Shown here: piece by piece, positions 1 through 33,091 of the stretch
Numbering within the stretch: position 1 is the stretch's first letter
How the letters are laid out: the number at the start of each line of letters is the position of its first letter
Origin: a virus
Length of the DNA stretch: 33,091 nucleotides
Direction: 5' to 3' (one strand)
Virus genome (UHGV): UHGV-0073014
Notes under the pieces: model-generated
Seen by the model: only the letters and a program-made list of their open reading frames with translations
The model's database searches: none
What the model was told of the DNA's origin: nothing
Translations under genes and position numbers: made by a program

Positions 1-49
1 TACCGTATTATTCCATTTTGCAAACTTAAAAGTTCTCCATTGCGAAGAA

Positions 50-1150
50 TCATTCCATTTCGAAATCATCAATCCTCACTTCAAGCTCCAGACTGGTCGT
101 AAAACCGTTATCCGGGCTGACGGTATGTGTCAGAGTCGTAATGGTCCATTCCGCATCATCTATCGGCGGTTTAAAGCCGCTGACCTTCACAGGCATTTCC
201 GTGTAGAGATCTGCCCGACCTTCCGCCAGTTGTAGCGAGAATGACGCAACGCCGCGTTGCAGGCGTTCCCACTGCATTTTCGCTGCCCGTTCAGCGTTGC
301 TCCGGTTGGCATAAGTGCGATTAAGTACCAGCACGTTTTTATCCGTACCCACCAGGTAATCGCCCTGCTTCGCTTCCGGCTCATTCTTCTGCTTCTTAGT
401 TCTGCGCTTACGCTTCACCGTGGTACTTTCTTTCTTCGCAGGTTCGCGGGTATGCAACCAGCTGGCAATTACGCCCGTGTAGGCTCCGCGATCTGCCAGG
501 GTAAAGCGGTGACTGTCGCCGTCCTTGCGTGTGATAGTGATCACTGGCAGTGGTTTACCAGTGGCGCTTTTGCCCTGCCCCTGCCGGATGAATAACAGAT
601 TGCCATTTTTCACCGACGCGATGGCACCGTACTGTCGCGCCAGCCGCATCAGAAAACTGCCGTCACTCTCATTAGTCTGGTCTATATGCTCCACGGGCTT
701 ATCCGACAGGTCTTTACCCAGTGCCATCTTCAGCTTGTGCCGCGCGGCTATTTCCTTCACCACTTCCCCGACGGTGGTCTTGTGCCACGACTTTTCACGA
801 CGGGTATTCAGCGTTTCCCGAAAATCAGCACTTCGCGCCCGGATAGTCAGGCGGTCCGGTGCGCCAGTGTGTTCAATCTCGTCCACCGTGAATGCCCCTT
901 TCGGGAAAAGCGGCTGCCCCTTCCAGCCCAGCGCCAGCGTAATGACCGCACCACGGCGCGGCAGCACGATTTTTCCGTCGGCGTCGTCCAGCTCCAGATC
1001 AAGCTGGTCTGCGTCAAAGCCCCGGTTATCCGTCAGCGTCAGCCCCATCAGGCGGTTGTCCAGCACAGTGGTGATATCCCTGCCTTCAATACTGATGCTG
1101 AATGCCGGAGTTTTGTTGCCTTTGTTAAGCAGTTCAGAGCTGAAATTCAC
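50..1150 (-). CDS. D: tail protein D (P2 gpD-like)
   Basis: 366 aa ORF at the position of P2 D, immediately downstream of U; translation recognised as gpD-like from memory. Confidence 0.85.
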   Translation of the reverse strand: MNFSSELLNKGNKTPAFSISIEGRDITTVLDNRLMGLTLTDNRGFDADQLDLELDDADGKIVLPRRGAVITLALGWKGQPLFPKGAFTVDEIEHTGAPDRLTIRARSADFRETLNTRREKSWHKTTVGEVVKEIAARHKLKMALGKDLSDKPVEHIDQTNESDGSFLMRLARQYGAIASVKNGNLLFIRQGQGKSATGKPLPVITITRKDGDSHRFTLADRGAYTGVIASWLHTREPAKKESTTVKRKRRTKKQKNEPEAKQGDYLVGTDKNVLVLNRTYANRSNAERAAKMQWERLQRGVASFSLQLAEGRADLYTEMPVKVSGFKPPIDDAEWTITTLTHTVSPDNGFTTSLELEVRIDDFEME

Positions 1151-1632
1151 GACAGCAGCCCTCCCACCGTTTTACTGATATCGTTTAATGCAGACGTTGC
1201 CGTATCCTGCAGATTATTCAGCTGTGCACTGAGATCACCGAACATATCGGACAGGGATTCATCTACCCGTTTTAGCGACAGAGTGAACTCAATCCGGCGC
1301 GGCATACCGTCGCGGAAAAACTCCGTTTTAGTCTGATTCAGTCCCTCAATCACATACATGCCGTAAATCGTGCCGCTGCCTTCAATCAGGGGCCATGCTT
1401 TTCCCTGTTCTGCCATCTGCTCCAGTGCCAGCAACGACAGCCTGCCGCCTGTTATCTCCGGCATCAGAACACCAGAAAGCGTCAGCATGTCGTTATCCGG
1501 TCCCAGAAACTGCGTTGACGGGCGTCGGTTAACCCGGCTGTTAGCCGCATGTCGCCAGCTGCGCTGATACTGCAGCTCCTGATACGGCACGGTGCGCAGC
1601 ATAAACACGTACAATCCCAGCACCATCATCAT
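1147..1632 (-). CDS. U: tail protein U (P2 gpU-like)
   Basis: 161 aa ORF, N-terminus MMMVLGLYVFMLRTVPYQELQ resembles P2 gpU; 4-nt overlaps with the D start and the T stop. Confidence 0.85.
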   Translation of the reverse strand: MMMVLGLYVFMLRTVPYQELQYQRSWRHAANSRVNRRPSTQFLGPDNDMLTLSGVLMPEITGGRLSLLALEQMAEQGKAWPLIEGSGTIYGMYVIEGLNQTKTEFFRDGMPRRIEFTLSLKRVDESLSDMFGDLSAQLNNLQDTATSALNDISKTVGGLLS

Positions 1633-4600
1633 GCGTCGTATCCCCCCTGATCGCTGTAGTTACTCCTGGCTTTTGCCTTCAGCCTGCGTTCACGTTCATC
1701 AAGCTGGCGGGCCACCTCCCGCGCAATATCCTGCGCACTTTGTCCTGGCTGCGTCTGAATGATGATCTGCGTCGGTGCCTCAATCCGTTGAACGGGCGGC
1801 ACAGTGGCTGCACGACTCACCATCGCTTCGCCGCCTTTCGCGGGAAGTGCCAAAGGATGTAACGGTGGAAGCTCTGTAGGCGCGGCAGCAACGCCCATCA
1901 TTCCGGCAACAACCGCAGCCAGTGCAGCGGTATTTCTCCGGCTGGTCACGTTTGCCGGGCCGTTGACAATTTCCGGCCCGTTTTCACCGACGATGCCAAA
2001 CTGCCCGCGCGGGATATAGCCGCCGCTGTCATACATCCCCGCAAAGCCATATCCCCATGACGGAAAACCACCCGATGGCATCATCACTTTACCGTCTGCA
2101 TTCACCGTCGCAGGTTGCTGACGCGTCACGCTTTCCGGCAGTTTCGCCTTTGCAGCCTCTTTACTGACAATGCCGAGCTTCTCCAGCAACCAGGAAACAC
2201 CGGATTTCAGGGAGTCCAGCGGATGCATGACCATATTCAGCCCTTCCGCCAGTGCCTCCCCGAATCGTCGCCCCATTGCCGCTGCGCTCTGCAGTTCGGC
2301 AGAGGTCGACTTAACGGGCGTCAGCAGATCAGTAAACCAGCCCCACAGCGCCTGTACTTTGTCGCCAATCCACTGAAACACAGGCTTAAGTGGTTCGAAT
2401 GCAGCACTGATGGGACCTGCCGCCGCTTTGAATCCTTCCACCACGCCACCGAGAAATGCGGTGATGGGTTGCCAGTATTTCCAGACAACCAGCGCCACAC
2501 CCGCCAGTGCAGTAACCACAAGACCTATCGGACTGAGCAGAGCACCTAACAGACCAGATATGGCATACAGGGCAACGCGCAGCATCGCCAGCGGACCAGA
2601 TGCAAGCACACGAAGCACCGCGCCTGCGGCAGACAAAGTACCCCCCCCCCGGCGCCAGCCAGTCCACCGCGCAGTACCGCCAGAGGATTCATAAACATCA
2701 CAGCAACAGCACGTAAAGCGGATAATCCAGACCGCAATAGTGCAACCGGCGCACCTGCTACAGTTTTCAGGACATTTCCCGTCAGTGATGCCGTACGGCG
2801 CAAAGACGACAACGGCGCAGTAAGTAAACCCGCTGCGTTACCCGATGAAGCAAGCCCGCGTCGCAGCACTGCCAGTGGAGCGCCAGCCAGCCAGGACAAC
2901 GCGCTGCTGGTTCGTGTTACTGCTGCCGTAACGGAAGGGAACGTTTTTATGCCCAGCACAGAGAATCCCAGACGGATGACTGCCAGCGGCCCCAGCACTG
3001 CAGCCAGCGCCACAGCCAAGGTGCCGAGGCCTACGGTAACCGCAGCCACAATAGCGGCTACTTTCATCAGTGTGCCCGTCAGTTCCGGGTTAGCTTCGAC
3101 CCAGCGACGCAACGCTCCCGTAACGCTTTTCACCGTGTACAGAATATCCATCAGCGGCTGGCGCAGCGTTTCGCCCAGGCTGCTGAAGGTATTCTGCGCT
3201 CCGGTTTTAACCAGCAACCACTGAGCAGAAAGTGAGTCCTTGTTGATGTCGGATTCTTTCTGCATGGAGCCGAGCGCATCATTGCCCGCTGTCAGTTTTA
3301 GCTGGCGCTGTAGTTCCGGCAGGTTGTTTGCCAGTTTCGCCGCGTCATCGCCAAACTCTTTACCAAACAACATGGTCATGGCAGACAGACGCTTGTCCTG
3401 CGGCAGTGCGTTTACCTTCTCCAGCACGCGCTGGATGGTTCCCATCGCATCCTTCGTCATCTGCTTTTCAATCACTTCAGGATTGAGTTTCAGCAGATTC
3501 ATCCCTTCAAAGAAACTCTTGCTTTGCATGGTGGCAATGGACAATTCACGCACCATCGCGTTTGCTGCACTGGCTGCAACCTCTGGCGCAGCGCCCAGTG
3601 TCAGGAAGGTGGAACCCAGCGCCGCCGCTTTACGATAATCCAGACGGTCAGCCACACCGCCCAGACGTTGCATCACATCAATGATGTCTGCCCCTTTCGA
3701 CATGGCGTTATCATCCAGATAGTTCAGCGCATCACCGAGCTGTTCAATATTGCGGGTGGGGATTTTGTAGAGCTGGGCGATTTTCCCCAGACTTTCTGAC
3801 AGTTCATCCGCTGGCAGCTCAAAGGCTGTTGCCGCCTTTGCTGCCGTACTGGCGAAGGCCAGCAGGTCACGTTTCTGATCTTCCCAGCTGTCGTCAGGGT
3901 TTGCGACGTTCATGCGCGCACCACCTTCAACCAGTGCAGCGAAGTCCACCGCACCGTTTTCCATCGGCAACTGTTCGCTGGCAGCCTTGATGGCATCCTG
4001 CATTTCATAAAAACGTGCAGTGCGGTTGCCATTATCGTCACGCAGACCATTGACCTGCTTTGCCACACCTTTCATGGCATCTTCCATGCTGGTATAGCTT
4101 TTTACTGCCGCCATCACTGGCGCACCCATTGCCAGCCCTGCAGCCGTGGTGGTGGCTCCGGCACCTGCAATACGATCACGCACCTCCAGCGAACGGGCAT
4201 AACTGGCACGCGCTGCATTCATCCTGCGCTGAGCTTCCCCCAGTCGCTTCAGCCGCGCCTCCTGTTTCGAAAGTTCCTGGTTATAACGTGATGTTTCACG
4301 GGCTAAACGGGCAGTTGCTCCCGCATCGTCTTTCGCAGAAATTCCCGCCCGGTACAGTTCAGCACGCACAAGCGCCGTCTGCTGCTGCAGCTTTTTCTGG
4401 CGTTCTTCCAGGCGCTGAACAGCCAGCCGTTGACGGCCCAGAGCAACAACCTGACGTTGCGAAGGCGGCCCCATCGCTCCCAGTTCCTGACTGAGCAAAT
4501 TTGCACGCTGGCGGGCATAGTTCAGCCTGTCGCCTAATTTCTGATTTTCTGCCTGCAGCTTTCGGAAGCTGTCCAGACTGCTCCCGGCCTGATCAAGCTG

Positions 4601-4732
4601 CTTTATTGCATCGCGGGATTTTTTGACAGCAGCAGCCAGTTCTCTTGAACTGGCCTGCGCAGATCGAAATGGGCGGGTGAGCTTGTCAACCGCATTAAGA
4701 ATGACCTGCAGACGCAGGTTGTTATCACTCAT
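1629..4732 (-). CDS. T: tail tape measure protein (gpT-like), reading frame broken at a G10 homopolymer
   Basis: Two long minus-strand ORFs (2546..4732 and 1629..2636) in different frames meet at the C10 run 2641..2650; coiled-coil-like N-terminal part and Gly/Ala-rich C-terminal part typical of tape measure; start overlaps the E' stop. Confidence 0.8.
2641..2650. repeat. C10/G10 homopolymer at the tape-measure frameshift point
   Basis: Ten consecutive C on the plus strand; removing 2 bases or adding 1 would join the two T reading frames. Confidence 0.95.
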
Positions 4733-4904
4733 CGTTGGCCCCGCTTCTCTGAATCGCTTTATACCGCCATTCCAGCACTTCGGTCAGCGGCATAACGTCA
4801 GTAACGGATGGCGGCCAGTGAAAAATGGTGGCGATATCTGCCACCAGATCGTCAACCGTCAGGCTGTCGGTAAACCGGCAAGCACCGACTTCTTCAACAA
4901 AAAA
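4725..4904 (-). CDS. E': E' extension, read after a -1 programmed frameshift from E (E+E' fusion spans 4725..5161)
   Basis: Slippery heptamer T-TTT-TTG on the coding strand (plus 4898..4904) in the correct phase; the -1 frame stays open to a TGA at 4725..4727, which overlaps the T start codon. Confidence 0.7.
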   Translation of the reverse strand, partial: FFVEEVGACRFTDSLTVDDLVADIATIFHWPPSVTDVMPLTEVLEWRYKAIQRSGANDE

Positions 4905-5161
4905 GTGACAACCTCAACCGACATGGCAGTGAGATCTGCCGGGTCCATCTCTGCAATTTCCTGTGCAGTCAGTGCCGGACTGGAGATGCGGGGGATCACG
5001 GTCATCATCGCGTTTACATCCATATCCATAATGGCCTGCAGGCGTGTACCGCGCAGCGCACCGGACTGCGGTTTACGCAGCACAATTTCGGTGATTTCTG
5101 TTTTACCGCGCTTGATGGGGGTATCCAGTTGAATGGTCTTTTCAGTCTGCTTATCGCTCAT
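4859..5161 (-). CDS. E: tail assembly chaperone E (P2 gpE-like)
   Basis: 100 aa ORF between FII and T, the position and size of P2 E. Confidence 0.85.
   Translation of the reverse strand: MSDKQTEKTIQLDTPIKRGKTEITEIVLRKPQSGALRGTRLQAIMDMDVNAMMTVIPRISSPALTAQEIAEMDPADLTAMSVEVVTFLLKKSVLAGLPTA
4898..4904 (-). other. -1 ribosomal frameshift slippery site T TTT TTG
   Basis: Coding-strand sequence ACT TTT TTG TTG read directly; known P2 E/E' mechanism. Confidence 0.7.
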
Positions 5162-5186
5162 TTTGCTGTCCTGTCAATTTGGTTCT

Positions 5187-5204
5187 GGCGCGGTATCCCG
5201 CGCC
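5187..5204 (-). other. GC-rich intercistronic hairpin between FII and E
   Basis: GGCGCGG-TATC-CCGCGCC, 7 bp perfect stem; no adjacent T-tract, so not a classic terminator. Confidence 0.3.
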
Positions 5205-5215
5205 GTTCAGATATA

Positions 5216-5731
5216 TCAGAGGCCGAGGGCGTTGCGGTGCGCTTCCATCAGGTCCACACCGTCCACAATTTCCACCATGTTGATAAGGTCCACTTCATAG
5301 AGCACCTCACCATTGATGGTCAGCTTCGCGTAGCTGTTGGTACTGGTCACTTTGGTGGTGTTGCTTTCGCCCGTCTTCCACTCGCCGGAATCCACTTCTT
5401 TGTGACGTCCACGCACGACAAGCTCCACGGCCTGCACTTCCCCGGTATCGTCACGCTGAATAGAGCCGGTAAAGCGCAGCTGGATGCCATCCACCGTGGC
5501 TTTACCCATCTGTTTAAACAGCAGCAATTCAGTACCACCAATGGAAAATTCTGTGTCCAGCGCACTGTCATCAAGCCCCAGATCCACATCCACCGCACCC
5601 GGCATTCCGCCGCCGCGATACTTCTCATATTTGCGGGTAAATTTCGGCAGCGTCAGCGACTCAACGATCCCCTGCCAGTTGTTCCCGTCGTTAAACAGGT
5701 TCAGGTGTTTTAATTTGCGTGGTAAAGCCAT
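5216..5731 (-). CDS. FII: tail tube protein FII
   Basis: 171 aa ORF directly downstream of the sheath gene, P2 FII-like. Confidence 0.85.
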   Translation of the reverse strand: MALPRKLKHLNLFNDGNNWQGIVESLTLPKFTRKYEKYRGGGMPGAVDVDLGLDDSALDTEFSIGGTELLLFKQMGKATVDGIQLRFTGSIQRDDTGEVQAVELVVRGRHKEVDSGEWKTGESNTTKVTSTNSYAKLTINGEVLYEVDLINMVEIVDGVDLMEAHRNALGL

Positions 5732-5740
5732 GTTGTCCCC

Positions 5741-6913
5741 TTACGCGCTGACCTGGCTGGCGAAATTCACCAGGTACTGATCGGTGATGCGCTGACGCAG
5801 CATCAGGTTTTCAAGTGGCGGCACTGGCGTGTAGTCGTAGTCGATGGTGAGTTTTCCGGCTTTCAGCGTGTCTTTGTCGTTCACCGACTCATCCAGCCAG
5901 CAATCACCACCAATGAGATAGCCCTGACTGACCAGGCTGCGCATTTTGGCGCGGATACCTTCGATAATGTCGCGGGCCAGCGACGGGTTAAGCGGTTTAT
6001 CCACCGCCCACATGTGTGCTTCTGCCATCGTGTCCATCAGCACCTGCGCCGTGCGGGTGTAGTTTTCGAAGGCAAAGAGCGGGTCATCACTCAGGCAGCG
6101 GGAACCCCAGAAGCGGAAACCGTCTTTACGCACAAGCGTGGTGACGTCGTTCTGGTTCAGCAGACCTGCATCGGTTGCCGGGTCCTGCAGATCCCAGAAC
6201 ACATCTGCAGAAATTCCGGTGACACCGTTCACGCCCACGTTGGACAGGCTTTTGTGCCATCCGGTCTGCTCGTCAATTTTGGCGCGCAGACCAAGCGCAC
6301 GGGCGGTGGCATATGCCGTTGCTTCGGCATTCAGCACCGTGTCCCAGCCAGTAAAGTCAGGCCAGATCAGCATCCCTTCGCGCTGGCTGAAGTTTTCACG
6401 GTAAGTGATTGCTTCCTGCACCGTCTTGCAACCATACGCTGACAGGTAAGCAAACCCACGCAGGCTTTGCGCCACGCTCAGCAACTCAGTAGCTACCGCC
6501 TTGGTGTCGTGGCCTGGCACGCCGAGAATGCGCGGTTTAACGCCGAGCTGTGACTGGGCAGATAACAGGGCTTTCATACCTGTTTTTTTACCTTCAGCAG
6601 TCACTGCGCCGATGATATTGGTCGTGGTTTCTTCTTCCGTTTCACCCTGCGGTACACGCACAACAACGGTCACGGGTTTTGCCTGGTCAGCGATGGCATC
6701 CAACGAGCGGGCCAGTGTGCCGGACTCACCCGCTTTACCGCTCGCAGTCAGCACATCAGTGATCAGCACAGGTTTATTAAGAGGAAACATTTTTGCATCG
6801 GCATCATCGCCCGTGCAGACCATACCCACGATGGCGGTGCTCACCGTGGTAATGGATCGGGTGCCTTCGTTGACTTCAACAACACGCACCCCGTGGTGGT
6901 AATCCTGAGCCAT
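5741..6913 (-). CDS. FI: tail sheath protein FI
   Basis: 390 aa ORF, P2 FI-like, first gene of the FI-FII-E-T-U-D block. Confidence 0.9.
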
Positions 6914-6989
6914 AGTGGCGAACCTCCTGATTGGATTAGGCTTCGCCCTATGTTGAAGTGATTGTGCCTGACAAACAGCTAAGCGCAGT

Positions 6990-7007
6990 TGTACCGTTAT
7001 TCACACA
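6990..7007 (-). promoter_or_regulatory. late-promoter activator dyad TGT-N12-ACA (Ogr-type site) upstream of FI
   Basis: TGTaccgttattcacACA, about 75 nt upstream of the FI start; P2 late promoters carry this dyad. Confidence 0.5.
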
Positions 7008-7064
7008 AAATGACGGTATTTGTCCGCTTGCAGGAAAAATCAAAATAATGCTGATTCAGGGCGA

Positions 7065-7622
7065 TTAATTGCTCTTATTCGCCGGAAATTTTCTATAAAT
7101 GGTAGAAACGCCCACATCAAAAATCAGTGCAATACGCTGTCTTGATTCTCCAGCCTCAAGTAAACGCCCAATCTGTGCCCACTGTTCAGCTGTCAACTTA
7201 GGACGGCGTCCACCTACTCTACCTTTAGCACGAGCTGCAGCCAGCCCCGCCCTGGTACGTTCAACTATCAGTTCGCGTTCCATTTCAGCCAGGGCACCCA
7301 TGACATGAAAAAAGAAACGGCCCATTGGGGTGCTGGTATCAATACTGTCAGTCAGGCTTCGGAAATTCACGCCACGCTGGCGCAGCTCTTCTATCAGCGT
7401 AACGAGATGCCGCATACTGCGCCCCAGTCTGTCCAGCTTCCAGACAACCAGCGTGTCTCCTGCCGATAGTGTCCTGAGCAGCTTTTTCAGCCCCGGTCTG
7501 TCGGACTTGGTGCCACTGATTTTATCCTCAAAAATCCGCTCACATCCCGCGCAGTTCAGTGCATTACGTTGCAAATCGGTGTTCTGGTCATTTGTTGACA
7601 CGCGTACATAGCCAATAAGCAT
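7065..7622 (-). CDS. serine DNA invertase (Gin/Pin/Hin/Cin family)
   Basis: 185 aa, N-terminus MLIGYVRVSTNDQNTDLQ with the catalytic Ser context, C-terminal HTH; sits just outside an inverted-repeat-bounded segment. Confidence 0.95.
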   Translation of the reverse strand: MLIGYVRVSTNDQNTDLQRNALNCAGCERIFEDKISGTKSDRPGLKKLLRTLSAGDTLVVWKLDRLGRSMRHLVTLIEELRQRGVNFRSLTDSIDTSTPMGRFFFHVMGALAEMERELIVERTRAGLAAARAKGRVGGRRPKLTAEQWAQIGRLLEAGESRQRIALIFDVGVSTIYRKFPANKSN

Positions 7623-7624
7623 AA

Positions 7625-7632
7625 CCCCCCCC
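7625..7632. repeat. C8/G8 homopolymer 2 nt upstream of the invertase start codon
   Basis: Coding strand reads GGGGGGGG-TT-ATG. Confidence 0.9.
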
Positions 7633-7688
7633 TGAATAAAAACCGGAGATGATGCCAGTTAGCCGTTATCTCTGCATTTTCATAAACG

Positions 7689-7722
7689 TTGGTTTGGGAG
7701 AAGCGGCAAAACGGAATGTAGG
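7689..7722. repeat. left inverted repeat / invertase crossover site
   Basis: TTGGTTTGGGAGAAGCGGCAAAACGGAATGTAGG, exact reverse complement of 9236..9269; encodes the shared motif [11 protein letters not shown]. Confidence 0.85.
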
Positions 7723-8056
7723 TAACGGGCAAAACCAAATTCCGGATATGGCGGCGTTTGCCAGTTCACTTTCATCAACGGGTTTTCAAAAACTCCCTTC
7801 AGGTCTGATTATTCAGTGGGGTATTGTCAGTGGAGCATCAAACTATACGGTGACTTACCCGGTAACATTCCCAAATCGTTCACTTGCGCTGTTGGCTGTG
7901 CCACATACAACGTCGGTGGCTAGTATATCTGCAATGGGCATAGCGAACTGTTCTGATATCAGCAAATCACAGTTCTATATAATTGTTGGCGGTATATCTC
8001 AGGGAGAAATTGTCAAACATGAAAGGTCCTGTTTTTGGGTAGCAATCGGTGTATAG
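7723..8056 (+). CDS. alternative (currently unexpressed) tail-fibre C-terminal module
   Basis: Open frame continuing from the crossover motif ([10 protein letters not shown]...) parallel to the H C-terminus (GTGENQIPDM...); no promoter or start of its own. Confidence 0.7.
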
Positions 8057-8064
8057 GTATATCT

Positions 8065-8460
8065 ATGATTTATTTCTCAAAATCGACTAATGGTTTTTTC
8101 TTTGATGGTATAAACAGCGGCATGCCTGCTGACATTGTTGAGATAAGTACAGACTTATACAATGAATTAATTGCCGGACAGCAGGAAGGGGGTAAATTAA
8201 TCACGTCAGATGAAAATGGTTTACCGGTACTGAAATCTCCGGCGATTGATTATGTCGCACGTGCTGAAAATCAGCGAATGCAGTTACTTGCTCATGCCGA
8301 TAATGTCACAGCTGACTGGCGGGTGGAATTAATGCTTGGTGATATCAGCAGTACAGATAAAGAAAAACTATCTGCCTGGATGGACTACAAAAAAGAAGTA
8401 AAAGCCGTCGACACTTCGACGGCTCCTGAGATTAGCTGGCCTGAGTTACCGGAGATGTAG
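8065..8460 (+). CDS. tail-fibre assembly protein, partner of the alternative module
   Basis: About 131 aa; C-terminal DTSTAPEISWPELP motif shared with the convergent gene 8432..8875. Confidence 0.7.
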   Translation: MIYFSKSTNGFFFDGINSGMPADIVEISTDLYNELIAGQQEGGKLITSDENGLPVLKSPAIDYVARAENQRMQLLAHADNVTADWRVELMLGDISSTDKEKLSAWMDYKKEVKAVDTSTAPEISWPELPEM

Positions 8461-8875
8461 GCCATTCAATATCTGGAGCACTGGAGGTATCCACCAGTTC
8501 CAGTGCGTCCAGGTAATCCAGCCACAAATTATATTGCGCCAGTTCCTCACCTTTCAGACGACCAATAGCTGCTTTGCCAGGCCATTGCTTACTGTTCATG
8601 TATTCGTTAGCCTGGTTAATTAGTAGCTGTCTTTCTGATTCAGTAATTTCAATAAGCTCTTCATGCGTGGGTGGAGGAATATCTGCCCACGCAGGCAGCC
8701 CATCATCTCCGGCAATACGGATTTTTCCTTGTGGCGGTTCAGCCATAAACTCACTGATAATATTTTGATTTACTTCCTTTGCGTCTGATAAATCCCATCC
8801 CTCTGATTTATATTTATCAATCATATCCACAGGGAAAAAAGCATTATGCCTTGCGCTATAAACATATTTGTGCAT
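8432..8875 (-). CDS. tail-fibre assembly protein (gpG-like), expressed orientation
   Basis: Directly downstream of H; conserved C-terminal motif DTSSAPDIEWP. Confidence 0.8.
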   Translation of the reverse strand: MHKYVYSARHNAFFPVDMIDKYKSEGWDLSDAKEVNQNIISEFMAEPPQGKIRIAGDDGLPAWADIPPPTHEELIEITESERQLLINQANEYMNSKQWPGKAAIGRLKGEELAQYNLWLDYLDALELVDTSSAPDIEWPTSPVTQAS

Positions 8876-8895
8876 ATAAATCACCCTGAATAAAA

Positions 8896-10317
8896 TTACT
8901 CACCAACAGCCCACCAACTGTAATTCATCGATACTGTGGAGCTGGTTGATGCAGTTCTGTAAGCGGAATTAAAACCGGTTAGTGTTGGACCTTCTGCAGT
9001 CATCACGAATCCCCGTCCAGCGCCTAAAGGCGCACCACCATCACCAGAATGGGTAAGCATGGCGCAGTCCACTTTTTTAGGAAAAGGGATGCTGAATGTA
9101 ATTCTCATTGTTTGCGTCGATAATGTCGGCGTAATCGCACCACGACCATATTGCAGGATTTTCCCGTTGGGTAATTTCATCCATCCATCACCACTGGCAA
9201 AAGAGGTCATGTCCGGTATCTGATTTTCCCCTGTTCCTACATTCCGTTTTGCCGCTTCTCCCAAACCAAGGTATGTGAGAAGACCAGCTACATCCTTTCC
9301 ACTCAAATTAGTCAGCGTATTGTCCAGCGGTTGTTTACCTGCCAGCGCATTAAGCATTGTCGTGGCAAAGTTCGGGTCATTCCCCAGCGCTGCCGCCAGT
9401 TCGTTCAGTGTATCCAGTGCCGCAGGTGCAGAGCCCACCATTGCCGCAATCGCCGATTTCACAAAAGCCGTAGTGGCAATCTGTGTATTGTTGACCGACT
9501 GCGCCGCCGTGGGGGCTGTTGGCGTTCCGGTGAGTGCCGGACTCGACAACGGTGCTTTTAGTGCCAGCGCATTGTTAATGGTGGTACTGAAATTCGGATC
9601 ATTGTTAATGGCTGCGGCTATTTCTTTCAGCGTGTCCAGCGTGGCTGGCGCACCATTAATAAGGGCCGTCAGTGCCGCCTGTACAAACGCAGTGGTCGCA
9701 ACCTGCGTGGTATTATTCCCCGCCGCTGGCGTTGGCGCTTTTGGTTCTCCGGTAAATGTCGGATTATGTTTCTGCGCATACTGGGTATGAGGATCTTGTG
9801 CGGCAATGTGGTTTCTCATCTGGTCATCCACATACAGCTTTAATTCCAGGACTTTATCATCCACGTATTTACGGGTTGCCAGCACTACAGCAGGGTCGAT
9901 TTTCAGGATGATATTGTCCGTGCTGCTGGTAATCAGCACCATGCGCACGGTCTGGGTACGCCCGCTGCCTTCAGCCAGTTGCGGCTTATAGCTTTCCGGG
10001 CAGTTTCCCACGGCAATCAATGCCCCGGACTCATCAAACAGGCCCACTTCACGTATCCACCAACCGCCCTCGTTTTCAGGGATCACCTGTTCAGCAATAA
10101 TCTGGCTACTGTTCTGCGGGTCGATATAAAGCATATTCAGCGCAGCCCGGCGTTTCTCATTTACCAGTGCCGTCTGCTTTGCGTCCGGCGTTGGCAATAC
10201 TCCGCCGCCATCGCCCACCGCCATATGGGTAATTTTTAGCGGCACACCGAGCGCGGCGGCGCTGGCAAGTTTCGCCGCGCCAATATCCGTCAGCAGGGTA
10301 TAAAATTTTGTGCTCAT
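8896..10317 (-). CDS. H: tail fibre protein H (constant N-terminal part 9270..10317, variable C-terminal part inside the invertible segment)
   Basis: 473 aa ORF with a Thr/Ala-rich repetitive fibre region; the crossover repeat lies in-frame. Confidence 0.9.
   Translation of the reverse strand: MSTKFYTLLTDIGAAKLASAAALGVPLKITHMAVGDGGGVLPTPDAKQTALVNEKRRAALNMLYIDPQNSSQIIAEQVIPENEGGWWIREVGLFDESGALIAVGNCPESYKPQLAEGSGRTQTVRMVLITSSTDNIILKIDPAVVLATRKYVDDKVLELKLYVDDQMRNHIAAQDPHTQYAQKHNPTFTGEPKAPTPAAGNNTTQVATTAFVQAALTALINGAPATLDTLKEIAAAINNDPNFSTTINNALALKAPLSSPALTGTPTAPTAAQSVNNTQIATTAFVKSAIAAMVGSAPAALDTLNELAAALGNDPNFATTMLNALAGKQPLDNTLTNLSGKDVAGLLTYLGLGEAAKRNVGTGENQIPDMTSFASGDGWMKLPNGKILQYGRGAITPTLSTQTMRITFSIPFPKKVDCAMLTHSGDGGAPLGAGRGFVMTAEGPTLTGFNSAYRTASTSSTVSMNYSWWAVGE
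9236..9269. repeat. right inverted repeat / invertase crossover site
   Basis: Exact reverse complement of 7689..7722, inside the tail-fibre H coding sequence. Confidence 0.85.
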
Positions 10318-10919
10318 GGATTCACTCTCATTGTGTCAATAACATGGACCGCCCCGCCTTCATGCGCGGTGCCACCGGAAATAATCGTTTCGTTGATATA
10401 CGGATAGATCGTGATTTCTTCTCCAAGATAGCTGGCGGCTCCCACCCAATACGGGCCGCTGGTCTGCAGATTGATGGACATGCCGATCATGTGGCGGCTA
10501 CATGGTTTGGCATCGCTTATCAGTCGCTCAAGTTCCAGATAGGTATCTTCAGTGATGCCCTGGTCCTGCACGCCGATATCCAGGCGAAACGTGCCCGGTG
10601 CCTCTCCGGTTTGCCACCACTCAATAATGCGGATCAGAAAGCCGAACGGCTCCACCACCCGCCGCACGGCACTGGTGGTCCCTTTATGCTGATGAATATA
10701 AAAAGCATCCTTCACCACCTGGCGCTTGACGCTTTCTGTCCAGCCTTCGTCCCAGCGATCCACAGAGAACGCCCAGGCGAGATAAGGCAGGAAGCTGACC
10801 GGGCAGGTAGCCGGATTCCACAAGTCACGCAGCGGCACCTGCAGATCAGAAATCCCGCTGCACGTTTGCGCCAGTCGGCGCTCCAGTGAAGTTGACCCCG
10901 ATGGCAGCAGACTATTCAT
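10314..10919 (-). CDS. I: baseplate assembly protein I
   Basis: 201 aa ORF at the P2 gpI position, upstream of H. Confidence 0.85.
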   Translation of the reverse strand: MNSLLPSGSTSLERRLAQTCSGISDLQVPLRDLWNPATCPVSFLPYLAWAFSVDRWDEGWTESVKRQVVKDAFYIHQHKGTTSAVRRVVEPFGFLIRIIEWWQTGEAPGTFRLDIGVQDQGITEDTYLELERLISDAKPCSRHMIGMSINLQTSGPYWVGAASYLGEEITIYPYINETIISGGTAHEGGAVHVIDTMRVNP

Positions 10920-11820
10920 CCGTTCCCCCGTTGGTCACGCTCCACTCCGTACATGATGCCGCCTGCGTTTTGTTCAAAACCACATCCGCCAGCGGCGAAG
11001 CCAGCTCCACACGCTGCACACCCTCAACATGCAGGGCGGCAAAGATGGCGCTACGGCGAATATCCCTACCAAGCCGCGTCTGACTGGCGATGTATTTCTG
11101 CAGGCTGGCTTTTGCCGCTGCCATTACCGGCTCTGCTTCCGGCCCCGGATAGAGAAAAATGGTGGCTTCCACGCGATACGGGATGATTTCTGCGCTGCGA
11201 ACCGTCAGACGGTCAGCCACCGGGCGAACGTTCTCACTGTTCAGAGCTTTTTCCACCACGTCCAGCAGGTCTTTTTCTGCTGTTCCGTCGCCTTCACGGC
11301 TTAGGACCGTAAGCACCACCTCTGCAGGTGCCGGGCTGGTTGCACTGGCATCCGCCACCCGACCGTCGGCGCTTCGGGCATGAAATTCATAAGCTGCGGT
11401 TGGCCCCGCAACCGAAAGCCCTTCAAAGGCTGCAGGCACACGCAGGCGTAACGCTTCATCGCTTTCCATCACAGCTGCAACGGGCGGCACAGCGTCATTA
11501 TCAGCAGGCGTCACCGTCAGGCGTTTCACGTTGTAGTTGGCAGCGAGCTGGTCAAGATCGCTGCCCATCGCGTAAGCCACCATCACAGCCTGCGCGGCTT
11601 CGTTAATGCGCTGGCGCAGAAGCAACTCACGGTAAGCGTTCTCCTGCAGCAATTTGGTGACGGGTTCAGATTCCAGTTCCAGAGTGCGGATCACTGCTTC
11701 CTGCTCATCTTTCGGATGAAGCGCCACAAATTCTGCCTTGCGTTCGGCAAGCAGCGTCTCAAAGTCCGGCACATCCACAATCTGCGGCGCAGGCAACTGC
11801 GAAAGGTCAATCACTGCCAT
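10912..11820 (-). CDS. J: baseplate assembly protein J
   Basis: Start taken at MAVIDLSQLP (ATG 11820) preceded by AGGAG; overlaps the W stop. Confidence 0.85.
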   Translation of the reverse strand: MAVIDLSQLPAPQIVDVPDFETLLAERKAEFVALHPKDEQEAVIRTLELESEPVTKLLQENAYRELLLRQRINEAAQAVMVAYAMGSDLDQLAANYNVKRLTVTPADNDAVPPVAAVMESDEALRLRVPAAFEGLSVAGPTAAYEFHARSADGRVADASATSPAPAEVVLTVLSREGDGTAEKDLLDVVEKALNSENVRPVADRLTVRSAEIIPYRVEATIFLYPGPEAEPVMAAAKASLQKYIASQTRLGRDIRRSAIFAALHVEGVQRVELASPLADVVLNKTQAASCTEWSVTNGGTDE

Positions 11821-12166
11821 TCTCTGCTCCTGTTGATACGGAAAGGGAAACAGGCACACCGTTATTACGCCGCCCGGTCAGCTCCACCACCATTGAACCG
11901 TCAAAATTGCTGTTGATGGTGATGGAATCCAGCGTCAGCCGTGGCTCCCAGCGACTCAGCGCCACATACACTGCCGACATGACCTGCAGGCGTAATGCCG
12001 GATTTTGTGGCTGGTCTATCAGTGTCGACAGCAGGGAACCATATTCACGACGGGCAATGCGGCTACCCTGCGGTGTCAGTAGAATGTCCCGCACCGACTG
12101 ACGCAGATGGTCAATATCAGTAATGGCTTTACCGCTGGTATTGTTCATCCCGATATAAAGCGTCAT
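11807..12166 (-). CDS. W: baseplate protein W
   Basis: 119 aa ORF between V and J, the P2 gpW position and size. Confidence 0.85.
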   Translation of the reverse strand: MTLYIGMNNTSGKAITDIDHLRQSVRDILLTPQGSRIARREYGSLLSTLIDQPQNPALRLQVMSAVYVALSRWEPRLTLDSITINSNFDGSMVVELTGRRNNGVPVSLSVSTGAENGSD

Positions 12167-12741
12167 ACCGGGCCTCCGGTTGTATCGCCGCCTTTCAGGA
12201 CGCCAGTATGCTGATGCGCATCAACCACGATCCCGTTAGAACTTATCGCTCCGCCGCCCTGGGTAACGCCACCATTGATCACCACTTCACTGTTAATGCG
12301 CGTGCGGTCAGCCTCCAGTACAAACTCACTGGTTTTCATGGTGATGTTGCCAGCGGCCTCAATGACCATTGATTTGATGCCCCTGACATACCAGCGCCCG
12401 GTGGCGGGTTCGTATTCAAACCAGCCACCGTCAGGATGTTCTGTCACGCAGGCGTCCGCCGACGTCGACGGTGGTGCGAACTGATTCGAATAGACAGCGG
12501 GCAGCGCAAAGGCGGTTTCCAGATTGCCGCCCAGACTCAGCAGCACCACCTGCTCACCTTCCGATGGTCGCCACCATGTGCGGGCATTCCCGGCACGCAG
12601 CGTCAGCCAGCTAATCCAGTTGGTTTCAAGCTCGCCCGTTTTCACCCGGCAAAGCCAGTTTTCCCTGTCCACTTCGGTGACTACCCCTGTGCGAATCAGG
12701 TTGGTGATAAGGCGCATGATTTCGGTTAATTGTGCGTTCAT
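12163..12741 (-). CDS. V: baseplate spike protein V
   Basis: 192 aa ORF, first gene after the S-V intergenic dyad, P2 gpV-like. Confidence 0.85.
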   Translation of the reverse strand: MNAQLTEIMRLITNLIRTGVVTEVDRENWLCRVKTGELETNWISWLTLRAGNARTWWRPSEGEQVVLLSLGGNLETAFALPAVYSNQFAPPSTSADACVTEHPDGGWFEYEPATGRWYVRGIKSMVIEAAGNITMKTSEFVLEADRTRINSEVVINGGVTQGGGAISSNGIVVDAHQHTGVLKGGDTTGGPV

Positions 12742-12787
12742 AGGGAAAGGTTGCCATCAGGGGAAGAAAGGCGGCAGTGCTGCAACT

Positions 12788-12805
12788 TGTATCAGTGCTG
12801 ATACA
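12788..12805 (-). promoter_or_regulatory. perfect palindrome TGTATCAGTGCTGATACA (TGT-N12-ACA) between S and V, putative late-promoter activator site
   Basis: Perfect 18 bp dyad in the S-V intergenic region, where P2 has its V-operon late promoter; no T-tract, so not a terminator. Confidence 0.5.
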
Positions 12806-12809
12806 AAGA

Positions 12810-13256
12810 TCACCCCGCCAGCCATTGCAGAATCATGTCGCGGGTCATTGCCTCAACATCATCATTTACACCCAGCAGGCGGCGCTCTGCGTAACGGACC
12901 TCCGGTCCTTTGCGACTGACGCGATCACGCAGGCCGTAATGGTGAACACGGGCAATACGCTGCACCTTGCCTTCAAACTGTACGCTGGCAGAGTCGGCGC
13001 TGGCGGCAGTTTTCAGGTATTTTGTGGTGCGCAGCTTTGCAAACATCTGACGTTTGATGCGCCCCTTCTTGCTACGTGCTGTTACCCTGCGCGGTTCATA
13101 ACTGCTGCCATCTGGATTGCGCTGCATCCTGATATTCTGCTGCTGTGTCCGGCGCAGTTCCTGCGCCAGCTGGCGCATCATGCGGCTTCTCGTGGCTGGT
13201 TCCAGATTCGCCAGCAAGGCACTCAGCCAGTCGTCCACCTTCTGCAGTTCAGCCAC
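12810..13256 (-). CDS. S: tail completion protein S
   Basis: 148 aa ORF between R and V, P2 gpS position. Confidence 0.85.
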   Translation of the reverse strand: MAELQKVDDWLSALLANLEPATRSRMMRQLAQELRRTQQQNIRMQRNPDGSSYEPRRVTARSKKGRIKRQMFAKLRTTKYLKTAASADSASVQFEGKVQRIARVHHYGLRDRVSRKGPEVRYAERRLLGVNDDVEAMTRDMILQWLAG

Positions 13257-13701
13257 GTTTCACCGTCCACATTTCTTCAGGTGCATCAGGTTCCGCTATA
13301 GCTTCAACGCTCGACACACTGCCGTCAGTGCTGACCAGCACACGCTCCGTCAGTTGCAGGTTCAGGCTGATATCACAGACATCGTTGCGCAGAATATCCA
13401 CCTCAAAGGTGAATAGCTTTTCCCGTAACGCCGGGTTATTGATGGCATCGGGCTGGTTATCCCTCAGCCACAGCAAAACCGGGGCCATCAGCAGATTCTG
13501 GTCGCCGCTGAAATCCTCAATCACCGCGTTCAGGGTGTAACGGTACTCCCACGACATGGAGCTGGCCCCCGTGGCAACCAGCGAACCGTTATCCACAAAC
13601 AGATGCAGTTTGTCCGGGTTATTGCGGACATAAGGCACCGCTTTATTGAGGGCGTGGCGCAGGGATTGTGGTTTGTTCACTGTTTCGCTCCTGACACGCA
13701 A
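13249..13701 (-). CDS. R: tail completion protein R (true start may be GTG at 13680)
   Basis: P2 gpR-like by position and size; overlaps the 3' end of lysC. Confidence 0.8.
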   Translation of the reverse strand: MRVRSETVNKPQSLRHALNKAVPYVRNNPDKLHLFVDNGSLVATGASSMSWEYRYTLNAVIEDFSGDQNLLMAPVLLWLRDNQPDAINNPALREKLFTFEVDILRNDVCDISLNLQLTERVLVSTDGSVSSVEAIAEPDAPEEMWTVKRG

Positions 13702-13933
13702 TAATCATGTCCACTTTGTCTGCACAGACCGCCCAGGCGGCCTCCGTTTCATCCAGCAACGCGTTCAGATCACCGTTAGTGCGCGGCGTTGCCTGATCCA
13801 GCCGACACGGCGTCACTCGCGGACAACCACTGACGGTAAGCCGTACCTCCGGTGAGTGCCGGACGTTCCCGCAGCCGGATAATGTCAGCAGGCAAAGGAG
13901 TATCAGCCCAGCGGCGTAAATCCTCGTTCTCAC
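13643..13933 (-). CDS. lysC: LysC, Rz1-like outer-membrane lipoprotein spanin
   Basis: Signal peptide with lipobox LTLSG-C; begins inside the lysB reading frame in a different frame and extends past it. Confidence 0.75.
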   Translation of the reverse strand: MRTRIYAAGLILLCLLTLSGCGNVRHSPEVRLTVSGCPRVTPCRLDQATPRTNGDLNALLDETEAAWAVCADKVDMIIACQERNSEQTTIPAPRPQ

Positions 13934-14204
13934 GTTTCAGTTCCTCGATTCGGTGTTGTCGTTGTCTCAGCAGCGCGCTGGTCTGTTCTGCTTCGGCATA
14001 GAGCCGCGCCTGCTCCCGGTTATTGGTTTCAGTCAGAATGGACAGGCTGATAAGCTGGCTGTTGCTCTTTGCCAGTGCCTGGCTTTTGCTCTGCAGCTCG
14101 TCTGCCTGCGTGCTGATGGTCTGGCTGGCATCAGCCAGCCGCCACGTCTGCCAGCCCAGCGCCGCCAGTAATAACGTCAGCACAACCAGCAGCAACCGGT
14201 TCAT
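13776..14204 (-). CDS. lysB: LysB, Rz-like inner-membrane spanin
   Basis: N-terminal transmembrane segment followed by a coiled-coil-like region. Confidence 0.8.
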   Translation of the reverse strand: MNRLLLVVLTLLLAALGWQTWRLADASQTISTQADELQSKSQALAKSNSQLISLSILTETNNREQARLYAEAEQTSALLRQRQHRIEELKRENEDLRRWADTPLPADIIRLRERPALTGGTAYRQWLSASDAVSAGSGNAAH

Positions 14205-14578
14205 GCTGCTACCTGTTGCGCCATCTGATTACGGGTGATCCAGAAGGCAATAACGGTCAGTAGATAAAAGACCAGGGTAATAGCCCACCCCGTCCAGGCG
14301 AGACTTACAACAATCAGCAATCGCATCACCCAACTGGTAAATACGTTTTCTTTTCGGGTAATTGTCTTCAGCAAAGATGCCCTTAACTCCTGCCAGAGCG
14401 GGCCATTCTTAATTAACGCAGCCAGTGATACCGGAATTACTGCCCATGTCAGCAAACAGGCTACCCAAACGCCGGACGCTGCCAGTACCGGAAAAATCCC
14501 CTGCGGATACACCATTGCTGCGATTAACAGCGCCATCCATAACATCAGAAACAGTCCGCTGATTAATTTCTTTTTCAT
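14201..14578 (-). CDS. lysA: LysA-like membrane protein (lysis timing)
   Basis: Start taken at MKKKLISGLF; about four hydrophobic helices; position matches P2 lysA. Confidence 0.7.
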   Translation of the reverse strand: MKKKLISGLFLMLWMALLIAAMVYPQGIFPVLAASGVWVACLLTWAVIPVSLAALIKNGPLWQELRASLLKTITRKENVFTSWVMRLLIVVSLAWTGWAITLVFYLLTVIAFWITRNQMAQQVAA

Positions 14579-14579
14579 T

Positions 14580-15092
14580 TCAGTTTGCTCCCTGTAAACA
14601 CCAGGCCATCTCCCGCGCACGGCGGTTATCCAGCCCCTGATTAAACACACCTTTTACATAAACCCAGCGCGGCAACTGTCGGCACGCATCCGCCCAGCGC
14701 CGCTGATTGAGCAATTTCACCAGCGTGGAGCTGCAGGCATTGCCCGTTCCCACGTTGAAGGCAAATGACACCACCGCGTCATACACCTTCTGCGGTGGCT
14801 GTTGCTTCACACACCTTTCCAGTGACCGCTCCACACGCAGCACGTTGGAGATCAGTCCTTCCGCTGCCTGTCGTTCCGTAATGGTTTTGCCTGGAATGAC
14901 GCCAGATGTATTACCAATGCCGTCGGTCCAGACACCCGCGCTGCACTGATACGGCTGCAGACGACAACCTTCGTAATCGGCAATCAGTTTCAGCCCCTCC
15001 ACGGAGGTGTGAAGCTGCTGAAAACCCGGCAGCGTGGCAGCAATAGCCAGCACGGCCCCGACAAGGCAGCGTTTAACGATTGATGGATTCAT
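14580..15092 (-). CDS. K: endolysin, T4-lysozyme-like with N-terminal signal-anchor-release (SAR) segment (P2 K position)
   Basis: N-terminal hydrophobic LVGAVLAIAATLPG followed by the E-x8-D-x5-T catalytic pattern (EGCRLQPYQCSAGVWTDGIGNT). Confidence 0.85.
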   Translation of the reverse strand: MNPSIVKRCLVGAVLAIAATLPGFQQLHTSVEGLKLIADYEGCRLQPYQCSAGVWTDGIGNTSGVIPGKTITERQAAEGLISNVLRVERSLERCVKQQPPQKVYDAVVSFAFNVGTGNACSSTLVKLLNQRRWADACRQLPRWVYVKGVFNQGLDNRRAREMAWCLQGAN

Positions 15093-15288
15093 AGTCCTCC
15101 CGCGAGATCTGCCCGTCGCGCAGAAGCTGGTAGGCTTTGTGTTTGTAGTACCAGTTGATAGCCAGCATCAGCACACCAATCATCAGGCCGCCCAGCGTTG
15201 AGGCATCCTTGATGGACAAATCGCCCAGCCAGGCCAGCACGACGGCGATGCAATACGTGATAAAGGCGCTGATTCGCTCAAGCGTCAT
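15073..15288 (-). CDS. holin, small two-TMD type (possible pinholin)
   Basis: 71 aa with two hydrophobic segments and a charged C-terminus, immediately upstream of the endolysin. Confidence 0.7.
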   Translation of the reverse strand: MTLERISAFITYCIAVVLAWLGDLSIKDASTLGGLMIGVLMLAINWYYKHKAYQLLRDGQISREDYESINR

Positions 15289-15291
15289 AAT

Positions 15292-15495
15292 TCAGTCCCA
15301 TAGCTGGACGGTCTGCACGGTGGTGGTGGTCGGAATGTCCGGCAGCTCCACCTGCAGCCCGTGAGGTAAAAAGGGGCCGTATTCGGCAAGCCCCGGATTT
15401 GCCTTCAGTACCTGCTCCGTGACACCCTGCGTGCGCCCGTAATGACGCCAGCAAAGCGCGTCCACCGTGTCATACTGATGCGCACGCACTTTCAT
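15292..15495 (-). CDS. X: tail protein X
   Basis: 67 aa ORF at the P2 gpX position between L and the holin. Confidence 0.8.
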   Translation of the reverse strand: MKVRAHQYDTVDALCWRHYGRTQGVTEQVLKANPGLAEYGPFLPHGLQVELPDIPTTTTVQTVQLWD

Positions 15496-15959
15496 CAGAT
15501 AAGCTCCACTGTGCAGTGCGGCGCATCCTGTACCCGGCTGATGGCCCAGCGGGCGTCACGCCACAAATCACCGCTGACTTCTGCCAGTTCTTCGCCCCGC
15601 TTCACACCGGATGCCGTGGCGTCATAGTCCTGGTATCGTTCGTTGAGCATGGCGCGTGCCCAGCAGTAAACCGCGTTGAAATAGTGCTGAATGCGCTCAC
15701 TTTTGCCGTCCAGCTGTTCCGCCGGAACCTCTGCCAGCGAGGCATATCCCAGCATCTGCTGACGTCTGCGAAACTCATACAGCTCTGCGTTGACCTCCGA
15801 AATTGCCGACAGGGCAACCTGCTTTAAACGCGGCTGCGTCACCGTGCCGTCAGTGCGCATCACGCTGCGAAACTCCGACAGGTCCACATCAGGCCAGAAC
15901 GGCGTATTTCTGATGATTTCCGCCTGTTCCGGTGCCTGTTCTGGCGCAACAAACTTCAT
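15495..15959 (-). CDS. L: head completion protein L
   Basis: Start taken at MKFVAPEQ (ATG 15959) preceded by AGGAGAAAG. Confidence 0.8.
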   Translation of the reverse strand: MKFVAPEQAPEQAEIIRNTPFWPDVDLSEFRSVMRTDGTVTQPRLKQVALSAISEVNAELYEFRRRQQMLGYASLAEVPAEQLDGKSERIQHYFNAVYCWARAMLNERYQDYDATASGVKRGEELAEVSGDLWRDARWAISRVQDAPHCTVELI

Positions 15960-16054
15960 GCTGCTTTCTCCTGAAATAGAGGGCGGTGGACGGGATTTTG
16001 ATGTGGCTATGCCTTTCGCCACCCCGTGCCGCCCGTGCGCGGGGGCACGTTCTG

Positions 16055-16705
16055 TCAGCGGCTGTCATTGCGCAGTCTGCGCTCCAGCTGCTGTTTGTCT
16101 TTTTTCACGCCACAGCGGGGATCGAGCTGTAACGCATGGTTGAGATGATTAAGGGCGGAAGCCGGATTGCTTTCACTCAGGACAGCGCCAATCGCTTTAT
16201 GCAGACGCGCCCGTGACTGGTCCGGCATATCCAGACCGTCTGTCAGCTCCAGCGTCTGCAGCAACAGATCGGCATCAAAGCCGGTAGCGGCAAGCATTGC
16301 GCTCTGCGCTGCATCTGCCATTTCCTCTGCCAGCACGGTCTGCACGTTGCGGTTACCCAGAGGCATCACCCAGCCATGACGCAGGGCATGACGCCCGATC
16401 TCCAGCGCCCCGGCATAATCTCCGGCATCAATGCGCCACAGCATCACGTACATCAGCACGTCATCCTGTTGAGCGCCTCCGGCAGCCAGGACGCCCTCCG
16501 CCCAGGCGGCATATTTCGGCAGCAGCTCCACCTTTATTTCCGCTTTTTTCACCGTGGACTGAACGCCCTTGAGACGGCGGCGGTCTTCCGCCAGCTGCAG
16601 CAGCATCAGGTCATAGCCCGACGCGTGGCGAACACTGCCGCCCTCACGGGCGGCCTGTTCAGCCTGAACGCGCAGGCGATGCTGCCGTGCGGGACTCAGG
16701 CTCAT
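16055..16705 (-). CDS. M: terminase small/endonuclease subunit M
   Basis: 216 aa ORF at the P2 gpM position. Confidence 0.85.
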   Translation of the reverse strand: MSLSPARQHRLRVQAEQAAREGGSVRHASGYDLMLLQLAEDRRRLKGVQSTVKKAEIKVELLPKYAAWAEGVLAAGGAQQDDVLMYVMLWRIDAGDYAGALEIGRHALRHGWVMPLGNRNVQTVLAEEMADAAQSAMLAATGFDADLLLQTLELTDGLDMPDQSRARLHKAIGAVLSESNPASALNHLNHALQLDPRCGVKKDKQQLERRLRNDSR

Positions 16706-16708
16706 GGA

Positions 16709-17767
16709 TTACGCTCCGGCTTCTGCTGCGGCGGCGCTGAAATCACCAATCTGGATGTTTTCCACCAGTGCGGCGCAGCGGTAGTCCTCAACCACATAGG
16801 CTTCATTAACGGATTCAAAGTTTTCAATCCGGTCACGTTTCGGGTTGTCGATAACTGAACGGCGGCGGGTGTCTTCCTGCCAGTAGATGGACAAGTTATC
16901 CAGACGGGTGATCAGCAGTGCATTCGGCGGGAAGAACGGCGCACGCACGGCCTGCAGGCCACCCATGCGTTTCTGACTGATGATCATATCGGCAGCGAGT
17001 TTTTCACTGTTTTCCTGCTCTTTGTTGACCAGTGGGAAATACTTGTCAGACAACAGTTCACGACCGCAAATCACCACCAGATCGTCATCGTCCTGGTAGA
17101 CCACGTCGATAAGCTCATTGACGGCATCCATCACCACGGCGTCCAGGTTGGCATATTCGCCACCTTTACCGACTTTCACCGCGCCCGGTGTGGTTTCACC
17201 GCCTGTGGTGGTGCTGCCCATGACGTGATCCGGTGCATCCTCACGGATTTTCTGCAGCCAGCCTTTGTTCACATCCTGCAGCAGCGGGTTTTCACTACGG
17301 TTGGAGGTTTTCGCACGCTTCACGCCGTTAAAGCCGATCATGATGCGGTCCAGTGCCTGACGTTTCACGATGGCGTCACGGATACGCACCTGGAAATCCT
17401 GAAATTTCGCCCACAGGTCCAGCTTCGCGTAGGTCAGCACCGTGTCAAAGTTGGTCTGCTCGCATTTGTATTCCACATCGACCATCAGCGTCGGATCGAC
17501 AGGTTCACGCTCTTTCGCGGTGGTATCAGTAGTTCCGGCAATGGTGCTGCCAACACCCAACCCCAGCAACTGACCGGACTGCTCAGTCACTGGCGTGACG
17601 TTAATCAGCGTCAGGAAAGCGGCGGACTGCTGGATCTGGTCTTCCAGCGTCTGCTGTACAGACGGCTCCACGGTGAACTGGCTGGACAGTTCTTCAACTG
17701 CCACACCGTTCAGACGCGCCAGCTGCTGCAGGTAAGCGTTAAAAGCAAAGCGGGTATTCTTCTTCAT
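16709..17767 (-). CDS. N: major capsid protein N
   Basis: 352 aa ORF at the P2 gpN position. Confidence 0.9.
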   Translation of the reverse strand: MKKNTRFAFNAYLQQLARLNGVAVEELSSQFTVEPSVQQTLEDQIQQSAAFLTLINVTPVTEQSGQLLGLGVGSTIAGTTDTTAKEREPVDPTLMVDVEYKCEQTNFDTVLTYAKLDLWAKFQDFQVRIRDAIVKRQALDRIMIGFNGVKRAKTSNRSENPLLQDVNKGWLQKIREDAPDHVMGSTTTGGETTPGAVKVGKGGEYANLDAVVMDAVNELIDVVYQDDDDLVVICGRELLSDKYFPLVNKEQENSEKLAADMIISQKRMGGLQAVRAPFFPPNALLITRLDNLSIYWQEDTRRRSVIDNPKRDRIENFESVNEAYVVEDYRCAALVENIQIGDFSAAAAEAGA

Positions 17768-17783
17768 CGGGTTTTGTGCTCCA

Positions 17784-18617
17784 TCAGCAATTGGTCAGAG
17801 TGTCAGCGGGGGCGTTACCGCCTGTTGCACGCTGGCGGTAGTCCTGGCGGCTGTCTTCATGACTCAGCTTGTCCACCAGTTCGTTAAAGGCGGTCTGCTG
17901 TGCCTGCAGGGCAGTCTCCAGCTCAGACAGGCGTTCTTCCTGCTCAGACAGGGATTTTTCGGTGCGTGCGCTCAGGTTTTGCTGCTCAGTGGCGACCAGC
18001 TCCACGGCCTTATGCACATCAGAGAACCGGGCGTCATCGGACTGCTCTTTTTTGGTAAACAGCGCCGTGACGCGGGCAAACAGGGACGGTTTGTCGTCCT
18101 GGATTTCTTCCAGTTCGATCACCGTTTCCTCTGCAGCGGTAAAGAGATTGGCAGGATTCTGCTTGCGGTTTGCCAGCGGGTTATGGGCTGCACTGGCGCT
18201 GAATGTCAGCATTTCCGTACCCAGACTGGCAGGGTCATCAGTGGCAGCCAGGCCGACCAGGTAGGCTTTGCCCGTATCAGCGAACTTCGGGCTGACTTCC
18301 ATAGAGGTGAATAATTTCTGGCCTTTTTTCACCAGTTCCACCAGGGACTCCGTTGGCTCAACGTCGGCATACAGCGCCATCTTGCCTGCCAGCGGACCTT
18401 CCGTGATTTCTTCAGCAAACAGCGCCGTCACCTTGCCGTAGCGGTTAAAGGTGCTGTCCGGCAGATAAGACTTGATGTGCTCAAGGTTAATCAGCGCGGT
18501 ATACACCGCCGGGTTGTAGCTGGCTGCCATCTGTTCCAGCCATTCACGCTGGATTTCGCGTCCGTCGGTGGTGGCACCTTCCACCCCGATGCGAAAACGC
18601 TTTGCTTTCACTGTCAT
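17784..18617 (-). CDS. O: capsid scaffold protein O
   Basis: 277 aa ORF, acidic coiled-coil-like C-terminal region; P2 gpO position. Confidence 0.85.
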   Translation of the reverse strand: MTVKAKRFRIGVEGATTDGREIQREWLEQMAASYNPAVYTALINLEHIKSYLPDSTFNRYGKVTALFAEEITEGPLAGKMALYADVEPTESLVELVKKGQKLFTSMEVSPKFADTGKAYLVGLAATDDPASLGTEMLTFSASAAHNPLANRKQNPANLFTAAEETVIELEEIQDDKPSLFARVTALFTKKEQSDDARFSDVHKAVELVATEQQNLSARTEKSLSEQEERLSELETALQAQQTAFNELVDKLSHEDSRQDYRQRATGGNAPADTLTNC

Positions 18618-18695
18618 GAGCCGTGCTCCGTTAGAAAAAACTTACTGGAGCCTTATGGTTGCGGTGATGGGGGCAGTGAAACAATGCGCGGTATT

Positions 18696-18713
18696 TGTAC
18701 CGACAACCACACA
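18696..18713. promoter_or_regulatory. late-promoter activator dyad TGT-N12-ACA in the divergent O/P intergenic region
   Basis: TGTaccgacaaccacACA between the O start (18617) and the P start (18760). Confidence 0.5.
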
Positions 18714-18759
18714 AACCGCAGGCGGGGAAAGCCTTCATTCAAGGCTGTAGGTTTGTGCC

Positions 18760-20526
18760 ATGAACACCACACTGACACCCGCAGATCTCGATCCCCGTCG
18801 GCAGGCCATGCTGCTGTACTTTCAGGGATACCGCGTAGCCCGCATTGCTGAAATGCTGGGCGAGAAAGTTGCAACCGTTCACAGCTGGAAAAAACGCGAC
18901 AAGTGGGGTGACTATGGGCCGCTGGATCAGATGCAGCTCACCACCGCCGCACGCTACTGCCAGCTCATTATGAAGGAGCACAAAGAAGGGAAAGATTTCA
19001 AAGAGATTGACCTGCTGGCGCGCCAGTCGGAGCGCCATGCGCGGATCGGCAAGTTTAACAATGGCGGCAACGAAGCCGACTTAAACCCTAACGTCGCCAA
19101 CCGCAACAAAGGCCCGCGCCGTCAGCCGGAAAAGAACGTTTTCACCGATGAACAGATTGAGAAGCTGGAAGAAATCTTCCATTCCTCCATGTTCAACTAC
19201 CAGCGCCACTGGTGGGAAGCCGGAAAAACCAACCGCATCCGCAACCTGCTGAAGTCACGCCAGATCGGCGCGACCTTCTATTTTGCCCGTGAAGCCCTGA
19301 TTGACGCCCTGCTAACCGGGCGTAACCAGATTTTCCTTTCCGCCAGTAAGGCACAGGCCCACGTCTTTAAGCAGTACATCATCGACTTCGCCAAAGAAGT
19401 GGAGGTGGAGCTGAAAGGCGATCCGATGGTGCTTCCTAACGGGGCCACGCTGTACTTCCTCGGCACCAATGCCCGCACGGCCCAGAGTTACCACGGCAAC
19501 CTGTATCTGGATGAATATTTCTGGATACCGAAATTCCAGGAGCTGCGCAAAGTGGCTTCCGGTATGGCTATTCACAAGAAATGGCGACAGACCTATTTTT
19601 CCACGCCATCCAGTCTGACACACAGTGCTTATCCGTTCTGGTCCGGTGCGCTGTTCAACCGTGGGCGCAACAGAGCCGATAAGGTGGACATCGACCTGTC
19701 CCACAGCAATCTGGCCCCCGGCCTGCTGTGCGCAGACGGGCAATACCGCCAGATAGTCACCGTGGAAGATGCGGTGCGCGGCGGCTGTAACCTGTTCGAC
19801 CTTGACCAGTTGCGCATGGAGTACAGCCCTGACGAATACCAGAACTTGCTGATGTGCGAGTTCGTGGACGATCTCGCGTCCGTGTTCCCGCTCAGCGAAT
19901 TGCAGGCGTGCATGGTGGACAGCTGGGAAGTCTGGACCGACTTTCATGCACTGGCCCTGCGCCCGTTTGGCTGGCGCGAAGTGTGGATCGGTTATGACCC
20001 GGCAAAAGGTACGCAGAACGGCGACAGCGCCGGATGCGTGGTGGTGGCACCGCCAGCCGTGCCAGGCGGTAAGTTCCGCATTCTTGAGCGTCACCAGTGG
20101 CGCGGAATGGACTTTCGCGCCCAGGCTGACGCCATCAAAAAACTGACCGAACAGTACAACGTGACCTATATCGGCATCGACTCAACCGGCGTTGGTCACG
20201 GGGTTTACGAGAACGTGAAAGCGTTTTTTCCTGCCGTCCGGGAGTTTGTCTACAACCCCAACGTTAAAAACGCCCTGGTACTCAAGGCCTACGACATTAT
20301 CAGCCACCGCCGTCTTGAGTTTGACGCCGGGCACACCGACATTGCGCAGTCATTCATGGCAATCCGTCGCGCCACCACCGCCAGCGGCAACCGCCCGACC
20401 TATGAAGCCAGCCGCAGCGAAGAAGCCAGCCATGCCGATCTGGCCTGGGCAACAATGCACGCACTGTTTAACGAACCACTGCAGGGCGAGTCCGCCAATA
20501 CCAGCAATATTGTGGAGATTTTTTGA
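18760..20526 (+). CDS. P: terminase large (ATPase) subunit P
   Basis: 588 aa ORF, P2 gpP-like, divergent from O. Confidence 0.9.
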   Translation: MNTTLTPADLDPRRQAMLLYFQGYRVARIAEMLGEKVATVHSWKKRDKWGDYGPLDQMQLTTAARYCQLIMKEHKEGKDFKEIDLLARQSERHARIGKFNNGGNEADLNPNVANRNKGPRRQPEKNVFTDEQIEKLEEIFHSSMFNYQRHWWEAGKTNRIRNLLKSRQIGATFYFAREALIDALLTGRNQIFLSASKAQAHVFKQYIIDFAKEVEVELKGDPMVLPNGATLYFLGTNARTAQSYHGNLYLDEYFWIPKFQELRKVASGMAIHKKWRQTYFSTPSSLTHSAYPFWSGALFNRGRNRADKVDIDLSHSNLAPGLLCADGQYRQIVTVEDAVRGGCNLFDLDQLRMEYSPDEYQNLLMCEFVDDLASVFPLSELQACMVDSWEVWTDFHALALRPFGWREVWIGYDPAKGTQNGDSAGCVVVAPPAVPGGKFRILERHQWRGMDFRAQADAIKKLTEQYNVTYIGIDSTGVGHGVYENVKAFFPAVREFVYNPNVKNALVLKAYDIISHRRLEFDAGHTDIAQSFMAIRRATTASGNRPTYEASRSEEASHADLAWATMHALFNEPLQGESANTSNIVEIF

Positions 20527-21551
20527 TGGGAAAGAGTAAGAAGAACCGCGCTACGGCGACGAAACAGATCCAGCATAAAAACCAGACTTCAGCCGAAGCA
20601 TTCAGCTTCGGTGATCCCGTTCCTGTTCTGGACCGCCGCGAACTGCTGGACTATGTGGAATGCGTACAGATGGACCGTTGGTATGAGCCACCAGTGAGTT
20701 TCGACGGTCTGGCGCGAACCTTCCGCGCCGCCGTACACCACAGCTCACCGATTGCAGTAAAGTGCAACATTCTGACCAGCACCTATATCCCTCACCCGTT
20801 GCTCAGCCAGCAGGCTTTTTCACGTTTTGTGCAGGACTATCTGGTATTTGGTAATGCCTACCTGGAGAAACGCACGAACCGCTTCGGTGAAGTTATCGCC
20901 CTTGAACCTGCCCTGGCAAAATACACTCGACGCGGATTAGACCTGGATACCTACTGGTTTGTGCAATACGGTATGGCAACCCAGCCGTATCAGTTCACGA
21001 AAGGCAGCATCTTTCATCTGATGGAACCGGATATTAATCAGGAGATCTACGGCCTGCCTGGCTATCTTTCTGCTATTCCATCCGCTCTGCTCAACGAGTC
21101 CGCAACGCTGTTCCGCCGGAAGTATTACATTAACGGCAGTCATGCAGGCTTCATCATGTACATGACCGATGCCGCGCAAAACCAGGAGGATGTGAACAAC
21201 CTCCGCAACGCAATGAAAAGCGCCAAAGGACCGGGTAACTTCCGCAACCTGTTTATGTACTCGCCTAACGGCAAAAAGGATGGGCTTCAGATCATTCCTC
21301 TGTCAGAAGTCGCGGCGAAGGATGAGTTTCTGAATATCAAAAATGTCAGCCGCGATGACATGATGGCAGCACATCGCGTACCGCCTCAGATGATGGGAAT
21401 TTTGCCGAATAATGTTGGTGGTTTTGGTGATGTGGAGAAGGCGAGCTGCGTCTTCGTAAGAAATGAACTATTACCACTTCAAAAAAGATTCATGGAAATA
21501 AACAGATGGCTTGGTCATGAAATTATAAATTTTGAAATATATACATTATAA
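20523..21551 (+). CDS. Q: portal protein Q; last ~30 codons are AT-rich
   Basis: 342 aa ORF, P2 gpQ-like; DNA composition turns AT-rich from about 21458. Confidence 0.85.
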   Translation: MMGKSKKNRATATKQIQHKNQTSAEAFSFGDPVPVLDRRELLDYVECVQMDRWYEPPVSFDGLARTFRAAVHHSSPIAVKCNILTSTYIPHPLLSQQAFSRFVQDYLVFGNAYLEKRTNRFGEVIALEPALAKYTRRGLDLDTYWFVQYGMATQPYQFTKGSIFHLMEPDINQEIYGLPGYLSAIPSALLNESATLFRRKYYINGSHAGFIMYMTDAAQNQEDVNNLRNAMKSAKGPGNFRNLFMYSPNGKKDGLQIIPLSEVAAKDEFLNIKNVSRDDMMAAHRVPPQMMGILPNNVGGFGDVEKASCVFVRNELLPLQKRFMEINRWLGHEIINFEIYTL

Positions 21552-21556
21552 AACCC

Positions 21557-21579
21557 AACGGCATCACAATGATGCCGTT
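21557..21579. terminator. hairpin between convergent Q and the PIN-like gene, possibly bidirectional terminator
   Basis: AACGGCATC-ACAAT-GATGCCGTT, 9 bp stem with T/A-rich flanks on both strands. Confidence 0.5.
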
Positions 21580-21588
21580 ATGAACTAA

Positions 21589-22650
21589 TTAATATTCAAA
21601 ATTATTTTCTTCAATAGAGAACTCAATCCCTCGGGATAACTTATCAATATTCACATCAAATGCGATATCTGTTAATTCACCATCCTCGATTTCATACATA
21701 ACTTCAATTTCAATATCGAAACTAATCTCTTGAACTTCAGTTCGTGTGGTTGTCTCCATTGGAATCATTACTTTATCTTCGCTATCCCAATACCCATTAT
21801 TAAAGTCTGGACCAGAAACAGTAACTTCAAAATCTACAGAAACAGAGAAGGTCGCTAGACAATAATTATTGTTAATCTTAATTATTGATGGTTCAAAGTC
21901 ATCAATATTGACGACTTCAAATGAATCCAATTCAGCGTCTTCCCAAGTTGAAACGTTATATCCATCGGCATCATTGAGTTGGGCAATTACGTCCGCTCTT
22001 ATGTCTTCACGTTTGCTTTCGATAAACTGCATCAATTTATTACTTAATTCGTTTGTATGCGTATTGTATTCACCTAGAAACTTATCAAGTGAATCAATTT
22101 GATGAAGATTGTTTTTACCATCACAATAATTTTTTAAGTCACTATCCTCAGAAATGATATACACATCTTCATCATTAACAAATCGCTCTACCGCAGCTAA
22201 AGTGATTGCATCAGGAAACTCACTTTTTTTCTTATTTTGCCCAAATGGTGGTTCTTTGCCAAAGTATTTATCTAAAACCTCATTAAGATCTATTACTTCT
22301 ATTGTAGCTAATTTGGCGTGACATCCTTTCAAAAAATCATCAAAAACTTTTTGTGCTGCTTCGTGAATTTCATGTTCGTTAAATTGCTGAAAAAAACCAT
22401 GGAGCGGTCCATTATCAATACTATTCAAAAGCCTAGCTTTTCTTTGTACTGTGTTTATAGCCTGCAGAGCATCCTTTATTGATTCCTCTATTTTACCTTT
22501 TACTTCTCTCTCTACAACTGTAGTTGTAATTAAGACTAAATCACCTTTCGCACATAATTCATGGAAAGCTTTAAATGCTACCCCCTCAAAATGAAGACCA
22601 GCCTTTACGTACGTTTGTGTGTCAATAAATACCTTATTTGTTTTAAGCAT
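21589..22650 (-). CDS. PIN-like-domain protein with acidic beta-rich C-terminal domain; candidate defence/cargo gene
   Basis: 353 aa; N-terminus KVFIDTQTYV...LVLITTTVVEREVKGKIEE...EFPDAITLAAV...DVYIISEDSD fits a PIN-like nuclease pattern (conserved D, E, D); AT-rich; sits between portal Q and cos; candidate sigma70 promoter TTGATT-N17-TAATCT upstream. Confidence 0.6.
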   Translation of the reverse strand: MLKTNKVFIDTQTYVKAGLHFEGVAFKAFHELCAKGDLVLITTTVVEREVKGKIEESIKDALQAINTVQRKARLLNSIDNGPLHGFFQQFNEHEIHEAAQKVFDDFLKGCHAKLATIEVIDLNEVLDKYFGKEPPFGQNKKKSEFPDAITLAAVERFVNDEDVYIISEDSDLKNYCDGKNNLHQIDSLDKFLGEYNTHTNELSNKLMQFIESKREDIRADVIAQLNDADGYNVSTWEDAELDSFEVVNIDDFEPSIIKINNNYCLATFSVSVDFEVTVSGPDFNNGYWDSEDKVMIPMETTTRTEVQEISFDIEIEVMYEIEDGELTDIAFDVNIDKLSRGIEFSIEENNFEY

Positions 22651-22775
22651 ACTAATCCTAATAAGTTTTAAGATCCGCTACAATTGTTTATGTTTATTTT
22701 TTATCAATAATCATACGTAGTTAAGATTATCCATGTCGAAAAATTAAATCAACTTCAATTTATCCTTAAGCGCGC

Positions 22776-22794
22776 GCTCGTATCCCCGCCACGC
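22776..22794 (-). other. cos-like cohesive-end sequence
   Basis: Minus strand reads GGCGTGGCGGGGATACGAG, close to the P2/186 19-nt cohesive end (GGCG(A/T)GGCGGGGAAAGCA-), recalled from memory; GC-rich patch within AT-rich cargo. Confidence 0.6.
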
Positions 22795-22843
22795 CTGCCC
22801 GCTTTGTGTAGTGGTTTTCATGCACCTGCATGACATAAGCAAA

Positions 22844-22863
22844 AGCCCGCCAGCTCTGGCGGG
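22844..22863 (-). terminator. Rho-independent terminator for minus-strand transcription from the HNH gene
   Basis: GCCCGCCA-GAGC-TGGCGGGC followed by TTTTGCTT on the minus strand. Confidence 0.6.
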
Positions 22864-22977
22864 CATCAGCAAAAACGATCCTCAAACGATCATGCGATTT
22901 CATGCGGCATAGACATGCGTTGGCAAAAATGCACGAAATACTCAGCTTATAGGAAATGGTCTTTTTCCAACCTCCAG

Positions 22978-23697
22978 TTAGCCAAAGCAGAAACCAATAT
23001 TGCAATTTGAAACTCCACAGTTGTGAAATTGATGTGGACCGACTCTTAGCTTGTGTTCGTCTCCTACAATCCGAGTCCCCTTAACCAACATATCTAATCT
23101 TTCCACAATCAATCTTTCAGGCGCATCAACTTTAATAATTAAACGAGGACCTTTCCTTTTTTCTATAATAGTTATTCTAGGACCGACAACCTGAACATCC
23201 CAATGCCTTGCACTACATACCCACTCATTCTTAATTAATTCAAGATTAACAATACCTTGACTATCGTAAAATTTACCCGAAATAAGAAAAGCATTATTTT
23301 CTTTTTCAATGGTTAACAATGGCTCATTTTGAAACATTATTGGTACAGTACAGGATTCAAACGTCGCACCACCAAATATTATTGTTGGATGCCTATCAGA
23401 AAAGTCCAATATATCGGCCACATTCCCTTTTTGTAAGGCTGCAGGAGATTCCATTGCTTTAATGATTTTCTCTTTAGAGTAAAGACGTTTCGTTACTTTC
23501 GCATGACACGTAGGACAAAGTAGTGCTATTGCATTTGGAGAGTGCTCCTTTGCATCAGCGTATGTGGGAATTACATGCTCATACTCAACAATGGGAGAAG
23601 CACAAACAACGCAACCGAAGCCACAGCGCTGCCTTACCTCCAGTTTTACAGGTTCAGGAATTGTTCTAGATAACCCATGCTTGTTAATAGTTGTCAT
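22978..23697 (-). CDS. HNH-endonuclease-domain protein with unknown C-terminal domain; candidate defence gene
   Basis: 239 aa; CGFGCVVC...EYEHVIP...NAIALLCPTCHAKVTK fits the HNH zinc-finger nuclease motif; AT-rich; SD AAGGTAAGG before the ATG; lies between the SOS operon and cos. Confidence 0.65.
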   Translation of the reverse strand: MTTINKHGLSRTIPEPVKLEVRQRCGFGCVVCASPIVEYEHVIPTYADAKEHSPNAIALLCPTCHAKVTKRLYSKEKIIKAMESPAALQKGNVADILDFSDRHPTIIFGGATFESCTVPIMFQNEPLLTIEKENNAFLISGKFYDSQGIVNLELIKNEWVCSARHWDVQVVGPRITIIEKRKGPRLIIKVDAPERLIVERLDMLVKGTRIVGDEHKLRVGPHQFHNCGVSNCNIGFCFG

Positions 23698-23735
23698 AAC
23701 CTTACCTTAAAACTTCGAGAAACCTTTTATATATT

Positions 23736-23750
23736 GATACTATATCAACT
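23736..23750. promoter_or_regulatory. palindrome TTGATA-CTA-TATCAA upstream of the HNH gene (possible operator or promoter element)
   Basis: Perfect 6 bp inverted arms with a 3 bp spacer, about 50 bp upstream of the HNH start. Confidence 0.3.
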
Positions 23751-23819
23751 AACGCCTCGCACAGCTCGTTGTTCAACCTTGCTGACGCCAGAAGCAAGTT
23801 CAGACGCCAGCAACGTTTC

Positions 23820-24053
23820 TTAATGCAGCCAGCTGTCGTCTTCCCACACCTTCTGCATAATTTTCATCACTTGTTTTCTTTCTTCGTCCAGTTGCAGTCC
23901 GGTCAGTTCCACACCGTTAGAGCTACCTTTACGGATACGAATTACCGTTTTGGGATACAGGGGGCGCAGATTGCGGTAAAGCTCGGATTCAAGGGCGTCC
24001 AGGGTAGACTGGCTAATCTTCTGCTCTTTATCGATCATTATTTCAATGCGCAT
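23820..24053 (-). CDS. DinI-family protein
   Basis: About 77 aa starting MRIEIMIDKE; resembles E. coli DinI (MRIEVTIAK...); SD GAGGTG upstream. Confidence 0.75.
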   Translation of the reverse strand: MRIEIMIDKEQKISQSTLDALESELYRNLRPLYPKTVIRIRKGSSNGVELTGLQLDEERKQVMKIMQKVWEDDSWLH

Positions 24054-24063
24054 AAAAGTCACC

Positions 24064-24252
24064 TCAGCTGATGACATCCATTGAGCGATTGTATTCGTGG
24101 GTTCTGATTTTCGCCATGAGTTCATCAGTCAGTTCAGAAACCCACTGCAAAGCCAGCCCCTTCTCTTCATCACTACACTCACTAGCCGCTACAAGCTTAA
24201 GAAAAAAATCAATGCGCTGGAGCTTCAAAGACTCCAAAAAATAGTCCTGCAT
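24064..24252 (-). CDS. small SOS-controlled protein, possible Tum-like antirepressor
   Basis: 62 aa, strong SD AGGAGG 5 nt before the ATG, directly downstream of a LexA box; the Tum assignment is by genomic context only. Confidence 0.5.
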   Translation of the reverse strand: MQDYFLESLKLQRIDFFLKLVAASECSDEEKGLALQWVSELTDELMAKIRTHEYNRSMDVIS

Positions 24253-24294
24253 CTTTCCTCCTATGACACCAAAGCAATACTGTATACATAACCA

Positions 24295-24310
24295 CTGTTT
24301 ATATTTACAG
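24295..24310 (-). promoter_or_regulatory. LexA (SOS) box overlapping the -10 of the promoter of the small-ORF/DinI operon
   Basis: Minus strand CTGTAAATATAAACAG (CTGT-N8-ACAG), with TTTACA upstream and TATACT overlapping the box as -35/-10 candidates. Confidence 0.75.
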
Positions 24311-24404
24311 TATATAATAATCTTACTGATGTAAAACGTTTTTTTACGCTGATCAGCCTGATATGCCTGGTATTATTAAGAGCACGAATTGTTAACCCGC
24401 GTAA

Positions 24405-26777
24405 TTAATACAGGTTTCGCCACTTATCATCTTCCTGCAAACGCTGGTTCCGATAGAAGATACGCAGGCCTGCTCCTGACGGAATACTGCCGCCGCGAAG
24501 CAGTAAATCGACCTCTTTCTCGCTGCCATCAAATCCCCTGGACTTCAGTTCATACACGAGCTGCTGTCGCTGATGATCTGTAATTCGCTGTTTGTAGTCT
24601 TTACGCCGTTTCGGTTTCACCAAGCGTAACCTTGCTGCCAGTTCCCGGCGCTCTTTTTTGCTCATACTGTGCAGGTAATCGTGCAACTCCTTGTCATCCA
24701 TGCGGGTGATATCCGTTCTGGTATCTCCATCAGCTGATTTGTCTTTCCCTTGTTGGTACAAATTTTCAGCAAGGGGACAGTTATTGCCACGAGTCCAAGG
24801 GGCGCAAGCGCCCTGGTCGGCTGCCGCCTCCTGAACATCAACGGCCTTACGAACCATTTTCCACTTCACGGCATGAGTGCAGATCTTGCCCTCTGCAATA
24901 GGTGACCAGATGCCATAAATACGAATGCCGTGATCGCCATAGGCGGTCGGCTCTTCGTTGATTTCATAAGCGGTTCTGATGAGGTGATATTTGCGGGGAA
25001 CCAGTACGCCGCCCTGCTTCATGATGTAGGTGGCAAAACAACCAGCATCAGCAGCAGCCAGGATGGCATCAAGGCGCGGGTTATCCAGTACCGGCGCACC
25101 TGCTTTTTTGTCCCCCTGTTGCCTTGCCGCCTGACCAGCCAGCAATCGCAGTTCACGGTAAGCCTGACGCCCCGGAATGCCAAAGAAGCGGAATTGCTGA
25201 ACACGATGCAGAGACGCCCAGGCATTAACGTATTCAGCATTATCACGCAGGGATTTCCCCGTTTCCTTGCTGATCTCGCCAGCCAGACCACGCCCGTCAA
25301 TGTTCTTACTGATGTATTTCGCGATGTAGCTTGTTGGCGTACCTTTGCGCGGGTTAATCAACTCAGACTTAAAGCGCGGCCCAGTGTTATTGCCCAGTTC
25401 CTCGCGGTCTTCACGGATGGCAAACTTACGCAGTAATGCAGTGATGGCGCGGCGGTCTTTTTTGCGCATAAAACACAACAGGTGCCAGTGAACTGTACCG
25501 TCATGATGCGGCTCAGCCACCCGCACGCCATACCACCGCAATCCGGCTTTGTGCATCGCCTTACGAAATGTAGCAAACATGCCGACCAGATAATCACTGC
25601 TTTGTCTTACCGTCGCATTTGTCCAGGTCGGGTTGGGCCTGCCATTATTTAGCGTGGAATGGAAACGTGACGGACAGGTGATGGTGTAGAAAACGGCGCA
25701 GTCACCGCGCATTTCCGCGATAAGCTCCAGGCCTTTAACACAGGCCATCATCTCATTGCGGCGATGCGCAGGGTTGCTGCTGCTGGCGTTTACCACATCC
25801 TCCATGTCCAGCGTGTCGCCGTCTTCGTTCACCAGTTCATGAGAACGAAAAAACTCCAGCGACTTACGGCGCTGCTCACGTTTATGCATCACGGCTTCAT
25901 AGCTGACATAGGGAGATGCTTTTTTGCTGACCAGGCAGACAGCACGCAACTGCTCTTCCCGCCATTCGCAACGCATCTTCCATAATTTCCGGTACCACCA
26001 GTCAGCGCACAACATACGCGCCAGCGAACCCGGAATGAGTTCATAGGGCACGGGTTTACGGCGGTTTCTTTTCCGGCGGAGTTGCTCAAACGCAGGCGGG
26101 ATGACATCCAGACGCAGGGTTTCCGCTGCCACCTTTTCCCATGTCTTGCGGATTTCTTCTGGCTTAACGTCATCGGTGACATACAAATCGCCACAAGCTG
26201 CATCAAGGCACATGCTCATATGCGCAGCTACCAGGGTGGACAGGCGTTTCACCTGATCCTGACTCATTTCAGGCAGGATCAGCAGGCCGTCCAGCCCTTC
26301 ATGGCTTGCCATAAAGCGAAAAGAAGTGGATAGCTGACAGTCGCGTACATGCTCCAGCCGTTCCAGACATGGCTTAATCGTCTCACGCAAATAGCGGGAA
26401 TAAGCCTTTGGCCTGCCCAGGCTGCTGAAGTATTCAATACGTTGCATCAGCGGCTTGCTGATATGGGAAGGCTGGGCATTGACGTCCGCCAGAATGACCA
26501 TATCTGGATTAAAACGCTGCTGCTCATGCGCCAGCTTTGCCCGACTAATGAGCTTATCCTGCTCCATTTCGCGCTGGACAGGATCACGGGATTCATTAAA
26601 GAAATAACGCTCCCAGACCTGATCGCTCAGTGCCTCGCGGCGCAGCTGTTCCTGCTCGTTATCGGCAGCGTACAGAGCGATCAGGTTTGAAAGCGCAGAA
26701 ACTGAAGATTGCTCTTCTGTCTCTACGTAAGGATTGATTGCTTTTTTCTCAGCATTCCAGGAATAGCTGTAGTTCAT
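24405..26777 (-). CDS. A: replication initiation protein A (rolling-circle nickase, P2 gpA-like)
   Basis: About 790 aa; start taken at MNYSYSW (26777), overlapping the stop of the upstream gene. Confidence 0.85.
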
Positions 26778-27607
26778 TACGCAATCTCCAGTTCGAGCTG
26801 TGAAGGCTGCAAACCATTCGACAGCCAATCAGAAACTGAAGGTGGGCGAACAGCTTCAATTGCACCTTTTAAAATTGCGCAACGGTTTTTCAGAATGACA
26901 GCTTTCAGCTCCTTTTCCGTCAGATTGCGCGAATACTCAGCCTCCTGAATAGCCCGCGTCAGCTCAGGATATTTGCTATTAAATTTGGGGACATTGCAGG
27001 CAAGATTTGTACTGTCGGCAGTCGCCAGTGGGTAATTTCCCAACACACGACCGTCAAGCATGCGCAAACCATGAACAGCTGTTTTGAAATTGTGTCGGCA
27101 ATAAATTGCTTCAAAAGCGTCCTGCATACGACGATGCCAGTGCGCAGTTCTGATAGCCGCATATTCACCAGACGATCCAAAGCAGACACGAGGCCATTCA
27201 CGACATAGCTCGATAAGCCGATCGATTGACTCGTGCATATGCCAGACGGGAGTTGCCTTCCCGTAGAACATTTTCGGAACTTCGTTTATCAGGGCATCAT
27301 TGTCACGTTCACCTCCGTCCACAACATCAGGAATGACAAAAAAAGCGACCTTAGGATGGTGGTAATAGTTCAGGAGCCATTTATAAAAATCACTCCAGTT
27401 AATTTTTAGCCCACGCACCCATGCAGAAAATGCGCCGTTATCAATGCCGACGACCTGAGCGTGCTGAATGGACGCCGCAATCTGATCTGGTCGTACATAG
27501 GAGACGAAAGCGCCAGCTCCGCTCACCGCAATACGATGAACGTCGCCAGCACTTCCCCAGACAGGCGTCCCATGGAAATGATGAATTCCGTGGTGCATTT
27601 CTTTCAC
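26777..27607 (-). CDS. hypothetical protein, possible TGT/DpdA-like DNA-modifying enzyme
   Basis: 276 aa; local motifs PVWG...[12 protein letters not shown]...[10 protein letters not shown]...AVHGL loosely resemble the tRNA-guanine transglycosylase barrel (PVGT, DSGGF, GVG); translationally coupled to dam. Weak, unverified. Confidence 0.3.
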
Positions 27608-28458
27608 ACTTGCACCCCGAAAATAACAGTAGAGTCACGTCCCCTACTAAAATCGGCACTAAACCAATTAGCAGATTTAGTGGCAATCATCTCTGTTGCA
27701 AATTTTCCCTCCCCCGCTGCAACGCCGATGCTGCGTTTCGCCCTGATGTAGTGGTGAGTGAAATTACGATAAAGGGACCGGGTCAAAGACGTGTTACTGT
27801 TAGAAACAATGACCGGATGTCCTTCTGATGACCGATGTTCAAGAATGGATGCCAGGTGATACTGATCATCTTCAGTGAAACCATCAGTGTGATAGCCGGA
27901 AAACGTACCGTCATAAGGCGGATCGCAATACACCACATCCCCCACCTTCAACATCGCCAGCGTTTCATCAAAGCTGGCGCAGATAAACGTTGCCCGCTGG
28001 GCTTTCTCTGCAAATGCGCGAATTTCTTTTTCAGGGAAATACGGATTTTTATAATTACCGTAGGGAATGTTGAAATGTCCGCTCTTGTTATAGCGACATA
28101 AACCACGGTAACCGTGACGATTGAGATACAGGAAATATACCGCTTTCATGAAATCAGTAATTTCAGTGGAGTAATTAAACTCCTGCCTTATGTTGTAATA
28201 AGCTACCTCCCTGTTTGCTTCCTCAAATAAAGCTCTGGCACGAGATATAAACGCCTCACAATCAGCAGCAACCTTTTTATAGAGGTTGATTAAATCAGGA
28301 TTAATATCCGCAACAAGATAGCTGGGGTAATCCGTCTCCATCATCACTGCACAGGAACCCGCGAAAGGTTCAACCAGTCGCGGGCCAGCAGGAAGATGCT
28401 TTTTCAGTTCGGACATTATGGCGGTTTTATTTCCTGCCCATTTCAGGATGGTGCTCAT
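27604..28458 (-). CDS. dam: DNA adenine methyltransferase (Dam-like)
   Basis: ILKWAGNK near the N-terminus and a DPPY catalytic motif; start at MSTILKW overlaps the upstream stop. Confidence 0.9.
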
Positions 28459-28682
28459 ACAGCACCTCCGTTGTAATGTTTGCCTTTCAGCTCTGCGATT
28501 TCCTGACAGGTAATGCAAAGCTGCACACCCGGAATGGCACGGCGGCGTGCTGGCGGAATTGGCGCTTCACACTCAACGCAAAGCACGCGGGACACGCCCG
28601 GCATTTTGGCACGGGCAGCACGGATATGGCGTTGGCGTTCTTCTTCAACGCGCTGCTGTACGAGATCCATTGCATCAGCCAT
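28455..28682 (-). CDS. TraR/DksA-family C4 zinc-finger protein
   Basis: 75 aa with CVEC-x16-CITC, as in phage TraR-like proteins. Confidence 0.75.
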   Translation of the reverse strand: MADAMDLVQQRVEEERQRHIRAARAKMPGVSRVLCVECEAPIPPARRRAIPGVQLCITCQEIAELKGKHYNGGAV

Positions 28683-28921
28683 CAGTGGATCTCCTGCGCT
28701 TCGTTCTGGATTGCTTCAGCAGTCACACGCAGCAGTTCTGCCGCTTCGACGTGGTTTAGCTGGCGGGAGGTGATATGACACGCCAGGCTATCGAGGCGAG
28801 CAGCCATTGCTTCAGCCCTTGCCCGGCGTTCTTCCAGACGAGCCTCTGTCAGTAAAAGATTAAGACCTGCATCATCCGGTCCGGTTTTGGTCGTGAGGGT
28901 TTCAATATTACGCATAAGCAA
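28682..28921 (-). CDS. hypothetical early-region protein
   Basis: 79 aa ORF co-oriented and abutting neighbouring early genes. Confidence 0.5.
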   Translation of the reverse strand: MLMRNIETLTTKTGPDDAGLNLLLTEARLEERRARAEAMAARLDSLACHITSRQLNHVEAAELLRVTAEAIQNEAQEIH

Positions 28922-28982
28922 TTCTCCTGAATTTAGATAAAGGGATGCCCGGCGGGTTTACGCCATTAATTTCATTAATTGG

Positions 28983-29324
28983 TTAATTCGGCATGGTTAG
29001 CCGTCTGGGAAATAAGCTCACCACTGCACGAAAATGATTCATTGCTTTAATCAACTCCCGCTTTTCGTCAGTGGTCAGCTCATTAATGCTGATGCTATGA
29101 CGTTCAGCTGGAATTTTTGCCATAAAGAATATGGCAGCCAGTGCCCGTTTATTTTGTTCATTATTGATATCCCGAGGATCACGCATATCTTTAATAAACC
29201 GCTCAAGCTCTGACTCAATATTCAAACCAAAAACTTTCGCCCTTAACTCCGCAATATGATTAAGTCCATTCAGGCGTTCACCGGGTCTTAATGGAACAGT
29301 CGCCGCAGCGCCTTCAATAGCCAT
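28983..29324 (-). CDS. hypothetical early-region protein
   Basis: 113 aa ORF in the early operon. Confidence 0.5.
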   Translation of the reverse strand: MAIEGAAATVPLRPGERLNGLNHIAELRAKVFGLNIESELERFIKDMRDPRDINNEQNKRALAAIFFMAKIPAERHSISINELTTDEKRELIKAMNHFRAVVSLFPRRLTMPN

Positions 29325-29518
29325 TTGTTCCCCCGTTTTTTCGTAGATAGTTCTGCCAGCAATTCATCTTGTGAACGGCACGGATGCCAGCGTTTACCAT
29401 CCTCACCCATGATCCAGCCGTGACCGTAGTGCATTGCCGGACTTTGTTTTACCAGCAGCGATGCAAATGATGGTTCGTTCGTCAGCATAAGCACCTCACA
29501 GCAAACCGAATGAAGCAC
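29288..29518 (-). CDS. hypothetical small protein (start uncertain)
   Basis: 76 aa ORF downstream of the CII-like gene; overlaps its neighbours. Confidence 0.35.
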   Translation of the reverse strand: MLHSVCCEVLMLTNEPSFASLLVKQSPAMHYGHGWIMGEDGKRWHPCRSQDELLAELSTKKRGNKWLLKALRRLFH

Positions 29519-30011
29519 CGAGGCCAGTCACGGTATCAACTGCACTCGCCATCGCAGGATTAGCCTGTAAACGGGCCTGCAATGAAACAGCAGCCAGCGC
29601 CATCAGTCGTGTAACAGAGTTAATGCTGCTGATCGCATCACGACGGCCTGCACTGGTTTTTACATCGCCAGAAACCGCACCTGCCGCGACACGCCCTATC
29701 TCTGCAGTTGCACTCATGACGTAATGCGGCAGTTTCTCTTTTGCTACCTCATTAATCGGTACACATGGCAGGCAGTGAATCTGTGCCAGAAAGCCATCTA
29801 CCAGCGTTGAATCTTCAGTCAGATCGGTAAGCAACCAGATTTCTGGTGCGGTTAATAAATGAGGTTGAGCTGGGTTCAGCTTGTTCCGCAGAATCTGCAC
29901 ATTCATGCCTGCACGTTCTGCCAGTTGCACTAGGTTGTGGCGCAATGCGAATGCACGACAGGCTTCATCAAAATGTGGATGTTTGGAAACTTGGTAATCA
30001 AACATGGTCAA
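29496..30011 (-). CDS. cII: CII-like transcriptional activator (coliphage 186 CII family)
   Basis: N-terminus [19 protein letters not shown] and C-terminus TGLGASFGL match recalled 186 CII. Confidence 0.8.
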
Positions 30012-30037
30012 TGCCTCTGATGTATTTCAGAATCGAA

Positions 30038-30259
30038 CTAATTAAGGTTTAGATTGCATTCTGAAAGCGCATCAACGGTCATGGCTGCTATGTTGATCAT
30101 CACTTTTTCACGTTTTTTATCTTTGCGCAGACGGTGACGGATAAGGCGTCCGTCAGCCAACATGTCATTGATGGTATCGATGGACAGCCCTGTCAGCTCG
30201 CTATAGCGTTCAATAGTCACATGAGGCGTGGTAAGAGTGATTGAAATGTTAGGTCTCAT
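30038..30259 (-). CDS. apl: Apl/Cox-like excisionase and transcriptional regulator
   Basis: 73 aa, HTH-like, first gene of the lytic operon, divergent from the repressor gene. Confidence 0.7.
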
Positions 30260-30378
30260 GATGCAACATTCCTCGTTTAATGATGATTAATCAGGACGAA
30301 TACGGATCGTTTGTATTTTGTGAACACCATAAACATACGATCGCACATTGAAATCGTCAAGATAAAAGTTCACTTGGA
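30260..30378. promoter_or_regulatory. lysis/lysogeny switch region between apl and cI
   Basis: 119 bp AT-rich intergenic region between divergent regulators; contains palindrome TGATTAATCA. Confidence 0.5.
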
Positions 30379-30954
30379 GTGACCATGAATTTGGAGAAAG
30401 GCGGACGAGGCGCTATAGAGCGCATGGTAGAAGCTTATGGATTCAAAACTCGACAGGCGTTGTGCGATCATTTAGGAATCTCTAAAAGTACACTCGCCAC
30501 ACGCTACATGCGTGACTCATTCCCAGCAGAATGGGTAATCCAGTGCGCCCTTGAAACGGGCACCTCGCTTAATTGGCTCACAACCGGACATGGTTCAAAG
30601 CAAACTTCAGGTAATACAAATACTATGGAAGTTGCTAAATATGTATTATCTGATGGTGCCTTGCGTGAAGACGGTTTTTATATTTTTGATAAGGGGTTTC
30701 TACCCTCTACGTTTAAAAAACCTTTTGTCATCACAGATAACAATTCTGAATTTATTTGTGATAAAGAATTTGATGATATACGTGACGGTAAATGGGTAAT
30801 AAGTATTGATGGCGAAATAACAATCCGCGACATTACTCGTTTACCCGGTGGAAGAATCTTCGTTGAAGGTGGAAACAGAGCCTTCGAGTGCAAGATAGAA
30901 GATGTTGAAATAATTGGGAAAATTATAAGTTTAACAATTAAGTACGTTAGGTAA
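30379..30954 (+). CDS. cI: CI-like immunity repressor (186 CI family)
   Basis: 191 aa with N-terminal HTH; EAYGF and CALETG..L.WL.TG.G motifs recalled from 186 CI. Confidence 0.8.
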   Translation: MTMNLEKGGRGAIERMVEAYGFKTRQALCDHLGISKSTLATRYMRDSFPAEWVIQCALETGTSLNWLTTGHGSKQTSGNTNTMEVAKYVLSDGALREDGFYIFDKGFLPSTFKKPFVITDNNSEFICDKEFDDIRDGKWVISIDGEITIRDITRLPGGRIFVEGGNRAFECKIEDVEIIGKIISLTIKYVR

Positions 30955-30969
30955 TACCGGGAGGAAACT

Positions 30970-31161
30970 ATGCTTGGTAAGGTATTTTTTGTGGTTTTAT
31001 CATGCTCTTTGTTATTAAACCCACTAACTACCTATGCTAAAAATTATCCTTGTTCTGGGAAAAAGGGAGGTGTCTCTCACTGTACCTCCGATGGAAAGTT
31101 CGTTTGCAATGATGGAACTATTAGTAAATCAAAAAAAATCTGTACTAAAAACTCGCGATAA
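30970..31161 (+). CDS. small secreted Cys-rich protein (cargo between cI and int)
   Basis: 63 aa; signal peptide [23 protein letters not shown]; four Cys in the mature part; SD GGGAGG upstream; AT-rich. Confidence 0.5.
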
Positions 31162-31347
31162 ATTTTGCTTTTATATCTGCGCCTAATATAACAATGAGCC
31201 GCAGGCTAACCGCAAAAGTCACATACTCACATAGCAAAAAATAGCCAACTTCATTATGGCTTCAGTGAGATGTATGGTCGCAGGATTTCATACATTGACA
31301 CTGGTTATACATACAGTAAAAATGCTCTCTATTGGAGGGCATTTTTT

Positions 31348-32400
31348 ATGGCAGTACGAAAACTCACCACAGGAAAATGGCTTTGCGAATGTTACCCCGC
31401 CGGACGTAGTGGACGCCGTGTGCGTAAACAATTCGCCACCAAAGGCGAAGCTCTGGCTTTTGAGCGTCACACGATGGAAGAAACCGAAGCAAAGCCCTGG
31501 CTGGGCGAATCAGTGGATCGTCGGACATTGAAAGACGTGGTTGAGCTATGGTTCAAACTACATGGTAAATCTCTAACCGCTGGGCAGCATGTCTATGACA
31601 AATTGCTGTTGATGGTTGATGCTCTGGGCAATCCTCTTGCAACCGATCTCACCTCTAAAATGTTTGCCCACTATCGAGATAAACGCCTGACAGGCGAGAT
31701 CTACTTCAGCGAGAAATGGAAGAAAGGAGCAAGCCCGGTCACCATTAACCTGGAGCAAAGCTATCTAAGTAGTGTTTTTAGCGAACTATCCCGTCTGGGC
31801 GAATGGTCGTATCCGAACCCACTGGAGAACATGCGAAAATTCACCATCGCAGAAAAAGAGATGGCATGGCTTACCCATGAGCAGATTGTTGAATTGCTGG
31901 CTGATTGCAAACGTCAGGACCCAATTCTGGCACTGGTAGTTAAGATATGCTTAAGCACAGGCGCACGCTGGCGTGAAGCCGTAAATCTTACCCGCTCACA
32001 GGTGACCAAATACCGAATTACCTTTGTCAGAACGAAGGGGAAGAAAAACAGAAGCATCCCTATCAGTAAAGAGCTTTACGAAGAGATCATGGCGCTTGAT
32101 GGGTTCAATTTCTTCACAGACTGCTATTTTCAATTTTTATCCGTGATGGAAAAAACGTCTATCGTGCTCCCTCGCGGTCAACTGACACACGTTCTGCGCC
32201 ATACGTTTGCGGCGCACTTCATGATGTCGGGTGGAAACATTCTGGCCTTACAAAAAATTCTTGGACACCACGATATAAAAATGACTATGCGTTACGCACA
32301 TCTGGCACCGGATCATCTGGAAACGGCGCTCCGTTTCAATCCTCTGGCAACGCTGCCAAATGGCGACAAAGTGGCGGCAGCGGTTGGCATTACCCCGTAA
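31348..32400 (+). CDS. int: tyrosine integrase
   Basis: C-terminal catalytic signature R...HxLRHT...Y (HVLRHTFAAHF, MRYAHL); start at MAVRKLTTGKW preceded by GGAGGG. Confidence 0.9.
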   Translation: MAVRKLTTGKWLCECYPAGRSGRRVRKQFATKGEALAFERHTMEETEAKPWLGESVDRRTLKDVVELWFKLHGKSLTAGQHVYDKLLLMVDALGNPLATDLTSKMFAHYRDKRLTGEIYFSEKWKKGASPVTINLEQSYLSSVFSELSRLGEWSYPNPLENMRKFTIAEKEMAWLTHEQIVELLADCKRQDPILALVVKICLSTGARWREAVNLTRSQVTKYRITFVRTKGKKNRSIPISKELYEEIMALDGFNFFTDCYFQFLSVMEKTSIVLPRGQLTHVLRHTFAAHFMMSGGNILALQKILGHHDIKMTMRYAHLAPDHLETALRFNPLATLPNGDKVAAAVGITP

Positions 32401-32504
32401 TAACCACCACTGACCACCAATCCAACTTATTGTTTTTACTCTAACTTATTGTTTTCATTAACCCGTTTACATAAATGGGTTTTTTGTTATCTAAAACTTA
32501 TCTA
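32401..32504. other. putative prophage-host junction (att region) with direct repeats and an int terminator
   Basis: 13 bp direct repeat AACTTATTGTTTT at 32424..32436 and 32443..32455; ACCACCA twice; hairpin plus T6 at 32462..32486. Confidence 0.4.
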
Positions 32505-33071
32505 CTACCCTGCAACCCTCTCAACCATCCTCAAAATCTCCTCGCGCGATAGCGGCTTACGGTCGGTGACAAAATGCAGCGTCATCCCCTCAATAAACGC
32601 ATCAAGCGCGCGGGCGGTTCCGGGTTCAAACCATTGTTCGAGCGTTTGCTGACTGCGCTGCATCCAGTTTTGCATTACCGTTTTTAATAGCGGTTTTCGG
32701 CTAGCCAGCGCGTAGAGCTGGTACATCAGCTCCATATTATCCGGCGTTGCAACCTGTGAGCTGTAGATCATATCGGTGATAGCCTGGCATGCGCCTTGAG
32801 CATCACTAACATCGCTAAAAAATGCCTGATATTGCCGGGACATAATCTCAGTAAAACTGCTGAACGCCTCCAGCAACAACTCATCAATTCCTGAAAAATA
32901 GTAGGTCATCGATCCCAACGGTACCCCGGCAAGGGTAGCAATTTTGCGGTGCGTAACAGCATGTATTCCGTAAAGTTTCACCGCCTCCAGCGTGGCCTGG
33001 ATAATTTTTTCTCGCCGTTGCGGATCGTTAGCGCGACGCATGTCATTTCCTCTCTCTGCAATTGTGTACAA
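32505..33071 (-). CDS. TetR-family transcriptional regulator, likely host gene
   Basis: 188 aa with N-terminal TetR-type HTH ([20 protein letters not shown]); ordinary GC content, outside the phage gene order. Confidence 0.75.
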
Positions 33072-33091
33072 ATGTACACAACCTTGCTAAT

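Follow-up and report, generated by a model that had tools for sequence, protein, structure and literature searches.

A 26-nucleotide insertion around a G10 tract probably disables the tape-measure gene of an Escherichia coli prophage

The tail tape-measure gene of a 186/P2-like prophage is interrupted by a block of 26 nucleotides, built around a run of ten G, that is missing from all of its relatives. We conclude that a recent, private, frameshifting insertion of 26 bp has probably disabled this gene, and that the prophage would make no tails barring rare revertants or slippage events. As it stands the case matters little, representing either another indel-broken prophage gene or an assembly blemish. 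Automated annotation will list two tail genes where the prophage has one broken gene.

Results

Identity of the prophage and of the interrupted gene

The window, by which we mean the whole stretch of 33,091 nucleotides that was analysed (UHGV-0073014), is a Peduoviridae prophage of the 186/P2 type, integrated beside ybjL in an E. coli chromosome that was assembled from a metagenome. At the prophage border the contig runs ogr, then ybjL, ybjM, grxA, ybjC, nfsA, rimK, ybjN, potF, which marks the host sequence as an E. coli chromosome, and E. coli Ec15103 carries a 97%-identical prophage at the same chromosomal site. Prophages of the 186 type can be induced through the SOS response. Head, lysis, replication and CI/CII immunity genes are all recognisable. 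On the minus strand the tail operon reads sheath, tube, E, E', T, U, D and then ogr, so that the interrupted gene sits between the chaperone genes E/E' and gpU/gpD, as a gpT-type tape-measure gene does. The features of this region are:

50..1150, minus strand, gpD-like late control/tail protein (PF05954), intact
1147..1632, minus strand, gpU-like tail protein (PF06995), intact
1629..2636, minus strand, downstream tape-measure reading frame, 335 codons from TTG 2636
2546..4732, minus strand, upstream tape-measure ORF, 728 aa from ATG 4732 to the stop at 2546
2633..2658, minus strand, 26-nt insertion, CTGGCGCCGGGGGGGGGGTACTTTGT, missing from all relatives, with G10 as its core
4862..5161, minus strand, gpE tail assembly chaperone (PF10109), intact
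4898..4904, minus strand, T_TTT_TTG slippery heptamer for the E/E+E' -1 frameshift, conserved

By homology, the broken gene is a disrupted copy of the P2 gpT-type tape-measure family. PF10145 (PhageMin_Tail) was found at residues 246-457 of the 728-aa product (E=1e-18), and this product shares a 90% cluster with 1025-aa entries annotated as 'phage tail tape measure protein'. At the DNA level the gene is 93.5-97.9% identical, at 100% coverage, to the annotated tape-measure genes among the top matches listed, which came from E. coli prophages, Escherichia phage 500465-1 and Klebsiella phage 4LV2017. Upstream, the E' frame reaches 4728 and overlaps the start of the tape-measure gene, and the E and E' proteins are 100% identical to their Ec15103 prophage counterparts. 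Elsewhere in the prophage, between the portal and replication genes, a PIN-domain protein (353 aa) and an HNH endonuclease (239 aa) are encoded at 21589-23697 on the minus strand; they occupy a cargo (moron) position and are 99.7-100% identical to the proteins of the Ec15103 prophage.

A G10 tract divides the gene into two frames

The first-pass annotation had claimed that a G10 homopolymer at 2641-2650 splits the tape-measure gene into two frames, and both the sequence and its ORFs confirm this. The plus strand carries C10 at this position, equivalent to G10 on the coding (minus) strand, within the coding-strand sequence GGTGGACTGGCTGGCGCCGGGGGGGGGGTACTTTGTCTGCCGCAGG. No homopolymer in the window is longer. 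Runs of G10 or C10 are expected at 0.04 per window, and at least one occurred in 2 of 100 dinucleotide-preserving shuffles. The run begins at coding nucleotide 2083, in codon 695 of the gene, and it is here that the overlapping 728-codon and 335-codon ORFs meet, the downstream frame being offset by -1 relative to the upstream frame. The 728-aa product thus consists of ~697 native residues followed by ~31 out-of-frame residues and a stop. The frame ending at 1629 stays open back to ~2660, with a gene-caller start at GTG 2585 that gives 318 aa, and carries the native C-terminal third of the protein, including the hydrophobic segment LLGALLSPIGLVVTALAGVALVVW and the conserved C-terminus. A single continuous ORF across the N- and C-terminal parts is therefore lacking from the window copy (728 aa plus 318 or 335 aa).

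The tract length was also edited in silico. G8 gave a single ORF of 1033 aa and G11 one of 1034 aa, as the earlier prediction of one ORF of about 1030 codons for these lengths had it; G7, G9, G10 and G12 terminated early in every case.

The tract is the core of an insertion missing from all relatives

Intact relatives have a gene of 3078 nt (1025 codons), compared with 3104 nt in the window copy, and in alignments to these relatives the whole size difference fell in one 26-nt block at 2633-2658. Its placement is ambiguous by only 3 nt (the trinucleotide CTG), and the insertion allele is marked by the junction k-mers GGACTGGCTGGCGCCGGGG and GGGTACTTTGTCTGCCGCAGG. At this site the relatives read ...GGACTGG|CYGCCRCAGG..., with the G run wholly absent, and G10 was present in none of the relatives fetched. 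The clearest comparison was with E. coli ATCC 8739, in which the 150-nt left flank and the 150-nt right flank are both matched at 100% and directly abut. Across window positions 1226-2938 (~1.7 kb) the insertion is the sole difference from this strain, and across 1226-3412 there is, besides the insertion, one substitution only. Deleting the 26 nt in silico produced a clean 1025-aa ORF.

These comparisons point to a pure and evolutionarily very recent insertion, rather than to a pre-existing homopolymer that changed length. The premise of a native tract of slipped length is accordingly dropped, given that no relative has a G tract here, and the native 1025-codon gene is regained by removing 26 nt rather than by altering the G count. 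One part of the proposal that a slipped-strand mutation makes the prophage tail-defective does survive: an inactivating mutation is most likely, in the form of a 26-nt insertion and not a slip of a native tract. Comparison with close relatives has in this way recast an apparent slipped homopolymer as an insertion, which changes the target of a read pile-up.

The tape-measure gene is also a mosaic with respect to ATCC 8739. Over 2.2 kb at the 3' side, in T/U (1226-3412), the two are nearly identical, whereas ~19% of positions differ in the 5' 400 nt of the gene (compared region 3900-4732), a pattern that indicates recombination inside the gene.

Distribution of the insertion allele

Among 5,426 complete E. 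coli genomes, no record that spans the insertion was recovered with an 80-nt probe whose flanks stayed just under the megablast word size. Complete E. coli genomes contain ~1,000 intact 1025-codon copies of the gene, all without the insertion. Nor was it found in 50,697 phage records by a sensitive search. Public collections were then scanned with a gapped pattern that permitted any tract length: GTDB species genomes and JGI metagenomes gave six chance matches in unrelated genes only (one example being LAPGGYFV, a methyltransferase-like motif), and IMG/VR gave zero matches. No in-frame variant of the insertion was recovered by a protein search with the repaired region, which returned relatives, mostly fragments, without the inserted residues. 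In a collection of 15 billion proteins, the exact 728-aa and 318-aa products occurred in one contig only. This sole contig with the insertion is a 76-kb SPAdes metagenome contig (ENA ERZ1741868 NODE_123, coverage 12.7). Look-up of the contig gives two samples, which cannot count as independent, and a literature search on ENA accession ERZ1741868 gave no match.

Origin of the inserted bases

Searches of the window and 10 kb of further contig with k-mers of 9-12 nt turned up no source for the 26 nt, and local alignment within +/-300 nt on both strands yielded none that was convincing. Tandem Repeats Finder detected no tandem repeat in 2300-3100. Only an 11-mer of the insert, CTGGCTGGCGC, recurs, in an upstream Leu-Ala-Gly repeat, and a reverse-complement 9-mer lies 270 nt away (20/2000 shuffles; not significant after four tests). 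When the insert was set in register against the adjacent 30-mer, 15 of 26 positions matched and five of eight substitutions were to G (shuffle p ~0.06); that the insert is a degenerate copy of the adjacent 30 nt is suggestive only, a lead and no finding. An origin in an adapter, template-switch or RACE oligonucleotide seems unlikely, as the strand on which GTAC lies relative to the run does not fit. Non-templated insertion of 26 nt is unusual for E. coli.

The insertion lies within the region encoding repeated PLAxLRxGL motifs, and a second private insertion was encountered at the same junction (window 2632/2633). E. coli F719 (NZ_OY754392.1) carries a perfect in-frame tandem duplication of the very 30-mer with which the insert was compared, CTGCCGCAGGCGCGGTGCTTCGTGTGCTTG, at ~2509-2568 of the F719 sequence examined (L014), unique among the 5,426 E. 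coli genomes. In that prophage the tape-measure gene has, in addition, been fused with a tail gene by a deletion, and these genes are annotated as pseudogenes. Two private insertions at one junction of a 3-kb gene suggest a local hotspot, possibly of slippage or of break repair.

State of the remaining prophage and of the assembly

In tblastn alignments to the window, the remaining 45 proteins encoded by the Ec15103 prophage were either full length and gap-free or differed only in the variable tail-fibre and immunity modules. At the DNA level, comparison of the other 20 kb showed a single 1-nt gap, and host genes called beside the prophage are of ordinary lengths. Neither these 45 phage genes nor the host genes on the flank of the same assembly showed another frameshift. 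Because the other phage genes are full length and the host genes ordinary, the assembly does not appear generally prone to indel or homopolymer errors. The tape-measure gene appears, on these alignments, to be the sole broken gene among the phage genes compared. General poly-G contamination of the assembly was ruled out, because the one further G run, at 7625-7632, also occurs naturally as an allele in three complete genomes.

That second run is of interest in its own right. It reads C8 on the plus strand and G8 on the minus strand, and lies directly upstream of the ATG at 7622 of the tail-fibre invertase, between a Shine-Dalgarno-like AGG and this start codon. Run length before the invertase gene varies naturally, being G8 here and in the three complete genomes (100% identity), G9 in J31, G6 in SFE8 and 13P477T, and G5 in Ec15103. 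Given this polymorphism, tuning by slippage is more plausible for the G8 run than for the G10 run of the tape-measure gene. The surrounding region 7065-10317 is predicted to be an invertible tail-fibre module, a Gin/Cin-type host-range switch, with these parts:

7065-7622, tail-fibre serine invertase (Resolvase PF00239 and HTH_7)
7688-7870, plus strand, alternative H C-terminal cassette fragment
8035-8460, plus strand, and 8432-8884, minus strand, opposed Caudo_TAP tail-fibre assembly genes
8896-10317, minus strand, fibre gene H

Discussion

Predicted consequences of the insertion

An insertion of 26 nt, a length not divisible by 3, takes ribosomes out of the native frame near codon 697. The C-terminal ~330 residues, with the hydrophobic segment and the conserved C-terminus, would then not be joined to the ruler. 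In lambda gpH and P2 gpT the ruler acts as one continuous chain and nonsense mutants make no tails; tail assembly should therefore be abolished here, and a prophage with no functional tape measure would be expected to give no tails and no infectious particles. Some leakiness is conceivable. DNA replication slippage could lengthen the tract to G11 in one step, or shorten it to G8; ribosomes could slip by -1 on G_GGG_GGG; or RNA polymerase could add one extra G in the run. Any of these routes would yield a protein of 1033 or 1034 aa, in which a Gly-rich AGAGGG(G)TLS loop is added where two repeat motifs adjoin. The tract is hypermutable by its chemistry, yet it is a mutational accident rather than a selected device.

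Weighing of alternative explanations

An ordinary, recent inactivating mutation is the most likely explanation; an assembly error is less likely, and an evolved on/off switch is unsupported. In the case of a sequencing or assembly artefact, the 26-nt block would be absent from the DNA, or the tract would really be G11 or G8 and the gene intact with an insertion of eight or nine amino acids. We regard such an artefact as unlikely, though far from negligible. The allele is known from a single SPAdes metagenome contig with k-mer coverage of ~12.7, neither donor nor mechanism was found for the 26 nt, and five of the eight substitutions relative to the adjacent 30-mer are X to G, which recalls dark-cycle G calls, a weak resemblance (p ~0.06). 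Base calling is difficult in long G runs, and no spot of the window is more error-prone than G10 on any platform; an in-frame G11 or G8 as the real tract length was also counted against the frameshift reading. However, 16 non-G bases between perfect native flanks are beyond what an assembler can invent, and are left unexplained by a simple homopolymer miscount; 26 novel bases are likewise not producible by mis-joining true reads. Moreover, poly-G artefacts extend to read ends rather than occurring mid-read, graph assemblers follow the majority path, and there were no frameshifts in the other 43 kb of contig examined. The insertion is thus probably real in the DNA.

The proposal that the tract is a slippage-prone switch of tail production found no comparative support, the tract being unique to one contig. 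As a contingency locus or recoding site it would set a low or switchable, advantageous tail output by slippage between G10 and G11, by -1 frameshifting on G_GGG_GGG, or by transcriptional slippage, and we consider this very improbable. A run of ten G is long enough for hypermutability and lies within a coding region, and the frame is restored by a shift of exactly -1, with G_GGG_GGG in the zero frame, fitting X_XXY_YYZ, and continuation in the -1 frame. Motifs with GGG as YYY are not known to belong to the classic efficient -1 frameshift motifs. No stimulatory RNA structure stood out downstream of G10, where the fold was no better than that of shuffled sequences (MFE -48.9 kcal/mol, shuffle mean -52.5, z = +0.95). 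Phage structural genes with poly-G tracts of 7-11 are documented, as are homopolymer contingency loci of coliphages (bioRxiv 10.1101/2025.10.21.683753), and the thymidine kinase of herpes simplex virus (HSV) offers a case in which a G run supports compensatory frameshifting at a low level (PMC5009743). Against these precedents, the -1 site is conserved in none of the homologues, and neither conservation nor length polymorphism of the tract was seen among the relatives and collections searched. There has also been no time for selection, because the flanks are identical to those of the intact ATCC 8739 allele.

A contingency locus might instead have been born in one step, so that most cells would be tail-less and G11, G8 or -1 slips would give an infectious minority. 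The chance of this is slight. If true, a newborn contingency locus would offer a snapshot of the origin of a phase-variable switch; a tract that was both real and length-variable would mean a hypermutable switch born in a single step in an enterobacterial prophage, and would be relevant to the suggestion, made recently, that contingency loci are used by phages. Least credible is a split but functional gene, whose 728-aa and 335-aa products would assemble non-covalently following re-initiation at TTG 2636. The two ORFs do overlap, the TTG 2636 ORF begins directly after the G run, and the run, 4 nt upstream of this codon, could conceivably act as a Shine-Dalgarno-like element. No relative has a split tape-measure gene, though, the intact copies all being single 1025-aa ORFs, and, as in lambda gpH and P2 gpT, the ruler would have to be continuous. 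A disabling insertion in an otherwise intact prophage accordingly remains our preferred explanation.

Comparison with known systems

The gene occupies the same place in the FI-FII-E-E'-T-U-D operon as P2 gpT and 186 gene T and shares PF10145 with them. It differs from this family in that its frame is interrupted by the 26-nt insertion at codon 692-700, whereas the relatives examined are all single 1025-codon ORFs. Within the same operon, the truly programmed frameshift is the T_TTT_TTG of gene E at 4904-4898. Like this P2 E/E+E' site (of the lambda G/GT type), which lies ~2.2 kb upstream of G10, the tract would involve a -1 shift on a homopolymeric heptamer. In contrast, the E/E' site is 100% conserved in relatives and gives two functional products, whereas G10 lacks conservation and reading through it in the zero frame gives a truncated product.

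Hypermutable poly-G and other contingency tracts are known from Fletchervirus receptor-binding proteins, T2 agt and T4 rIIA (bioRxiv 10.1101/2025.10.21.683753). The window tract resembles them as a long homopolymer inside a phage gene in which a slip of +/-1 toggles the frame. Those tracts, however, are conserved with measured length variation, whereas this one is found in one contig, in an essential tail gene, with no polymorphism. In HSV thymidine kinase, low-level compensatory frameshifting accompanies a G7 'savior indel' (reviewed in PMC5009743). There, as here, an indel in a G run inactivates a gene from which rare slippage could yield some full-length product; HSV is a eukaryotic virus under drug selection, whereas the window tract is without evident benefit and any slippage on it would be hypothetical. 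There is also a likeness to the frameshifted genes of defective or cryptic E. coli prophages, in which a single indel disables a structural gene, and public genomes hold other frameshifted fragments of the tape-measure family (P0029, P0044). Compared with such prophages, the remainder is intact here, and the lesion is a short insertion, neither a 1-nt slip nor a deletion. It nevertheless belongs to the known and ordinary class of indel-inactivated prophage genes, and any slippage on it would also be of a known kind.

Follow-up and report, generated by a model that had tools for sequence, protein, structure and literature searches.

The window examined here, a 33,091-nucleotide stretch of the virus genome UHGV-0073014 taken at its full length, carries between its tail tube and tape-measure genes what is very probably the programmed −1 ribosomal frameshift site of the tail assembly chaperone gene E/E′ in a P2-like prophage (Peduoviridae, Wadgaonvirus/Fels-2-type). 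The anatomy of the site and the homology of both parts of its product are matters of direct observation. That ribosomes slip in this copy, how efficiently they would do so, and which partners each protein domain would bind, we infer by analogy with better studied phages. The E/E+E′ frameshift of P2-like phages is already known, and in this respect the locus is an ordinary one.

The genes of the site lie on the minus strand (Table 1). Their order in the window, as assigned with Pfam and PHROGs, is sheath, tube, E/E′ and tape measure, which places the pair between FII and T of an operon of the FI-FII-E-T-U-D type; the downstream ORFs 1147..1632 and 50..1150 are presumably U and D, judging from annotated relatives. 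The E reading frame begins with ATG at 5161 and ends with TGA at 4861..4859, giving 100 codons plus the stop. Within it, the TTTTTTG heptamer (4904..4898) is made up of the final T of codon 86 (ACT), then TTT as codon 87 and TTG as codon 88, the latter 13 codons from the E stop at codon 101. The post-slip −1 frame has GTT at 4898 as its first codon, so that base 4898 (G) is read twice in the slip product, and continues for 57 sense codons to the TGA at 4727..4725; in the upstream direction, the open −1 frame is limited by a TGA at 4916..4914. The predicted E+E′ fusion is 145 aa long, reading ...VEVVTFL up to the junction, continuing with VEEVGACRFTDSL and ending in RSGANDE. Its predicted junction tryptic peptide is ISSPALTAQEIAEMDPADLTAMSVEVVTFLVEEVGACR, with an F-L-V junction, and the zero-frame counterpart of this peptide is ...VVTFLLK.

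An earlier sequence-only reading of this DNA had described most of this geometry. It gave the site as T-TTT-TTG in X-XXY-YYZ phase 13 codons before the E stop, which our recomputation returned exactly, and of its coordinates, 4725-4904, the former is precisely where the E′ stop ends and the latter where the heptamer begins. The open −1 frame of about 58 codons that it reported corresponds to the 57 sense codons together with the stop. It erred, however, in describing the E′ stop as overlapping the tape-measure start in an ATGA arrangement: the ATG of T (4732..4730) lies 3 nt before the start of the E′ stop codon and has no bases in common with it, and in the sequence ATGAGTGA (gATGAGTGAt) the stop falls over T codons 2-3, resulting in an 8-nt overlap of the two genes.

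Table 1. Positions of the E/E′ locus, its neighbouring tail genes and the candidate stimulatory elements in the window
Feature	Position	Strand	Basis or remark
Gene E, zero-frame tail assembly chaperone	4859..5161	-	ORF; Phage_TAC_7; phrog_103
Slippery heptamer T_TTT_TTG in X_XXY_YYZ phase	4898..4904	-	computed phase
E′ −1-frame extension, 57 codons + TGA	4725..4898	-	translation; PF06528
Dual-coding overlap, E and −1 frames both open, 55 nt	4859..4913	-	
39-codon ORF from GTG 4844	4725..4844	-	separate gene in pipeline annotation
SD-like GAGGT, candidate stimulator	4911..4915	-	6 nt upstream of heptamer
Candidate hairpin GUCGGU...ACCGAC	4866..4889	-	begins 8 nt downstream of heptamer
Tape-measure gene T, N-terminal 728-aa ORF	2546..4732	-	PF10145; phrog_28 at 6e-162
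Tail tube gene FII, directly upstream of E	5216..5731	-	PF04985 Phage_tube, 201.7 bits
Tail sheath gene FI	5741..6913	-	PF04984, PF17482, PF22671; phrog_23 'tail sheath'

The heptamer by itself carries little weight. The 39 non-overlapping ORFs of the window (10,178 codons) contain 34 in-phase X_XXY_YYZ heptamers, approximately one per 300 codons, and a single one in a 100-codon gene is therefore unremarkable. A −1 frame that stays open for at least 57 codons is found at only 5% of codon positions in the window ORFs. What decides against chance is the −1 product itself, a recognisable protein that matches a curated family at E = 4e-19.

Both parts of the fusion can be assigned to known families. 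Zero-frame E matches PF10109 (Phage_TAC_7, 'tail assembly chaperone proteins E...') with 67.5 bits against a cutoff of 25, as well as phrog_103 'tail protein' at 4e-44, and the 57-residue extension, taken alone, matches PF06528 (Phage_P2_GpE) with 68.2 bits against a cutoff of 23; among the PHROG tail families, 103, 1756 and 6416 match the E/E′ products. The exact E protein is present on at least 1000 public contigs, where it is named 'phage tail assembly protein'. NCBIfam models gave no match to the fusion, and a PDB search with a profile of eight fusion proteins returned nothing up to E = 1. For the comparison with P2 we used our own reconstruction of its E+E′ sequence, which agrees with the published 91 aa of E, 142 aa of E+E′, 37-nt overlap and TTTTTTG heptamer (PMC3091744, PMC3931495). 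BLASTP aligned the extension with P2 residues 86-142 at 31/57 identities (54%), gapless from the first post-slip residue through to the C-terminus, and zero-frame E likewise aligns with the E protein of P2. The sequence-only reading had identified the site with the P2 E/E′ frameshift, proposing an alignment of the −1 product with P2 E′ as a check and naming a lack of similarity between the extension and the E′ of relatives as what would speak against it. That similarity is present and favours the identification, with which PF10109, PF06528, the TTTTTTG heptamer and the position between tube and tape-measure genes all fit.

The arrangement is widespread among relatives. At the DNA level, the region and Escherichia phage 500465-1 (Wadgaonvirus, Peduoviridae) are 99.9% identical. 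Queried by tblastn, the fusion reached 419 phage records, with query coverage of 80% or more in 386; among the matches listed, all those with full coverage came in two pieces, that is, in two reading frames. We then compared 15 diverse Peduoviridae loci, drawn from Peduovirus, Felsduovirus, Kapieceevirus, Firavirus, Aptresvirus, Eganvirus, Aresaunavirus, Reipivirus, Senquatrovirus, Baylorvirus, Xuanwuvirus and a Vibrio phage. In every one of them (15/15) E′ is read in the −1 frame with respect to E, and the overlap contains an in-phase X_XXY_YYZ heptamer. Its position is homologous in the fusion alignment throughout, except in the Mannheimia phage, where it is found further downstream, after an insertion. 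The heptamer is TTTTTTG in 10/15 loci; the remainder have C_CCT_TTC (Klebsiella phage ST16-OXA48phi5.4, NC_049450.1), A_AAT_TTT (Escherichia phage 503458, CP025874.1), G_GGA_AAG (the Mannheimia phage, NC_047750.1, whose own record mentions a slippery sequence), T_TTT_TTT (the Vibrio phage, PQ189388.1) and T_TTT_TTC (one Yersinia phage, OM046624.1). A scan of IMG/VR added 80 further loci with 72 unique sequences, 58-97% identical in protein and of the same geometry throughout, in which the heptamer was TTTTTTG in 66/72 and TTTTTTA in 6/72. Retention of the X_XXY_YYZ pattern while its letters change is the signature of selection for tandem slippage, and the comparative set offers an example of a nucleotide pattern (X_XXY_YYZ) being selected, not one particular sequence.

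These variant heptamers also bear on an alternative in which the ribosome does not shift at all. In transcriptional slippage, RNA polymerase would stutter on the T6 run and produce mRNAs one U short that are then translated normally. The slip site does hold a homopolymeric run of six T, and bacterial RNA polymerases are known to slip on long A or T runs (PMC5009743), but the documented runs are about 9 nt long (PMC5009743) compared with 6 here. The C_CCT_TTC, A_AAT_TTT and G_GGA_AAG heptamers, mostly located at the homologous site, fit tandem re-pairing of tRNAs and not a stuttering polymerase, to which the strictly kept X_XXY_YYZ phase would be irrelevant. We consider this explanation exceedingly improbable.

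Constraint on the slip site is visible at the nucleotide level too. Entropy was computed at the E-frame third positions of 73 unique sequences, and its mean was 0.83 bits over codons 2-85, 0.14 bits over codons 86-88 and 0.26 bits over the dual-coding codons 89-100. At ACT (86), whose third position is fourfold degenerate, and at TTT (87), the third base showed zero variation in these 73 sequences; directly upstream, Val codons 82, 84 and 85 have H = 1.0-1.5 bits, and only 6/78 degenerate upstream codons have an invariant third base. Because the −1 frame is untranslated upstream of the slip, the slippery-site requirement alone explains the frozen synonymous sites. The heptamer is under purifying selection as a nucleotide sequence.

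This constraint is one of several observations that are difficult to reconcile with E′ being an independent 39-aa gene, initiated at GTG 4844 without any frameshift. In favour of such a gene, the −1 frame has a GTG at 4844..4842, NC_049342.1, CP019275.1 and RefSeq E. coli records carry the 39-aa ORF as an annotated gene, the exact 39-aa sequence occurs on ~994 contigs as 'GpE family phage tail protein', and the PF06528 match begins exactly at the GTG 4844 residue. However, this sole in-frame start lacks a Shine-Dalgarno sequence (−3.0 kcal/mol versus a background median of −3.1), and the homologous codon is not a start in phages of Ralstonia (Ala), Mannheimia (Ile) or Vibrio (Tyr). Conservation with P2 extends 18 residues upstream of the GTG codon, to the slip junction, and includes a V/I-D/E-D motif, and an independent start would leave the frozen synonymous sites of the heptamer unexplained. 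In P2, moreover, no ribosome binding site precedes E′, which is synthesised as a continuation of E (PMC3931495). We therefore hold an independent E′ gene to be very unlikely, and the 39-aa ORF is most likely only the C-terminal part of E+E′.

A more trivial origin of the two frames, namely a sequencing indel or a pseudogenising mutation in the T run of what was a single E gene, deserves mention in view of the neighbouring gene. Homopolymer runs are prone to indels, and the tape-measure gene in the same window carries a suspicious frame-breaking G10 segment. At the slip site, though, independent and complete E. coli genomes contain the same arrangement at 100% identity, among them the chromosomes of strains T28R and EC3; the region is present in ~1000/5426 complete E. 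coli genomes, the arrangement is shared by the 419 phage records and the 72 unique IMG/VR sequences, and the E stop 13 codons downstream is conserved. An artefact at this site is effectively refuted.

The tape-measure gene T itself (1629..4732, minus strand) is split into the 728-aa ORF 4732..2546 and a −1-frame 335-aa ORF at 2636..1629, and the cause is a frame-breaking 26-nt segment that is absent from phage 500465-1 and contains the G10 run (region 2615..2651; on the plus strand, C10 at 2641..2650). The 26-nt version in the window looks like a degraded copy of a 30-nt tandem duplication (AAGAVLRVLA x2), in frame, that E. coli F719 carries at this position. The exact G10 allele of T had no match in IMG/VR or GTDB genomes. 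Probably the segment is either an artefact of sequencing or assembly at the poly-G tract or an inactivating mutation private to this copy. An in-phase G_GGG_GGG heptamer is located at 2648, where the −1 frame is open for 337 codons; ribosomal slippage there is conceivable as an alternative. If the break were real, the prophage could not build tails, and its E/E′ site would be intact but unused.

Taking programmed −1 frameshifting as the preferred explanation of the E/E′ site, for most ribosomes translation of E (5161..4859) would end at the E stop, with release of the 100-aa chaperone, while a minority would slip one base 5′-ward on U_UUU_UUG (4904..4898). The P-site tRNA-Phe (UUU to UUU) and the A-site tRNA-Leu (UUG to UUU) would slip together and re-pair on UUU_UUU, the tRNA-Leu through its first two positions. 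Shifted ribosomes would then read GUU GAA GAA and onwards through 57 codons to the UGA at 4727..4725, yielding the 145-aa E+E′ as a product minor to E. The frameshift efficiency in P2, as Christie et al. are said to have found in 2002, is about 10%. By analogy with P2 E/E+E′ and lambda G/GT (PMC5009743), the common E part would bind the tape-measure protein and the E′ part would recruit or link the tail tube subunit, a fixed low ratio of long to short product being a likely requirement of tail assembly.

Two elements flanking the heptamer could conceivably stimulate the shift. Upstream, the anti-SD duplex of GAGGU is predicted at −6.8 kcal/mol, which is only in the top 10% of background. GAGGT is nearly invariant in 35 unique close sequences and occurs in P2, Fels-2, SEN1 and a Ralstonia phage, but is missing from several distant relatives; the third base of codon 83 (GAG) is invariant, as is true of 6/78 degenerate codons. 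As a stimulator, this SD-like element is suggestive but weak. Downstream, the fold of the 98 nt following the heptamer has a non-significant z of −1.64, and when 70-nt downstream folds were compared at 16 loci, only the closest lineage reached a z of about −2 to −2.7 (about −2.5 here), whereas z was near 0 in more distant relatives and +0.5, not better than shuffles, in P2. In the 35 unique sequences, two candidate hairpins showed one compensatory change and several disruptions, and covariation of the hairpin was not above that of shuffles, 77/500 and 70/500 of which reached the observed score. Conservation of the hairpin region is in any case uninformative, since that region is dual-coding.

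No Rfam family matched at the gathering threshold anywhere in the window. PhrS, the Rfam candidate near the slip site, was at chance level (E = 0.69) and was set aside. A downstream RNA stimulator is thus not supported by these sequence comparisons, in agreement with the P2 literature, according to which there are no hairpins downstream of the P2 site (PMC3091744). Related U-rich heptamers are less shifty than A_AAA_AAG in E. coli (PMC5009743); with U_UUU_UUG outside the most shift-prone E. coli sites and no supported stimulator, the frameshift efficiency at the E/E′ site is probably low. We regard it as unlikely, though deserving of mention, that stimulators specific to the Wadgaonvirus/Fels-2 lineage and missing from P2 tune the frameshift, the candidates being GAGGU, 6 nt upstream, and the hairpin, 8 nt downstream. 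Were they active, one would expect an E:E+E′ ratio other than that of P2, roughly 10%. In a weaker variant of this idea, the 39-aa ORF may also be expressed independently of the fusion, resulting in three products.

The scientific addition made by this copy is small, and its added value is limited to annotation. PGAP and most phage records present the C-terminal 39 codons of E′ as a stand-alone 'GpE family phage tail protein'. A collection of 15 billion proteins lacks the exact 145-aa fusion, whereas E and the 39-aa ORF are each found on ~1000 contigs. Recognising the slip site would correct the proteome of a very common E. coli/Klebsiella prophage lineage. The joined product is already annotated as 'tape measure chaperone frameshift product' in curated records of Burkholderia phages Mana and Musica, and the GenBank note of Fels-2 already states that gpE+E′ is formed by slippage. 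In the distant Peduoviridae with variant heptamers, the −1 extensions are 52-71 codons long, and several records leave E′ without annotation. On the opposite strand, an antisense ORF of 169 codons with a TTG start (4623..5132, plus strand) overlaps E/E′; it has no Pfam or NCBIfam match, was treated as spurious for this reason, and is probably a by-product of opposite-strand codon composition.

Several other features of the window were recorded in passing. A candidate invertible tail-fibre segment (7065..10317) includes a serine invertase gene (7065..7622, minus strand; Resolvase and HTH_7) that adjoins an 89-nt inverted repeat with arms at 7677..7765 and 9193..9281 (82% complementary). The repeat encloses an alternative fibre C-terminus (7649..8056, plus strand, Gp53-like_C) and an alternative fibre-assembly gene (8035..8460, plus strand), opposite to the active set of fibre gene H (8896..10317, minus strand) and its assembly gene (8432..8884, minus strand); the segment as a whole resembles a host-range switch of the Gin/Cin type. 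Non-structural genes for a PIN_12-domain protein of 353 aa (21589..22650, minus strand) and an HNH-endonuclease-domain protein of 239 aa (22978..23697, minus strand) may represent accessory or anti-phage cargo, as in P2-like hotspots. The PIN_12 gene also contains the only other in-phase TTTTTTG of the window, at 22336, where the −1 frame is open for just 15 codons. A D12-class N6-adenine DNA methyltransferase (Dam-like; PF02086 at 257 bits) is encoded at 27604..28518 on the minus strand.

That tail chaperones as a rule arise through a conserved frameshift, located between the genes for the major tail protein and the tape measure, was reportedly established in 2004. The sequence-only reading had set the site beside lambda G/GT as well as P2, and for lambda the comparison stands as an analogy of position and mechanism but not as homology, since our Pfam scan of the fusion, considered for lambda gpG/T homology, gave only PF10109 and PF06528, and the P2 and lambda chaperone pairs are without amino-acid similarity (PMC3931495). 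In lambda, a minor long and a major short product have a common N-terminus, neither is found in the virion, and their ratio is critical (Levin et al. 1993 and Xu et al. 2004, 2013 and 2014, as reviewed in PMC5009743). The slippery sequence differs between the two systems, and lambda is a siphovirus whereas P2-like phages are contractile-tailed (myovirus). Judged by its profile matches, E/E′ would thus work like G/GT but is not a member of the G/GT family.

With E. coli dnaX, the site has in common tandem slippage on an X_XXY_YYZ heptamer and an enterobacterial host. The shift site is U-rich here, compared with A_AAA_AAG in dnaX, and dnaX has an upstream SD and a downstream stem-loop where the present site has only the candidate GAGGU and the candidate hairpin at the distances given in Table 1. 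The SD element of dnaX lies about 10 nt upstream of its slip site, and a cassette of the dnaX type would be expected to have a conserved 3′ stem-loop or pseudoknot 5-9 nt downstream. The efficiency of the dnaX frameshift is about 50% (PMC5009743).

The closest comparisons are with phages of the same family. The gpE-like protein and gpE+E′ of the Salmonella phage Fels-2 are 87% identical in protein and of identical geometry, and essentially no difference at the slip site separates the window from either Fels-2 or phage 500465-1; the record of 500465-1 and the RefSeq E. coli records have two separate CDS and no joined product. For P2, accounts in PMC3091744 and PMC3931495 credit the experimental demonstration of the E/E+E′ frameshift to Christie et al. 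in 2002 (J Bacteriol 184:6522), and the heptamer at which P2 slips is TTTTTTG (PMC3091744). Identity to P2 is 48% over the fusion (tblastn) compared with 54% over E′. P2 E has 91 aa rather than the 100 aa found here, the zero frame continuing for 7 codons past the A-site codon in P2 and for 13 in the window, and the overlap is consequently 55 nt here versus 37 nt in P2. In P2 the E′ stop likewise falls over the first T codons, within ATGAGTAA as opposed to ATGAGTGA here. Between P2 gpE/gpE+E′ of the FETUD operon and the site described here, the heptamer, its phase, the −1 direction of the shift, the position between FII and T, and the 57-codon length of the extension are the same.

Follow-up and report, generated by a model that had tools for sequence, protein, structure and literature searches.

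Does the tail-fibre region of this P2/186-like E. coli prophage carry a DNA inversion switch, and does the switch still operate? The window, i.e. the whole 33,091-nucleotide stretch of UHGV virus genome UHGV-0073014 that was analysed, had been read in an earlier note as containing an invertible host-range switch next to a Gin/Pin-type invertase. We consider it very likely that the region is a two-state site-specific inversion switch of the Gin/Cin/Pin/Hin type.

An invertible segment within a P2/186-type tail module

The tail genes follow the order V-W-J-I-H-tfa ... FI-FII-E-T-U-D, as seen from the annotation of near-identical loci and from comparison with P2. Ogr-type late-promoter sites (TGT-N12-ACA) were found upstream of V, FI, O and P, and no such site lies inside the invertible segment. 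The CI, CII, Int and gpA genes are also present. The constant part of H (9270-10317) lies outside the segment and its variable C-terminus (8896-9269) within it; the segment contains two opposed C-terminal cassettes, each with an assembly gene (Table 1).

Table 1. Features of the tail-fibre switch; positions refer to the window.
Feature	Position	Strand	Basis or remark
Serine DNA invertase, 185 aa, Pin/Gin/Cin/Hin group	7065..7622	-	Pfam, PDB, sequence identity
Probable Fis-dependent recombinational enhancer in the 5' part of the invertase gene	7533..7604	-	By homology
Invertase-proximal 26-bp crossover site	7677..7702	+	TTTTCATAAACG-TT-GGTTTGGGAGAA; identical to the e14 pin-proximal site
Silent alternative C-terminal cassette, 122 codons	7688..8056	+	Pfam Gp53-like_C, E=2e-15
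Invertible segment	7689..9269	.	1581 bp; flipped exactly between otherwise identical prophages
Left arm, perfect 34-bp inverted repeat	7689..7722	.	Begins at core TT
tfa', assembly gene, 131 aa, cognate to the silent cassette	8065..8460	+	Pfam Caudo_TAP, E=5e-24
Terminator-like hairpin directly 3' of tfa	8400..8427	-	12-bp stem, then T run
tfa, assembly gene, 147 aa, expressed in the present orientation	8432..8875	-	Pfam Caudo_TAP, E=1e-31
Tail-fibre gene H, 473 aa	8896..10317	-	Pfam Phage_tail_fib N-terminal (E=9e-64), Gp53-like_C
Right arm, perfect 34-bp inverted repeat	9236..9269	.	
H-internal 26-bp crossover site	9256..9281	-	TTCTCACATACC-TT-GGTTTGGGAGAA, read on the - strand

The two arms are perfect reverse complements over 34 bp, where the perfect match ends (chance expectation for such a pair in 33 kb, ~2e-12). 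An imperfect inverted repeat goes on inward, to 89 nt in all with 82% complementarity (7677-7765 and 9193-9281). Both arms start at codon position 2 and are translated as L or V plus 11 residues, in H and in the alternative cassette alike. From the repeat onward, the silent cassette aligns with the expressed H C-terminus (38% identical, both gp53-like); it lacks a start signal at the repeat, and no promoter-like site was found upstream of it on the + strand. The assembly genes are convergent, overlap by 29 nt at their 3' ends and are 27% identical overall, with a common C-terminal motif (VDTS-AP-I-WP); the hairpin that follows tfa has a folding energy of -18 kcal/mol (z = -3.7). When the segment 7689-9269 was flipped computationally, an uninterrupted 471-aa H' resulted. 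All together, these observations bear out the anatomy set out in the earlier note: a P2-type tail module, perfect repeats placed in frame inside H and at the start of a promoterless alternative C-terminal module, two convergent assembly genes with a shared motif between the arms, and an inversion that swaps the H C-terminus and its adjacent assembly gene.

The invertase and its crossover sites

By its sequence, the recombinase is a member of the Gin/Cin/Pin/Hin group. It consists of a Resolvase domain (residues 3-135, E=2e-53) followed by HTH_7 (138-181), aligns over its full length with Gin in the PDB (3uj3, E=1e-92), and is 85% identical to PinE of e14, 79% to P1 Cin and 75% to Mu Gin. Matches to a named NCBIfam subfamily were sub-threshold only, and PADLOC returned nothing. 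The ORF is intact, with no inactivating change. The catalytic residues Ser9 (in YVRVSTNDQ) and Arg42 are present, equivalent to S9 of Gin or S10 of Hin and to R43 of Hin. Fis/enhancer-dependent invertases are distinguished by specific residues, in Hin K47, K/R48, K/R51, Q151, R154 and L155 (PMC3798978); the counterparts K46, K47, R50, Q150, R153 and L154 are all found here, the numbering being that of Hin minus 1.

Both 26-bp sites are imperfect palindromes of 12-2-12 layout with a TT core, lie in inverted orientation, as is typical of Din invertase sites, and align with Mu gix. Only two copies of the site occur in the window, which makes this a two-state switch. Indeed, no third crossover site, as in the multi-state shufflon of one EPEC prophage, was found in the window, where the only other match differs at 3 positions, as expected by chance. 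The comparison with Mu gix and the e14 sites suggested in the earlier note was thus favourable, since the repeats contain gix/pix-type sites with matching core dinucleotides. Its placement of a Gin-like serine invertase directly outside the segment, at the position of Z/fun in P2, agrees with the comparison to P2, where fun(Z) likewise lies between the tail-fibre assembly genes and the sheath gene FI. The Gin/Pin assignment stands as to the group; the closest relative, however, is the e14 P segment with Pin rather than Mu Gin.

The candidate enhancer corresponds to the invertase codon region +19..+90, where the P1 cin enhancer is annotated. It is identical to P1 at 56/72 positions (78%), as compared to 69% for the remainder of the invertase gene, and its proximal end lies ~85-95 bp from the crossover core, similar to the enhancer-crossover spacing of ~100 bp reported for Hin (PMC3798978). 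In invertases of this group, the enhancer acts in cis, has two Fis sites and sits in the 5' portion of the gene; by analogy, the present invertase is probably dependent on Fis and this enhancer. A consensus scan for Fis sites in the invertase gene was unspecific, the motif being too degenerate to place them. Candidate Fis sites at +90 and +138, a pair spaced by 48 bp in e14, had also been considered and were dropped, the P1 cin enhancer being annotated at +19..+90.

Both orientations occur in nature

The computed flipped sequence and the window orientation were both used as queries against E. coli genomes. Full-length, single-piece matches at 100% coverage were obtained in five cases for the flipped and in eight for the window orientation. 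In the prophages of E. coli F637 and F1267, the flanks of 3789 and 4131 bp match without a single mismatch, and their 1581-bp segments are identical only after reverse complementation. In strain Combat13F7, the chromosome and a 45-kb circular record differ by an exact flip of the segment. Since the two arms diverge beyond this point, the crossover can be placed within the first 19 nt of the repeat, extended by one palindromic position at its flank; this stretch contains the predicted core. The refuting condition of the earlier note, a single orientation together with an inactivated invertase, thus does not hold: both orientations were found, in otherwise identical prophages of public genomes, and the invertase is free of inactivating mutations. 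The public relatives carrying both states are 98.5% identical to the window prophage, i.e. near-identical to it and distinct from the source strain itself; this similarity suggests that the source strain switches as well.

Proposed mechanism and alternative explanations

We propose the following mechanism. A fixed late promoter located outside the segment would drive H as part of the V-W-J-I-H operon. The first 349 codons of H are constant; the final ~124, together with the assembly (chaperone) gene that follows, lie inside the 1581-bp segment. The invertase, encoded just outside, would bind both inverted 26-bp sites, probably activated, on the model of Hin, Gin and Cin, by host Fis on the enhancer in the 5' part of its gene. 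It would cut both sites at the central TT and exchange the ends, and the flip would put the second C-terminal cassette with its own assembly gene behind constant H. A population of lysogens would then release two kinds of virions with different receptor-binding tips. These tips may recognise different receptors and confer different host ranges; at the sequence level, the C-termini share 38% identity and the chaperones 27%.

Could the switch be a fossil, its architecture inherited, inversion having stopped in this prophage and the orientation differences being old? The search for an invertase promoter would be in keeping with this: none was clear, and a consensus scan of 7623-7700, including the overlap with the proximal site, found no sigma-70-like sequence. 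The cin and gin promoters are described as overlapping the proximal site, and we infer that the present invertase also has a promoter of its own. Against a fossil, the invertase ORF retains all catalytic and Fis-contact residues, the two crossover sites are undamaged and their cores match, prophages without any difference over 9.5 kb exist in both states, and the single assembly of Combat13F7 holds both. An intact enzyme and intact sites, together with both states in identical prophages and in one strain, argue for recent and frequent switching, and we find a fossil very unlikely. Even less probable is that the plus-strand ORF 7649/7652-8056 is an independent gene for a small gp53-like protein instead of a silent cassette. 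PGAP and the record of phage Cartapus do treat it as a CDS in its own right that starts at an upstream ATG; however, the 13 upstream codons fall outside the repeat and correspond to nothing in H, the alignment with H runs from the repeat onward, and no promoter-like site precedes the ORF. Moreover, the flip fuses it in frame to H, and the fused 471-aa gene is annotated as such in flipped genomes.

The flips might also result from RecA-dependent homologous recombination between the inverted repeats, the neighbouring recombinase being incidental. Repeats of 34-89 bp could in principle recombine, but the exchange in Combat13F7 took place within an identical stretch of 19 nt, and efficient recombination by RecA requires roughly 25 bp. 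This stretch is, moreover, a canonical pix/gix site beside its cognate invertase. Of the alternatives, we give RecA the smallest chance, and we retain site-specific inversion by the invertase as the explanation.

Implications

The switch is real and evidently active, and its class is already known: Mu G, P1 C and e14 P have been textbook material since the 1980s, and the arrangement has been annotated and published for P2-like phages and prophages. Its discovery value is consequently small. In practice, the orientation sets the tail-fibre tip of a P2-like phage or tailocin, which matters for host-range prediction and phage engineering, and assemblies record one arbitrary state. Automatic annotation was seen to mislabel H as a pseudogene in one of the two states. 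Searching public genomes with a computed flipped sequence offers a quick proof of active switches without reads.

The invertase could conceivably act in trans on e14 or other Pin-type segments of the host, because the proximal site and the inner half-sites match those of e14; host Pin enzymes could likewise act on this prophage. For PinQ and e14 StfE2, a tail-fibre product that blocks the adsorption of other phages was recently reported (PMC12529663). By analogy, cross-action in trans between the invertase and host Pin may be combined with a fibre product of one orientation that blocks phage adsorption, a conjunction that we regard as improbable. If true, the switch would do more in the lysogen than diversify virions.

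Comparison with known inversion systems

The closest known system is that of e14, a cryptic prophage of E. coli K-12. Besides the similarity of PinE, the invertase-proximal 26-bp site and both inner half-sites (GGTTTGGGAGAA) are identical, the repeat starts at the core dinucleotide in both, and the order of constant stf, tfa, convergent tfa', stf' cassette and invertase is the same, down to a 29-nt overlap of the tfaP and tfaE 3' ends. However, e14 is a defective lambdoid element whose tail-fibre gene has decayed, whereas the window carries a complete P2/186-type tail module, and the variable C-termini differ. The Mu G segment is comparable in that Sc is fused to Sv or Sv' with the chaperones U or U', gin lies just outside and is transcribed away from the segment, and the 26-bp site has the same 12-2-12 structure. 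In contrast, the 34-bp repeat of Mu spans the whole gix site, with a TC core, while in the window the repeat starts with the core TT, and no more than 8/12 positions agree between the outer half-sites; moreover, Mu belongs to another phage family and has a 3-kb segment with non-overlapping chaperone genes. P1 C resembles the present system through Cin and the enhancer annotated in the 5' part of cin, conserved here, but its segment is 4.2 kb and cin lies upstream, transcribed towards the segment, with cixL at the cin 3' end.

Among P2-like relatives, the same gene set occupies the same place between the tail-fibre genes and FI in Escherichia phage Cartapus, pro483, 500465-1, Klebsiella KP12, Salmonella Fels-2 (fin) and prophages of EPEC E2348/69. 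Only the C-terminal cassette pair varies, most of them sharing <=83% of the 3.5-kb query. The annotation of Cartapus gives the same layout, and its invertase, 99.5% identical to that of the window, carries the remark 'Mu phage Gin invertase homolog'. Inversion was inferred from genome comparison in Fels-2 (PMC7953296) and shown by sequencing and PCR in the P2-like prophages of EPEC (PMC4272514), one of which differs from the present switch in having three repeats and four states.

Anatomy of the invertible segment

The segment is bounded by a perfect 34-bp inverted repeat, TTGGTTTGGGAGAAGCGGCAAAACGGAATGTAGG, whose exact reverse complement forms the second arm. The perfect match stops at both ends of the arms, which a repeat finder places at the core of a longer, 89-nt inverted repeat (82% complementary); only ~2e-12 perfect 34-nt inverted pairs would be expected by chance in 33 kb. 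Both arms start at codon position 2 and encode the same 11 residues. When 7689-9269 was reverse-complemented in silico, the reading frame remained unbroken and yielded a fused fibre, H', of 471 aa. Genes were called from an ORF map combined with Pfam searches.

Features of the switch region and of its prophage context
Feature	Coordinates	Strand	Description
Invertase	7065-7622	-	185 aa; Resolvase + HTH_7
Putative enhancer	7533-7604		homologous to P1 cin enhancer
34-bp arms	7689-7722; 9236-9269		perfect inverted repeat
89-nt repeat	7677-7765; 9193-9281		
Alternative fibre cassette	7688-8056	+	122 codons; gp53-like C-terminal; begins at repeat
tfa', second assembly gene	8065-8460	+	131 aa; Caudo_TAP; convergent with tfa
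Hairpin	8400-8427	-	12-bp stem + T run; -18 kcal/mol, z = -3.7
Hairpin	~8470-8515	+	longer, without T run; -30.8 kcal/mol, z = -6.2
tfa, tail-fibre assembly gene	8432-8875	-	147 aa; Caudo_TAP
Tail fibre H	8896-10317	-	473 aa; N-terminal tail-collar domain (E=9e-64); gp53-like C-terminal domain
TGT-N12-ACA elements	6990-7007; 12788; 18696; 18754		upstream of FI, V, O, P operons
Portal	20523-21551		
Two cargo genes	21589-23697	-	353-aa PIN_12-domain protein; 239-aa HNH endonuclease
Integrase	31270-32400		
TetR-family regulator	32505-33071		

The two assembly genes overlap by 29 nt at their 3' ends; their products are 27% identical and have the C-terminal motif VDTS-AP-I-WP in common. The C-termini of H and of the alternative cassette are 38% identical. 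The repeat, gene, flip and identity results agree, so that every part of the description in the earlier note, which placed perfect repeats in frame within H and an alternative cassette around two convergent assembly genes with a common C-terminal motif, was correct. A strong hairpin also lies directly 3' of each assembly gene, antisense to the other one. These hairpins may stop late transcription from entering the invertase gene in either switch state.

The invertase and its crossover sites

The gene immediately outside the repeats had been proposed to encode a Gin-like serine invertase. Indeed, its product gives a full-length alignment to the Mu Gin crystal-structure sequence 3uj3 (E=1e-92), retains the catalytic Ser9 together with Arg42, and is 99.5% identical to the invertase of phage Cartapus, 85% to e14 PinE, 79% to P1 Cin and 75% to Mu Gin. 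Six Hin residues (K47, K/R48, K/R51, Q151, R154 and L155) are conserved only in Fis/enhancer-dependent invertases (McLean et al., eLife 2013, PMC3798978), and all six are present here, as K46, K47, R50, Q150, R153 and L154.

Written in the outside-to-inside direction, the invertase-proximal junction is TTTTCATAAACG-TT-GGTTTGGGAGAA (7677-7702) and the second junction is TTCTCACATACC-TT-GGTTTGGGAGAA (9256-9281, minus strand). Both align with Mu gix, TTATCCAAAACC-TC-GGTTTACAGGAA, in a 12-2-12 layout throughout, and the first has exactly the sequence of e14's pin-proximal site (E. coli K-12). The core is TT at both sites; inversion by this enzyme family needs matching cores. As in e14, the core marks the exact start of the perfect repeat, whereas in Mu the repeat spans the whole site. 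No further crossover site was found within the window, which makes this a two-state switch.

In the P1 record, the enhancer of Cin-mediated inversion is annotated at cin +19..+90. The corresponding window stretch is identical at 56 of 72 positions (69% in the remainder of the gene), and about 85-95 bp separate its proximal end from the crossover core, similar to the spacing of ~100 bp given for Hin (PMC3798978). This homology supports a putative enhancer, at which Fis would bind. By analogy to the invertase family, Fis/enhancer control, an invertase promoter and a host-range consequence of the flip would all be expected.

Both orientations occur in public genomes

Two queries, the region in its window orientation and a version whose segment had been inverted computationally, were run against complete E. 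coli genomes. The window orientation gave eight full-length single-piece matches (best, isolate F637, 98.5%) and the flipped orientation five (best, isolate F1267, 98.5%, with an equal bit score). F637 and F1267 show no mismatch over 3789 bp of left and 4131 bp of right flank, and their 1581-bp segments are identical only once reverse-complemented.

Strain Combat13F7 carries one prophage in opposite states, in its chromosome and in a 45-kb circular record (NZ_CP019246.1 and NZ_CP019245.1; the circular one is labelled 'plasmid'). Its arms diverge from repeat position 20 onward, which places the exchange in the initial 19 nt and one flanking palindromic position, a stretch that includes the predicted core. 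Efficient general recombination requires more than 19 nt, thus the exchange points to the site-specific enzyme. The circular record may stem from a phage that had excised or was replicating, or be a by-product of assembling DNA in mixed orientations; whichever its origin, both states were present in the culture.

In window-orientation genomes, RefSeq/PGAP splits H into an 'incomplete' pseudogene and a small separate CDS (database loci L002, 4997-6418, and L004, NZ_CP019246.1 of Combat13F7, 4999-6420). These intervals are the equivalents of window H and the 473-codon ORF is uninterrupted in both; flipped genomes carry a normal annotation of the 471-aa gene. The pseudogene call is an artefact of annotation caused by the switch.

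Prophage context and transcription

The window is a P2/186-like prophage, with the gene order tail D-U-T-E-FII-FI, switch, H-I-J-W-V and then head genes; terminase, portal, two cargo genes, DinI-like, gpA, a Dam-type methylase, CII, CI and integrase are also present. TGT-N12-ACA is the pattern bound by Ogr-type late activators of P2, and the four elements correspond to the four late promoters of P2. Since such sites precede the FI, V, O and P operons, H is transcribed from the fixed late promoter of the V operon. No promoter was found for the alternative cassette. P2 carries fun(Z) between G and FI, where the window has the invertase, as the earlier note had stated.

The cargo genes sit between portal and the DinI-like gene and gpA, in a slot that is variable in P2-like phages and often houses anti-phage systems; neither gene had a match in PADLOC or NCBIfam. 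The TetR-family gene just past the integrase is probably host DNA beside the attachment site, and the right prophage end is thus expected near 32.4-32.5 kb.

Relationship to known switches

Taken together, the switch interpretation is borne out by the anatomy, by the family to which enzyme and sites belong and by precise flips in nature. In the proposed mechanism the invertase exchanges the DNA ends at the two TT cores, and each flip brings the other C-terminal cassette and its cognate assembly gene behind the constant part of H. Since the invertase-proximal site is identical to an e14 site, Pin-type invertases and sites might cross-talk in one host. The switch might also serve the lysogen, e.g. 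by receptor blocking, as reported for PinQ/StfE2 (PMC12529663). We consider this reading improbable.

The switch is real, yet already known: the arrangement in a P2-type tail module is annotated in Escherichia phage Cartapus (Peduoviridae), its invertase being noted as 'Mu phage Gin invertase homolog', and inversion has been reported in P2-like prophages, by sequencing and PCR in E. coli E2348/69 (Goldberg et al. 2014, PMC4272514) and, as inferred from an LT2 versus LT7 genome comparison, in Salmonella Fels-2, with its pin homologue fin (PMC7953296). The arrangement is also present in pro483, 500465-1, Klebsiella KP12 and others, and 67 phage records match the region. Among known switches, the e14 P segment with PinE is closest to this one, sharing the site, a 29-nt overlap of the tfa genes and an enzyme at 85% identity; Mu G/Gin and P1 C/Cin come next.

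Follow-up and report, generated by a model that had tools for sequence, protein, structure and literature searches.

What does a single AT-rich gene, lodged between the portal gene and the cohesive end of a prophage, do for its carrier? We analysed such a gene in UHGV-0073014, a P2-like E. coli prophage of 33,091 nt (the whole stretch is called the window below), in which the gene order is P, Q, PIN, cos, HNH, DinI, small ORF, gpA. Our preferred reading, to which we give a probability of about 0.65, is that the region is a cassette of the P2 hotspot with a stand-alone Cosus-family gene, most likely serving anti-phage defence of the lysogen.

An AT-rich cassette between the portal gene and cos

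A sequence-only reading of this DNA had described about 1.2 kb of AT-rich sequence between the Q stop codon at 21551 and a cos-like site, with a 353 aa reading frame on the minus strand. Both are present. The interval measures 1225 nt, compared with 167 nt in P2, and its GC content is 0.33, compared with ~0.52-0.58 in the rest of the window. GC drops from ~0.51 to 0.30-0.37 across roughly 21400-22750, and the segment 21501-22500 (GC 0.33) is the lowest of the whole window at 500-nt resolution. As had been proposed, the AT-richness begins before Q ends: GC is 0.22 over its final 60 nt, compared with 0.50 in P2 Q, and the protein sequence of this tail remains similar to other Q tails. In the list of open reading frames Q stretches upstream to a TTG at 20523, and RefSeq names the same frame 'phage portal protein'.

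Table 1 Features of the Q-to-HNH region (positions in the window).
Feature	Position	Strand	Basis and remarks
Portal gene Q	20526..21551	+	341 aa counted from the RefSeq start ATG; Pfam Phage_portal, E=1.6e-16
3' end of Q within the cassette (final ~43 codons)	21420..21551	+	AT-rich; mismatch pattern
Terminator-like hairpin	21556..21580	-	11 bp stem, 3-nt loop, then GGTTTTATAA; consensus match only
PIN_12 family gene, 353 aa	21589..22650	-	Open reading frame and Pfam match
Hyper-acidic beta-sheet domain, codons 230-353	21592..21963	-	Conserved W236, G280, P281, D282
Last PIN strand and helical linker, codons 186-229	21964..22095	-	AlphaFold2 model
PIN domain with long helical insert, codons 1-185	22096..22650	-	Conserved D10, E49, D147, S167, D169, D171
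Shine-Dalgarno-like AGGA	22656..22659	-	5 nt upstream of the PIN-gene ATG; read from sequence
Sigma-70 promoter-like site	22710..22739	-	TCGACA, 18 nt spacer, TATGAT; 10/12 consensus
Conserved cos block, right-hand homology anchor of the cassette	22757..22919	.	Common to other P2-like phages
cos cohesive-end equivalent	22777..22795	-	GGCGTGGCGGGGATACGAG; 15/19 identical to P2 cosL GGCGAGGCGGGGAAAGCAC
Terminator-like hairpin	22845..22864	-	GCCCGCCAGAGCTGGCGGGC then T-run; upstream of cos
HNH gene	22978-23697	-	AT-rich; gpA side of cos

The boundaries had been expected to emerge from an alignment to P2. P2 is a poor reference here (~68% DNA identity in Q), and we used Cartapus and RefSeq prophages instead. 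The segment from ~21420 to 22805 is >99% identical across prophage backbones that differ by 5-9% (their Q backbones are 91-95% identical). Among the PIN-bearing prophages, mismatches are dense up to 21419 and then vanish until 21586; on the right, mismatches to one compared locus (L002) resume at 22806, and homology to Cartapus resumes at 22757. DNA homology to other portal genes stops anywhere from 21401 to 21547, depending on the cargo, and other cargo types come with different AT-rich Q tails. The cassette carries the portal 3' end along with it, which bears out the suggestion that the insertion replaced that end. At the other end, the same cos motif is present at all related prophage loci, and Yersinia and Klebsiella phages match 22768-22919 at 94-97%. 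We propose that ~21420-22805 is a mobile cargo cassette that would move between P2-like prophages by recombination, with the portal 3' end and the cos block as anchors. With one breakpoint inside the final ~40 codons of the portal gene and the other immediately beyond cos, it illustrates in concrete terms how the P2 hotspot exchanges cargo. An Rfam search of 21300-24400 returned no match.

The PIN gene is variable, accessory cargo and not a core P2 gene, because it occurs in 36 of 5426 complete E. coli genomes (all copies ≥99.5% identical), compared with ~1250 that contain the flanks, and because the protein has no PHROGs family, with a sub-threshold match only. About 97% of the related prophages are without the gene. 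Other prophages have DUF262, STAS-cluster or DUF4145 cargo in this Q-to-cos slot. The interval between gpA and gpQ is a published P2 defence hotspot (Rousset et al. 2022, PMC9122126), as the sequence-only reading had stated, and the PIN gene lies within it, beside cos, and varies among related prophages. It resembles other cargo of this interval (old, tin, Rst_DUF4238; PMC9122126) in its cos-adjacent locus, AT-rich moron-like organisation and patchy presence among P2-like prophages, and single-gene systems are known there; the protein families, in contrast, are unrelated. Table S5 of the same study lists WP_000920990 as "PIN_12". This RefSeq allele is 351 aa long and differs from the window protein by E352stop and N260D.

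Relative to cos, the PIN gene is found towards Q; the window's HNH, DinI-like and small-ORF genes are found towards gpA. The PIN and HNH genes are both AT-rich, share the minus strand and are adjacent in the window and in four RefSeq genomes, which might suggest one two-gene system spanning cos. However, cos, the conserved block and a terminator lie between them; among the matches listed, four include the HNH gene and the others end at 22919 without it; and the HNH protein WP_000207842 accompanies different cargo, for example a TIR-like gene (Rousset Table S5, PMC9122126). The independent distribution of the two genes effectively refutes a joint system, and we regard its probability as negligible.

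Putative signals for expression from the prophage

The promoter and terminator proposed for the PIN gene were both found, as consensus matches. The promoter-like site upstream of the gene has the top score in 21400-23900, in a scan that found 12 such sites where 9.3 were expected from shuffles. One terminator-like hairpin lies just downstream of the gene, between the convergent Q and PIN genes. The second, judged from its sequence, would keep transcription on the gpA/HNH side from running into the PIN gene. No plausible antitoxin frame is present between the promoter and the PIN gene or downstream of the gene. We infer that the gene could be driven by its own promoter in the lysogen.

The cargo gene encodes a PIN_12 protein with an acidic C-terminal domain

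Residues 7-171 match the Pfam family PIN_12 (PF16289, previously DUF4935) over profile positions 1-171 of 172, with 90.9 bits against a cut-off of 32. The AlphaFold2 model (mean pLDDT 89.3) matches VapC and SMG6 PIN folds; it places a long helical insert after strand 2 of the PIN domain and linker helices at residues 188-199, 202-212 and 214-227. D10, E49, D147, S167, D169 and D171 are invariant in an alignment of 47 relatives that are only 39-56% identical to the window protein. The N-terminal motifs first noticed by eye, FIDTQ, VEREV and IISEDSD, hold five of these residues (D10, E49, S167, D169, D171); a further motif, EFPDA, which holds D147, had been missed. The N-terminus thus fits the PIN-like pattern ascribed to it, and is predicted to be a VapC-type PIN_12 domain with the complete set of metal-binding acidic residues. 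The helical linker would join it to a family-specific, hyper-acidic beta-sheet domain.

The C-terminal half had been called acidic, beta-rich and without an assignable family, and this description holds. Residues 230-353 contain 31 D+E and 5 K+R (pI 4.05, net charge -26), and the domain has a net charge of -20 to -33 in each member examined. It is all-beta in the AlphaFold2 model, a helix-plus-curved-sheet fold with only generic fold matches. In a phmmer search of 1.84 billion representatives, every match to the acidic domain was a PIN_12 protein or a fragment of one truncated at its N-terminus, apart from two longer matches with many matched stretches and no PIN_12 domain. We rejected the idea of a shuffled sensor module because the matches are confined to PIN_12 proteins and their fragments.

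Other searches added little. NCBIfam gave nothing above noise for the protein, and the sole match of the PDB sequence search, to SLX4 (E=0.013), is spurious. PADLOC v2.0.0, one of the checks proposed for the window, has a database that predates Cosus, and none of its models matched the window protein at E ≤ 1, or Brc24 and two relatives at E ≤ 0.1. Matelska et al. 2017 (PMC5499597) described PIN_12 proteins as ~350 aa long, encoded by a single cistron, with an alpha/beta C-terminal region of unknown fold; the window protein agrees, with 353 aa, a generic C-terminal fold and no conserved neighbour.

Homology to the single-gene defence Cosus

Cosus (Brc24) is a single-gene anti-phage integron cassette validated against T7, and its protection exceeds 1e5-fold according to its preprint (bioRxiv 10.1101/2024.07.02.601719). 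We used the Brc24 sequence of the plasmid pKAZ2 copy (KR827391), the identity of which is confirmed by the paper's mutagenesis primers. BLASTP aligns it with residues 2-313 of the window protein at 28% identity (E=3e-18), and hhalign aligns query residues 2-300 with Brc24 residues 6-322 over 288 columns at a probability of 99.1%. The homology covers most of the protein and extends past the PIN domain into the C-terminal domain. Through this homology to a validated single-gene defence, the defence reading gains direct support, and the proposal of a candidate single-gene anti-phage system is strengthened at the level of sequence.

The two proteins share an architecture of ~350-380 aa, in which a helical linker connects PIN_12 at the N-terminus to a C-terminal domain that is acidic and beta-rich, and both are encoded by one gene without a partner on a mobile element. 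D14, D153, S174 and D177 of Cosus align with D10, D147, S167 and D169 here, D10 being invariant. Unlike these residues, T12 and D96 of Cosus are not kept: F8 stands opposite T12, and Q89 opposite D96, the latter in a helical insert that aligns poorly; D171 here corresponds to a glycine in Cosus. The identity is only 24-28%, and the carriers differ, a P2 hotspot cassette here and an integron cassette with an attC site in Cosus. The low identity and the change at two of the three Cosus positions sensitive to mutation (T12 and D96) weigh against our preferred reading. We consider the window protein a plausible member of the Cosus-like kind of defence, located at a known defence hotspot.

The discovery is incremental and not surprising, because the hotspot, the PIN_12 label of this exact protein and a validated family member had all been published; the locus is not new in kind, and its novelty was overstated at first. 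Literature searches on WP_000920990, on PF16289 and on PIN domains in P2-like prophage defence returned only Matelska 2017, Rousset 2022 and the Cosus preprint; the main text of a 2026 NAR paper on P2/P4 names neither PIN nor Cosus.

Possible catalysis and mode of protection

Fold relatives suggest that the PIN domain would target nucleic acid, most probably RNA. The acidic C-terminal domain may be a regulator, sensor or oligomerisation module that replaces a separate antitoxin; for Cosus, a hexamer is predicted. The likeliest role would be to guard the lysogen from unrelated phages, and the action is possibly direct and not abortive, by analogy with Cosus, which is protective at both low and high multiplicity of infection in the preprint (bioRxiv 10.1101/2024.07.02.601719).

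The mutant data reported in the same preprint complicate the assignment as a nuclease. Of 11 Cosus mutants, only T12A, D14A and D96A strongly lowered protection. D153A and D177A, the equivalents of D147 and D169 here, were among the 11 and not among the reported strong losses. D14A cut protection by more than 1e5-fold, yet 100-fold protection remained. The sole escape mutation lies in the tail protein gp12, and the authors suggest a 'dual activity' with interference with injection. Because of the D153 and D177 mutants, the residual protection of D14A and the gp12 escape, nuclease catalysis may not be the whole mechanism. The PIN_12 match, the PIN fold and the invariant acidic residues stand, but a nuclease mechanism is less certain than the sequence-only reading suggested, given the Cosus equivalents of D147 and D169.

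These mutants, the gp12 escape and the persistence of protection at high multiplicity of infection favour a reading of defence without PIN catalysis, in which PIN_12 would act as an RNA/DNA-binding or scaffold module that blocks genome entry or another early step. Set against this, the four or five acidic residues canonical for PIN domains do not vary anywhere in the clade, which is hard to explain without catalysis, and we consider this reading unlikely.

A more speculative and, in our estimate, doubtful idea is that the acidic domain is a nucleic-acid mimic. It might occlude the PIN site in cis, as a fused antitoxin, or bait a nucleic-acid-binding protein of the phage, and its displacement upon infection would activate the nuclease; the portal-tail and cos anchors would then form a dedicated hopping route among P2-like phages. 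If this were true, the family would represent a single-chain sensor-effector immune protein that does not kill the cell.

Relatives and their genetic neighbourhoods

Homologues share the full-length architecture of ~350-357 aa among the 120 matches listed. Relatives are widespread: at least 219 species genomes from many phyla encode one, as do 46 viral contigs of IMG/VR. Those that are 50-56% identical fill the same slot in Pantoea and metagenomic P2-like prophages. More distant ones lie beside Gabija in a Vibrio island and in integrative conjugative elements, and relatives are also found on integrons and chromosomal islands. Further genes near distant relatives include Iet, pAgo, AbiO, Nhi, PD-Lambda-3 and a type III methyltransferase, in a survey run without a formal control in which many neighbours are housekeeping genes.

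No conserved partner gene was found across 31 loci of relatives. In three of them (L010, L011 and L016) an HTH-Peptidase_M78 gene lies directly upstream of the PIN gene. We rejected this gene and a 198-aa gene as PIN partners because the pair corresponds to RmrT/RmrA, a complete RosmerTA system in itself. RmrT/RmrA-like genes are absent from the window and from L009, and the window thus has no HTH-M78-PIN three-gene arrangement. The gop-beta-cII and DUF4411 three-component systems likewise place a PIN-like effector on a P2/P4-type element, and we take the DUF4411 PIN-like protein to be linked to the gop-beta-cII system. Unlike these systems, the protein here belongs to PIN_12, and HTH and M78-peptidase partners are absent from the window.

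The stand-alone state of the gene bears on whether it is a single-chain addiction module, similar to a toxin-antitoxin pair, that would stabilise the prophage or act as a stress RNase without any part in phage defence; the acidic domain would then be a fused antitoxin. PIN/VapC domains are classic type II toxins, the acidic domain is conserved with no separate antitoxin, and Cosus carries a fitness cost of 11%, with some constructs toxic in Pseudomonas aeruginosa (bioRxiv 10.1101/2024.07.02.601719). However, the protein differs from VapC-type toxins (M. tuberculosis VapC11, VapC21 and VapC20) in its length (353 aa compared with ~130 aa), in the helical insert after strand 2, in the fused acidic domain and in the lack of an adjacent, co-transcribed VapB-type antitoxin gene. 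Moreover, a family member protects more than 1e5-fold against T7 in the same preprint, the slot otherwise holds defence cargo and relatives adjoin defence systems in unrelated elements. We judge addiction in place of defence improbable; the two roles are not mutually exclusive.

The gene might instead serve the phage itself, in takeover of the host or the satellite P4, in counter-defence or in degradation of host RNA during lytic growth. It adjoins cos, the only region that P2 has in common with P4, and hotspots may also house anti-defence genes (Rousset 2022, PMC9122126). Yet the gene and the late operon are convergent; the gene has a sigma-70-like promoter of its own and is missing from most related prophages; a relative is encoded in just 1 of 50,697 GenBank phage records; and a lytic role would make no sense for relatives on integrons, integrative conjugative elements and chromosomal islands. 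Such a role appears highly improbable.

If the Cosus-like protein of the window is active in defence, it would represent a second, divergent and prophage-borne clade of the family, and the PIN_12 plus acidic-domain architecture would be a widespread form of single-protein defence. At 353 aa it would moreover be a compact system in which to study a question left by Cosus: how a PIN protein that lacks an antitoxin stays harmless and is then triggered.

Separately, one IMG/VR contig (L130), which has no DNA similarity to the window, carries a Cosus-like gene at the edge of an HP1/P2-like prophage.

Localization of a PIN_12 gene between portal Q and cos

As a whole, the window represents a complete P2-like prophage of E. 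coli, with 96-99% identity to prophages of RefSeq genomes such as NZ_CP031833. GC content falls from ~0.51 to 0.30-0.37 across ~21400-22750, and at 500-nt resolution the lowest value of the whole window (0.33, at 21501-22500) lies between the portal gene Q and cos, where the sequence-only reading had noted an AT-rich stretch. The 353-aa minus-strand ORF that it described there (the PIN gene) is present, and the cos-like site expected near 22780 was found, with 15/19 bases identical to P2 cosL; this motif is also present in all related prophage loci examined. The distance from the Q stop to cos is 1225 nt, compared with 167 nt (to cosL) in P2. A promoter-like sequence and a terminator hairpin had been proposed for the gene, and consensus matches to both were recovered as putative signals. 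A second putative terminator would insulate the gene from gpA-side read-through. Elsewhere, a second, milder low-GC stretch (0.42-0.46), possibly a host-range cassette, covers 7500-9000 of the window; this part belongs to the tail-fibre and tail-fibre-assembly genes and has short ORFs on both strands.

Features of the Q-to-A region and domains of the PIN protein
Feature	Position	Strand	Remark
Terminase P	18760-20526	+	
Portal Q	20526-21551	+	
Hairpin, 11 bp, then T-run	21580-21556	-	consensus match
PIN gene, 353-aa ORF	21589-22650	-	
AGGA	5 nt before PIN gene ATG	-	
Sigma-70-like site	22739-22710	-	consensus match, 10/12, best in region
cos	22795-22777	-	GGCGTGGCGGGGATACGAG; between PIN gene and HNH-domain gene
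Second terminator-like hairpin	22864-22845	-	consensus match
HNH-domain gene	22978-23697	-	
DinI-like gene and small conserved ORF	between HNH-domain gene and gene A		
Replication gene A	24405-26828	-	
PIN core with long helical insert	residues 1-185		AlphaFold2 model
Three linker helices	residues 188-227		AlphaFold2 model
All-beta C-terminal domain	residues 230-345		AlphaFold2 model

Exchange of the cargo cassette

The cos-adjacent gpA-gpQ interval, which the sequence-only reading had taken for a known defence hotspot, is a published one in P2 (Rousset et al. 2022, PMC9122126). The PIN gene occurs in 36 of 5426 complete E. coli genomes, always as a single chromosomal copy with at least 99.5% identity, whereas the flanking portal and cos sequences occur in ~1220-1260, so the gene is not shared by all relatives. 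It is found both with and without the neighbouring HNH gene, and a reading of PIN and HNH as one system is less well supported. Between Q and cos, other prophages carry a three-gene STAS cluster or a DUF262 gene, the latter either alone or paired with a hypothetical gene, and phage Cartapus carries a DUF4145 gene.

Compared with other PIN-bearing prophages, the Q body of the window shows 91-95% identity and 21501-22750 shows 99.2-100%. Mismatches are dense up to 21419 and absent until 21586, and against an HNH-less PIN-bearing prophage they restart at 22806. This pattern places the exchanged unit at about 21420-22805, which takes in cos and the last ~43 codons of Q. The Q tails found with different cargo diverge in DNA and are similar in peptide; the GC of their last 60 nt is 0.22-0.38, versus 0.50 in P2, and portal DNA homology stops at a point within 21401-21547 that varies with the cargo. 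The hotspot boundary therefore falls inside an essential gene. Together, the mismatch break at 21419 and the cargo-specific Q tails support the earlier proposal that the insertion replaced the portal 3' end. From these alignments, such replacement seems to apply to the Q-to-cos slot in general and fits homologous exchange with the Q tail and cos as its anchors, of which this locus would be a clean example. In the window (21401-21551) and related prophage loci L005-L008, the last ~25-45 Q codons form a mosaic junction, with PIN, STAS-cluster, DUF262 and DUF4145 cargo each having its own AT-rich tail.

Domain structure of the PIN protein

Pfam PIN_12 (PF16289, formerly DUF4935) matches residues 7-171 (E=1.6e-25; score 90.9 bits, cut-off 32). 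Using 47 homologues as input, we obtained a confident AlphaFold2 model (pLDDT 89.3, pTM 0.79), with which Foldseek retrieved VapC11, VapC26 and VapC30 at probability 0.99-1.0. The N-terminal PIN-like domain and beta-rich C-terminus anticipated by the sequence-only reading are thus borne out, the latter as an all-beta domain in the model. Of the four PIN motifs, that reading had recognized FIDTQ, VEREV and IISEDSD and missed EFPDA. D10, E49, D147, S167, D169 and D171, the canonical PIN acidic set, are invariant in 47/47 sequences whose identity to the window protein is just 39-56%. When residues 211-353 were used as a phmmer query against 1.84 billion representative proteins, 63 matches were obtained. 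Essentially all are ~350-aa PIN_12 proteins that carry the domain at the corresponding position, or pieces of such proteins truncated at the N-terminus; by this search the acidic C-terminal domain is therefore family-specific and not a shuffled module.

Relation to Cosus and possible mechanism

The exact PIN protein (WP_000920990) is listed as 'PIN_12' in Table S5 of Rousset et al. 2022, NZ_CP031833 included, and was not among the systems tested there (PMC9122126). Already catalogued at the hotspot, it is not a new system type. Brc24, or 'Cosus', is a mobile-integron single-gene cassette with a PIN_12 domain that, according to its preprint (10.1101/2024.07.02.601719), confers complete T7 resistance at low and high multiplicity of infection. 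We took the Brc24 sequence from plasmid pKAZ2 and verified it against the preprint's mutagenesis primers. Brc24 (382 aa; PIN_12 E=2.4e-36) aligns with residues 2-313 of the window protein by BLASTP (28% identity, E=3e-18), and hhalign of the window-clade profile against it (probability 99.1%, 288 columns) reaches into the C-terminal domain. Brc24 D14, D153, S174 and D177 correspond to window D10, D147, S167 and D169, whereas T12 and D96 are not kept. This homology and the published listing make the window gene a divergent member of a validated defence gene's family in a known hotspot. The finding is real and its first interpretation correct: by sequence, the PIN gene is a new candidate member of Cosus-type PIN_12 defence at the P2 cos-proximal hotspot, and it is chiefly valuable as a compact system for experiments on how the family acts.

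The protein combines an intact PIN catalytic constellation with a family-unique fused hyper-acidic domain, and is encoded by a solo gene on a mobile cassette. We sought an antitoxin ORF at the gene and found none; an addiction module is less well supported. The gene would be expressed in the lysogen from its own promoter, and a phage-lytic role is likewise less well supported. The PIN domain would cut nucleic acid, most likely RNA given its fold relatives VapC and SMG6, and the acidic domain may regulate, sense or oligomerise. A non-catalytic or mixed mechanism is a live rival to plain PIN catalysis because of the Cosus mutant and escape data. According to the preprint (10.1101/2024.07.02.601719), T12A, D14A and D96A lower protection >1e5-fold, with 100-fold protection remaining in D14A; mutants of the canonical PIN residues D153 and D177 were made and are not reported among those losing protection. 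The sole escape mutation described lies in tail protein gp12, from which the authors propose a dual activity including interference with injection.

Genomic neighbours of relatives

Relatives with at least 50% identity all occupy the Q-to-cos slot of P2-like prophages (Pantoea, metagenomes). Some are solo genes (locus L009). In others, a 198-aa gene and an HTH-Peptidase_M78 gene lie immediately upstream; PADLOC identifies this pair as RmrT and RmrA (E=6e-92 and 7e-196), which make up a full RosmerTA system. RmrT and RmrA were rejected as PIN partners, since they constitute a complete neighbouring defence system. RosmerTA (RmrA, 366 aa) lies between cos and the PIN_12 gene in Pantoea and metagenome prophages (L010 6236-7943, L011 6235-7939, L016 6233-7937), and the two systems make up a mini defence island there, on the Q side of cos. 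One RosmerTA-bearing prophage has a type II restriction-modification pair across cos.

Among relatives at 29-42% identity, several lie close to a P2-type portal gene; one of these comes from a Desulfovibrionaceae genome. Other relatives are found in an integrative conjugative element of Salmonella close to an AAA_15 and HNH pair, adjoining a relaxase gene in Pseudomonas aeruginosa, and in a Vibrio island splitting thyA. In this last locus (Vibrio coralliirubri LK934460, 1-13561), a ~12-kb island containing a CTD6/MC2/AAA_23 cluster, the PIN_12 gene and Gabija (OLD-like TOPRIM ATPase and UvrD helicase) apparently splits the thymidylate synthase gene. Another relative sits at the edge of an HP1/P2-like prophage on contig L130 (IMGVR_UViG_2636415599_000005), which shows no DNA similarity to the window; this 372-aa PIN_12 protein (4992-6110) has full-length 31% identity to Brc24/Cosus, and its gene has baseplate or tail genes on one side and a host permease gene on the other.

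Scanning one genome per species for the pattern gave relatives in at least 219 genomes of many phyla; they also occur in 46 IMG/VR viral contigs and in only 1 of 50,697 GenBank phage records. At 31 diverse loci we examined the two closest genes to either side (123 neighbours). No Pfam family recurred in more than two of these loci, so they show no conserved partner gene. Strong PADLOC matches among the neighbours include IetA/IetS, pAgo, AbiO, Nhi, PD-Lambda-3_B, NsnB, HEC-03B, a type III methyltransferase and several PDC candidates. This uncontrolled survey, in which housekeeping neighbours are also present, suggests an association with defence islands.

Other cargo on the gpA side of cos

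At 22920-23750 there is another AT-rich insertion of cargo DNA, which is missing in most PIN-bearing prophages. Its 239-aa product has an HNH motif at the N-terminus (Pfam E=2.4e-5), a C-terminal half assigned to no family, and a match to phrog_6544 over the whole protein. Table S5 of Rousset et al. 2022 (PMC9122126) shows the protein (WP_000207842) alongside other cargo, for example a TIR-like gene, and its gene may be an independent single-gene candidate. On its gpA side the hotspot is bordered, at 23820-24252, by a 62-aa ORF (phrog_698) and a DinI-like gene (Pfam E=1.3e-22); since both recur beside many different cargo sets, they look like conserved hotspot-border genes and not cargo.

Follow-up and report, generated by a model that had tools for sequence, protein, structure and literature searches.

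A predicted P2-family cos packaging site between two cargo cassettes of a 186-like Escherichia coli prophage

In this study, we analysed a 33,091-nucleotide stretch of viral DNA (the window) and conclude that positions 22770-22918 are very probably the cos packaging site of a 186/Fels-2-like, P2-family (Peduoviridae) prophage carried by an E. coli chromosome. We make this assignment because of homology to described cohesive ends, synteny with the P2-family map, co-segregation of the cos variant with its phage lineage, and the borders of sequence conservation around the site. Both the cos site and the two accessory-gene positions have been described before, and such a site is routine for this common type of E. 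coli prophage; our modest addition is that a published "arrangement" of accessory genes at this locus consists of two independent cassettes split by cos.

Results

The cos core and its uniqueness

The centre of the site is a predicted 19-nt cohesive end (cosN), GGCGTGGCGGGGATACGAG, at 22795..22777 on the minus strand, recognised by homology to the cos of P2 and 186. Around it the minus strand reads ...AAAGCGGGCA GGCGTGGCGGGGATACGAG CGCGCGCTTAAGGATAAATTG..., also written as ...CATGCAGGTGCATGAAAACCACTACACAAAGCGGGCA then GGCGTGGCGGGGATACGAG then CGCGCGCTTAAGGATAAATTG. Directly 3' of the 19-mer, at 22776..22770 (minus strand), a YGCGCGC box (CGCGCGC in the window) forms the left-arm edge of the cos core; the box is also found in P2, 186, P4, SEN8, Cartapus and Smp131. 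On the other side, TGCATGAAAACCACTACACAAAGCGGGCA at 22796..22824 (minus strand) is the right-arm portion of the core, as defined by alignment with the right ends of P2, 186 and P4. The resulting interval, 22770-22824, is the window's version of the 55-bp block common to P2 and P4 and aligns without gaps to P2, 186 and P4; the passages of PMC3931495 and PMC5694545 that cite Ziermann & Calendar 1990 refer to this block as the "55-bp core". The window thus carries both a 19-nt G+C-rich end of the type GGCG(A/T)GGCGGGGA...... and the 55-bp core at its fixed spacing.

In the P2 record (NC_001895) cosL is annotated at 1-19 (GGCGAGGCGGGGAAAGCAC), and in the 186 record (NC_001317) cos is annotated at 1-19 (GGCGTGGCGGGGAAAGCAT), with the top strand cut at its 5' end and the bottom strand at its 3' end. 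Over its 19 nt, the window's end agrees with that of 186 at 15 positions, including an unbroken run of the first 13, and with that of P2 at 14. The initial annotation had remarked on the likeness of this minus-strand 19-mer, followed by CGCGCGC, to the P2/186 cohesive end, and alignment to the P2 and 186 termini bears it out for the 19-mer as well as for both flanks of the 55-bp core. The range then given, 22760-22800, is wide enough for the GCGCGC box and the 19-mer, whereas the conserved module as a whole continues as far as 22918.

Only one site in the 33-kb window matches the degenerate P2-family 19-mer pattern with at most two mismatches, where 0.01 would be expected by chance. The motif is short, which is what a coincidental G+C-rich match unrelated to packaging would call for; against that reading stand the low expectation per window, the alignment to P2, 186 and P4, the retention of the flanking 149-bp block in 88-119 phage records and the syntenic position beside Q, and we rejected it as having a negligible probability. 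We also dismissed the small open reading frames that overlap cos, since conservation there is at the level of DNA motifs and the block is non-coding in P2, 186 and P4. No Rfam family matched 21000-24500 at E <= 1.

Predicted nick positions

Borrowing the cut geometry annotated in the 186 record, we predict nicks between 22796 and 22795 on the minus strand and between 22777 and 22776 on the plus strand, which would leave 5' overhangs of 19 nt. The six 3' positions of the 19-mer are unlike those of P2 and 186, and positions 14-19 differ between lineages among the matches listed, as might be seen if the cos region were real but were nicked at other positions, or with another overhang length, than predicted. 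We consider this very improbable, since the GCGGGCA and YGCGCGC flanks are spaced exactly as in P2, 186 and P4, whose ends are annotated. The predicted 19-nt geometry can also be set beside the annotation of close relatives. The window's 26-mer lies inside a Cartapus feature described as a "putative cos site, homologous to the cos of P2 phage", the SEN8 cos is likewise annotated as putative, and Smp131, which differs from the 26-mer at one base, had its ends assigned "by analogy to the P2 case" (PMC3931495). These three annotations are themselves drawn from P2 by analogy, and the nick positions for the window's 19-mer variant are likewise predicted; we found no published determination of virion ends for this variant in the literature. 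The earlier statement that the site fixes the genome ends therefore holds by homology to P2 and 186, but for this 19-mer the ends are predicted ones.

A sharply bordered 149-bp module with an array of TGCAT boxes

The 55-bp core, a terminator hairpin and upstream TGCAT boxes together make up a conserved cos module of 149 bp (22770-22918, minus strand), delimited as a BLAST block. Its borders are sharp: in 54 of 64 sampled loci relatives cease to resemble the window at 22769/22770, and 35 viral loci, like the E. coli relatives, place the right border at 22918/22919; the block that BLAST recovers from GenBank phages begins and ends at these points too. Around cos, the isolated phages SEN8 and Cartapus have nothing but 22770-22918 in common with the window, as might be seen if this module were enough for packaging.

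To the right of the predicted cut, two proximal TGCA(T) boxes (ATGCAGGTGCAT; 22820..22832, minus strand) lie at about -36 and -29, and three distal (T)GCAT(G) boxes (22891..22919, minus strand), a candidate terminase-recognition array, lie at about -123, -110 and -100. We scanned IMG/VR viral contigs with a degenerate core pattern, which yielded a sample of at least 120 loci. The proximal boxes are in register in P2, 186, P4 and SEN8 and in 113-117 loci among the matches listed; the whole array, distal boxes included, keeps its distances from the cut in P2, 186, P4 and SEN8, although the sequence between the boxes differs, and is shared by about 115 viral loci among the matches listed. The columns of TGCAT.AAAACC (-29 to -18), which lay outside the constraint of the search pattern and were counted ungapped relative to the cut site, are 0.98-1.00 conserved in 113 unique loci among the matches listed. 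Also among the matches listed, ATGCA at -36 is 0.8-0.94 conserved, the terminator hairpin occupies about -66 to -47, and GCAT occurs in 0.86 of loci at -100, 0.80 at -110 and 0.62 at -123. The right arm holds 4.1 GCAT per 140 nt among the matches listed, as against 0.48 in the left arm and a random expectation of 0.55, and conservation drops to background at once to the left of GCGCGC. The simplest reading is that the terminase would recognise the right arm (TGCAT boxes, AAAACC and AAGCGGGCA) together with the 19-mer and the GCGCGC box, and the TGCAT boxes may serve as a terminase-binding array.

Within the module, the terminator GCCCGCCAGAGCTGGCGGGC, followed by TTTTGC (22864..22845, minus strand), ends right-arm transcription before cos, and the transcription unit of the HNH gene described below ends there. 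It aligns with CGCCAGAGCTGGCG, the terminator found upstream of cos in 186, and is the window's 186-like counterpart of t95b.

Co-segregation of the 19-mer with the packaging genes

The window encodes a cognate P2-type terminase, whose lineage the cos variant fits. Its large subunit, a gpP homologue, is encoded at 18760..20526 (plus strand; Pfam Terminase_5, Terminase_6N and Terminase_6C), and its small, endonuclease subunit, a gpM homologue, at 16055..16705 (minus strand; Pfam Phage_term_smal, E = 2.2e-40). Among the matches listed, the window's type of 19-mer is the commonest (36 loci), followed by the P2 type (34), ...ATAGCAT (21) and the 186 type (14). Loci with the window type have portals 75-95% identical to that of the window, at least 80% in 23 of 24, whereas the portals that accompany every other type are about 62% identical to it, in both cases among the matches listed. 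Co-segregation of this kind is the pattern expected of a functional cos matched to its own terminase.

The site also occupies the P2-family position on the map. The portal gene, a gpQ homologue identified by Pfam Phage_portal and by the RefSeq annotation of a near-identical prophage, converges on cos as in P2 (20523..21551, plus strand); beyond cos lie a DinI/Tum-like gene (23820..24125, minus strand; Pfam DinI, PHROG 189), which is the conserved right border of the right-hand slot, and a homologue of the replication gene A (24405..26828, minus strand; Pfam Phage_GPA, E = 2.3e-127). With the 19-mer read as GGCG..., the order on the gpA side is gpA, a small ORF, the DinI/Tum-like gene, the HNH gene, the terminator and cos, and beyond cos it is the PIN_12 gene, a terminator, Q (converging), P, the scaffold gene, the capsid gene and M. 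The layout is that of the P2/186 map, except for the additional genes that flank cos at left and right.

The surrounding prophage

Escherichia phage vB_EcoM-813R9 and the Klebsiella phages KP12 and 4LV2017 share about 96% identity with the window over long stretches, and a prophage that E. coli 2452 carries between ybjL and rcdA shares about 97%. Its architecture is 186-like, with CI, CII, Fil and the DinI/Tum-like gene, and we found no tRNA in the window. Because the P2-type structural and replication genes around the site are complete, we rejected an origin from a P4-like satellite.

The near-identical E. coli 2452 prophage has a tail-fibre pseudogene, and another relative has an internal stop in its gpA gene. 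The site could be a true cos by descent that is never cut, the relic of a defective prophage. In the window, however, intact open reading frames with full-length Pfam matches encode the portal protein, the two subunits of the terminase, gpA, the tail fibre, integrase and CI, and over the 26-nt core there is 100% identity to SEN8 and Cartapus, both of them isolated phages; we regard a relic as improbable and favour a working cos site.

Several other loci of the window vary or mark its limits. At its right end, 32357-33091 is host DNA with the gene of a TetR-family regulator, corresponding to the rcdA flank of the ybjL/rcdA integration site of E. coli. The window begins just inside the late gene D, and ogr and the other att site therefore lie outside it. 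The segment 7065-9281 is an invertible tail-fibre segment, in which a Hin/Gin-type serine recombinase (7065-7622, minus strand) adjoins inverted repeats at 7677-7765 and 9193-9281 (89 nt, 82% complementary). The repeats enclose an alternative tail-fibre C-terminus (7649-8056, plus strand) and an alternative assembly gene (8035-8460, plus strand), which face the expressed fibre gene (8896-10317, minus strand) and its assembly gene (8432-8884, minus strand); 7704-9254 is unlike the E. coli 2452 prophage, which is otherwise 97% identical. That prophage also differs at 26703-27682, between gpA and a Dam-type methylase gene (27604-28518); an ORF here (26777-27607, minus strand) encodes a 276-aa protein with no Pfam match, and the segment may be another small variable locus. 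After int, E. coli 2452 has about 350 bp extra, with a small hypothetical gene, that the window is without. Between the genes for the CI repressor (30379-30954) and the integrase (31270-32400), the stretch 30601-31200 is AT-rich (GC 0.35).

The left slot, between cos and Q

Cargo lies on both sides of cos, as the initial annotation had proposed, with an AT-rich PIN_12 gene and an HNH gene flanking the module. The PIN_12 gene (21589..22650, minus strand) reads away from cos and, on the linear virion chromosome, would lie furthest to the left. Its 353-aa product is a full-length member of the PIN_12/DUF4935 family (Pfam PIN_12, E = 1.6e-25) and is 99% identical to an E. coli protein cluster; searches of PADLOC, NCBIfam and PHROG gave no match to it, and those of PDB sequences no meaningful one. 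The family is widespread, with proteins of about 355 aa that are usually monocistronic. Upstream of the gene, the best sigma-70-like match of the region, TCGACA-18-TATGAT, lies at 22739..22710 (minus strand), a candidate promoter by match to the consensus, and a hairpin terminator (21580..21556, minus strand) separates the converging PIN_12 and Q genes. A single-gene integron system with a PIN_12 domain, Cosus/Brc24, protects against T7 and requires its PIN residues (bioRxiv 10.1101/2024.07.02.601719), and by analogy an anti-phage nuclease role is plausible for the PIN_12 gene of the window.

In relatives with an empty slot, GCGCGC is followed by about 110 bp and the Q terminator; in the window, foreign DNA in the form of the PIN_12 cassette, with a terminator of its own, replaces this sequence between cos and the portal terminator, as in a cos-Q foreign-gene slot of the Dodd & Egan 1996 type. 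The Q-cos position had been called unusual for cargo, a description that does not survive the survey. The cos-Q distance exceeds 380 bp in 21 of 25 sampled loci of the window's own portal/terminase lineage among the matches listed, and the distance from GCGCGC to Q, again among the matches listed, is 157-179 bp in the four "empty" loci of that lineage and 555-3377 bp in the 21 others. SEN8 and Cartapus carry genes there too, and the parts of PMC5694545 that cite Dodd & Egan 1996 and Nakayama 1999 treat the slot as a foreign-gene hotspot since 1996. P2-type loci are empty between cos and Q in 26 of 30 cases among the matches listed. Over all types, the slot is occupied, defined as a cos-to-Q distance above 230 bp, in 46 of the 94 loci with a Q gene among the matches listed.

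The last ~100 nt of Q (~21450-21551) are AT-rich, with GC down to 0.41, and divergent from relatives, which places the Q-side border of the cassette within the final codons of Q rather than in the intergenic DNA.

The right slot and the independence of the two cassettes

The right-slot cassette (22919..23748, minus strand) contains the HNH gene (22978-23697, minus strand) and is variable in E. coli relatives. The encoded 239-aa protein has an HNH/zinc-finger motif at its N terminus (Pfam HNH, E = 2.4e-5) and matches PHROG 6544 (E = 2.5e-111), a group with no assigned function; PADLOC, NCBIfam and PDB-sequence searches returned no meaningful match and no characterised relative.

Three prophages otherwise about 97% identical to the window vary at this slot with identical borders: 22919-23748 is replaced by 9 bp in strain D5, by a DUF2971 gene in NS-NP030 and by a DUF6236 gene in N18-04097. 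All three keep the PIN_12 gene and cos. Near-identical prophages therefore carry variable genes between conserved flanks, as in the gpA-gpQ hotspot. Both cassettes have a GC content of 31-36%, compared with 52-60% for the phage core. The PIN_12 and HNH cassettes assort independently among relatives, and the two genes are separate morons, not one two-gene system. Both are probably anti-phage or accessory genes expressed from the prophage.

Discussion

A packaging scheme that fits these observations can be outlined. After induction, the phage's own P2-type terminase (16055-16705 and 18760-20526) would recognise the module on replicated circular DNA and introduce nicks 19 bp apart, giving a linear virion chromosome with 5' GGCGTGGCGGGGATACGAG overhangs. 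The left arm would need nothing beyond GCGCGC, since almost all of the recognition information would lie in the right arm and in the 19-mer with its GCGCGC box. If recognition is confined to the module in this way, the DNA on either side would therefore be freely exchangeable, and two independent moron-type cassettes, the PIN_12 nuclease-domain gene by cosL and the HNH-motif gene by cosR, could have settled at its edges. Tentatively, and with more doubt than confidence, we extend this to a broader proposal: that the published gpA-gpQ hotspot is made up of two independently assorting slots split by a cos module with borders sharp to the base pair, that the TGCAT array could be the recognition element of gpM (an analogue of cosB), and that the module might also act as a recombination anchor for swaps of cargo between phages and satellites.

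Knowledge of cos fixes, by homology, the ends of the virion chromosome and the order of genes on it, and the borders at 22770 and 22918 give exact limits outside which cargo could be swapped or engineered with the packaging signal untouched. It also bears on how cargo is catalogued. A near-identical locus, NZ_CP031833 (WP_000207842, WP_000920990 PIN_12 and DinI), is listed in Table S5A of PMC9122126; this locus is 99.4% identical and has the same two cargo genes. The table enters HNH and PIN_12 as one "arrangement", yet cos lies between the two and each assorts independently of the other, and each cargo protein also appears in the same table with other partners. Catalogues based on gpA-gpQ content may thus merge unrelated left and right cassettes.

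In 186, positions 14, 16, 17 and 19 of the 19-mer differ from the window (AAGCAT in 186, TACGAG in the window). Both 186 and P2 have the right arm GTGCAT(T/G)AAAACC...AAG(C/T)GGGC(A/G) and the left arm (T/C)GCGCGC at a spacing equal to that of the window, and in both cos lies between the portal gene Q and right-end accessory genes, as it does here. Between cos and the Q terminator, however, 186 and P2 have a left arm of about 140 bp that is rich in G and T, where the window has a cargo cassette.

The P2 terminase also packages P4, and PMC9122126 describes the satellite as one that "shares a core cos packaging signal" with P2. P4 has only the cos block in common with P2 and diverges right after GCGCGC, as the window does; the satellite has the cos core and TGCAT boxes found in the window, with a variable AT-rich region that starts directly after GCGCGC. 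P4 is without portal and terminase genes, whereas the window represents a complete helper-type phage. Close counterparts are Salmonella phage SEN8 (KT630647.2; PMC5427200) and Escherichia phage Cartapus (OV696611.1), in which the 19-mer plus CGCGCGC is identical to the window and the right arm nearly so, and in which cargo again follows GCGCGC directly and reads away from cos. The cargo itself, a hypothetical protein and an HNH gene in SEN8 and a DUF4145 protein in Cartapus, is unlike that of the window.

The "cos-proximal" gpA-gpQ interval has been described as a defence hotspot of P2 (Rousset et al. 2022, PMC9122126) and is treated as one in a 2026 preprint as well. Neither cargo gene of the window fits a PADLOC model, in which they differ from the gpA-gpQ defence catalogue. 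The old/tin (TO) region and the cos-Q slot together form the hotspot of Rousset et al., and the interval in the window is likewise variable, AT-rich and filled mostly by single-gene cassettes. Their catalogue treats gpA-gpQ as a single locus, whereas in the window the interval consists of two slots divided by the 149-bp cos module.

Follow-up and report, generated by a model that had tools for sequence, protein, structure and literature searches.

In phage 186, a single protein of 146 aa, Tum, unites an antirepressor half and a DinI-like half, and internal starts also give products that consist of the DinI part only. The 186 record states that full-length Tum 'inhibits CI DNA binding', whereas the DinI-only forms are merely labelled 'modulates SOS induction'. 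According to the papers citing that work, physical binding of CI by an antirepressor is known only for 186 Tum. In Fels-2 and PSP3, tum is split by a stop codon, and the upstream gene is given as the antirepressor (PMC3121763); for PSP3 this assignment goes back to a personal communication quoted second hand. The PSP3 record itself describes tumA as 'similar to 5' end 186 tum; UV induction of prophage' and tumB, in the same arrangement, as 'similar to dinI and 3' end of 186 tum'. Mutants in lexA are rescued when Fels-2 is lost (PMC12626290), and the Fels-2 tum homologue has been linked to the lethality of lexA-null alleles. In the E.coli HS prophage DuoHS, an in-frame deletion of tum and the lexA(Ind-) mutation G85D each abolish lysis and the formation of virion foci after mitomycin C (PMC12055606).

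The window analysed here is the whole 33,091-nt stretch of the virus genome UHGV-0073014, given as one strand 5' to 3'. Directly downstream of the replication gene gpA (24405-26828, Pfam Phage_GPA) it contains a tum module, all elements of which lie on the minus strand. We consider this module very probably to be the SOS induction operon, in its split tumA-tumB form, of a P2-like (Peduoviridae) prophage of the Fels-2/DuoHS type. For comparison, one genome per species was scanned, which gave 52 related loci in Enterobacterales. The gpA gene lies upstream of tumA in nearly all of them. TumA is encoded in 52/52 loci but the DinI-like gene in only 21 (two of these copies are shortened), the other 31 having tumA alone. 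Thus gpA, the LexA box and tumA form the conserved core, and the DinI-like gene is accessory.

The promoter of the module is the equivalent of p95 in 186. It starts with an A-tract (24339..24345), which presumably acts like an UP element, directly 5' of the -35 hexamer TTTACA (24330..24335). The -10 hexamer TACTGT (24307..24312) follows 17 nt past the -35 and is at the same time the left end of the LexA box. The annotated p95 is composed of TTCACA, 18 nt and TACTGT inside the LexA site; the -10 of the window is identical to it in hexamer and arrangement, and the -35 has the same spacing from the LexA box. In an alignment of 17 relatives, the upstream A-run and the T/T/A/C/A columns of the -35 are invariant. 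A generic promoter scan of the window did not report the tum promoter, and its -10 agrees with the consensus at only 3/6 positions. The initial annotation had spoken of a good sigma70 promoter, which is too generous by consensus; a perfect LexA box overlapping the -10, a 62-aa ORF with a strong Shine-Dalgarno sequence and a DinI-family gene with one of its own were all present as it had described them.

The LexA operator (SOS box 1) is the 20-mer TACTGTAAATATAAACAGTG at 24293..24312 (minus strand), which agrees with the consensus at 17/20 positions. Its core, CTGT-N8-ACAG at 24295-24310, is the sole perfect match in the window. The bare pattern is not significant (one match versus 0.44 expected). 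For the full 20-mer, none of 100 shuffles gave a match with at most three mismatches to the LexA consensus, and sites of at least 15/20 are expected 0.03 times per shuffled window versus three observed. A LexA box of at least 15/20 precedes the tumA homologue in 48/52 loci, compared with about 1% of random 160-nt windows from the same loci. Judged by these counts, the predicted operator at 24293-24312 is beyond chance. It contains the -10, and the SOS box would overlap the -10 and start site, an arrangement that marks modules of the 186 Tum/PSP3 TumA type.

A second stretch, CAGTGGTTATGTATACAGTA at 24278..24297 on the minus strand, overlaps box 1 by 5 nt and reaches 15/20. Its right half is perfect and its left half reads GTG instead of CTG. 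In 15/17 loci of the Fels-2 type, the right half (CAG) is kept within an otherwise variable 5' UTR. The other TumA clade, PSP3 and 186 have a single box. We regard this stretch as a candidate second, imperfect LexA-like site.

The first cistron, tumA (24064..24252, minus strand; named 'tum' in DuoHS), encodes 62 aa and is preceded by AGGAGG (24257..24262, minus strand), a Shine-Dalgarno sequence which lies 4 nt before the ATG and is nearly invariant in the relatives. Neither Pfam nor NCBIfam nor PADLOC contains a family for the ORF, and pairwise BLASTP detected no similarity to 186 Tum or PSP3 TumA. At the profile level the picture is different. A profile of 30 diverse relatives, collected by searching 1.8 billion representative proteins exhaustively, aligned to 186 Tum without gaps, residues 4-44 to 4-44, with an hhalign probability of 94.4% and an E-value of 9.4e-8. 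E7, R13, C26, A34, L35 and E40 of TumA are identical in 186 Tum with the same numbering; E7, R13, C26 and E40 make up most of the nearly invariant positions of the ORF family, whereas A34 and L35 are residues of the window protein. Against PSP3 TumA alone, the profile gave a weak match (E 0.005, probability 7.5%). The PHROG families connect the three proteins as well: phrog_698 is the family of the 62-aa ORF (E 3.6e-38), which further matches phrog_8554 and, as the family of PSP3 TumA, phrog_1993, and residues 1-69 of 186 Tum match phrog_1993, phrog_8554 and phrog_698, the last at 6.4e-6. At the profile level, the ORF is a homologue of the first 44 residues of 186 Tum, which belong to the part outside the DinI domain. 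The initial annotation had proposed a Tum-like antirepressor from context, and this proposal now has homology behind it.

TumA is 98% identical to STM2728 of Fels-2. AlphaFold2 predicts a two-helix hairpin (helices 2-23 and 28-61) with a pLDDT of 88.5. A structure search of the PDB with this model returned only generic helical hairpins with E-values above 2, and a sequence search of the PDB found nothing. With a median dN/dS of 0.07 at a dS of about 1, where synonymous sites are near saturation, tumA is under strong purifying selection.

The second cistron, tumB (23820..24053, minus strand), starts 10 nt past the tumA stop and encodes a DinI-family protein of 77 aa. Its Shine-Dalgarno sequence GAGGTGA (24059..24065, minus strand) overlaps the TGA stop codon of tumA, a distance that fits close coupling. 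The protein matches Pfam DinI (PF06183) over the whole profile (1-63 of 63) with an E-value of 6.6e-23 and 81.3 bits versus a cut-off of 24.2. It is 41% identical to residues 71-145 of 186 Tum, the C-terminal half, 78% identical to TumB of PSP3 and 100% identical to the Fels-2 protein. Against the host DinI equivalog NF007893 it scored 42.7 bits, below the cut-off of 111, and PADLOC gave no match for it. By these comparisons it is a phage paralogue of the TumB type and not chromosomal dinI. Binding to RecA filaments and modulation of LexA or UmuD cleavage are probable activities, judging from the family and from the note in the 186 record. The dN/dS of tumB is 0.09. A terminator-like hairpin that covers the tumA stop and the tumB Shine-Dalgarno sequence (24058-24075) was dropped because it is not conserved in the relatives, and an Rfam search of the window found no family.

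The presumed target of TumA is encoded at 30385..30954 on the plus strand. This ORF is 32% identical to 186 CI (E 8e-38), matches PDB entry 2FJR (E 3.3e-31) and contains the Pfam domains Phage_CI_repr (E 2.7e-33) and Phage_CI_C (E 2e-28). Peptidase_S24 reached 16.7 bits, below its cut-off of 23.3. With the two CI domains present and S24 lacking, the protein is a 186-type CI, which agrees with the CI-like repressor that the initial annotation had placed at 30379-30954. Divergent from cI and adjoining it are an Apl-sized ORF and CII (Phage_CP76); hence tumA lies directly downstream of gpA in a genome with a 186-type CI/Apl/CII switch. NCBIfam has no family for CI, the Apl-like protein or CII. 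This CI has no functional S24 peptidase domain. The switch is of the 186 kind as well, in which an antirepressor is needed rather than RecA-mediated cleavage.

We propose the following course of events. In the lysogen, LexA would occupy the box that overlaps the -10 and start site of the promoter just downstream of gene A. After DNA damage RecA would become active, LexA would cleave itself and the tum promoter would fire. The first cistron would yield TumA, a 62-residue helical hairpin, which would inactivate the 186-type CI by binding, not by cleavage; direct binding is assumed here from the homology to 186 Tum. The early lytic promoter would thereby be freed, leading to Apl, CII, the replication genes, excision and lysis. 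The DinI-like protein from the second cistron probably acts on RecA filaments and would tune the SOS signal, as an accessory and not as the trigger. That induction requires tumA and a cleavable LexA has been shown in the literature for the 98%-identical module of DuoHS. Deletion of the small ORF and a lexA(Ind-) host are checks that the initial annotation had suggested, and both abolish mitomycin C induction in DuoHS (PMC12055606).

If TumA binds CI, the two proteins might be expected to vary together. In 42 loci, the type of TumA did not covary with the type of CI (Mantel rho 0.01-0.06, p 0.13-0.42), be it with the whole repressor, its N-terminal or its C-terminal domain. One TumA cluster (at least 70% identity, 26 loci) occurs together with 16 CI clusters, two CI clusters are shared by the two major TumA clades, and TumA (dN 0.05-0.1 at dS about 1) is much better conserved than CI. 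This is unlike a tightly co-evolving pair of binder and target. These findings would suit a trigger mechanism in which TumA acts via a conserved third party, either another protein of the switch or a host factor, so that CI is inactivated only indirectly. We consider this improbable. TumA is homologous to just that part of 186 Tum which is absent from the shortened forms, and it is the full-length protein to which the 186 record ascribes the effect on CI. Moreover, the N-terminal DNA-binding domain of CI is strongly conserved (median identity 68% with many invariant residues, compared with 31% for the C-terminal domain) and could offer a common docking surface. Action of one antirepressor on several repressors has a precedent in the Gifsy prophages, whose antirepressors can act in trans on several repressors (PMC3121763). 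In the simplest reconciliation, the conserved N-terminal domain of CI would be the docking site of TumA, which would also explain the loss of DNA binding.

Since 186 Tum carries both halves in one polypeptide, the two ORFs could alternatively be the remains of a broken 186-type tum, that is a pseudogene, or a gene from which a fused Tum is made by frameshifting or readthrough. In the window, the 25 codons that precede the ATG of the DinI-like gene are indeed open in its frame, and the sequence GCG-AAA-ATC could allow a +1 slip. However, dozens of species have retained the split. The gap between tumA and tumB is 8-15 nt in 24 relatives and always contains a G-rich Shine-Dalgarno sequence for tumB, and all three frame offsets between the two genes occur. 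Upstream of the DinI-like gene, its frame closes within 1-14 codons in most relatives. Strong purifying selection acts on both halves, 31/52 loci have tumA and no DinI gene, and 0/66 representative homologues are fusions with the N-terminal TumA part. A broken or fused tum is thus very improbable. A programmed +1 frameshift at GCG-AAA-ATC was rejected, since relatives differ in the length of the gap and in the frame offset and mostly have no open DinI frame ahead of the gene. With two cistrons, separate Shine-Dalgarno sequences and 10 nt plus a stop codon between them, the window does not show the single-polypeptide form of 186; two cistrons together with the variable frame offset place it in the split tumA/tumB form.

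Which of the two cistrons triggers induction can be read from the deletion made in DuoHS. The primers used there fuse ATAGGAGGAAAG-ATG to TGA-GGTGACTTTTATGCGCATTG (PMC12055606), and these sequences map to 24250-24272 and 24044-24066 of the window, respectively. Hence the deletion in DuoHS takes out the 62-aa ORF, no more and no less, and spares the DinI-like gene. A reading in which the DinI-like protein does the inducing and the small ORF merely serves its translation, as a leader or coupling peptide, is scarcely credible: databases do name 186 tum products 'RecA filament binding protein DinI', one phage record names the DinI-like ORF 'SOS induction modulator' and the overlap of the DinI-gene Shine-Dalgarno sequence with the tumA stop codon would fit a leader, but removal of the small ORF alone, with Shine-Dalgarno sequence and ORF of the DinI-like gene kept, abolishes induction in DuoHS (PMC12055606), and the small ORF is conserved as a protein where DinI is absent.

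Beyond tumB the conserved module comes to an end. Its end is marked by a stable, GC-rich hairpin without a U-tract (23775..23817, minus strand) right after the tumB stop, and phages with other cargo resemble the window at the DNA level as far as about 23749 or only down to 23822. An HNH ORF starts 122 nt past the DinI stop, and no canonical terminator was found in the gap between them. The distance of about 120 bp and the missing terminator had already been pointed out in the initial annotation, and both hold; its hint that the HNH gene belongs to the operon is the one weak point. P2-like phages have a published defence hotspot in the interval from gpA to gpQ (PMC9122126). From the tum module to the portal gene Q, 85 different protein clusters were counted in 48 loci, and the combination of HNH and PIN_12 present in the window occurred in none of the other loci. 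The HNH and PIN genes belong to the hypervariable hotspot cargo rather than to the induction module. Transcription from the tum promoter may read through into this cargo. PADLOC had no match for TumA, TumB or PIN_12 and only a marginal match of the HNH protein to a type IV restriction enzyme, and NCBIfam contained no family for HNH or PIN_12.

A third LexA-like site was observed upstream of int, at 31299-31318 on the minus strand. It agrees with the consensus at 16/20 positions, fills the spacer that separates TTGACA (31294-31299) from an A-rich -10-like hexamer, and lies about 29-30 nt ahead of the start codon of int (ATG at 31348). DuoHS has the identical site. All 14 loci with this type of integrase keep TTGAC(C/A) and CTG(T/G)-N8-ACAG with a variable centre. 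In the same 14 loci the int Shine-Dalgarno sequence is contained in a hairpin with compensatory variants, and a T-run follows the hairpin in all but one (L052). Loci with a 186/Fels-2-type int, which abuts cI, are without the third site. The arrangement may constitute an SOS-controlled int promoter, with int being insulated from the cI transcript by the terminator-like hairpin. A narrow literature search found no description of an SOS-controlled int promoter.

The tum module was found in 1125/5426 complete E.coli genomes, where the small ORF is labelled 'hypothetical protein', and it occurs in many other Enterobacterales. The gene that decides on induction goes by 'hypothetical protein' (PGAP) or 'levan regulatory protein', and the names Tum and 'SOS induction modulator' are often attached to the dispensable DinI-like gene. 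With phrog_698 linked to Tum by profile homology and to the DuoHS deletion, the annotation can be corrected and the SOS-inducibility of P2-like prophages becomes predictable from sequence. There are also genomes with two or three such modules. We hold it possible, albeit rather doubtful, that TumA is a generalist antirepressor acting on the N-terminal domain of the CI family, that this type of prophage possesses a second LexA-controlled unit at int, or both; as far as found, neither has been described in the literature searched. If TumA were a generalist, an SOS-induced P2-like prophage could induce heteroimmune P2-like prophages in the same cell in trans. If they hold, the two properties would bear on cross-induction in polylysogens.

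Among the known systems, the SOS operons of Gifsy-1, 2 and 3 are LexA-controlled and combine a small antirepressor (GfoA, GftA) with a dinI homologue, and the likeness to tumA-tumB is one by description; their gene order is reversed, with dinI first, and the repressors belong to another family (PMC3121763). Phage 186 has the module at the same genomic position, with a LexA-repressed promoter whose -10 lies inside the box and with a CI target of the same type. It differs by its undivided Tum, by having only one LexA box and by orf97, which lies behind a partial terminator. PSP3 likewise has its two cistrons behind a LexA box that follows gene A. Its TumA is of a different sequence type (phrog_1993) that is related at the profile level only, and its promoter has the single box directly before the Shine-Dalgarno sequence.

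In Fels-2 of Salmonella LT2, the gene order after gpA is that of the window, with STM2728 and STM2726.1 in the places of tumA and tumB. The CI allele and the cargo of Fels-2 are different, and its int abuts cI. Apart from its cargo, DuoHS (tum ECHS_RS04495; Phollow study, Nat Microbiol 2025) is in essence the same element; there, 61/62 residues of TumA and 180/189 residues of CI (95%) are identical to the window proteins. The promoter DNA is 98% identical, with box 1 unchanged and the second LexA-like site differing at two bases of its spacer, and both prophages adjoin rcdA. They differ in the cargo between the DinI-like gene and the portal gene Q, which consists of two unrelated hypothetical proteins in DuoHS and of HNH and PIN_12 in the window. 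The module described here is therefore already known, and it has been characterised experimentally in a near-identical prophage, DuoHS.

Across 42 of the 52 related Enterobacterales loci (L005-L056) that were compared with the window, the sequence type of TumA, the 62-aa antirepressor, did not covary with the type of CI, the 186-type repressor (30385-30954); one TumA cluster was paired with 16 CI clusters. The N-terminal domain of CI is conserved (median identity 68%), whereas its C-terminal domain is not (31%). Taken together, the lack of covariation and the difference between the two CI domains suggest, from sequence comparison, that TumA is a generalist antirepressor aimed at the conserved DNA-binding domain of CI. 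Several genomes contain two or three tum modules, and if TumA is indeed a generalist, cross-induction in polylysogens would be possible.

Of the 52 loci, 31 have gpA, the LexA box and tumA but no DinI-like gene; in two further loci this gene is truncated, and the entire "VNDLFMESLALQRIEL..." TumA clade is devoid of it. The label Tum or "SOS induction modulator" is often given to the DinI-like gene instead of the tum ORF (24064-24252, minus strand). PGAP names the latter "hypothetical protein" in E. coli genomes, a name that it also bears in most phage records; UniRef and some Klebsiella phage records list it as "levan regulatory (domain) protein". The annotation gap concerns the tum ORF, the one that is experimentally required.

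Between the tum module and the portal gene Q lies a two-gene cargo (21589-23697, minus strand), consisting of an HNH gene (22978-23697; phrog_6544, function unknown) and a PIN_12 gene (21589-22650). The gpA-gpQ interval of P2-like phages is a known defence hotspot (PMC9122126). Among 48 related loci, which together hold 85 cargo protein clusters, the HNH and PIN_12 pair is unique to the window. PADLOC returned no system match for this cargo, and we regard the pair as a candidate uncharacterised defence pair.

The interval between cI and int contains a 63-aa ORF (30970-31161, plus strand) whose product has several cysteines and an N-terminus resembling a signal peptide; it matched no family. 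E. coli HS has the ORF as well, annotated as ECHS_RS23290. It probably represents a moron that is expressed together with cI.

Further downstream, in the putative int promoter region (31294-31350, plus strand; int, 31348-32400), the spacer between a perfect -35 hexamer TTGACA and an A-rich -10-like hexamer is occupied by a LexA-like box, CACTGGTTATACATACAGTA (31299-31318; minus-strand match 16/20). After it, upstream of int, come a terminator-like hairpin and a T-run, the 3' arm of the hairpin being the int SD. This arrangement is kept in all 14 loci that have the same type of int; the centre of the box varies, the hairpin shows compensatory variants, and the T-run is missing in one of the loci (L052). 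Judged from these sequence features, the arrangement may be an int promoter that is under SOS control and insulated from the cI transcript. The arrangement in E. coli HS is identical to that in the window, whereas 186 and Fels-2, in which int abuts cI, do not have it. The flanking host gene (32505-33071, minus strand) appears to be rcdA, based on its translation as judged by eye and on the fact that it neighbours int, as rcdA does in E. coli HS. If so, the prophage uses the same attachment site as DuoHS, the P2-like prophage of that strain.

The tum promoter itself contains a second LexA-like site (24278-24297, minus strand), which overlaps box 1, the LexA operator at the -10, by 5 nt at a centre-to-centre distance of 15 bp. 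Its right half is perfect and was kept in 15 of 17 Fels-2-type promoters; its left half reads GTG instead of CTG. Neither 186 nor PSP3 nor the other TumA clade has the second site. In this respect the promoter may be comparable to colicin promoters with their tandem SOS boxes.

Follow-up and report, generated by a model that had tools for sequence, protein, structure and literature searches.

[quoted passage not shown] This arrangement raises the question of whether the 276-aa protein is a DpdA-like enzyme and, if so, whether the two genes work as a single DNA-modification and anti-restriction module. As the best explanation overall, we consider it likely that these are two DNA-modification genes, independent of each other, that share the accessory slot of a P2/186-like early operon.

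Dam and the 276-aa ORF in a prophage early operon

The DNA comes from a P2/186-like E. coli prophage whose early lytic operon has the gene order CII-Fil-DUF5347-DUF2732-TraR/DksA-Dam-DpdA-gpA, with the two genes in its accessory slot. A sigma-70-like promoter found by a consensus scan only (TTGACG-17-TATGTT; 30332..30360, minus strand) stands ahead of this operon, and its position opposite the CI repressor gene would suit the 186-type early promoter. The other ORFs scanned in the window were ordinary P2/186-type or accessory genes.

The genes on either side of the pair share its orientation and are joined to it by stop/start overlaps that can be read from the sequence, all on the minus strand. 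Upstream, a TraR/DksA zinc-finger gene similar to P2 orf82 (28455..28682; PF01258, E = 4e-11) meets dam (27604..28458; 284 aa; ATG at 28458, stop at 27604) in an ATGA overlap at 28455..28458. The stop of dam and the start of the dpdA-like gene (26777..27607; 276 aa; GTG at 27607, stop at 26777-26779) lie within GTGA at 27604..27607, consistent with translational coupling, and the dpdA-like gene runs into the gene for a P2-type replication initiator, gpA (24405..26777; PF05840, E = 2e-127), through TAATG at 26775..26779. The 276-aa ORF thus lies at the coordinates originally given, and its stop overlaps the start of A as described. The 1-nt overlap at the dpdA/A junction recurs in a related locus (L006), and in Salmonella phage SEN1 the overlap is 4 nt. 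A terminator-like hairpin was also seen at the dam/dpdA junction (27649-27627); terminator-like sites as a class did not exceed shuffled expectation (9 observed, 6.9 +/- 2.9 expected).

The first gene of the pair encodes a Dam-family N6-adenine methyltransferase, as had been clear from its KWAGNK (aa 6-11; 28426-28443) and DPPY (aa 179-182; 27913-27924) motifs, which supply the SAM-binding and DPPY signatures of this family. The protein matches Pfam PF02086 (E = 2.4e-76) and scores 318 bits against TIGR00571, for which the cutoff is 114.85; against the E. coli Dam equivalog model it scores 288 bits, under the cutoff of 441. A Shine-Dalgarno sequence, GGAGG, is found 8 nt 5' of the dam start.

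For the second gene, RefSeq gives only the name 'hypothetical protein', as do almost all of the closest database clusters that have a name. RefSeq places its start at an ATG at 27598, three codons 3' of the GTG, giving 273 aa; the overlapping GTG is favoured here because homologues that lack the internal Met begin at the GTG column of the alignment. A search at E<=1e-3 recovered 4369 homologues, which form 555 clusters at 50% identity. We rejected the notion of a chance ORF at 26777..27607, given this conservation and the confidence of the AF2 model (pLDDT 94.2). The gene was found in 107 of 5426 complete E. coli genomes (about 2%), including that of the widely used strain E. coli ATCC 8739, where a 99.8% identical copy sits in an apparently complete P2-like prophage with structural, lysis, replication, repressor and integrase genes.

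Family membership of the 276-aa protein

Sequence comparisons indicate that the 276-aa protein is, very probably, a member of the DpdA family of 7-deazaguanine DNA transglycosylases, enzymes that exchange guanine in DNA for a 7-deazaguanine, and that it falls within the 'DpdA-only' (singleton) clade of gamma-proteobacterial phages. It matches PHROG 887, 'queuine tRNA-ribosyltransferase' (E = 7e-97), the family to which SEN1 gp38, MED16 gp38 and 7-11 gp032 also belong, and tblastn alignments spanning 92% or more of the length gave identities of 75% to SEN1 gp38, 54% to MED16 gp38 and 34% to 7-11 gp032 (E = 2e-50). Supplementary Data 1 of Hutinet 2019 includes the SEN1 and 7-11 proteins (YP_009217891 and YP_004782407) among the DpdAs of 'DpdA-only' phages, and the three phages correspond to group 3 of that study and to the DpdA/TGT_1 cluster of the MED16 paper (PMC8306585). 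All three proteins have, in common with the 276-aa protein, a zinc-less core of ~200 aa with the motifs DNGAFS, PD, PVWH, GSSG, HGLR and DS. Pantoea phage MED16 and Salmonella phage 7-11 are virulent, whereas the prophage described here is temperate.

The family could also be connected to DpdA1 of the Queuovirinae (Escherichia phage CAjan gp35, phage 9g), where deletion of CAjan dpdA abolishes dPreQ0 and so provides genetic proof of preQ0 insertion into DNA. Using hhalign, we aligned a 110-sequence family profile to CAjan DpdA (98.6% probability, E = 1.2e-15) and to a 12-sequence DpdA1 alignment (99.5% probability, E = 2.1e-23, 165 columns); the DpdA1 set was gathered from GenBank phages, a search of viral contigs with CAjan DpdA having returned close relatives only. 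CAjan DpdA reaches the family member of phage Epa33 directly by tblastn (E = 9e-5). Pairwise identity between the two groups is only about 20%, and the C-terminal regions past beta8 are unrelated.

Outside the phage proteins, sequence similarity fell away. Scans against Pfam, NCBIfam and PADLOC found no match to TGT, DpdA or Cap10, either for the query or among the 110 family members, and the family was missed by every NCBIfam model. PF01702, the family of Tgt and ArcTGT, which act on tRNA and carry a zinc site (C302xCxxC in E. coli Tgt), lay below every sequence threshold tried, with no match even at E<=1 for the query and all 110 members; the CAjan, 7-11 and MED16 DpdAs were also missed by this model. 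Searches of PDB sequences with the protein by phmmer and with the family profile by hmmsearch gave noise only (GCN4, coat protein; E>0.4), and phmmer with CAjan DpdA found nothing there. Neither the family profile nor the DpdA1 profile aligned significantly with the single E. coli Tgt sequence by hhalign, although with the DpdA1 profile the DSG motifs were brought into register. Bacterial DpdA from the Dpd island of Salmonella Montevideo (PDB 7UI4) had no match to the family detectable by HMM. That enzyme is about 410 aa long, with a zinc site and a large Ins8, neither of which is found here, and it needs the DpdB ATPase before DpdC makes ADG; neither partner is evident at this locus.

The known phage DpdA family gains a previously unannotated member, which closes a gap in annotation and is not new biology.

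Fold and active-site residues

The 276-aa protein consists of a TGT-type TIM barrel of about 200 aa, minimal and zinc-less, and a C-terminal helical tail of roughly 70 aa that is specific to the enterobacterial clade. The AF2 model (pLDDT 94.2, pTM 0.90) predicts a TGT-type (beta/alpha)8 barrel with eight beta-strands and places all the conserved residues at strand C-terminal ends. In BFVD, 32 matches were found at E<=1e-3, of which those with functional names were nearly all phage 'queuine tRNA-ribosyltransferase'. The best structural neighbour was Cap10. The tentative TGT/DpdA-like assignment is therefore borne out by family membership, DpdA homology, the profile-profile match and the fold, which all agree. 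The lack of a C-terminal zinc site, which had been held against it, was confirmed in that no CxCxxC motif occurs in the protein; this absence is, however, normal for phage DpdA, because the CAjan, 7-11, MED16 and SEN1 enzymes also lack CxCxxC, as does Cap10.

The residues expected of the active site could be matched one to one with DpdA1 (D56/D63, D94/D105, H123/H132, G144/G153, H179/H187 and D198-S199/D206-S207, CAjan numbering second). Conservation of D56, D94, H123, H179 and D198 across the family is 89-100%, and their DpdA1 counterparts are near-invariant; the equivalence to D95, D130, H181 and D256 of bacterial DpdA rests on strand position only. D56-N57-G58-A59 lies at the end of beta3, in a 12-residue segment at aa 52-63 (27419..27454, minus strand), and corresponds to DSGAFS in DpdA1, DSGGF in TGT and D95 in bacterial DpdA, for which a general acid/base role has been described (PMC10164549). 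D56 is kept in 98% of 102 aligned sequences, and the resemblance of DNGAFS to DSGGF had been rightly seen from the sequence. After beta4, the invariant D94 of PDVV (aa 93-96; 27320..27331, minus strand), which aligns with the invariant L104-D105 of DpdA1, is a candidate base-recognition Asp (D130 in bacterial DpdA, D156 in TGT). At the end of beta5, the invariant H123 of PVWH (aa 120-123; 27239..27250, minus strand) is a candidate equivalent of H181 in bacterial DpdA and K154 in Cap10, its role being read across from PMC10164549 and the Cap10 preprint.

The glycine-rich loop after beta6, GSSG (aa 144-147; 27167..27178, minus strand), in which G144 is 97% conserved, would be the counterpart of the loop with which TGT and DpdA recognise the 7-substituent. 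This corrects the sequence-only reading, which had likened AVHGL to the GVG of TGT. The motifs it quoted are all present (PVWG at aa 15-18, the segment at aa 52-63 and AVHGL at aa 177-181), but H179 of AVHGL aligns with a conserved DpdA1 His (KxHG). Within AVHGL...ADST (aa 177-200; 27008..27079, minus strand), H179 in beta7 and D198-S199 at the end of beta8, with H179 and D198 at least 89% conserved, form a candidate pair of catalytic His and Asp nucleophile (H226/D248 in Cap10, D256 in bacterial DpdA, D280 in TGT), with roles again taken from PMC10164549 and the Cap10 preprint.

Predicted DNA modification and rival readings

We think it somewhat probable that the 276-aa protein deposits a 7-deazaguanine in DNA. 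On induction or infection, Dam and DpdA would be made together with the replication initiator and would act on freshly replicated phage DNA, where Dam is predicted to methylate adenine, probably in GATC. DpdA would follow the double-displacement route of TGT, in which D198 would attack C1' and guanine would leave, with D56 serving as general acid/base and D94, H123 and the GSSG loop reading the incoming base. The expelled guanine would be replaced by a 7-deazaguanine from the host queuosine pathway. DpdA1 phages carry folE-queD-queE-queC, all of which are missing from the singleton clade, and because SEN1, MED16 and 7-11 lack preQ0-synthesis genes the base must come from the host. The precursor is probably at hand: of 5426 complete E. 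coli genomes, 5425 have the host queC. No folE, queC, queD or queE homologues adjoin the dpdA-like genes of close relatives; the neighbours of distant members include YhhQ-type Vut_1 transporters (6 loci), QueD/PTPS (4 loci) and, once, a QueE-like gene.

From the analogy with MED16 and 7-11, the expected product would be sparse, motif-restricted dADG or dPreQ0 at well under 1% of G. DNA of phage 7-11 contains dADG at 0.02% of G (PMC6884629) and that of MED16 dADG at 0.13% of G with trace dPreQ0 (PMC8306585), so that analysed singleton members span 0.02-0.13%, against the 25-32% of G modified in DpdA1 phages; in Mycobacteriophage Orion, from a different singleton cluster, no modification was found. 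The presumed benefit is escape from some restriction or defence systems. A measurable anti-restriction effect of the DpdA-like modification is possible but doubtful, and the dADG of MED16 gave no protection from the restriction enzymes tried (PMC8306585). This very low level of modification in the analysed relatives counts against the best explanation, as does the fact that they contain dADG and not preQ0, yet no DpdC-like hydratase is found here. The unprotected DNA of MED16, the unmodified DNA of Orion, the lack of a DpdB-like partner and the failed matches to models and sequences outside the phage proteins also speak against it.

The 'hypothetical' gene belongs to a family regarded as a signature of 7-deazaguanine DNA modification, and the ATCC 8739 prophage offers a tractable temperate-phage system for the DpdA-only clade, in which the inserted base, its motif, the cause of its low level and its benefit can be addressed. 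This is also relevant to GrwAB, the Dag glycosylases and other defences that act against DNA containing 7-deazaguanine.

The dADG of 7-11 and MED16, made without DpdC, could be read differently, if with little likelihood: the singleton clade may be specialised for a 7-amido headgroup, like Cap10, rather than being a weak preQ0 insertase. At rare, specific DNA sites it might then directly insert either ADG, the intermediate of QueC, or a conjugate of 7-carboxy-7-deazaguanine joined by an amide link. The dADG would be what the enzyme itself makes, or else what hydrolysis leaves of a larger hypermodification. If this were true, the sparse mark in a temperate P2-like phage could be a signal for packaging, replication or self-recognition and would not be bulk anti-restriction armour.

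The proposal that Dam and DpdA are a functional pair held only insofar as they form one translationally coupled operon, since the genes occur independently in relatives. A co-evolved, obligate anti-restriction pair, mutually dependent or sharing a target site, would fit the adjacent, co-oriented genes with their GTGA overlap, the repetition of the dam-dpdA-A order in an Atlantibacter prophage (L011), the N6-adenine methyltransferase gene about 1.2 kb from dpdA in MED16 and the N6_N4 methyltransferase domain fused to one member of the DpdA-like family. The comparative counts nevertheless make such a module improbable, and we rejected it on these grounds: of 5426 complete E. coli genomes, 1238 have this prophage dam and only 107 the dpdA-like gene; in Klebsiella phage 4LV2017 dam is followed directly by A with no dpdA; and in SEN1, a P2-like phage, dpdA fills the same slot directly 5' of gpA with no dam, unlike in this prophage. 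A Dam of the type found in the window lay within 5 kb (<=5 kb) of the dpdA-like gene in only 2 of 80 species-representative loci, with another D12 methyltransferase in two or three more, and C5 methyltransferases are the commoner neighbours (among distant members, 11 loci against about 4 for D12).

In another reading the protein would be like Cap10 of type IV CBASS (PDB 9NTN), which forms a complex with CdnD and Cap9 and binds a base linked to protein. It would then bind 7-deazaguanine and not act on DNA: it might bind a 7-amido-7-deazaguanine conjugate or transfer it on protein, or serve to inhibit type IV CBASS or other queuosine-derived defences, or as a decoy for them. We consider this quite improbable, as the resemblance is structural only, while sequence homology points to the DNA-acting DpdA1 (E = 2e-23) and dADG does occur in the DNA of two related phages. 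Moreover, the PADLOC Cap10 model matched 0 of the 110 family members, and neither a CD-NTase or Cap9/QueC-like neighbour nor any CBASS genes were found at this locus. Very unlikely, too, is a TIM-barrel enzyme of other chemistry, such as an excision-only DNA glycosylase or a sugar or nucleotide hydrolase, for which the 7-deazaguanine link would be coincidental; the full TGT/DpdA active-site constellation is kept at the right strands, distant members adjoin the QueD, QueE-like and YhhQ-like transporter genes, and the BFVD neighbours are phage TGT-like proteins. That the protein remodels host or phage tRNA (queuosine or archaeosine-type) instead of DNA is scarcely credible, despite its TGT-like fold and the name 'queuine tRNA-ribosyltransferase' that PHROG and many GenBank records give to its homologues: these names are similarity transfers, the protein has no zinc subdomain, falls about 100 aa short of the length of TGT and is missed by PF01702, E. 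coli already has Tgt, and the nearest validated homologue acts on DNA.

Affiliation of the 276-aa protein with phage DpdA

The ORF lying between the Dam methylase gene and gpA on the minus strand (27607..26777) encodes a 276-aa protein that is placed by several independent lines of evidence in the phage family of DpdA, the 7-deazaguanine DNA transglycosylases, of which it is a new, unannotated member. The protein matches the phage protein family PHROG 887, 'queuine tRNA-ribosyltransferase', with an E value of 7e-97, and a tblastn search of GenBank phages identified matches in 105 records, including homologues in the Salmonella P2-like phage SEN1 (75% identity), Pantoea phage MED16 (54%) and Salmonella phage 7-11 (34%, E 2e-50). 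Supplementary Data 1 of Hutinet et al. 2019 lists SEN1 YP_009217891 and 7-11 YP_004782407 as DpdA, within a group described as 'DpdA only, no preQ0 genes' (PMC6884629). Of the viral homologues of MED16 DpdA, the two closest include SEN1 gp38; MED16 DpdA itself matches T. maritima TGT at 99.18% by HHpred (PMC8306585). The family, and even its P2-like lineage, has been listed as DpdA since 2019.

Profile-profile comparisons gave the same placement. A 110-sequence family profile matched the validated DpdA1 of Escherichia phage CAjan, in which deletion of dpdA abolishes dPreQ0 (PMC6884629), with 98.6% probability (E 1.2e-15), and matched a 12-sequence DpdA1 alignment, assembled here from Queuovirinae, Rhizobium, Cellulophaga and Rosebush-type mycobacteriophages, at 99.5% (E 2.1e-23, 165 columns). 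In the alignment, near-invariant residues of the singleton family and of DpdA1 coincide: D56-N-G-A of the 276-aa protein with D63-S-G-A of CAjan DpdA, P93-D94 with L104-D105, P120..H123 with P129..H132, G144 with G153, H179 with H187, and P193..D198-S199 with P201..D206-S207. By strand position, residues of the protein correspond to the active site of a bacterial DpdA, in which D95 is the general acid/base at beta3, D130 lies at beta4, H181 at beta5 and a Gly loop at beta6, with D256 as the nucleophile at beta8 (PMC10164549). Searches of Pfam and NCBIfam gave no match to the protein, nothing was found for it or its family in the PDB by sequence or profile HMM, and neither Pfam TGT nor the PADLOC Cap10/DpdA models matched any of 110 diverse family members.

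From topology, we infer a further correspondence with the D248/H226 pair of Cap10. A Cap10-like function, whether in conjugating proteins or in countering CBASS, has structural support only and is unlikely. The sequence-only reading, which had proposed a TGT/DpdA-like enzyme encoded beside Dam, remarked that the C-terminal zinc site was missing. This absence is real and poses no problem, as the CxCxxC motif, found at residue 302 of E. coli Tgt, is also absent from the CAjan, 7-11, MED16 and SEN1 DpdAs, and Cap10 likewise lacks it; a tRNA-directed TGT, the activity named in the PHROG label, is unlikely. Set beside the shared near-invariant residues, unrelated TIM-barrel chemistry is also unlikely. 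The finding is real and the DpdA interpretation essentially correct, with the coordinates, junctions and quoted motifs of that reading all confirmed.

Operon structure and the Dam-DpdA pair

The window represents a P2/186-like prophage of E. coli, adjoined by rcdA/ybjJ. For the 1.8-kb region under study, identity is 100% with NZ_LR778153 and 99.8% with E. coli ATCC 8739. A promoter-like site (30360-30332) was identified, together with an early lytic operon of nine minus-strand genes: an Apl/Cox-like ORF (30038-30259), CII (29496-30011), Fil (29288-29518), DUF5347 (28983-29324), DUF2732 (28682-28921), TraR/DksA (28455-28682), Dam (27604-28458), the 276-aa ORF (26777-27607) and gpA (24405-26777). 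Direct reading of the sequence shows the junctions to be ATGA between TraR/DksA and Dam, GTGA between Dam and the 276-aa ORF, and TAATG between this ORF and gpA. As for the start codon (27596-27607), RefSeq WP_001420002.1 of ATCC 8739 begins at ATG 27598, giving 273 aa; homologues that lack the internal Met start at the column of GTG 27607, which overlaps the dam stop. A weak terminator-like hairpin (27627-27649, minus strand; 8 pairs, 3 GC, tail TTATTTTCGG) lies at the cassette junction, within the last dam codons and just ahead of where the dpdA-like gene starts, and may be due to chance, since terminator-like sites were not found to be enriched in the region.

The identification of the upstream gene as a Dam-like methyltransferase proved straightforward, with matches to PF02086 (E 2.4e-76) and TIGR00571 (318 bits, cutoff 114.85), and both KWAGNK and DPPY motifs present. 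The protein scores lower than the equivalog cutoff set for chromosomal E. coli Dam, so specificity for GATC, though likely, is an inference.

The two genes are co-transcribed here and, through the GTGA overlap, translationally coupled, but the pairing is not conserved, and comparative counts contradict an obligate Dam-DpdA module: among 5426 complete E. coli genomes, 1238 carry this prophage dam and 107 the dpdA-like gene; in Klebsiella phage 4LV2017 dam is followed directly by A; in SEN1 dpdA is followed directly by A, without dam; and dam is present in only one of six enterobacterial P2-like loci with a dpdA-like gene in the TraR-to-gpA slot. The best description is of two independent accessory DNA-modification cassettes in a common slot upstream of gene A. 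A protein from one Logan contig (P0011, 421 aa) appears to be a Dam-DpdA fusion, carrying PF02086 and sharing 99% identity with ORF residues 48-276. With the genes overlapping at GTGA, such a fusion would arise from a frameshift or deletion at their junction; an artefact of assembly or mutation is the probable explanation.

Proposed mechanism and benefit

The analysis establishes family, fold, conserved active-site residues and operon structure, together with host precursor capacity (queC is present in 5425 of 5426 complete E. coli genomes). Both enzymes would be made with gpA from the early promoter, and DpdA would exchange bases after replication by the TGT double-displacement route, taking preQ0 or ADG from the host. 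Sparse modification would be expected. The only measurements in the DpdA-only clade are of dADG, which accounts for 0.02% of G in phage 7-11 (PMC6884629) and 0.13% of G in MED16 (PMC8306585). An anti-restriction benefit is the least secure step of this proposal, because no protection by the MED16 modification was detected against the restriction enzymes tested (PMC8306585). No analysis of a clade member from a P2-like or temperate phage was found in the literature searched, and an E. coli prophage offers a convenient system for testing what DpdA-only enzymes achieve.

Distant relatives and other segments of the window

Genomic context is a further line of evidence for the DpdA placement. Across 80 species-representative loci, distant family members adjoin YhhQ-type Vut_1 transporters in six, QueD/PTPS in four and a QueE-like gene in one, while C5 DNA methyltransferases are neighbours in 11 and D12 methyltransferases in about four. 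Examples of such neighbours are QueD/PTPS at L030 1076-1465 (E 4e-20), the YhhQ-type Vut_1 transporter at L038 2151-2633 (E 1e-12), the QueE-like gene at L031 2505-3146 and a C5 DNA methyltransferase of 597 aa at L041 1468-3261. Thus not every member of the DpdA-only clade is strictly a singleton. A conserved ORF of ~82 aa with no Pfam match lies beside the DpdA-like gene in 11 of the 80 loci (L039 4750-4998 and ten others, from Pseudomonas and beta-proteobacterial prophages), directly upstream in nine and directly downstream in two, and could encode a partner protein of short-form members. In many lambdoid and other temperate phages, including SfI, SPN3UB, SI5/SI8 and the Vibrio D-series, the homologue is shorter: it aligns with residues ~10-206 only and has no C-terminal helical tail. 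That of Klebsiella phage KO-TP1 is adjoined by a DUF1317 gene.

Elsewhere in the window, a low-GC island on the minus strand (21589-23697; 36-41% versus about 55% in structural genes) separates the portal gene from the DinI/gpA region. It codes for a PIN_12-domain protein of 353 aa (PF16289, E 1.6e-25) and an HNH endonuclease of 239 aa (PF01844, E 2.4e-5), and PADLOC gives a faint type IV REase match here (E 0.0095). ATCC 8739 has other genes at this position, near which P2-like phages have a known defence-gene hotspot, and the island looks like cargo of a variable accessory slot. A serine DNA invertase (7065-7622; Resolvase and HTH_7, E 2e-53) adjoins a C-terminal tail-fibre fragment in the opposite orientation (Gp53-like_C) and a pair of tail-fibre assembly genes. 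The segment (7065-8884), where GC content also dips, resembles a host-range invertible segment of the Gin/Cin type.

What the first reader, a model, noticed from the sequence alone, without database searches (positions are those of the whole stretch)
30970..31161. Small secreted cysteine-rich peptide gene between the repressor and integrase genes
A 63 aa ORF with a good SD and a clear signal peptide (predicted cleavage after TYA), followed by a 40 aa Lys-rich mature peptide with four cysteines. It is AT-rich and sits in the lysogenic operon between cI and int, so it would be expressed from the prophage. It could be a lysogenic-conversion factor such as a small periplasmic or exclusion peptide.
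Basis: seen in the sequence. Interest (0 to 1): 0.4.

Follow-up and report, generated by a model that had tools for sequence, protein, structure and literature searches.

The report
Prophage YdcA-family secreted mini-protein gene
A real, conserved small gene directly behind the repressor gene of an E. coli 186-like prophage encodes a 40-residue, positively charged, probably disulfide-bonded periplasmic protein of the uncharacterised YdcA family; relatives are fused to secreted DNases and built into a type IV secretion machine, which hints that it acts on DNA traffic at the cell envelope.

Summary
Window 30970-31161 (+) is a 63-aa ORF with a strong Shine-Dalgarno sequence, a Sec-type signal peptide and a 40-aa basic four-Cys mature part. 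It lies 15 nt after cI and 186 nt before int of a 186-like prophage.

It is not an orphan. It passes the curated NCBIfam cutoff for the YdcA family (PF27300), and RefSeq already lists it as WP_001321204.1. It is under purifying selection (dN/dS 0.11-0.19) and occurs in 702 of 5426 complete E. coli genomes. Those genomes also carry the core chromosomal paralog ydcA (57% identical).

Phage 186 has nothing between cI and int. Sibling prophages carry a KAP-NTPase defence candidate (PADLOC PDC-S20) there. Haemophilus phage HP2 has an unannotated homolog in the same slot, and Vibrio phage K139 has the unrelated periplasmic exclusion protein Glo.

Three leads on function:
- The domain is fused or adjacent to three unrelated secreted-nuclease families.
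- It is homologous to the lobes of Legionella Dot/Icm subunit Dis2.
- It travels on phages and small mobilizable plasmids.

Function is unproven. My best guess is a periplasmic binder of DNA, or of DNA-translocating envelope machines, that gives exclusion-type lysogenic conversion.

The parts
30385..30954 (+). cI immunity repressor (186 type), first gene of the lysogenic operon
   Evidence: Phage_CI_repr 2.7e-33 and Phage_CI_C 2e-28. RefSeq names it 'phage repressor protein CI'. The C-terminal half is AT-rich (GC 0.34) like the ORF.
30959..30964 (+). Shine-Dalgarno sequence GGGAGG of the small ORF, 5 nt before its ATG and 4 nt after the cI stop codon
   Evidence: Read directly from the sequence.
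30970..31038 (+). Signal peptide (residues 1-23, predicted SPase I cleavage after T-Y-A)
   Evidence: Hydropathy and the -3/-1 rule. Position -1 Ala is at least 90% conserved, while the rest of the signal peptide diverges freely. 158 of 164 family members have the same layout. There is no lipobox.
31039..31161 (+). Mature 40-aa YdcA-family domain (C-x9-C-x7-C-x11-C; [12 protein letters not shown]...[17 protein letters not shown]) plus stop codon
   Evidence: NF007463 116 bits against cutoff 93, and phrog_6000. Invariant and near-invariant residues are listed. AF2 core pLDDT is 84-92, with a beta-hairpin. Purifying selection. Homology to the Dis2 lobes.
31139..31259 (+). Segment specific to the 'ydcA-only' configuration. 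In sibling prophage E23 a 1.35-kb KAP-NTPase gene takes its place.
   Evidence: blastn junctions: homology to L010 ends at window 31138 and resumes at 31260. Annotation of E23, TO6 and TUM9803.
31295..31323 (+). Sigma-70 promoter-like site (TTGACA-17-AAAAAT) upstream of int
   Evidence: Consensus scan, 10 of 12 matches. The total number of sites in the region does not exceed the shuffle expectation, so this is only a lead.
31318..31346 (+). 13-bp hairpin plus U-run immediately before the int ATG. It pairs the int Shine-Dalgarno sequence (GGAGGG 31334-31339), so it is a terminator-like or translational-masking element and a likely 3' boundary of the cI-ORF transcript.
   Evidence: RNA fold of 31290-31365: -19.1 kcal/mol, z -3.65, 0 of 200 shuffles fold as well. 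It belongs to the int module shared with the KAP-carrying prophages.
31348..32400 (+). Tyrosine integrase
   Evidence: Int_N 3.2e-32 and Phage_integrase 7.2e-22. RefSeq names it 'phage integrase'.

Best explanation
The ORF is a genuine gene for a YdcA-family (PF27300) mini-protein.

Proposed chain of events:
1. It is transcribed with cI from the prophage's lysogenic promoter and translated from its own strong Shine-Dalgarno sequence.
2. It is exported by Sec and cleaved after residue 23.
3. In the periplasm it folds into a roughly 4.3-kDa basic beta-hairpin knot, probably held by two disulfides.

It is accessory cargo in the variable cI-int slot of 186/HP1-type phages, and a diverged second copy of the host's own core ydcA gene.

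Proposed mechanism (inferred, not shown): the knot is a small binding module for DNA and/or for envelope machines that move DNA. A stand-alone copy made by the lysogen then interferes with foreign DNA entering through the envelope. That would be superinfection-exclusion-type lysogenic conversion, possibly also affecting conjugative or transforming DNA.

My graded confidence by step:
- real, selected gene of the YdcA family: 0.95
- exported periplasmic disulfide protein: 0.85
- co-expressed with cI in lysogens: 0.7
- ligand is DNA or DNA-translocating machinery: about 0.35
- net effect is exclusion of incoming DNA: about 0.25-0.3

The overall figure of 0.4 is for the explanation as a whole, mechanism included.
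For: Identity and selection:
- NF007463 above the curated cutoff, and phrog_6000.
- PF27300 is recorded on the 97%-identical cluster representative.
- dN/dS is 0.11-0.19 with saturated synonymous sites.
- Signal peptides diverge while the mature core is nearly invariant across Alpha-, Beta- and Gammaproteobacteria.

Export: family-wide signal-peptide layout. Homolog Dis2 is a periplasmic, disulfide-pinned protein in a solved structure (PMC8486379).

Operon position:
- 15 nt after cI, with no + strand terminator in between.
- A strong hairpin follows before int.
- The HP2 homolog's ATG overlaps the cI stop codon.
- CI lies immediately upstream in 6 of 78 species loci and Int downstream in 5 of 76.

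Cargo slot:
- Empty in phage 186.
- KAP NTPase = PADLOC PDC-S20, E 1e-173, in sibling prophages.
- The periplasmic exclusion protein Glo occupies the same slot in K139.
- A published cI-int defence hotspot exists in Vibrio phages (PMC9122126).

Link to DNA:
- The domain is fused after the signal peptide to SNase, Endonuclease_NS (three proteins) and PLD-type nuclease.
- SNase genes are adjacent in 5 of 80 species loci. One further locus has an Endonuclease_NS fusion, and one has a PLD nuclease 3 kb away.
- HP2 places a secreted OB-fold (tRNA_anti-like) gene next to it.
- It is homologous to Dis2 of a T4SS.
- It is one of five genes, right after 'TraD', on a 3.9-kb MOBQ plasmid.
- The basic charge of the core is conserved: mean +3.4, and 87% of cores are at least +2.
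- Mobile elements are known to place nucleases in the periplasm to block incoming DNA (PMC12378983).
Against: - There is no direct evidence of transcription, export, DNA binding or any phenotype.
- Nuclease fusions are a minority (5 of the 150 representatives listed). Accessory domains of secreted nucleases can be anchors rather than DNA binders.
- In the Dot/Icm structure Dis2 contacts proteins (DotK, DotC), not DNA. Its deletion has only subtle effects (PMC12716638).
- E. coli already carries core ydcA in 5416 of 5426 genomes, so it is unclear why a second copy would confer exclusion.
- There is no PADLOC model for it.
- Injected phage DNA is normally shielded from the periplasm.
- The only phenotype reported for chromosomal ydcA concerns acid and organic-acid stress, not phage (PMC7642389).
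Confidence: 0.4

Rival explanations
1. Envelope or acid-stress fitness factor. The peptide does the same still-unknown job as chromosomal YdcA in the periplasm, for example binding peptidoglycan, LPS or the outer-membrane inner leaflet. The prophage simply adds a constitutively expressed extra dose that helps the lysogen under acid or organic-acid or other envelope stress. No exclusion is involved.
For: - K-12 ydcA is reported as acid-induced and YdcI-controlled, and its deletion sensitises E. coli W to 3-hydroxypropionate (PMC7642389).
- The ORF is 57% identical to YdcA, with the same core.
- The conserved positive charge fits any polyanion, including LPS or peptidoglycan-associated ligands.
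- Dis2 sits against the outer membrane and touches the OmpA-like DotK.
- A fusion to a T6SS VasL/EvfB domain also suggests an envelope-docking role.
Against: - It does not explain the repeated fusion and adjacency to three nuclease families.
- It does not explain why small mobilizable plasmids and several unrelated temperate phage lineages carry the gene.
- The ORF scores as a separate NCBIfam equivalog from K-12 YdcA: 68 bits against a cutoff of 118 for NF007462.
Confidence: 0.22
2. Periplasmic enzyme inhibitor. The knot blocks a hydrolase in the periplasm, such as a nuclease, a protease or a phage tail lysozyme, in the manner of T4 Spackle.
For: - Small disulfide knots are typical inhibitor scaffolds.
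- There is weak resemblance to plant Pin-II proteinase-inhibitor repeats (CAGTKG-C..SDDGTFVC..C; E 0.06-1) and to the CNDG loop of c-type lysozyme (E 0.36-0.57).
- Adjacency to SNase genes could reflect a nuclease-inhibitor pair.
Against: - None of the Pin-II or lysozyme similarities is significant, and the 8-Cys Pin-II pattern is absent.
- A covalent fusion of an inhibitor to three different nuclease families is unlikely.
- No hydrolase gene lies next to the ORF in this prophage.
Confidence: 0.1
3. Metal-binding peptide. The four Cys and the conserved His coordinate Zn or Cu in the periplasm.
For: The residues C28, H37, C38, C46 and C58 are conserved.
Against: - The homologous Dis2 lobes show disulfide density, not metal (PMC8486379).
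- The periplasm is oxidising.
- The second Dis2 lobe replaces H-C with T-Y.
- No metal-homeostasis genes recur in the neighbourhood.
Confidence: 0.04
4. Hitch-hiking passenger. It is a real gene linked to this cI allele, but it has no role in the lysogen's or the phage's fitness.
For: - It is absent from phage 186.
- It shares the AT-rich module with the cI C-terminal half.
- It is dispensable in prophages that carry only the KAP gene.
Against: - Strong purifying selection.
- It is retained directly after cI in Escherichia, Yersinia and Pasteurellaceae phages.
- It has been acquired independently at other sites in Moraxella and Acinetobacter phages.
Confidence: 0.05

Closest known systems
E. 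coli K-12 YdcA (b1419; NCBIfam PRK10040, Pfam PF27300), an uncharacterised periplasmic protein
   Same: Same family and architecture: a signal peptide plus a roughly 35-aa PCSG-KGG-SHC...[14 protein letters not shown] core. It is 57% identical overall. RefSeq names the window protein 'YdcA family protein'.
   Different: The window gene is a separate paralog. It passes the NF007463 cutoff but fails NF007462, with 68 bits against a cutoff of 118. It is prophage-borne and cI-linked, whereas ydcA is chromosomal (next to rydC and hokB) and core in 5416 of 5426 genomes. The function of YdcA itself is unknown.
[quoted passage not shown]
   Same: The domains are homologous:
- profile E 3.7e-4 and single-sequence E 2.2e-4 against the PDB
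- Foldseek top hit with both models (probability 0.93 and 0.84, query-normalised TM up to 0.61)
- a Dis2-like protein carries a precomputed PF27300 annotation
- reciprocal hhalign E 1.9e-4

Dis2 is periplasmic, disulfide-pinned and has no other structural relatives.
   Different: Dis2 has two lobes and five disulfides, and is a stoichiometric part of a T4SS. The window protein is a single lobe with four Cys, and the prophage has no T4SS. The Dis2 authors regard Dis2 as Legionellales-specific. The Dis2-YdcA link rests on my searches. A full-text search for the terms PF27300, 'YdcA family protein', PRK10040 and WP_001321204 found no functional work on this family.
Glo of Vibrio phage K139 (periplasmic protein involved in phage exclusion)
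   Same: Same slot and logic: a signal-peptide protein encoded between cI and int in the PL lysogenic operon of a P2-related phage.
   Different: There is no sequence relationship (hhalign probability 1.7%, signal peptide only). Glo is 137 aa and not Cys-rich. It is an analogue, not a relative.
KAP-family P-loop NTPase cargo (PADLOC candidate system PDC-S20; related to PifA and QatA) in sibling 186-like prophages
   Same: It occupies the same cI-int slot, alone or directly after a ydcA-like gene.
   Different: It is a cytoplasmic 443-505-aa ATPase and is unrelated in sequence. The window lacks it.
Periplasmic DNases carried by mobile elements that block incoming DNA (ICE IdeA and SxnA of Vibrio cholerae, prophage Dns of Campylobacter jejuni)
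   Same: They are mobile-element-encoded, exported to the periplasm and act on incoming DNA (PMC12378983). Members of the YdcA family are fused to the same kinds of secreted nuclease.
   Different: The window protein has no catalytic domain. At most it would bind, not cut.

Membership tests
YdcA family (NCBIfam PRK10040.1-2, NF007463) | Whole-protein HMM score above the curated cutoff | tested here: met
   116.1 bits against a cutoff of 93, E 4.2e-34, covering profile positions 1-58 of 58.
YdcA family (Pfam PF27300) | Match to the Pfam model | tested here: met
   The local Pfam copy lacks PF27300 (no hit). PF27300.1 is precomputed for the 97%-identical cluster representative P0001 and for nearly all homologs. 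The evidence is therefore indirect.
YdcA family | Signal peptide followed by the C-x9-C-x7-C-x11-C core with the KGG and CNDG motifs | tested here: met
   Alignments A1 and A2, rule-based signal-peptide analysis.
Ortholog of K-12 YdcA (NCBIfam PRK10040.1-1, NF007462 equivalog) | Score above the equivalog cutoff | tested here: not met
   68 bits against a cutoff of 118, 57% identity. It is a paralog, not the ortholog.
Dis2 (Dot/Icm T4SS outer-membrane-cap subunit) | Homologous Cys-rich lobe | tested here: met
   hmmsearch E 3.7e-4, phmmer E 2.2e-4, Foldseek rank 1 twice, PF27300 on a Dis2-like protein, hhalign E 1.9e-4.
Dis2 (Dot/Icm T4SS outer-membrane-cap subunit) | Two lobes pinned by five disulfides, assembled in a T4SS | tested here: not met
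   The window protein is a single lobe with four Cys. The window holds only P2/186-type phage genes and no T4SS genes.
Glo-type periplasmic exclusion protein (K139) | Encoded between cI and int in the lysogenic operon, with a signal peptide | tested here: met
   Searches compared with the K139 annotation.
Glo-type periplasmic exclusion protein (K139) | Sequence homology to Glo | tested here: not met
   hhalign probability 1.7%; only the signal peptides align.
Glo-type periplasmic exclusion protein (K139) | Exclusion phenotype | not testable with these tools
   This needs plaque assays on a deletion or over-expression strain.
Known anti-phage defence systems (PADLOC-DB 2.0) | Match to any defence-protein HMM | tested here: not met
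   0 families for the window ORF and for the HP2 homolog. The neighbouring-slot KAP NTPases hit PDC-S20.
Phage moron (accessory cargo gene) | Absent from close relatives and deviant in base composition | tested here: met
   Phage 186 has cI and int abutting. ORF GC is 0.35 against 0.52 for the window, although the low-GC tract also covers the cI C-terminal half.
Phage moron (accessory cargo gene) | Own promoter and terminator | tested here: inconclusive
   No promoter-like site lies between cI and the ORF. The hairpin at 31318-31346 could terminate the transcript, but it belongs to the int module.
Bacterial lipoprotein | Lipobox L-x-x-C at the end of the signal peptide | tested here: not met
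   No lipobox in the window protein. Only 4 family members have one.
Pin-II (potato type II) proteinase inhibitor repeat | Significant sequence match and the 8-Cys pattern | tested here: not met
   E 0.06-1 only, and the window domain has four Cys.

The most novel reading that the evidence does not exclude
The YdcA/PF27300 knot is an unrecognised extracytoplasmic module, only about 31 residues from first to last Cys, that binds DNA or docks onto DNA-conducting envelope machines. Secreted nucleases use it as a substrate-binding or targeting domain, and the Dot/Icm T4SS carries two copies of it as Dis2. Phages and plasmids deploy stand-alone copies, co-expressed with the repressor, to intercept or block incoming phage, conjugative or transforming DNA in the periplasm. 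This would give the E. coli y-gene ydcA and Legionella Dis2 a common function.
Probability: 0.2. Interest if true: 0.75.

Novelty: new member of a known kind. Interest (0 to 1): 0.42.

Why it matters
As a sequence this is ordinary. It is a catalogued member of a named family, present in about 13% of complete E. coli genomes.

Its value is as an entry point to an uncharacterised family that includes a core E. coli K-12 y-gene. The work here gives that family three testable leads:
- repeated fusion and adjacency to three classes of secreted nuclease
- homology to Dis2, a T4SS subunit whose authors found no relatives and no function
- a conserved place directly behind the immunity repressor in P2/186/HP1-type phages of three genera, in a slot that otherwise holds defence genes

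If the peptide excludes foreign DNA, it would be one of the smallest lysogenic-conversion or defence effectors known. It would also act in the periplasm, a compartment that current defence catalogues largely ignore. The experiments are easy because laboratory strains (ATCC 8739, E. coli B and the BL21 derivative C43(DE3)) already carry it.

Tried and rejected
- Local Pfam-A scan of the ORF: no real hit, because PF27300 is newer than the local copy.
- The AFDB50 Foldseek library was unavailable.
- PADLOC: no defence model matches the ORF or its HP2 homolog.
- Homology to K139 Glo: rejected.
- Pin-II proteinase-inhibitor and c-type lysozyme 'CNDG' resemblances: not significant, kept only as a weak rival.
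- Lipoprotein: no lipobox; C12 lies too early and is not conserved.
- Known RNA element in the cI-int region: none in Rfam.
- Megablast against the phage collection found only the int-proximal 110 bp, in Klebsiella phages. tblastn was needed to find the phage homologs.
- Literature: no paper on the function of YdcA, of WP_001321204 or of PF27300. The Nesper 1999 K139 paper is not held, so the role of Glo is cited from the GenBank annotation and from PMC4870250.
- The neighbour census rests on a crude ORF caller and only the nearest ORF on each side, so the counts are lower bounds.
- Disulfide geometry could not be checked, because model coordinates are not exposed.

Full report
**1. Observation**

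Window 30970..31161 (+) is a 63-aa ATG-initiated [66 protein letters not shown]. GGGAGG lies at 30959-30964, 5 nt upstream of the ATG and 4 nt after the cI stop codon. The N-terminus has a Lys, a hydrophobic core (Kyte-Doolittle 9-mer up to 2.7) and T-Y-A at -3..-1. The 40-aa remainder has 9 K/R, 2 D/E, 4 Cys and pI 9.6.

ORF GC is 0.349 against 0.516 for the window. The AT-rich tract spans about 30600-31300 and includes the C-terminal half of cI.

The upstream gene is a 186-type CI repressor and the downstream gene is a tyrosine integrase. cII and an apl-like gene are transcribed divergently. The window is a near-complete P2/186-type prophage next to the host gene rcdA. It is identical over 30900-31350 to E. 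coli ATCC 8739 and many other chromosomes.

**2. It is a real gene of a known, uncharacterised family**

- The ORF scores 116 bits against NCBIfam NF007463 (PRK10040.1-2, cutoff 93) and E 5e-34 against phrog_6000. Both are labelled function unknown.
- RefSeq annotates it as WP_001321204.1, 'hypothetical protein' or 'YdcA family protein'.
- Homologs carry the newer Pfam entry PF27300.
- An exhaustive profile search finds 444 clusters at 50% identity. Matching loci come from Alpha-, Beta- and Gammaproteobacteria.
- In alignments the signal peptides diverge freely. Ala at -1 and the core [12 protein letters not shown]...[17 protein letters not shown] are invariant or nearly so.
- 158 of 164 members show an h-region plus a -3/-1 site 3-4 residues before the first Cys, and lipoboxes are rare.
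- Across 71 species-level core sequences, synonymous sites are saturated (pS about 0.86) while pN is 0.18. Unsaturated pairs give dN/dS of 0.11-0.19.
- 702 of 5426 complete E. coli genomes carry this DNA segment.
- The chromosomal paralog ydcA (57% identical) is core, present in 5416 of 5426 genomes. The prophage gene is therefore a second, diverged copy, and it fails the K-12 YdcA equivalog cutoff.

**3. Anatomy of the slot**

In phage 186 the cI stop and the int start abut, with nothing between them. In E. coli 186-like prophages the slot is variable:
- cI-ydcA-int (this window; 590 genomes with contiguous coverage)
- cI-KAP NTPase-int (TUM9803)
- cI-ydcA-KAP NTPase-int (TO6 and E23)
- cI, a second CI-like gene, then a KAP NTPase (ECO8855)

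Homology to E23 stops at window 31138 and resumes at 31260, so a 1.35-kb KAP gene replaces 121 bp of the window. The KAP proteins match PADLOC candidate system PDC-S20 (E 1e-173) and, more distantly, PifA and QatA.

The same position is used in other genera. Haemophilus phage HP2 has an unannotated 60-aa homolog whose ATG overlaps the cI stop codon, followed by a secreted OB-fold (tRNA_anti-like) protein and then int. Yersinia and Pasteurellaceae prophages also have cI-ydcA-like arrangements: CI lies upstream in 6 of 78 species loci and Int downstream in 5 of 76.

Vibrio phage K139 has cI-orf2-glo-int in its PL operon, with Glo annotated as a periplasmic protein involved in phage exclusion (also PMC4870250). 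Glo is unrelated in sequence. Rousset et al. describe a defence hotspot between cI and int in K139-like Vibrio phages (PMC9122126). A 2026 survey places 8% of P2 defence systems between integrase and primase (PMC13586616).

Elsewhere the gene sits among tail genes, in Moraxella Mcat phages and in Acinetobacter Ab11510-phi. It also occurs on plasmids (58 records). One is a five-gene 3.9-kb MOBQ plasmid where it follows 'TraD'.

**4. Expression signals**

The scan found no promoter-like or terminator-like site on the + strand between cI and the ORF. Co-transcription from the lysogenic promoter is therefore the simplest reading, but it is inferred.

Just before int, window 31318-31346 forms a 13-bp hairpin followed by a U-run. 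The fold of 31290-31365 gives -19.1 kcal/mol, z -3.65, with 0 of 200 shuffles as stable. The hairpin pairs the int Shine-Dalgarno sequence. A promoter-like TTGACA-17-AAAAAT at 31295-31323 overlaps its 5' arm. This suggests the maintenance transcript effectively ends, or is translationally silent, after the small ORF, and that int has separate control. That is speculation. Rfam finds no known RNA family here.

**5. Clues to mechanism**

(b) Dis2. These results link the domain to chain AN of PDB 7MUC/7MUD, which is Dis2 (Lpg0823) of the Legionella Dot/Icm outer-membrane cap:
- the family profile (E 3.7e-4) and the mature peptide alone (E 2.2e-4) both hit it
- Foldseek ranks it first with both models: probability 0.93 and 0.84, query-normalised TM up to 0.61, and the next hits at probability 0.13 or below
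- a Dis2-like protein carries a precomputed PF27300 annotation
- reciprocal hhalign gives E 1.9e-4
- both Dis2 lobes show the GGV...C/Y...G-x-(L/V)-V-C-N-(D/N)-G-x-x-S motif

(c) Nucleases. Long family members place the domain right after the signal peptide of three unrelated secreted-nuclease families:
- SNase (P0112, 4.8e-24)
- Endonuclease_NS (P0161, P0186 and P0190, down to 8e-33)
- PLD-like nuclease (P0183, 5e-19)

Among 80 species loci, SNase genes lie next to a stand-alone or near-stand-alone family gene in five (L033, L035, L080, L085, L087). One locus (L046) has an Endonuclease_NS fusion plus a second copy, and a PLD nuclease lies 3 kb away in L067. Other neighbours include a REase/helicase (three loci), Exo_endo_phos, RNase_T, RdgC, Mu Gam and another tRNA_anti-like OB-fold.

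(d) Other architectures. There are tandem repeats of the domain (P0065 with three copies, P0068 and P0073 with two). There is a fusion to a T6SS VasL/EvfB domain. A second small motif, C-x-G-P-(K/R)-G-G-x-(Y/F), occurs in 13 of 149 representatives and is borderline for PBCV_basic_adap.

(e) Charge. The 30-31-residue core has a mean net charge of +3.4, and 87% of cores are at least +2.

**6. Interpretation**

Shown here:
- a selected, exported-type, Cys-knot mini-protein gene of the YdcA family
- cargo in a variable slot directly behind cI
- a family associated with mobile elements, secreted nucleases and a T4SS

Inferred:
- co-expression with cI
- periplasmic location
- two disulfides

Hypothesised: the knot binds DNA or DNA-conducting envelope machinery, and as a stand-alone lysogen product it hinders entry of foreign DNA. 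Mobile elements are known to protect themselves by exporting nucleases to the periplasm (PMC12378983). Glo is a functional precedent for a periplasmic exclusion protein in this very slot.

Against the hypothesis:
- there are no phenotype data
- Dis2 touches proteins, not DNA
- nuclease accessory domains may be anchors
- a core host paralog already exists
- the only published ydcA phenotype concerns acid and 3-hydroxypropionate stress (PMC7642389)

The main rival is therefore an envelope or acid-stress fitness role through binding of an envelope polyanion. Inhibitor, metal-binding and passenger readings rank lower.

**7. Comparison and novelty**

The protein is a member of the YdcA family: the tested features are met, but it is a paralog of K-12 YdcA rather than its ortholog. 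It shares a homologous domain with Dis2 but is not a Dis2 equivalent, being single-lobed with no T4SS. It is a positional and topological analogue of Glo but not a homolog. It is not in PADLOC.

The sequence is already catalogued, so the finding itself is a new member of a known kind. What appears new is the Dis2-YdcA link, the nuclease associations, the conserved cI-linked position across genera, and the missing annotation in HP2. A full-text search for the terms PF27300, 'YdcA family protein', PRK10040 and WP_001321204 found no functional work on this family.

**8. Verdict**

Interest is moderate at 0.42. The gene is ordinary as a sequence, but it offers a tractable route to the function of an E. 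coli y-gene family and of Dis2, with laboratory strains that already carry it.

Noticed in passing
window 31290-31365: There is a strong hairpin (13-bp stem at 31318-31346, z -3.65) with a U-run immediately before the int ATG. It sequesters the int Shine-Dalgarno sequence. A promoter-like TTGACA-17-AAAAAT (31295-31323) overlaps its 5' arm. This may uncouple int expression from the cI maintenance transcript.
   Followed up: partly
L008:1153-2481, L010:3255-4583, L007:4070-5584 (E. coli TUM9803, E23, ECO8855): The same cI-int slot in sibling 186-like prophages carries KAP-family P-loop NTPases that match PADLOC candidate defence system PDC-S20 (E 1e-173) and, distantly, PifA and QatA. The slot is therefore a defence-cargo hotspot in E. 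coli 186-like phages too.
   Followed up: partly
L003:2920-3102 (Haemophilus phage HP2, NC_003315 positions about 2486-2668, minus strand): An unannotated 60-aa YdcA-family ORF has its ATG overlapping the cI stop codon. The next gene, orf1(S), is a secreted tRNA_anti-like OB-fold protein.
   Followed up: yes
PDB 7MUC/7MUD chain AN (Dis2, Lpg0823); P0228, P0229: Legionella Dot/Icm subunit Dis2, published as having no homologs outside Legionellales and no structural relatives, appears to be a tandem duplication of the YdcA/PF27300 domain.
   Followed up: yes
L007:3121-4041 (E. coli ECO8855): A second, 307-aa CI-like protein with two Phage_CI_repr HTH stretches is encoded directly after the normal cI and before a KAP NTPase. 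It may be a regulator or sensor of the cargo.
   Followed up: no
P0066, P0072, P0074, P0119 and others (family representatives): A recurrent second mini-motif, C-x-G-P-(K/R)-G-G-x-(Y/F)-C...G-x-K-x-Y, sits at the C-terminus of 100-160-aa family members (13 of 149 representatives). It gives a borderline match to PBCV_basic_adap (PF08789).
   Followed up: partly
L093:728-904 (Acinetobacter pittii plasmid pApiMCR53a, 3.9 kb): A YdcA-family gene is one of only five genes on a MOBQ mobilizable plasmid, directly downstream of 'conjugal transfer protein TraD'. UniRef labels the exact window protein 'Conjugal transfer protein'.
   Followed up: partly
window 30600-31300: The low-GC tract (0.33-0.37) starts inside cI, so the C-terminal (oligomerisation) half of CI and the small ORF look like one acquired module. 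By contrast, the int module starts at about 31260-31289 and recombines with other cI alleles.
   Followed up: partly
L033, L035, L040 (Brucella spp.): The YdcA-like gene lies directly downstream of a roughly 1585-aa REase_MTES_1575 / AAA_11 / AAA_12 / DUF3320 helicase-nuclease. In L033 and L035 it also lies upstream of an SNase-like sequence.
   Followed up: no
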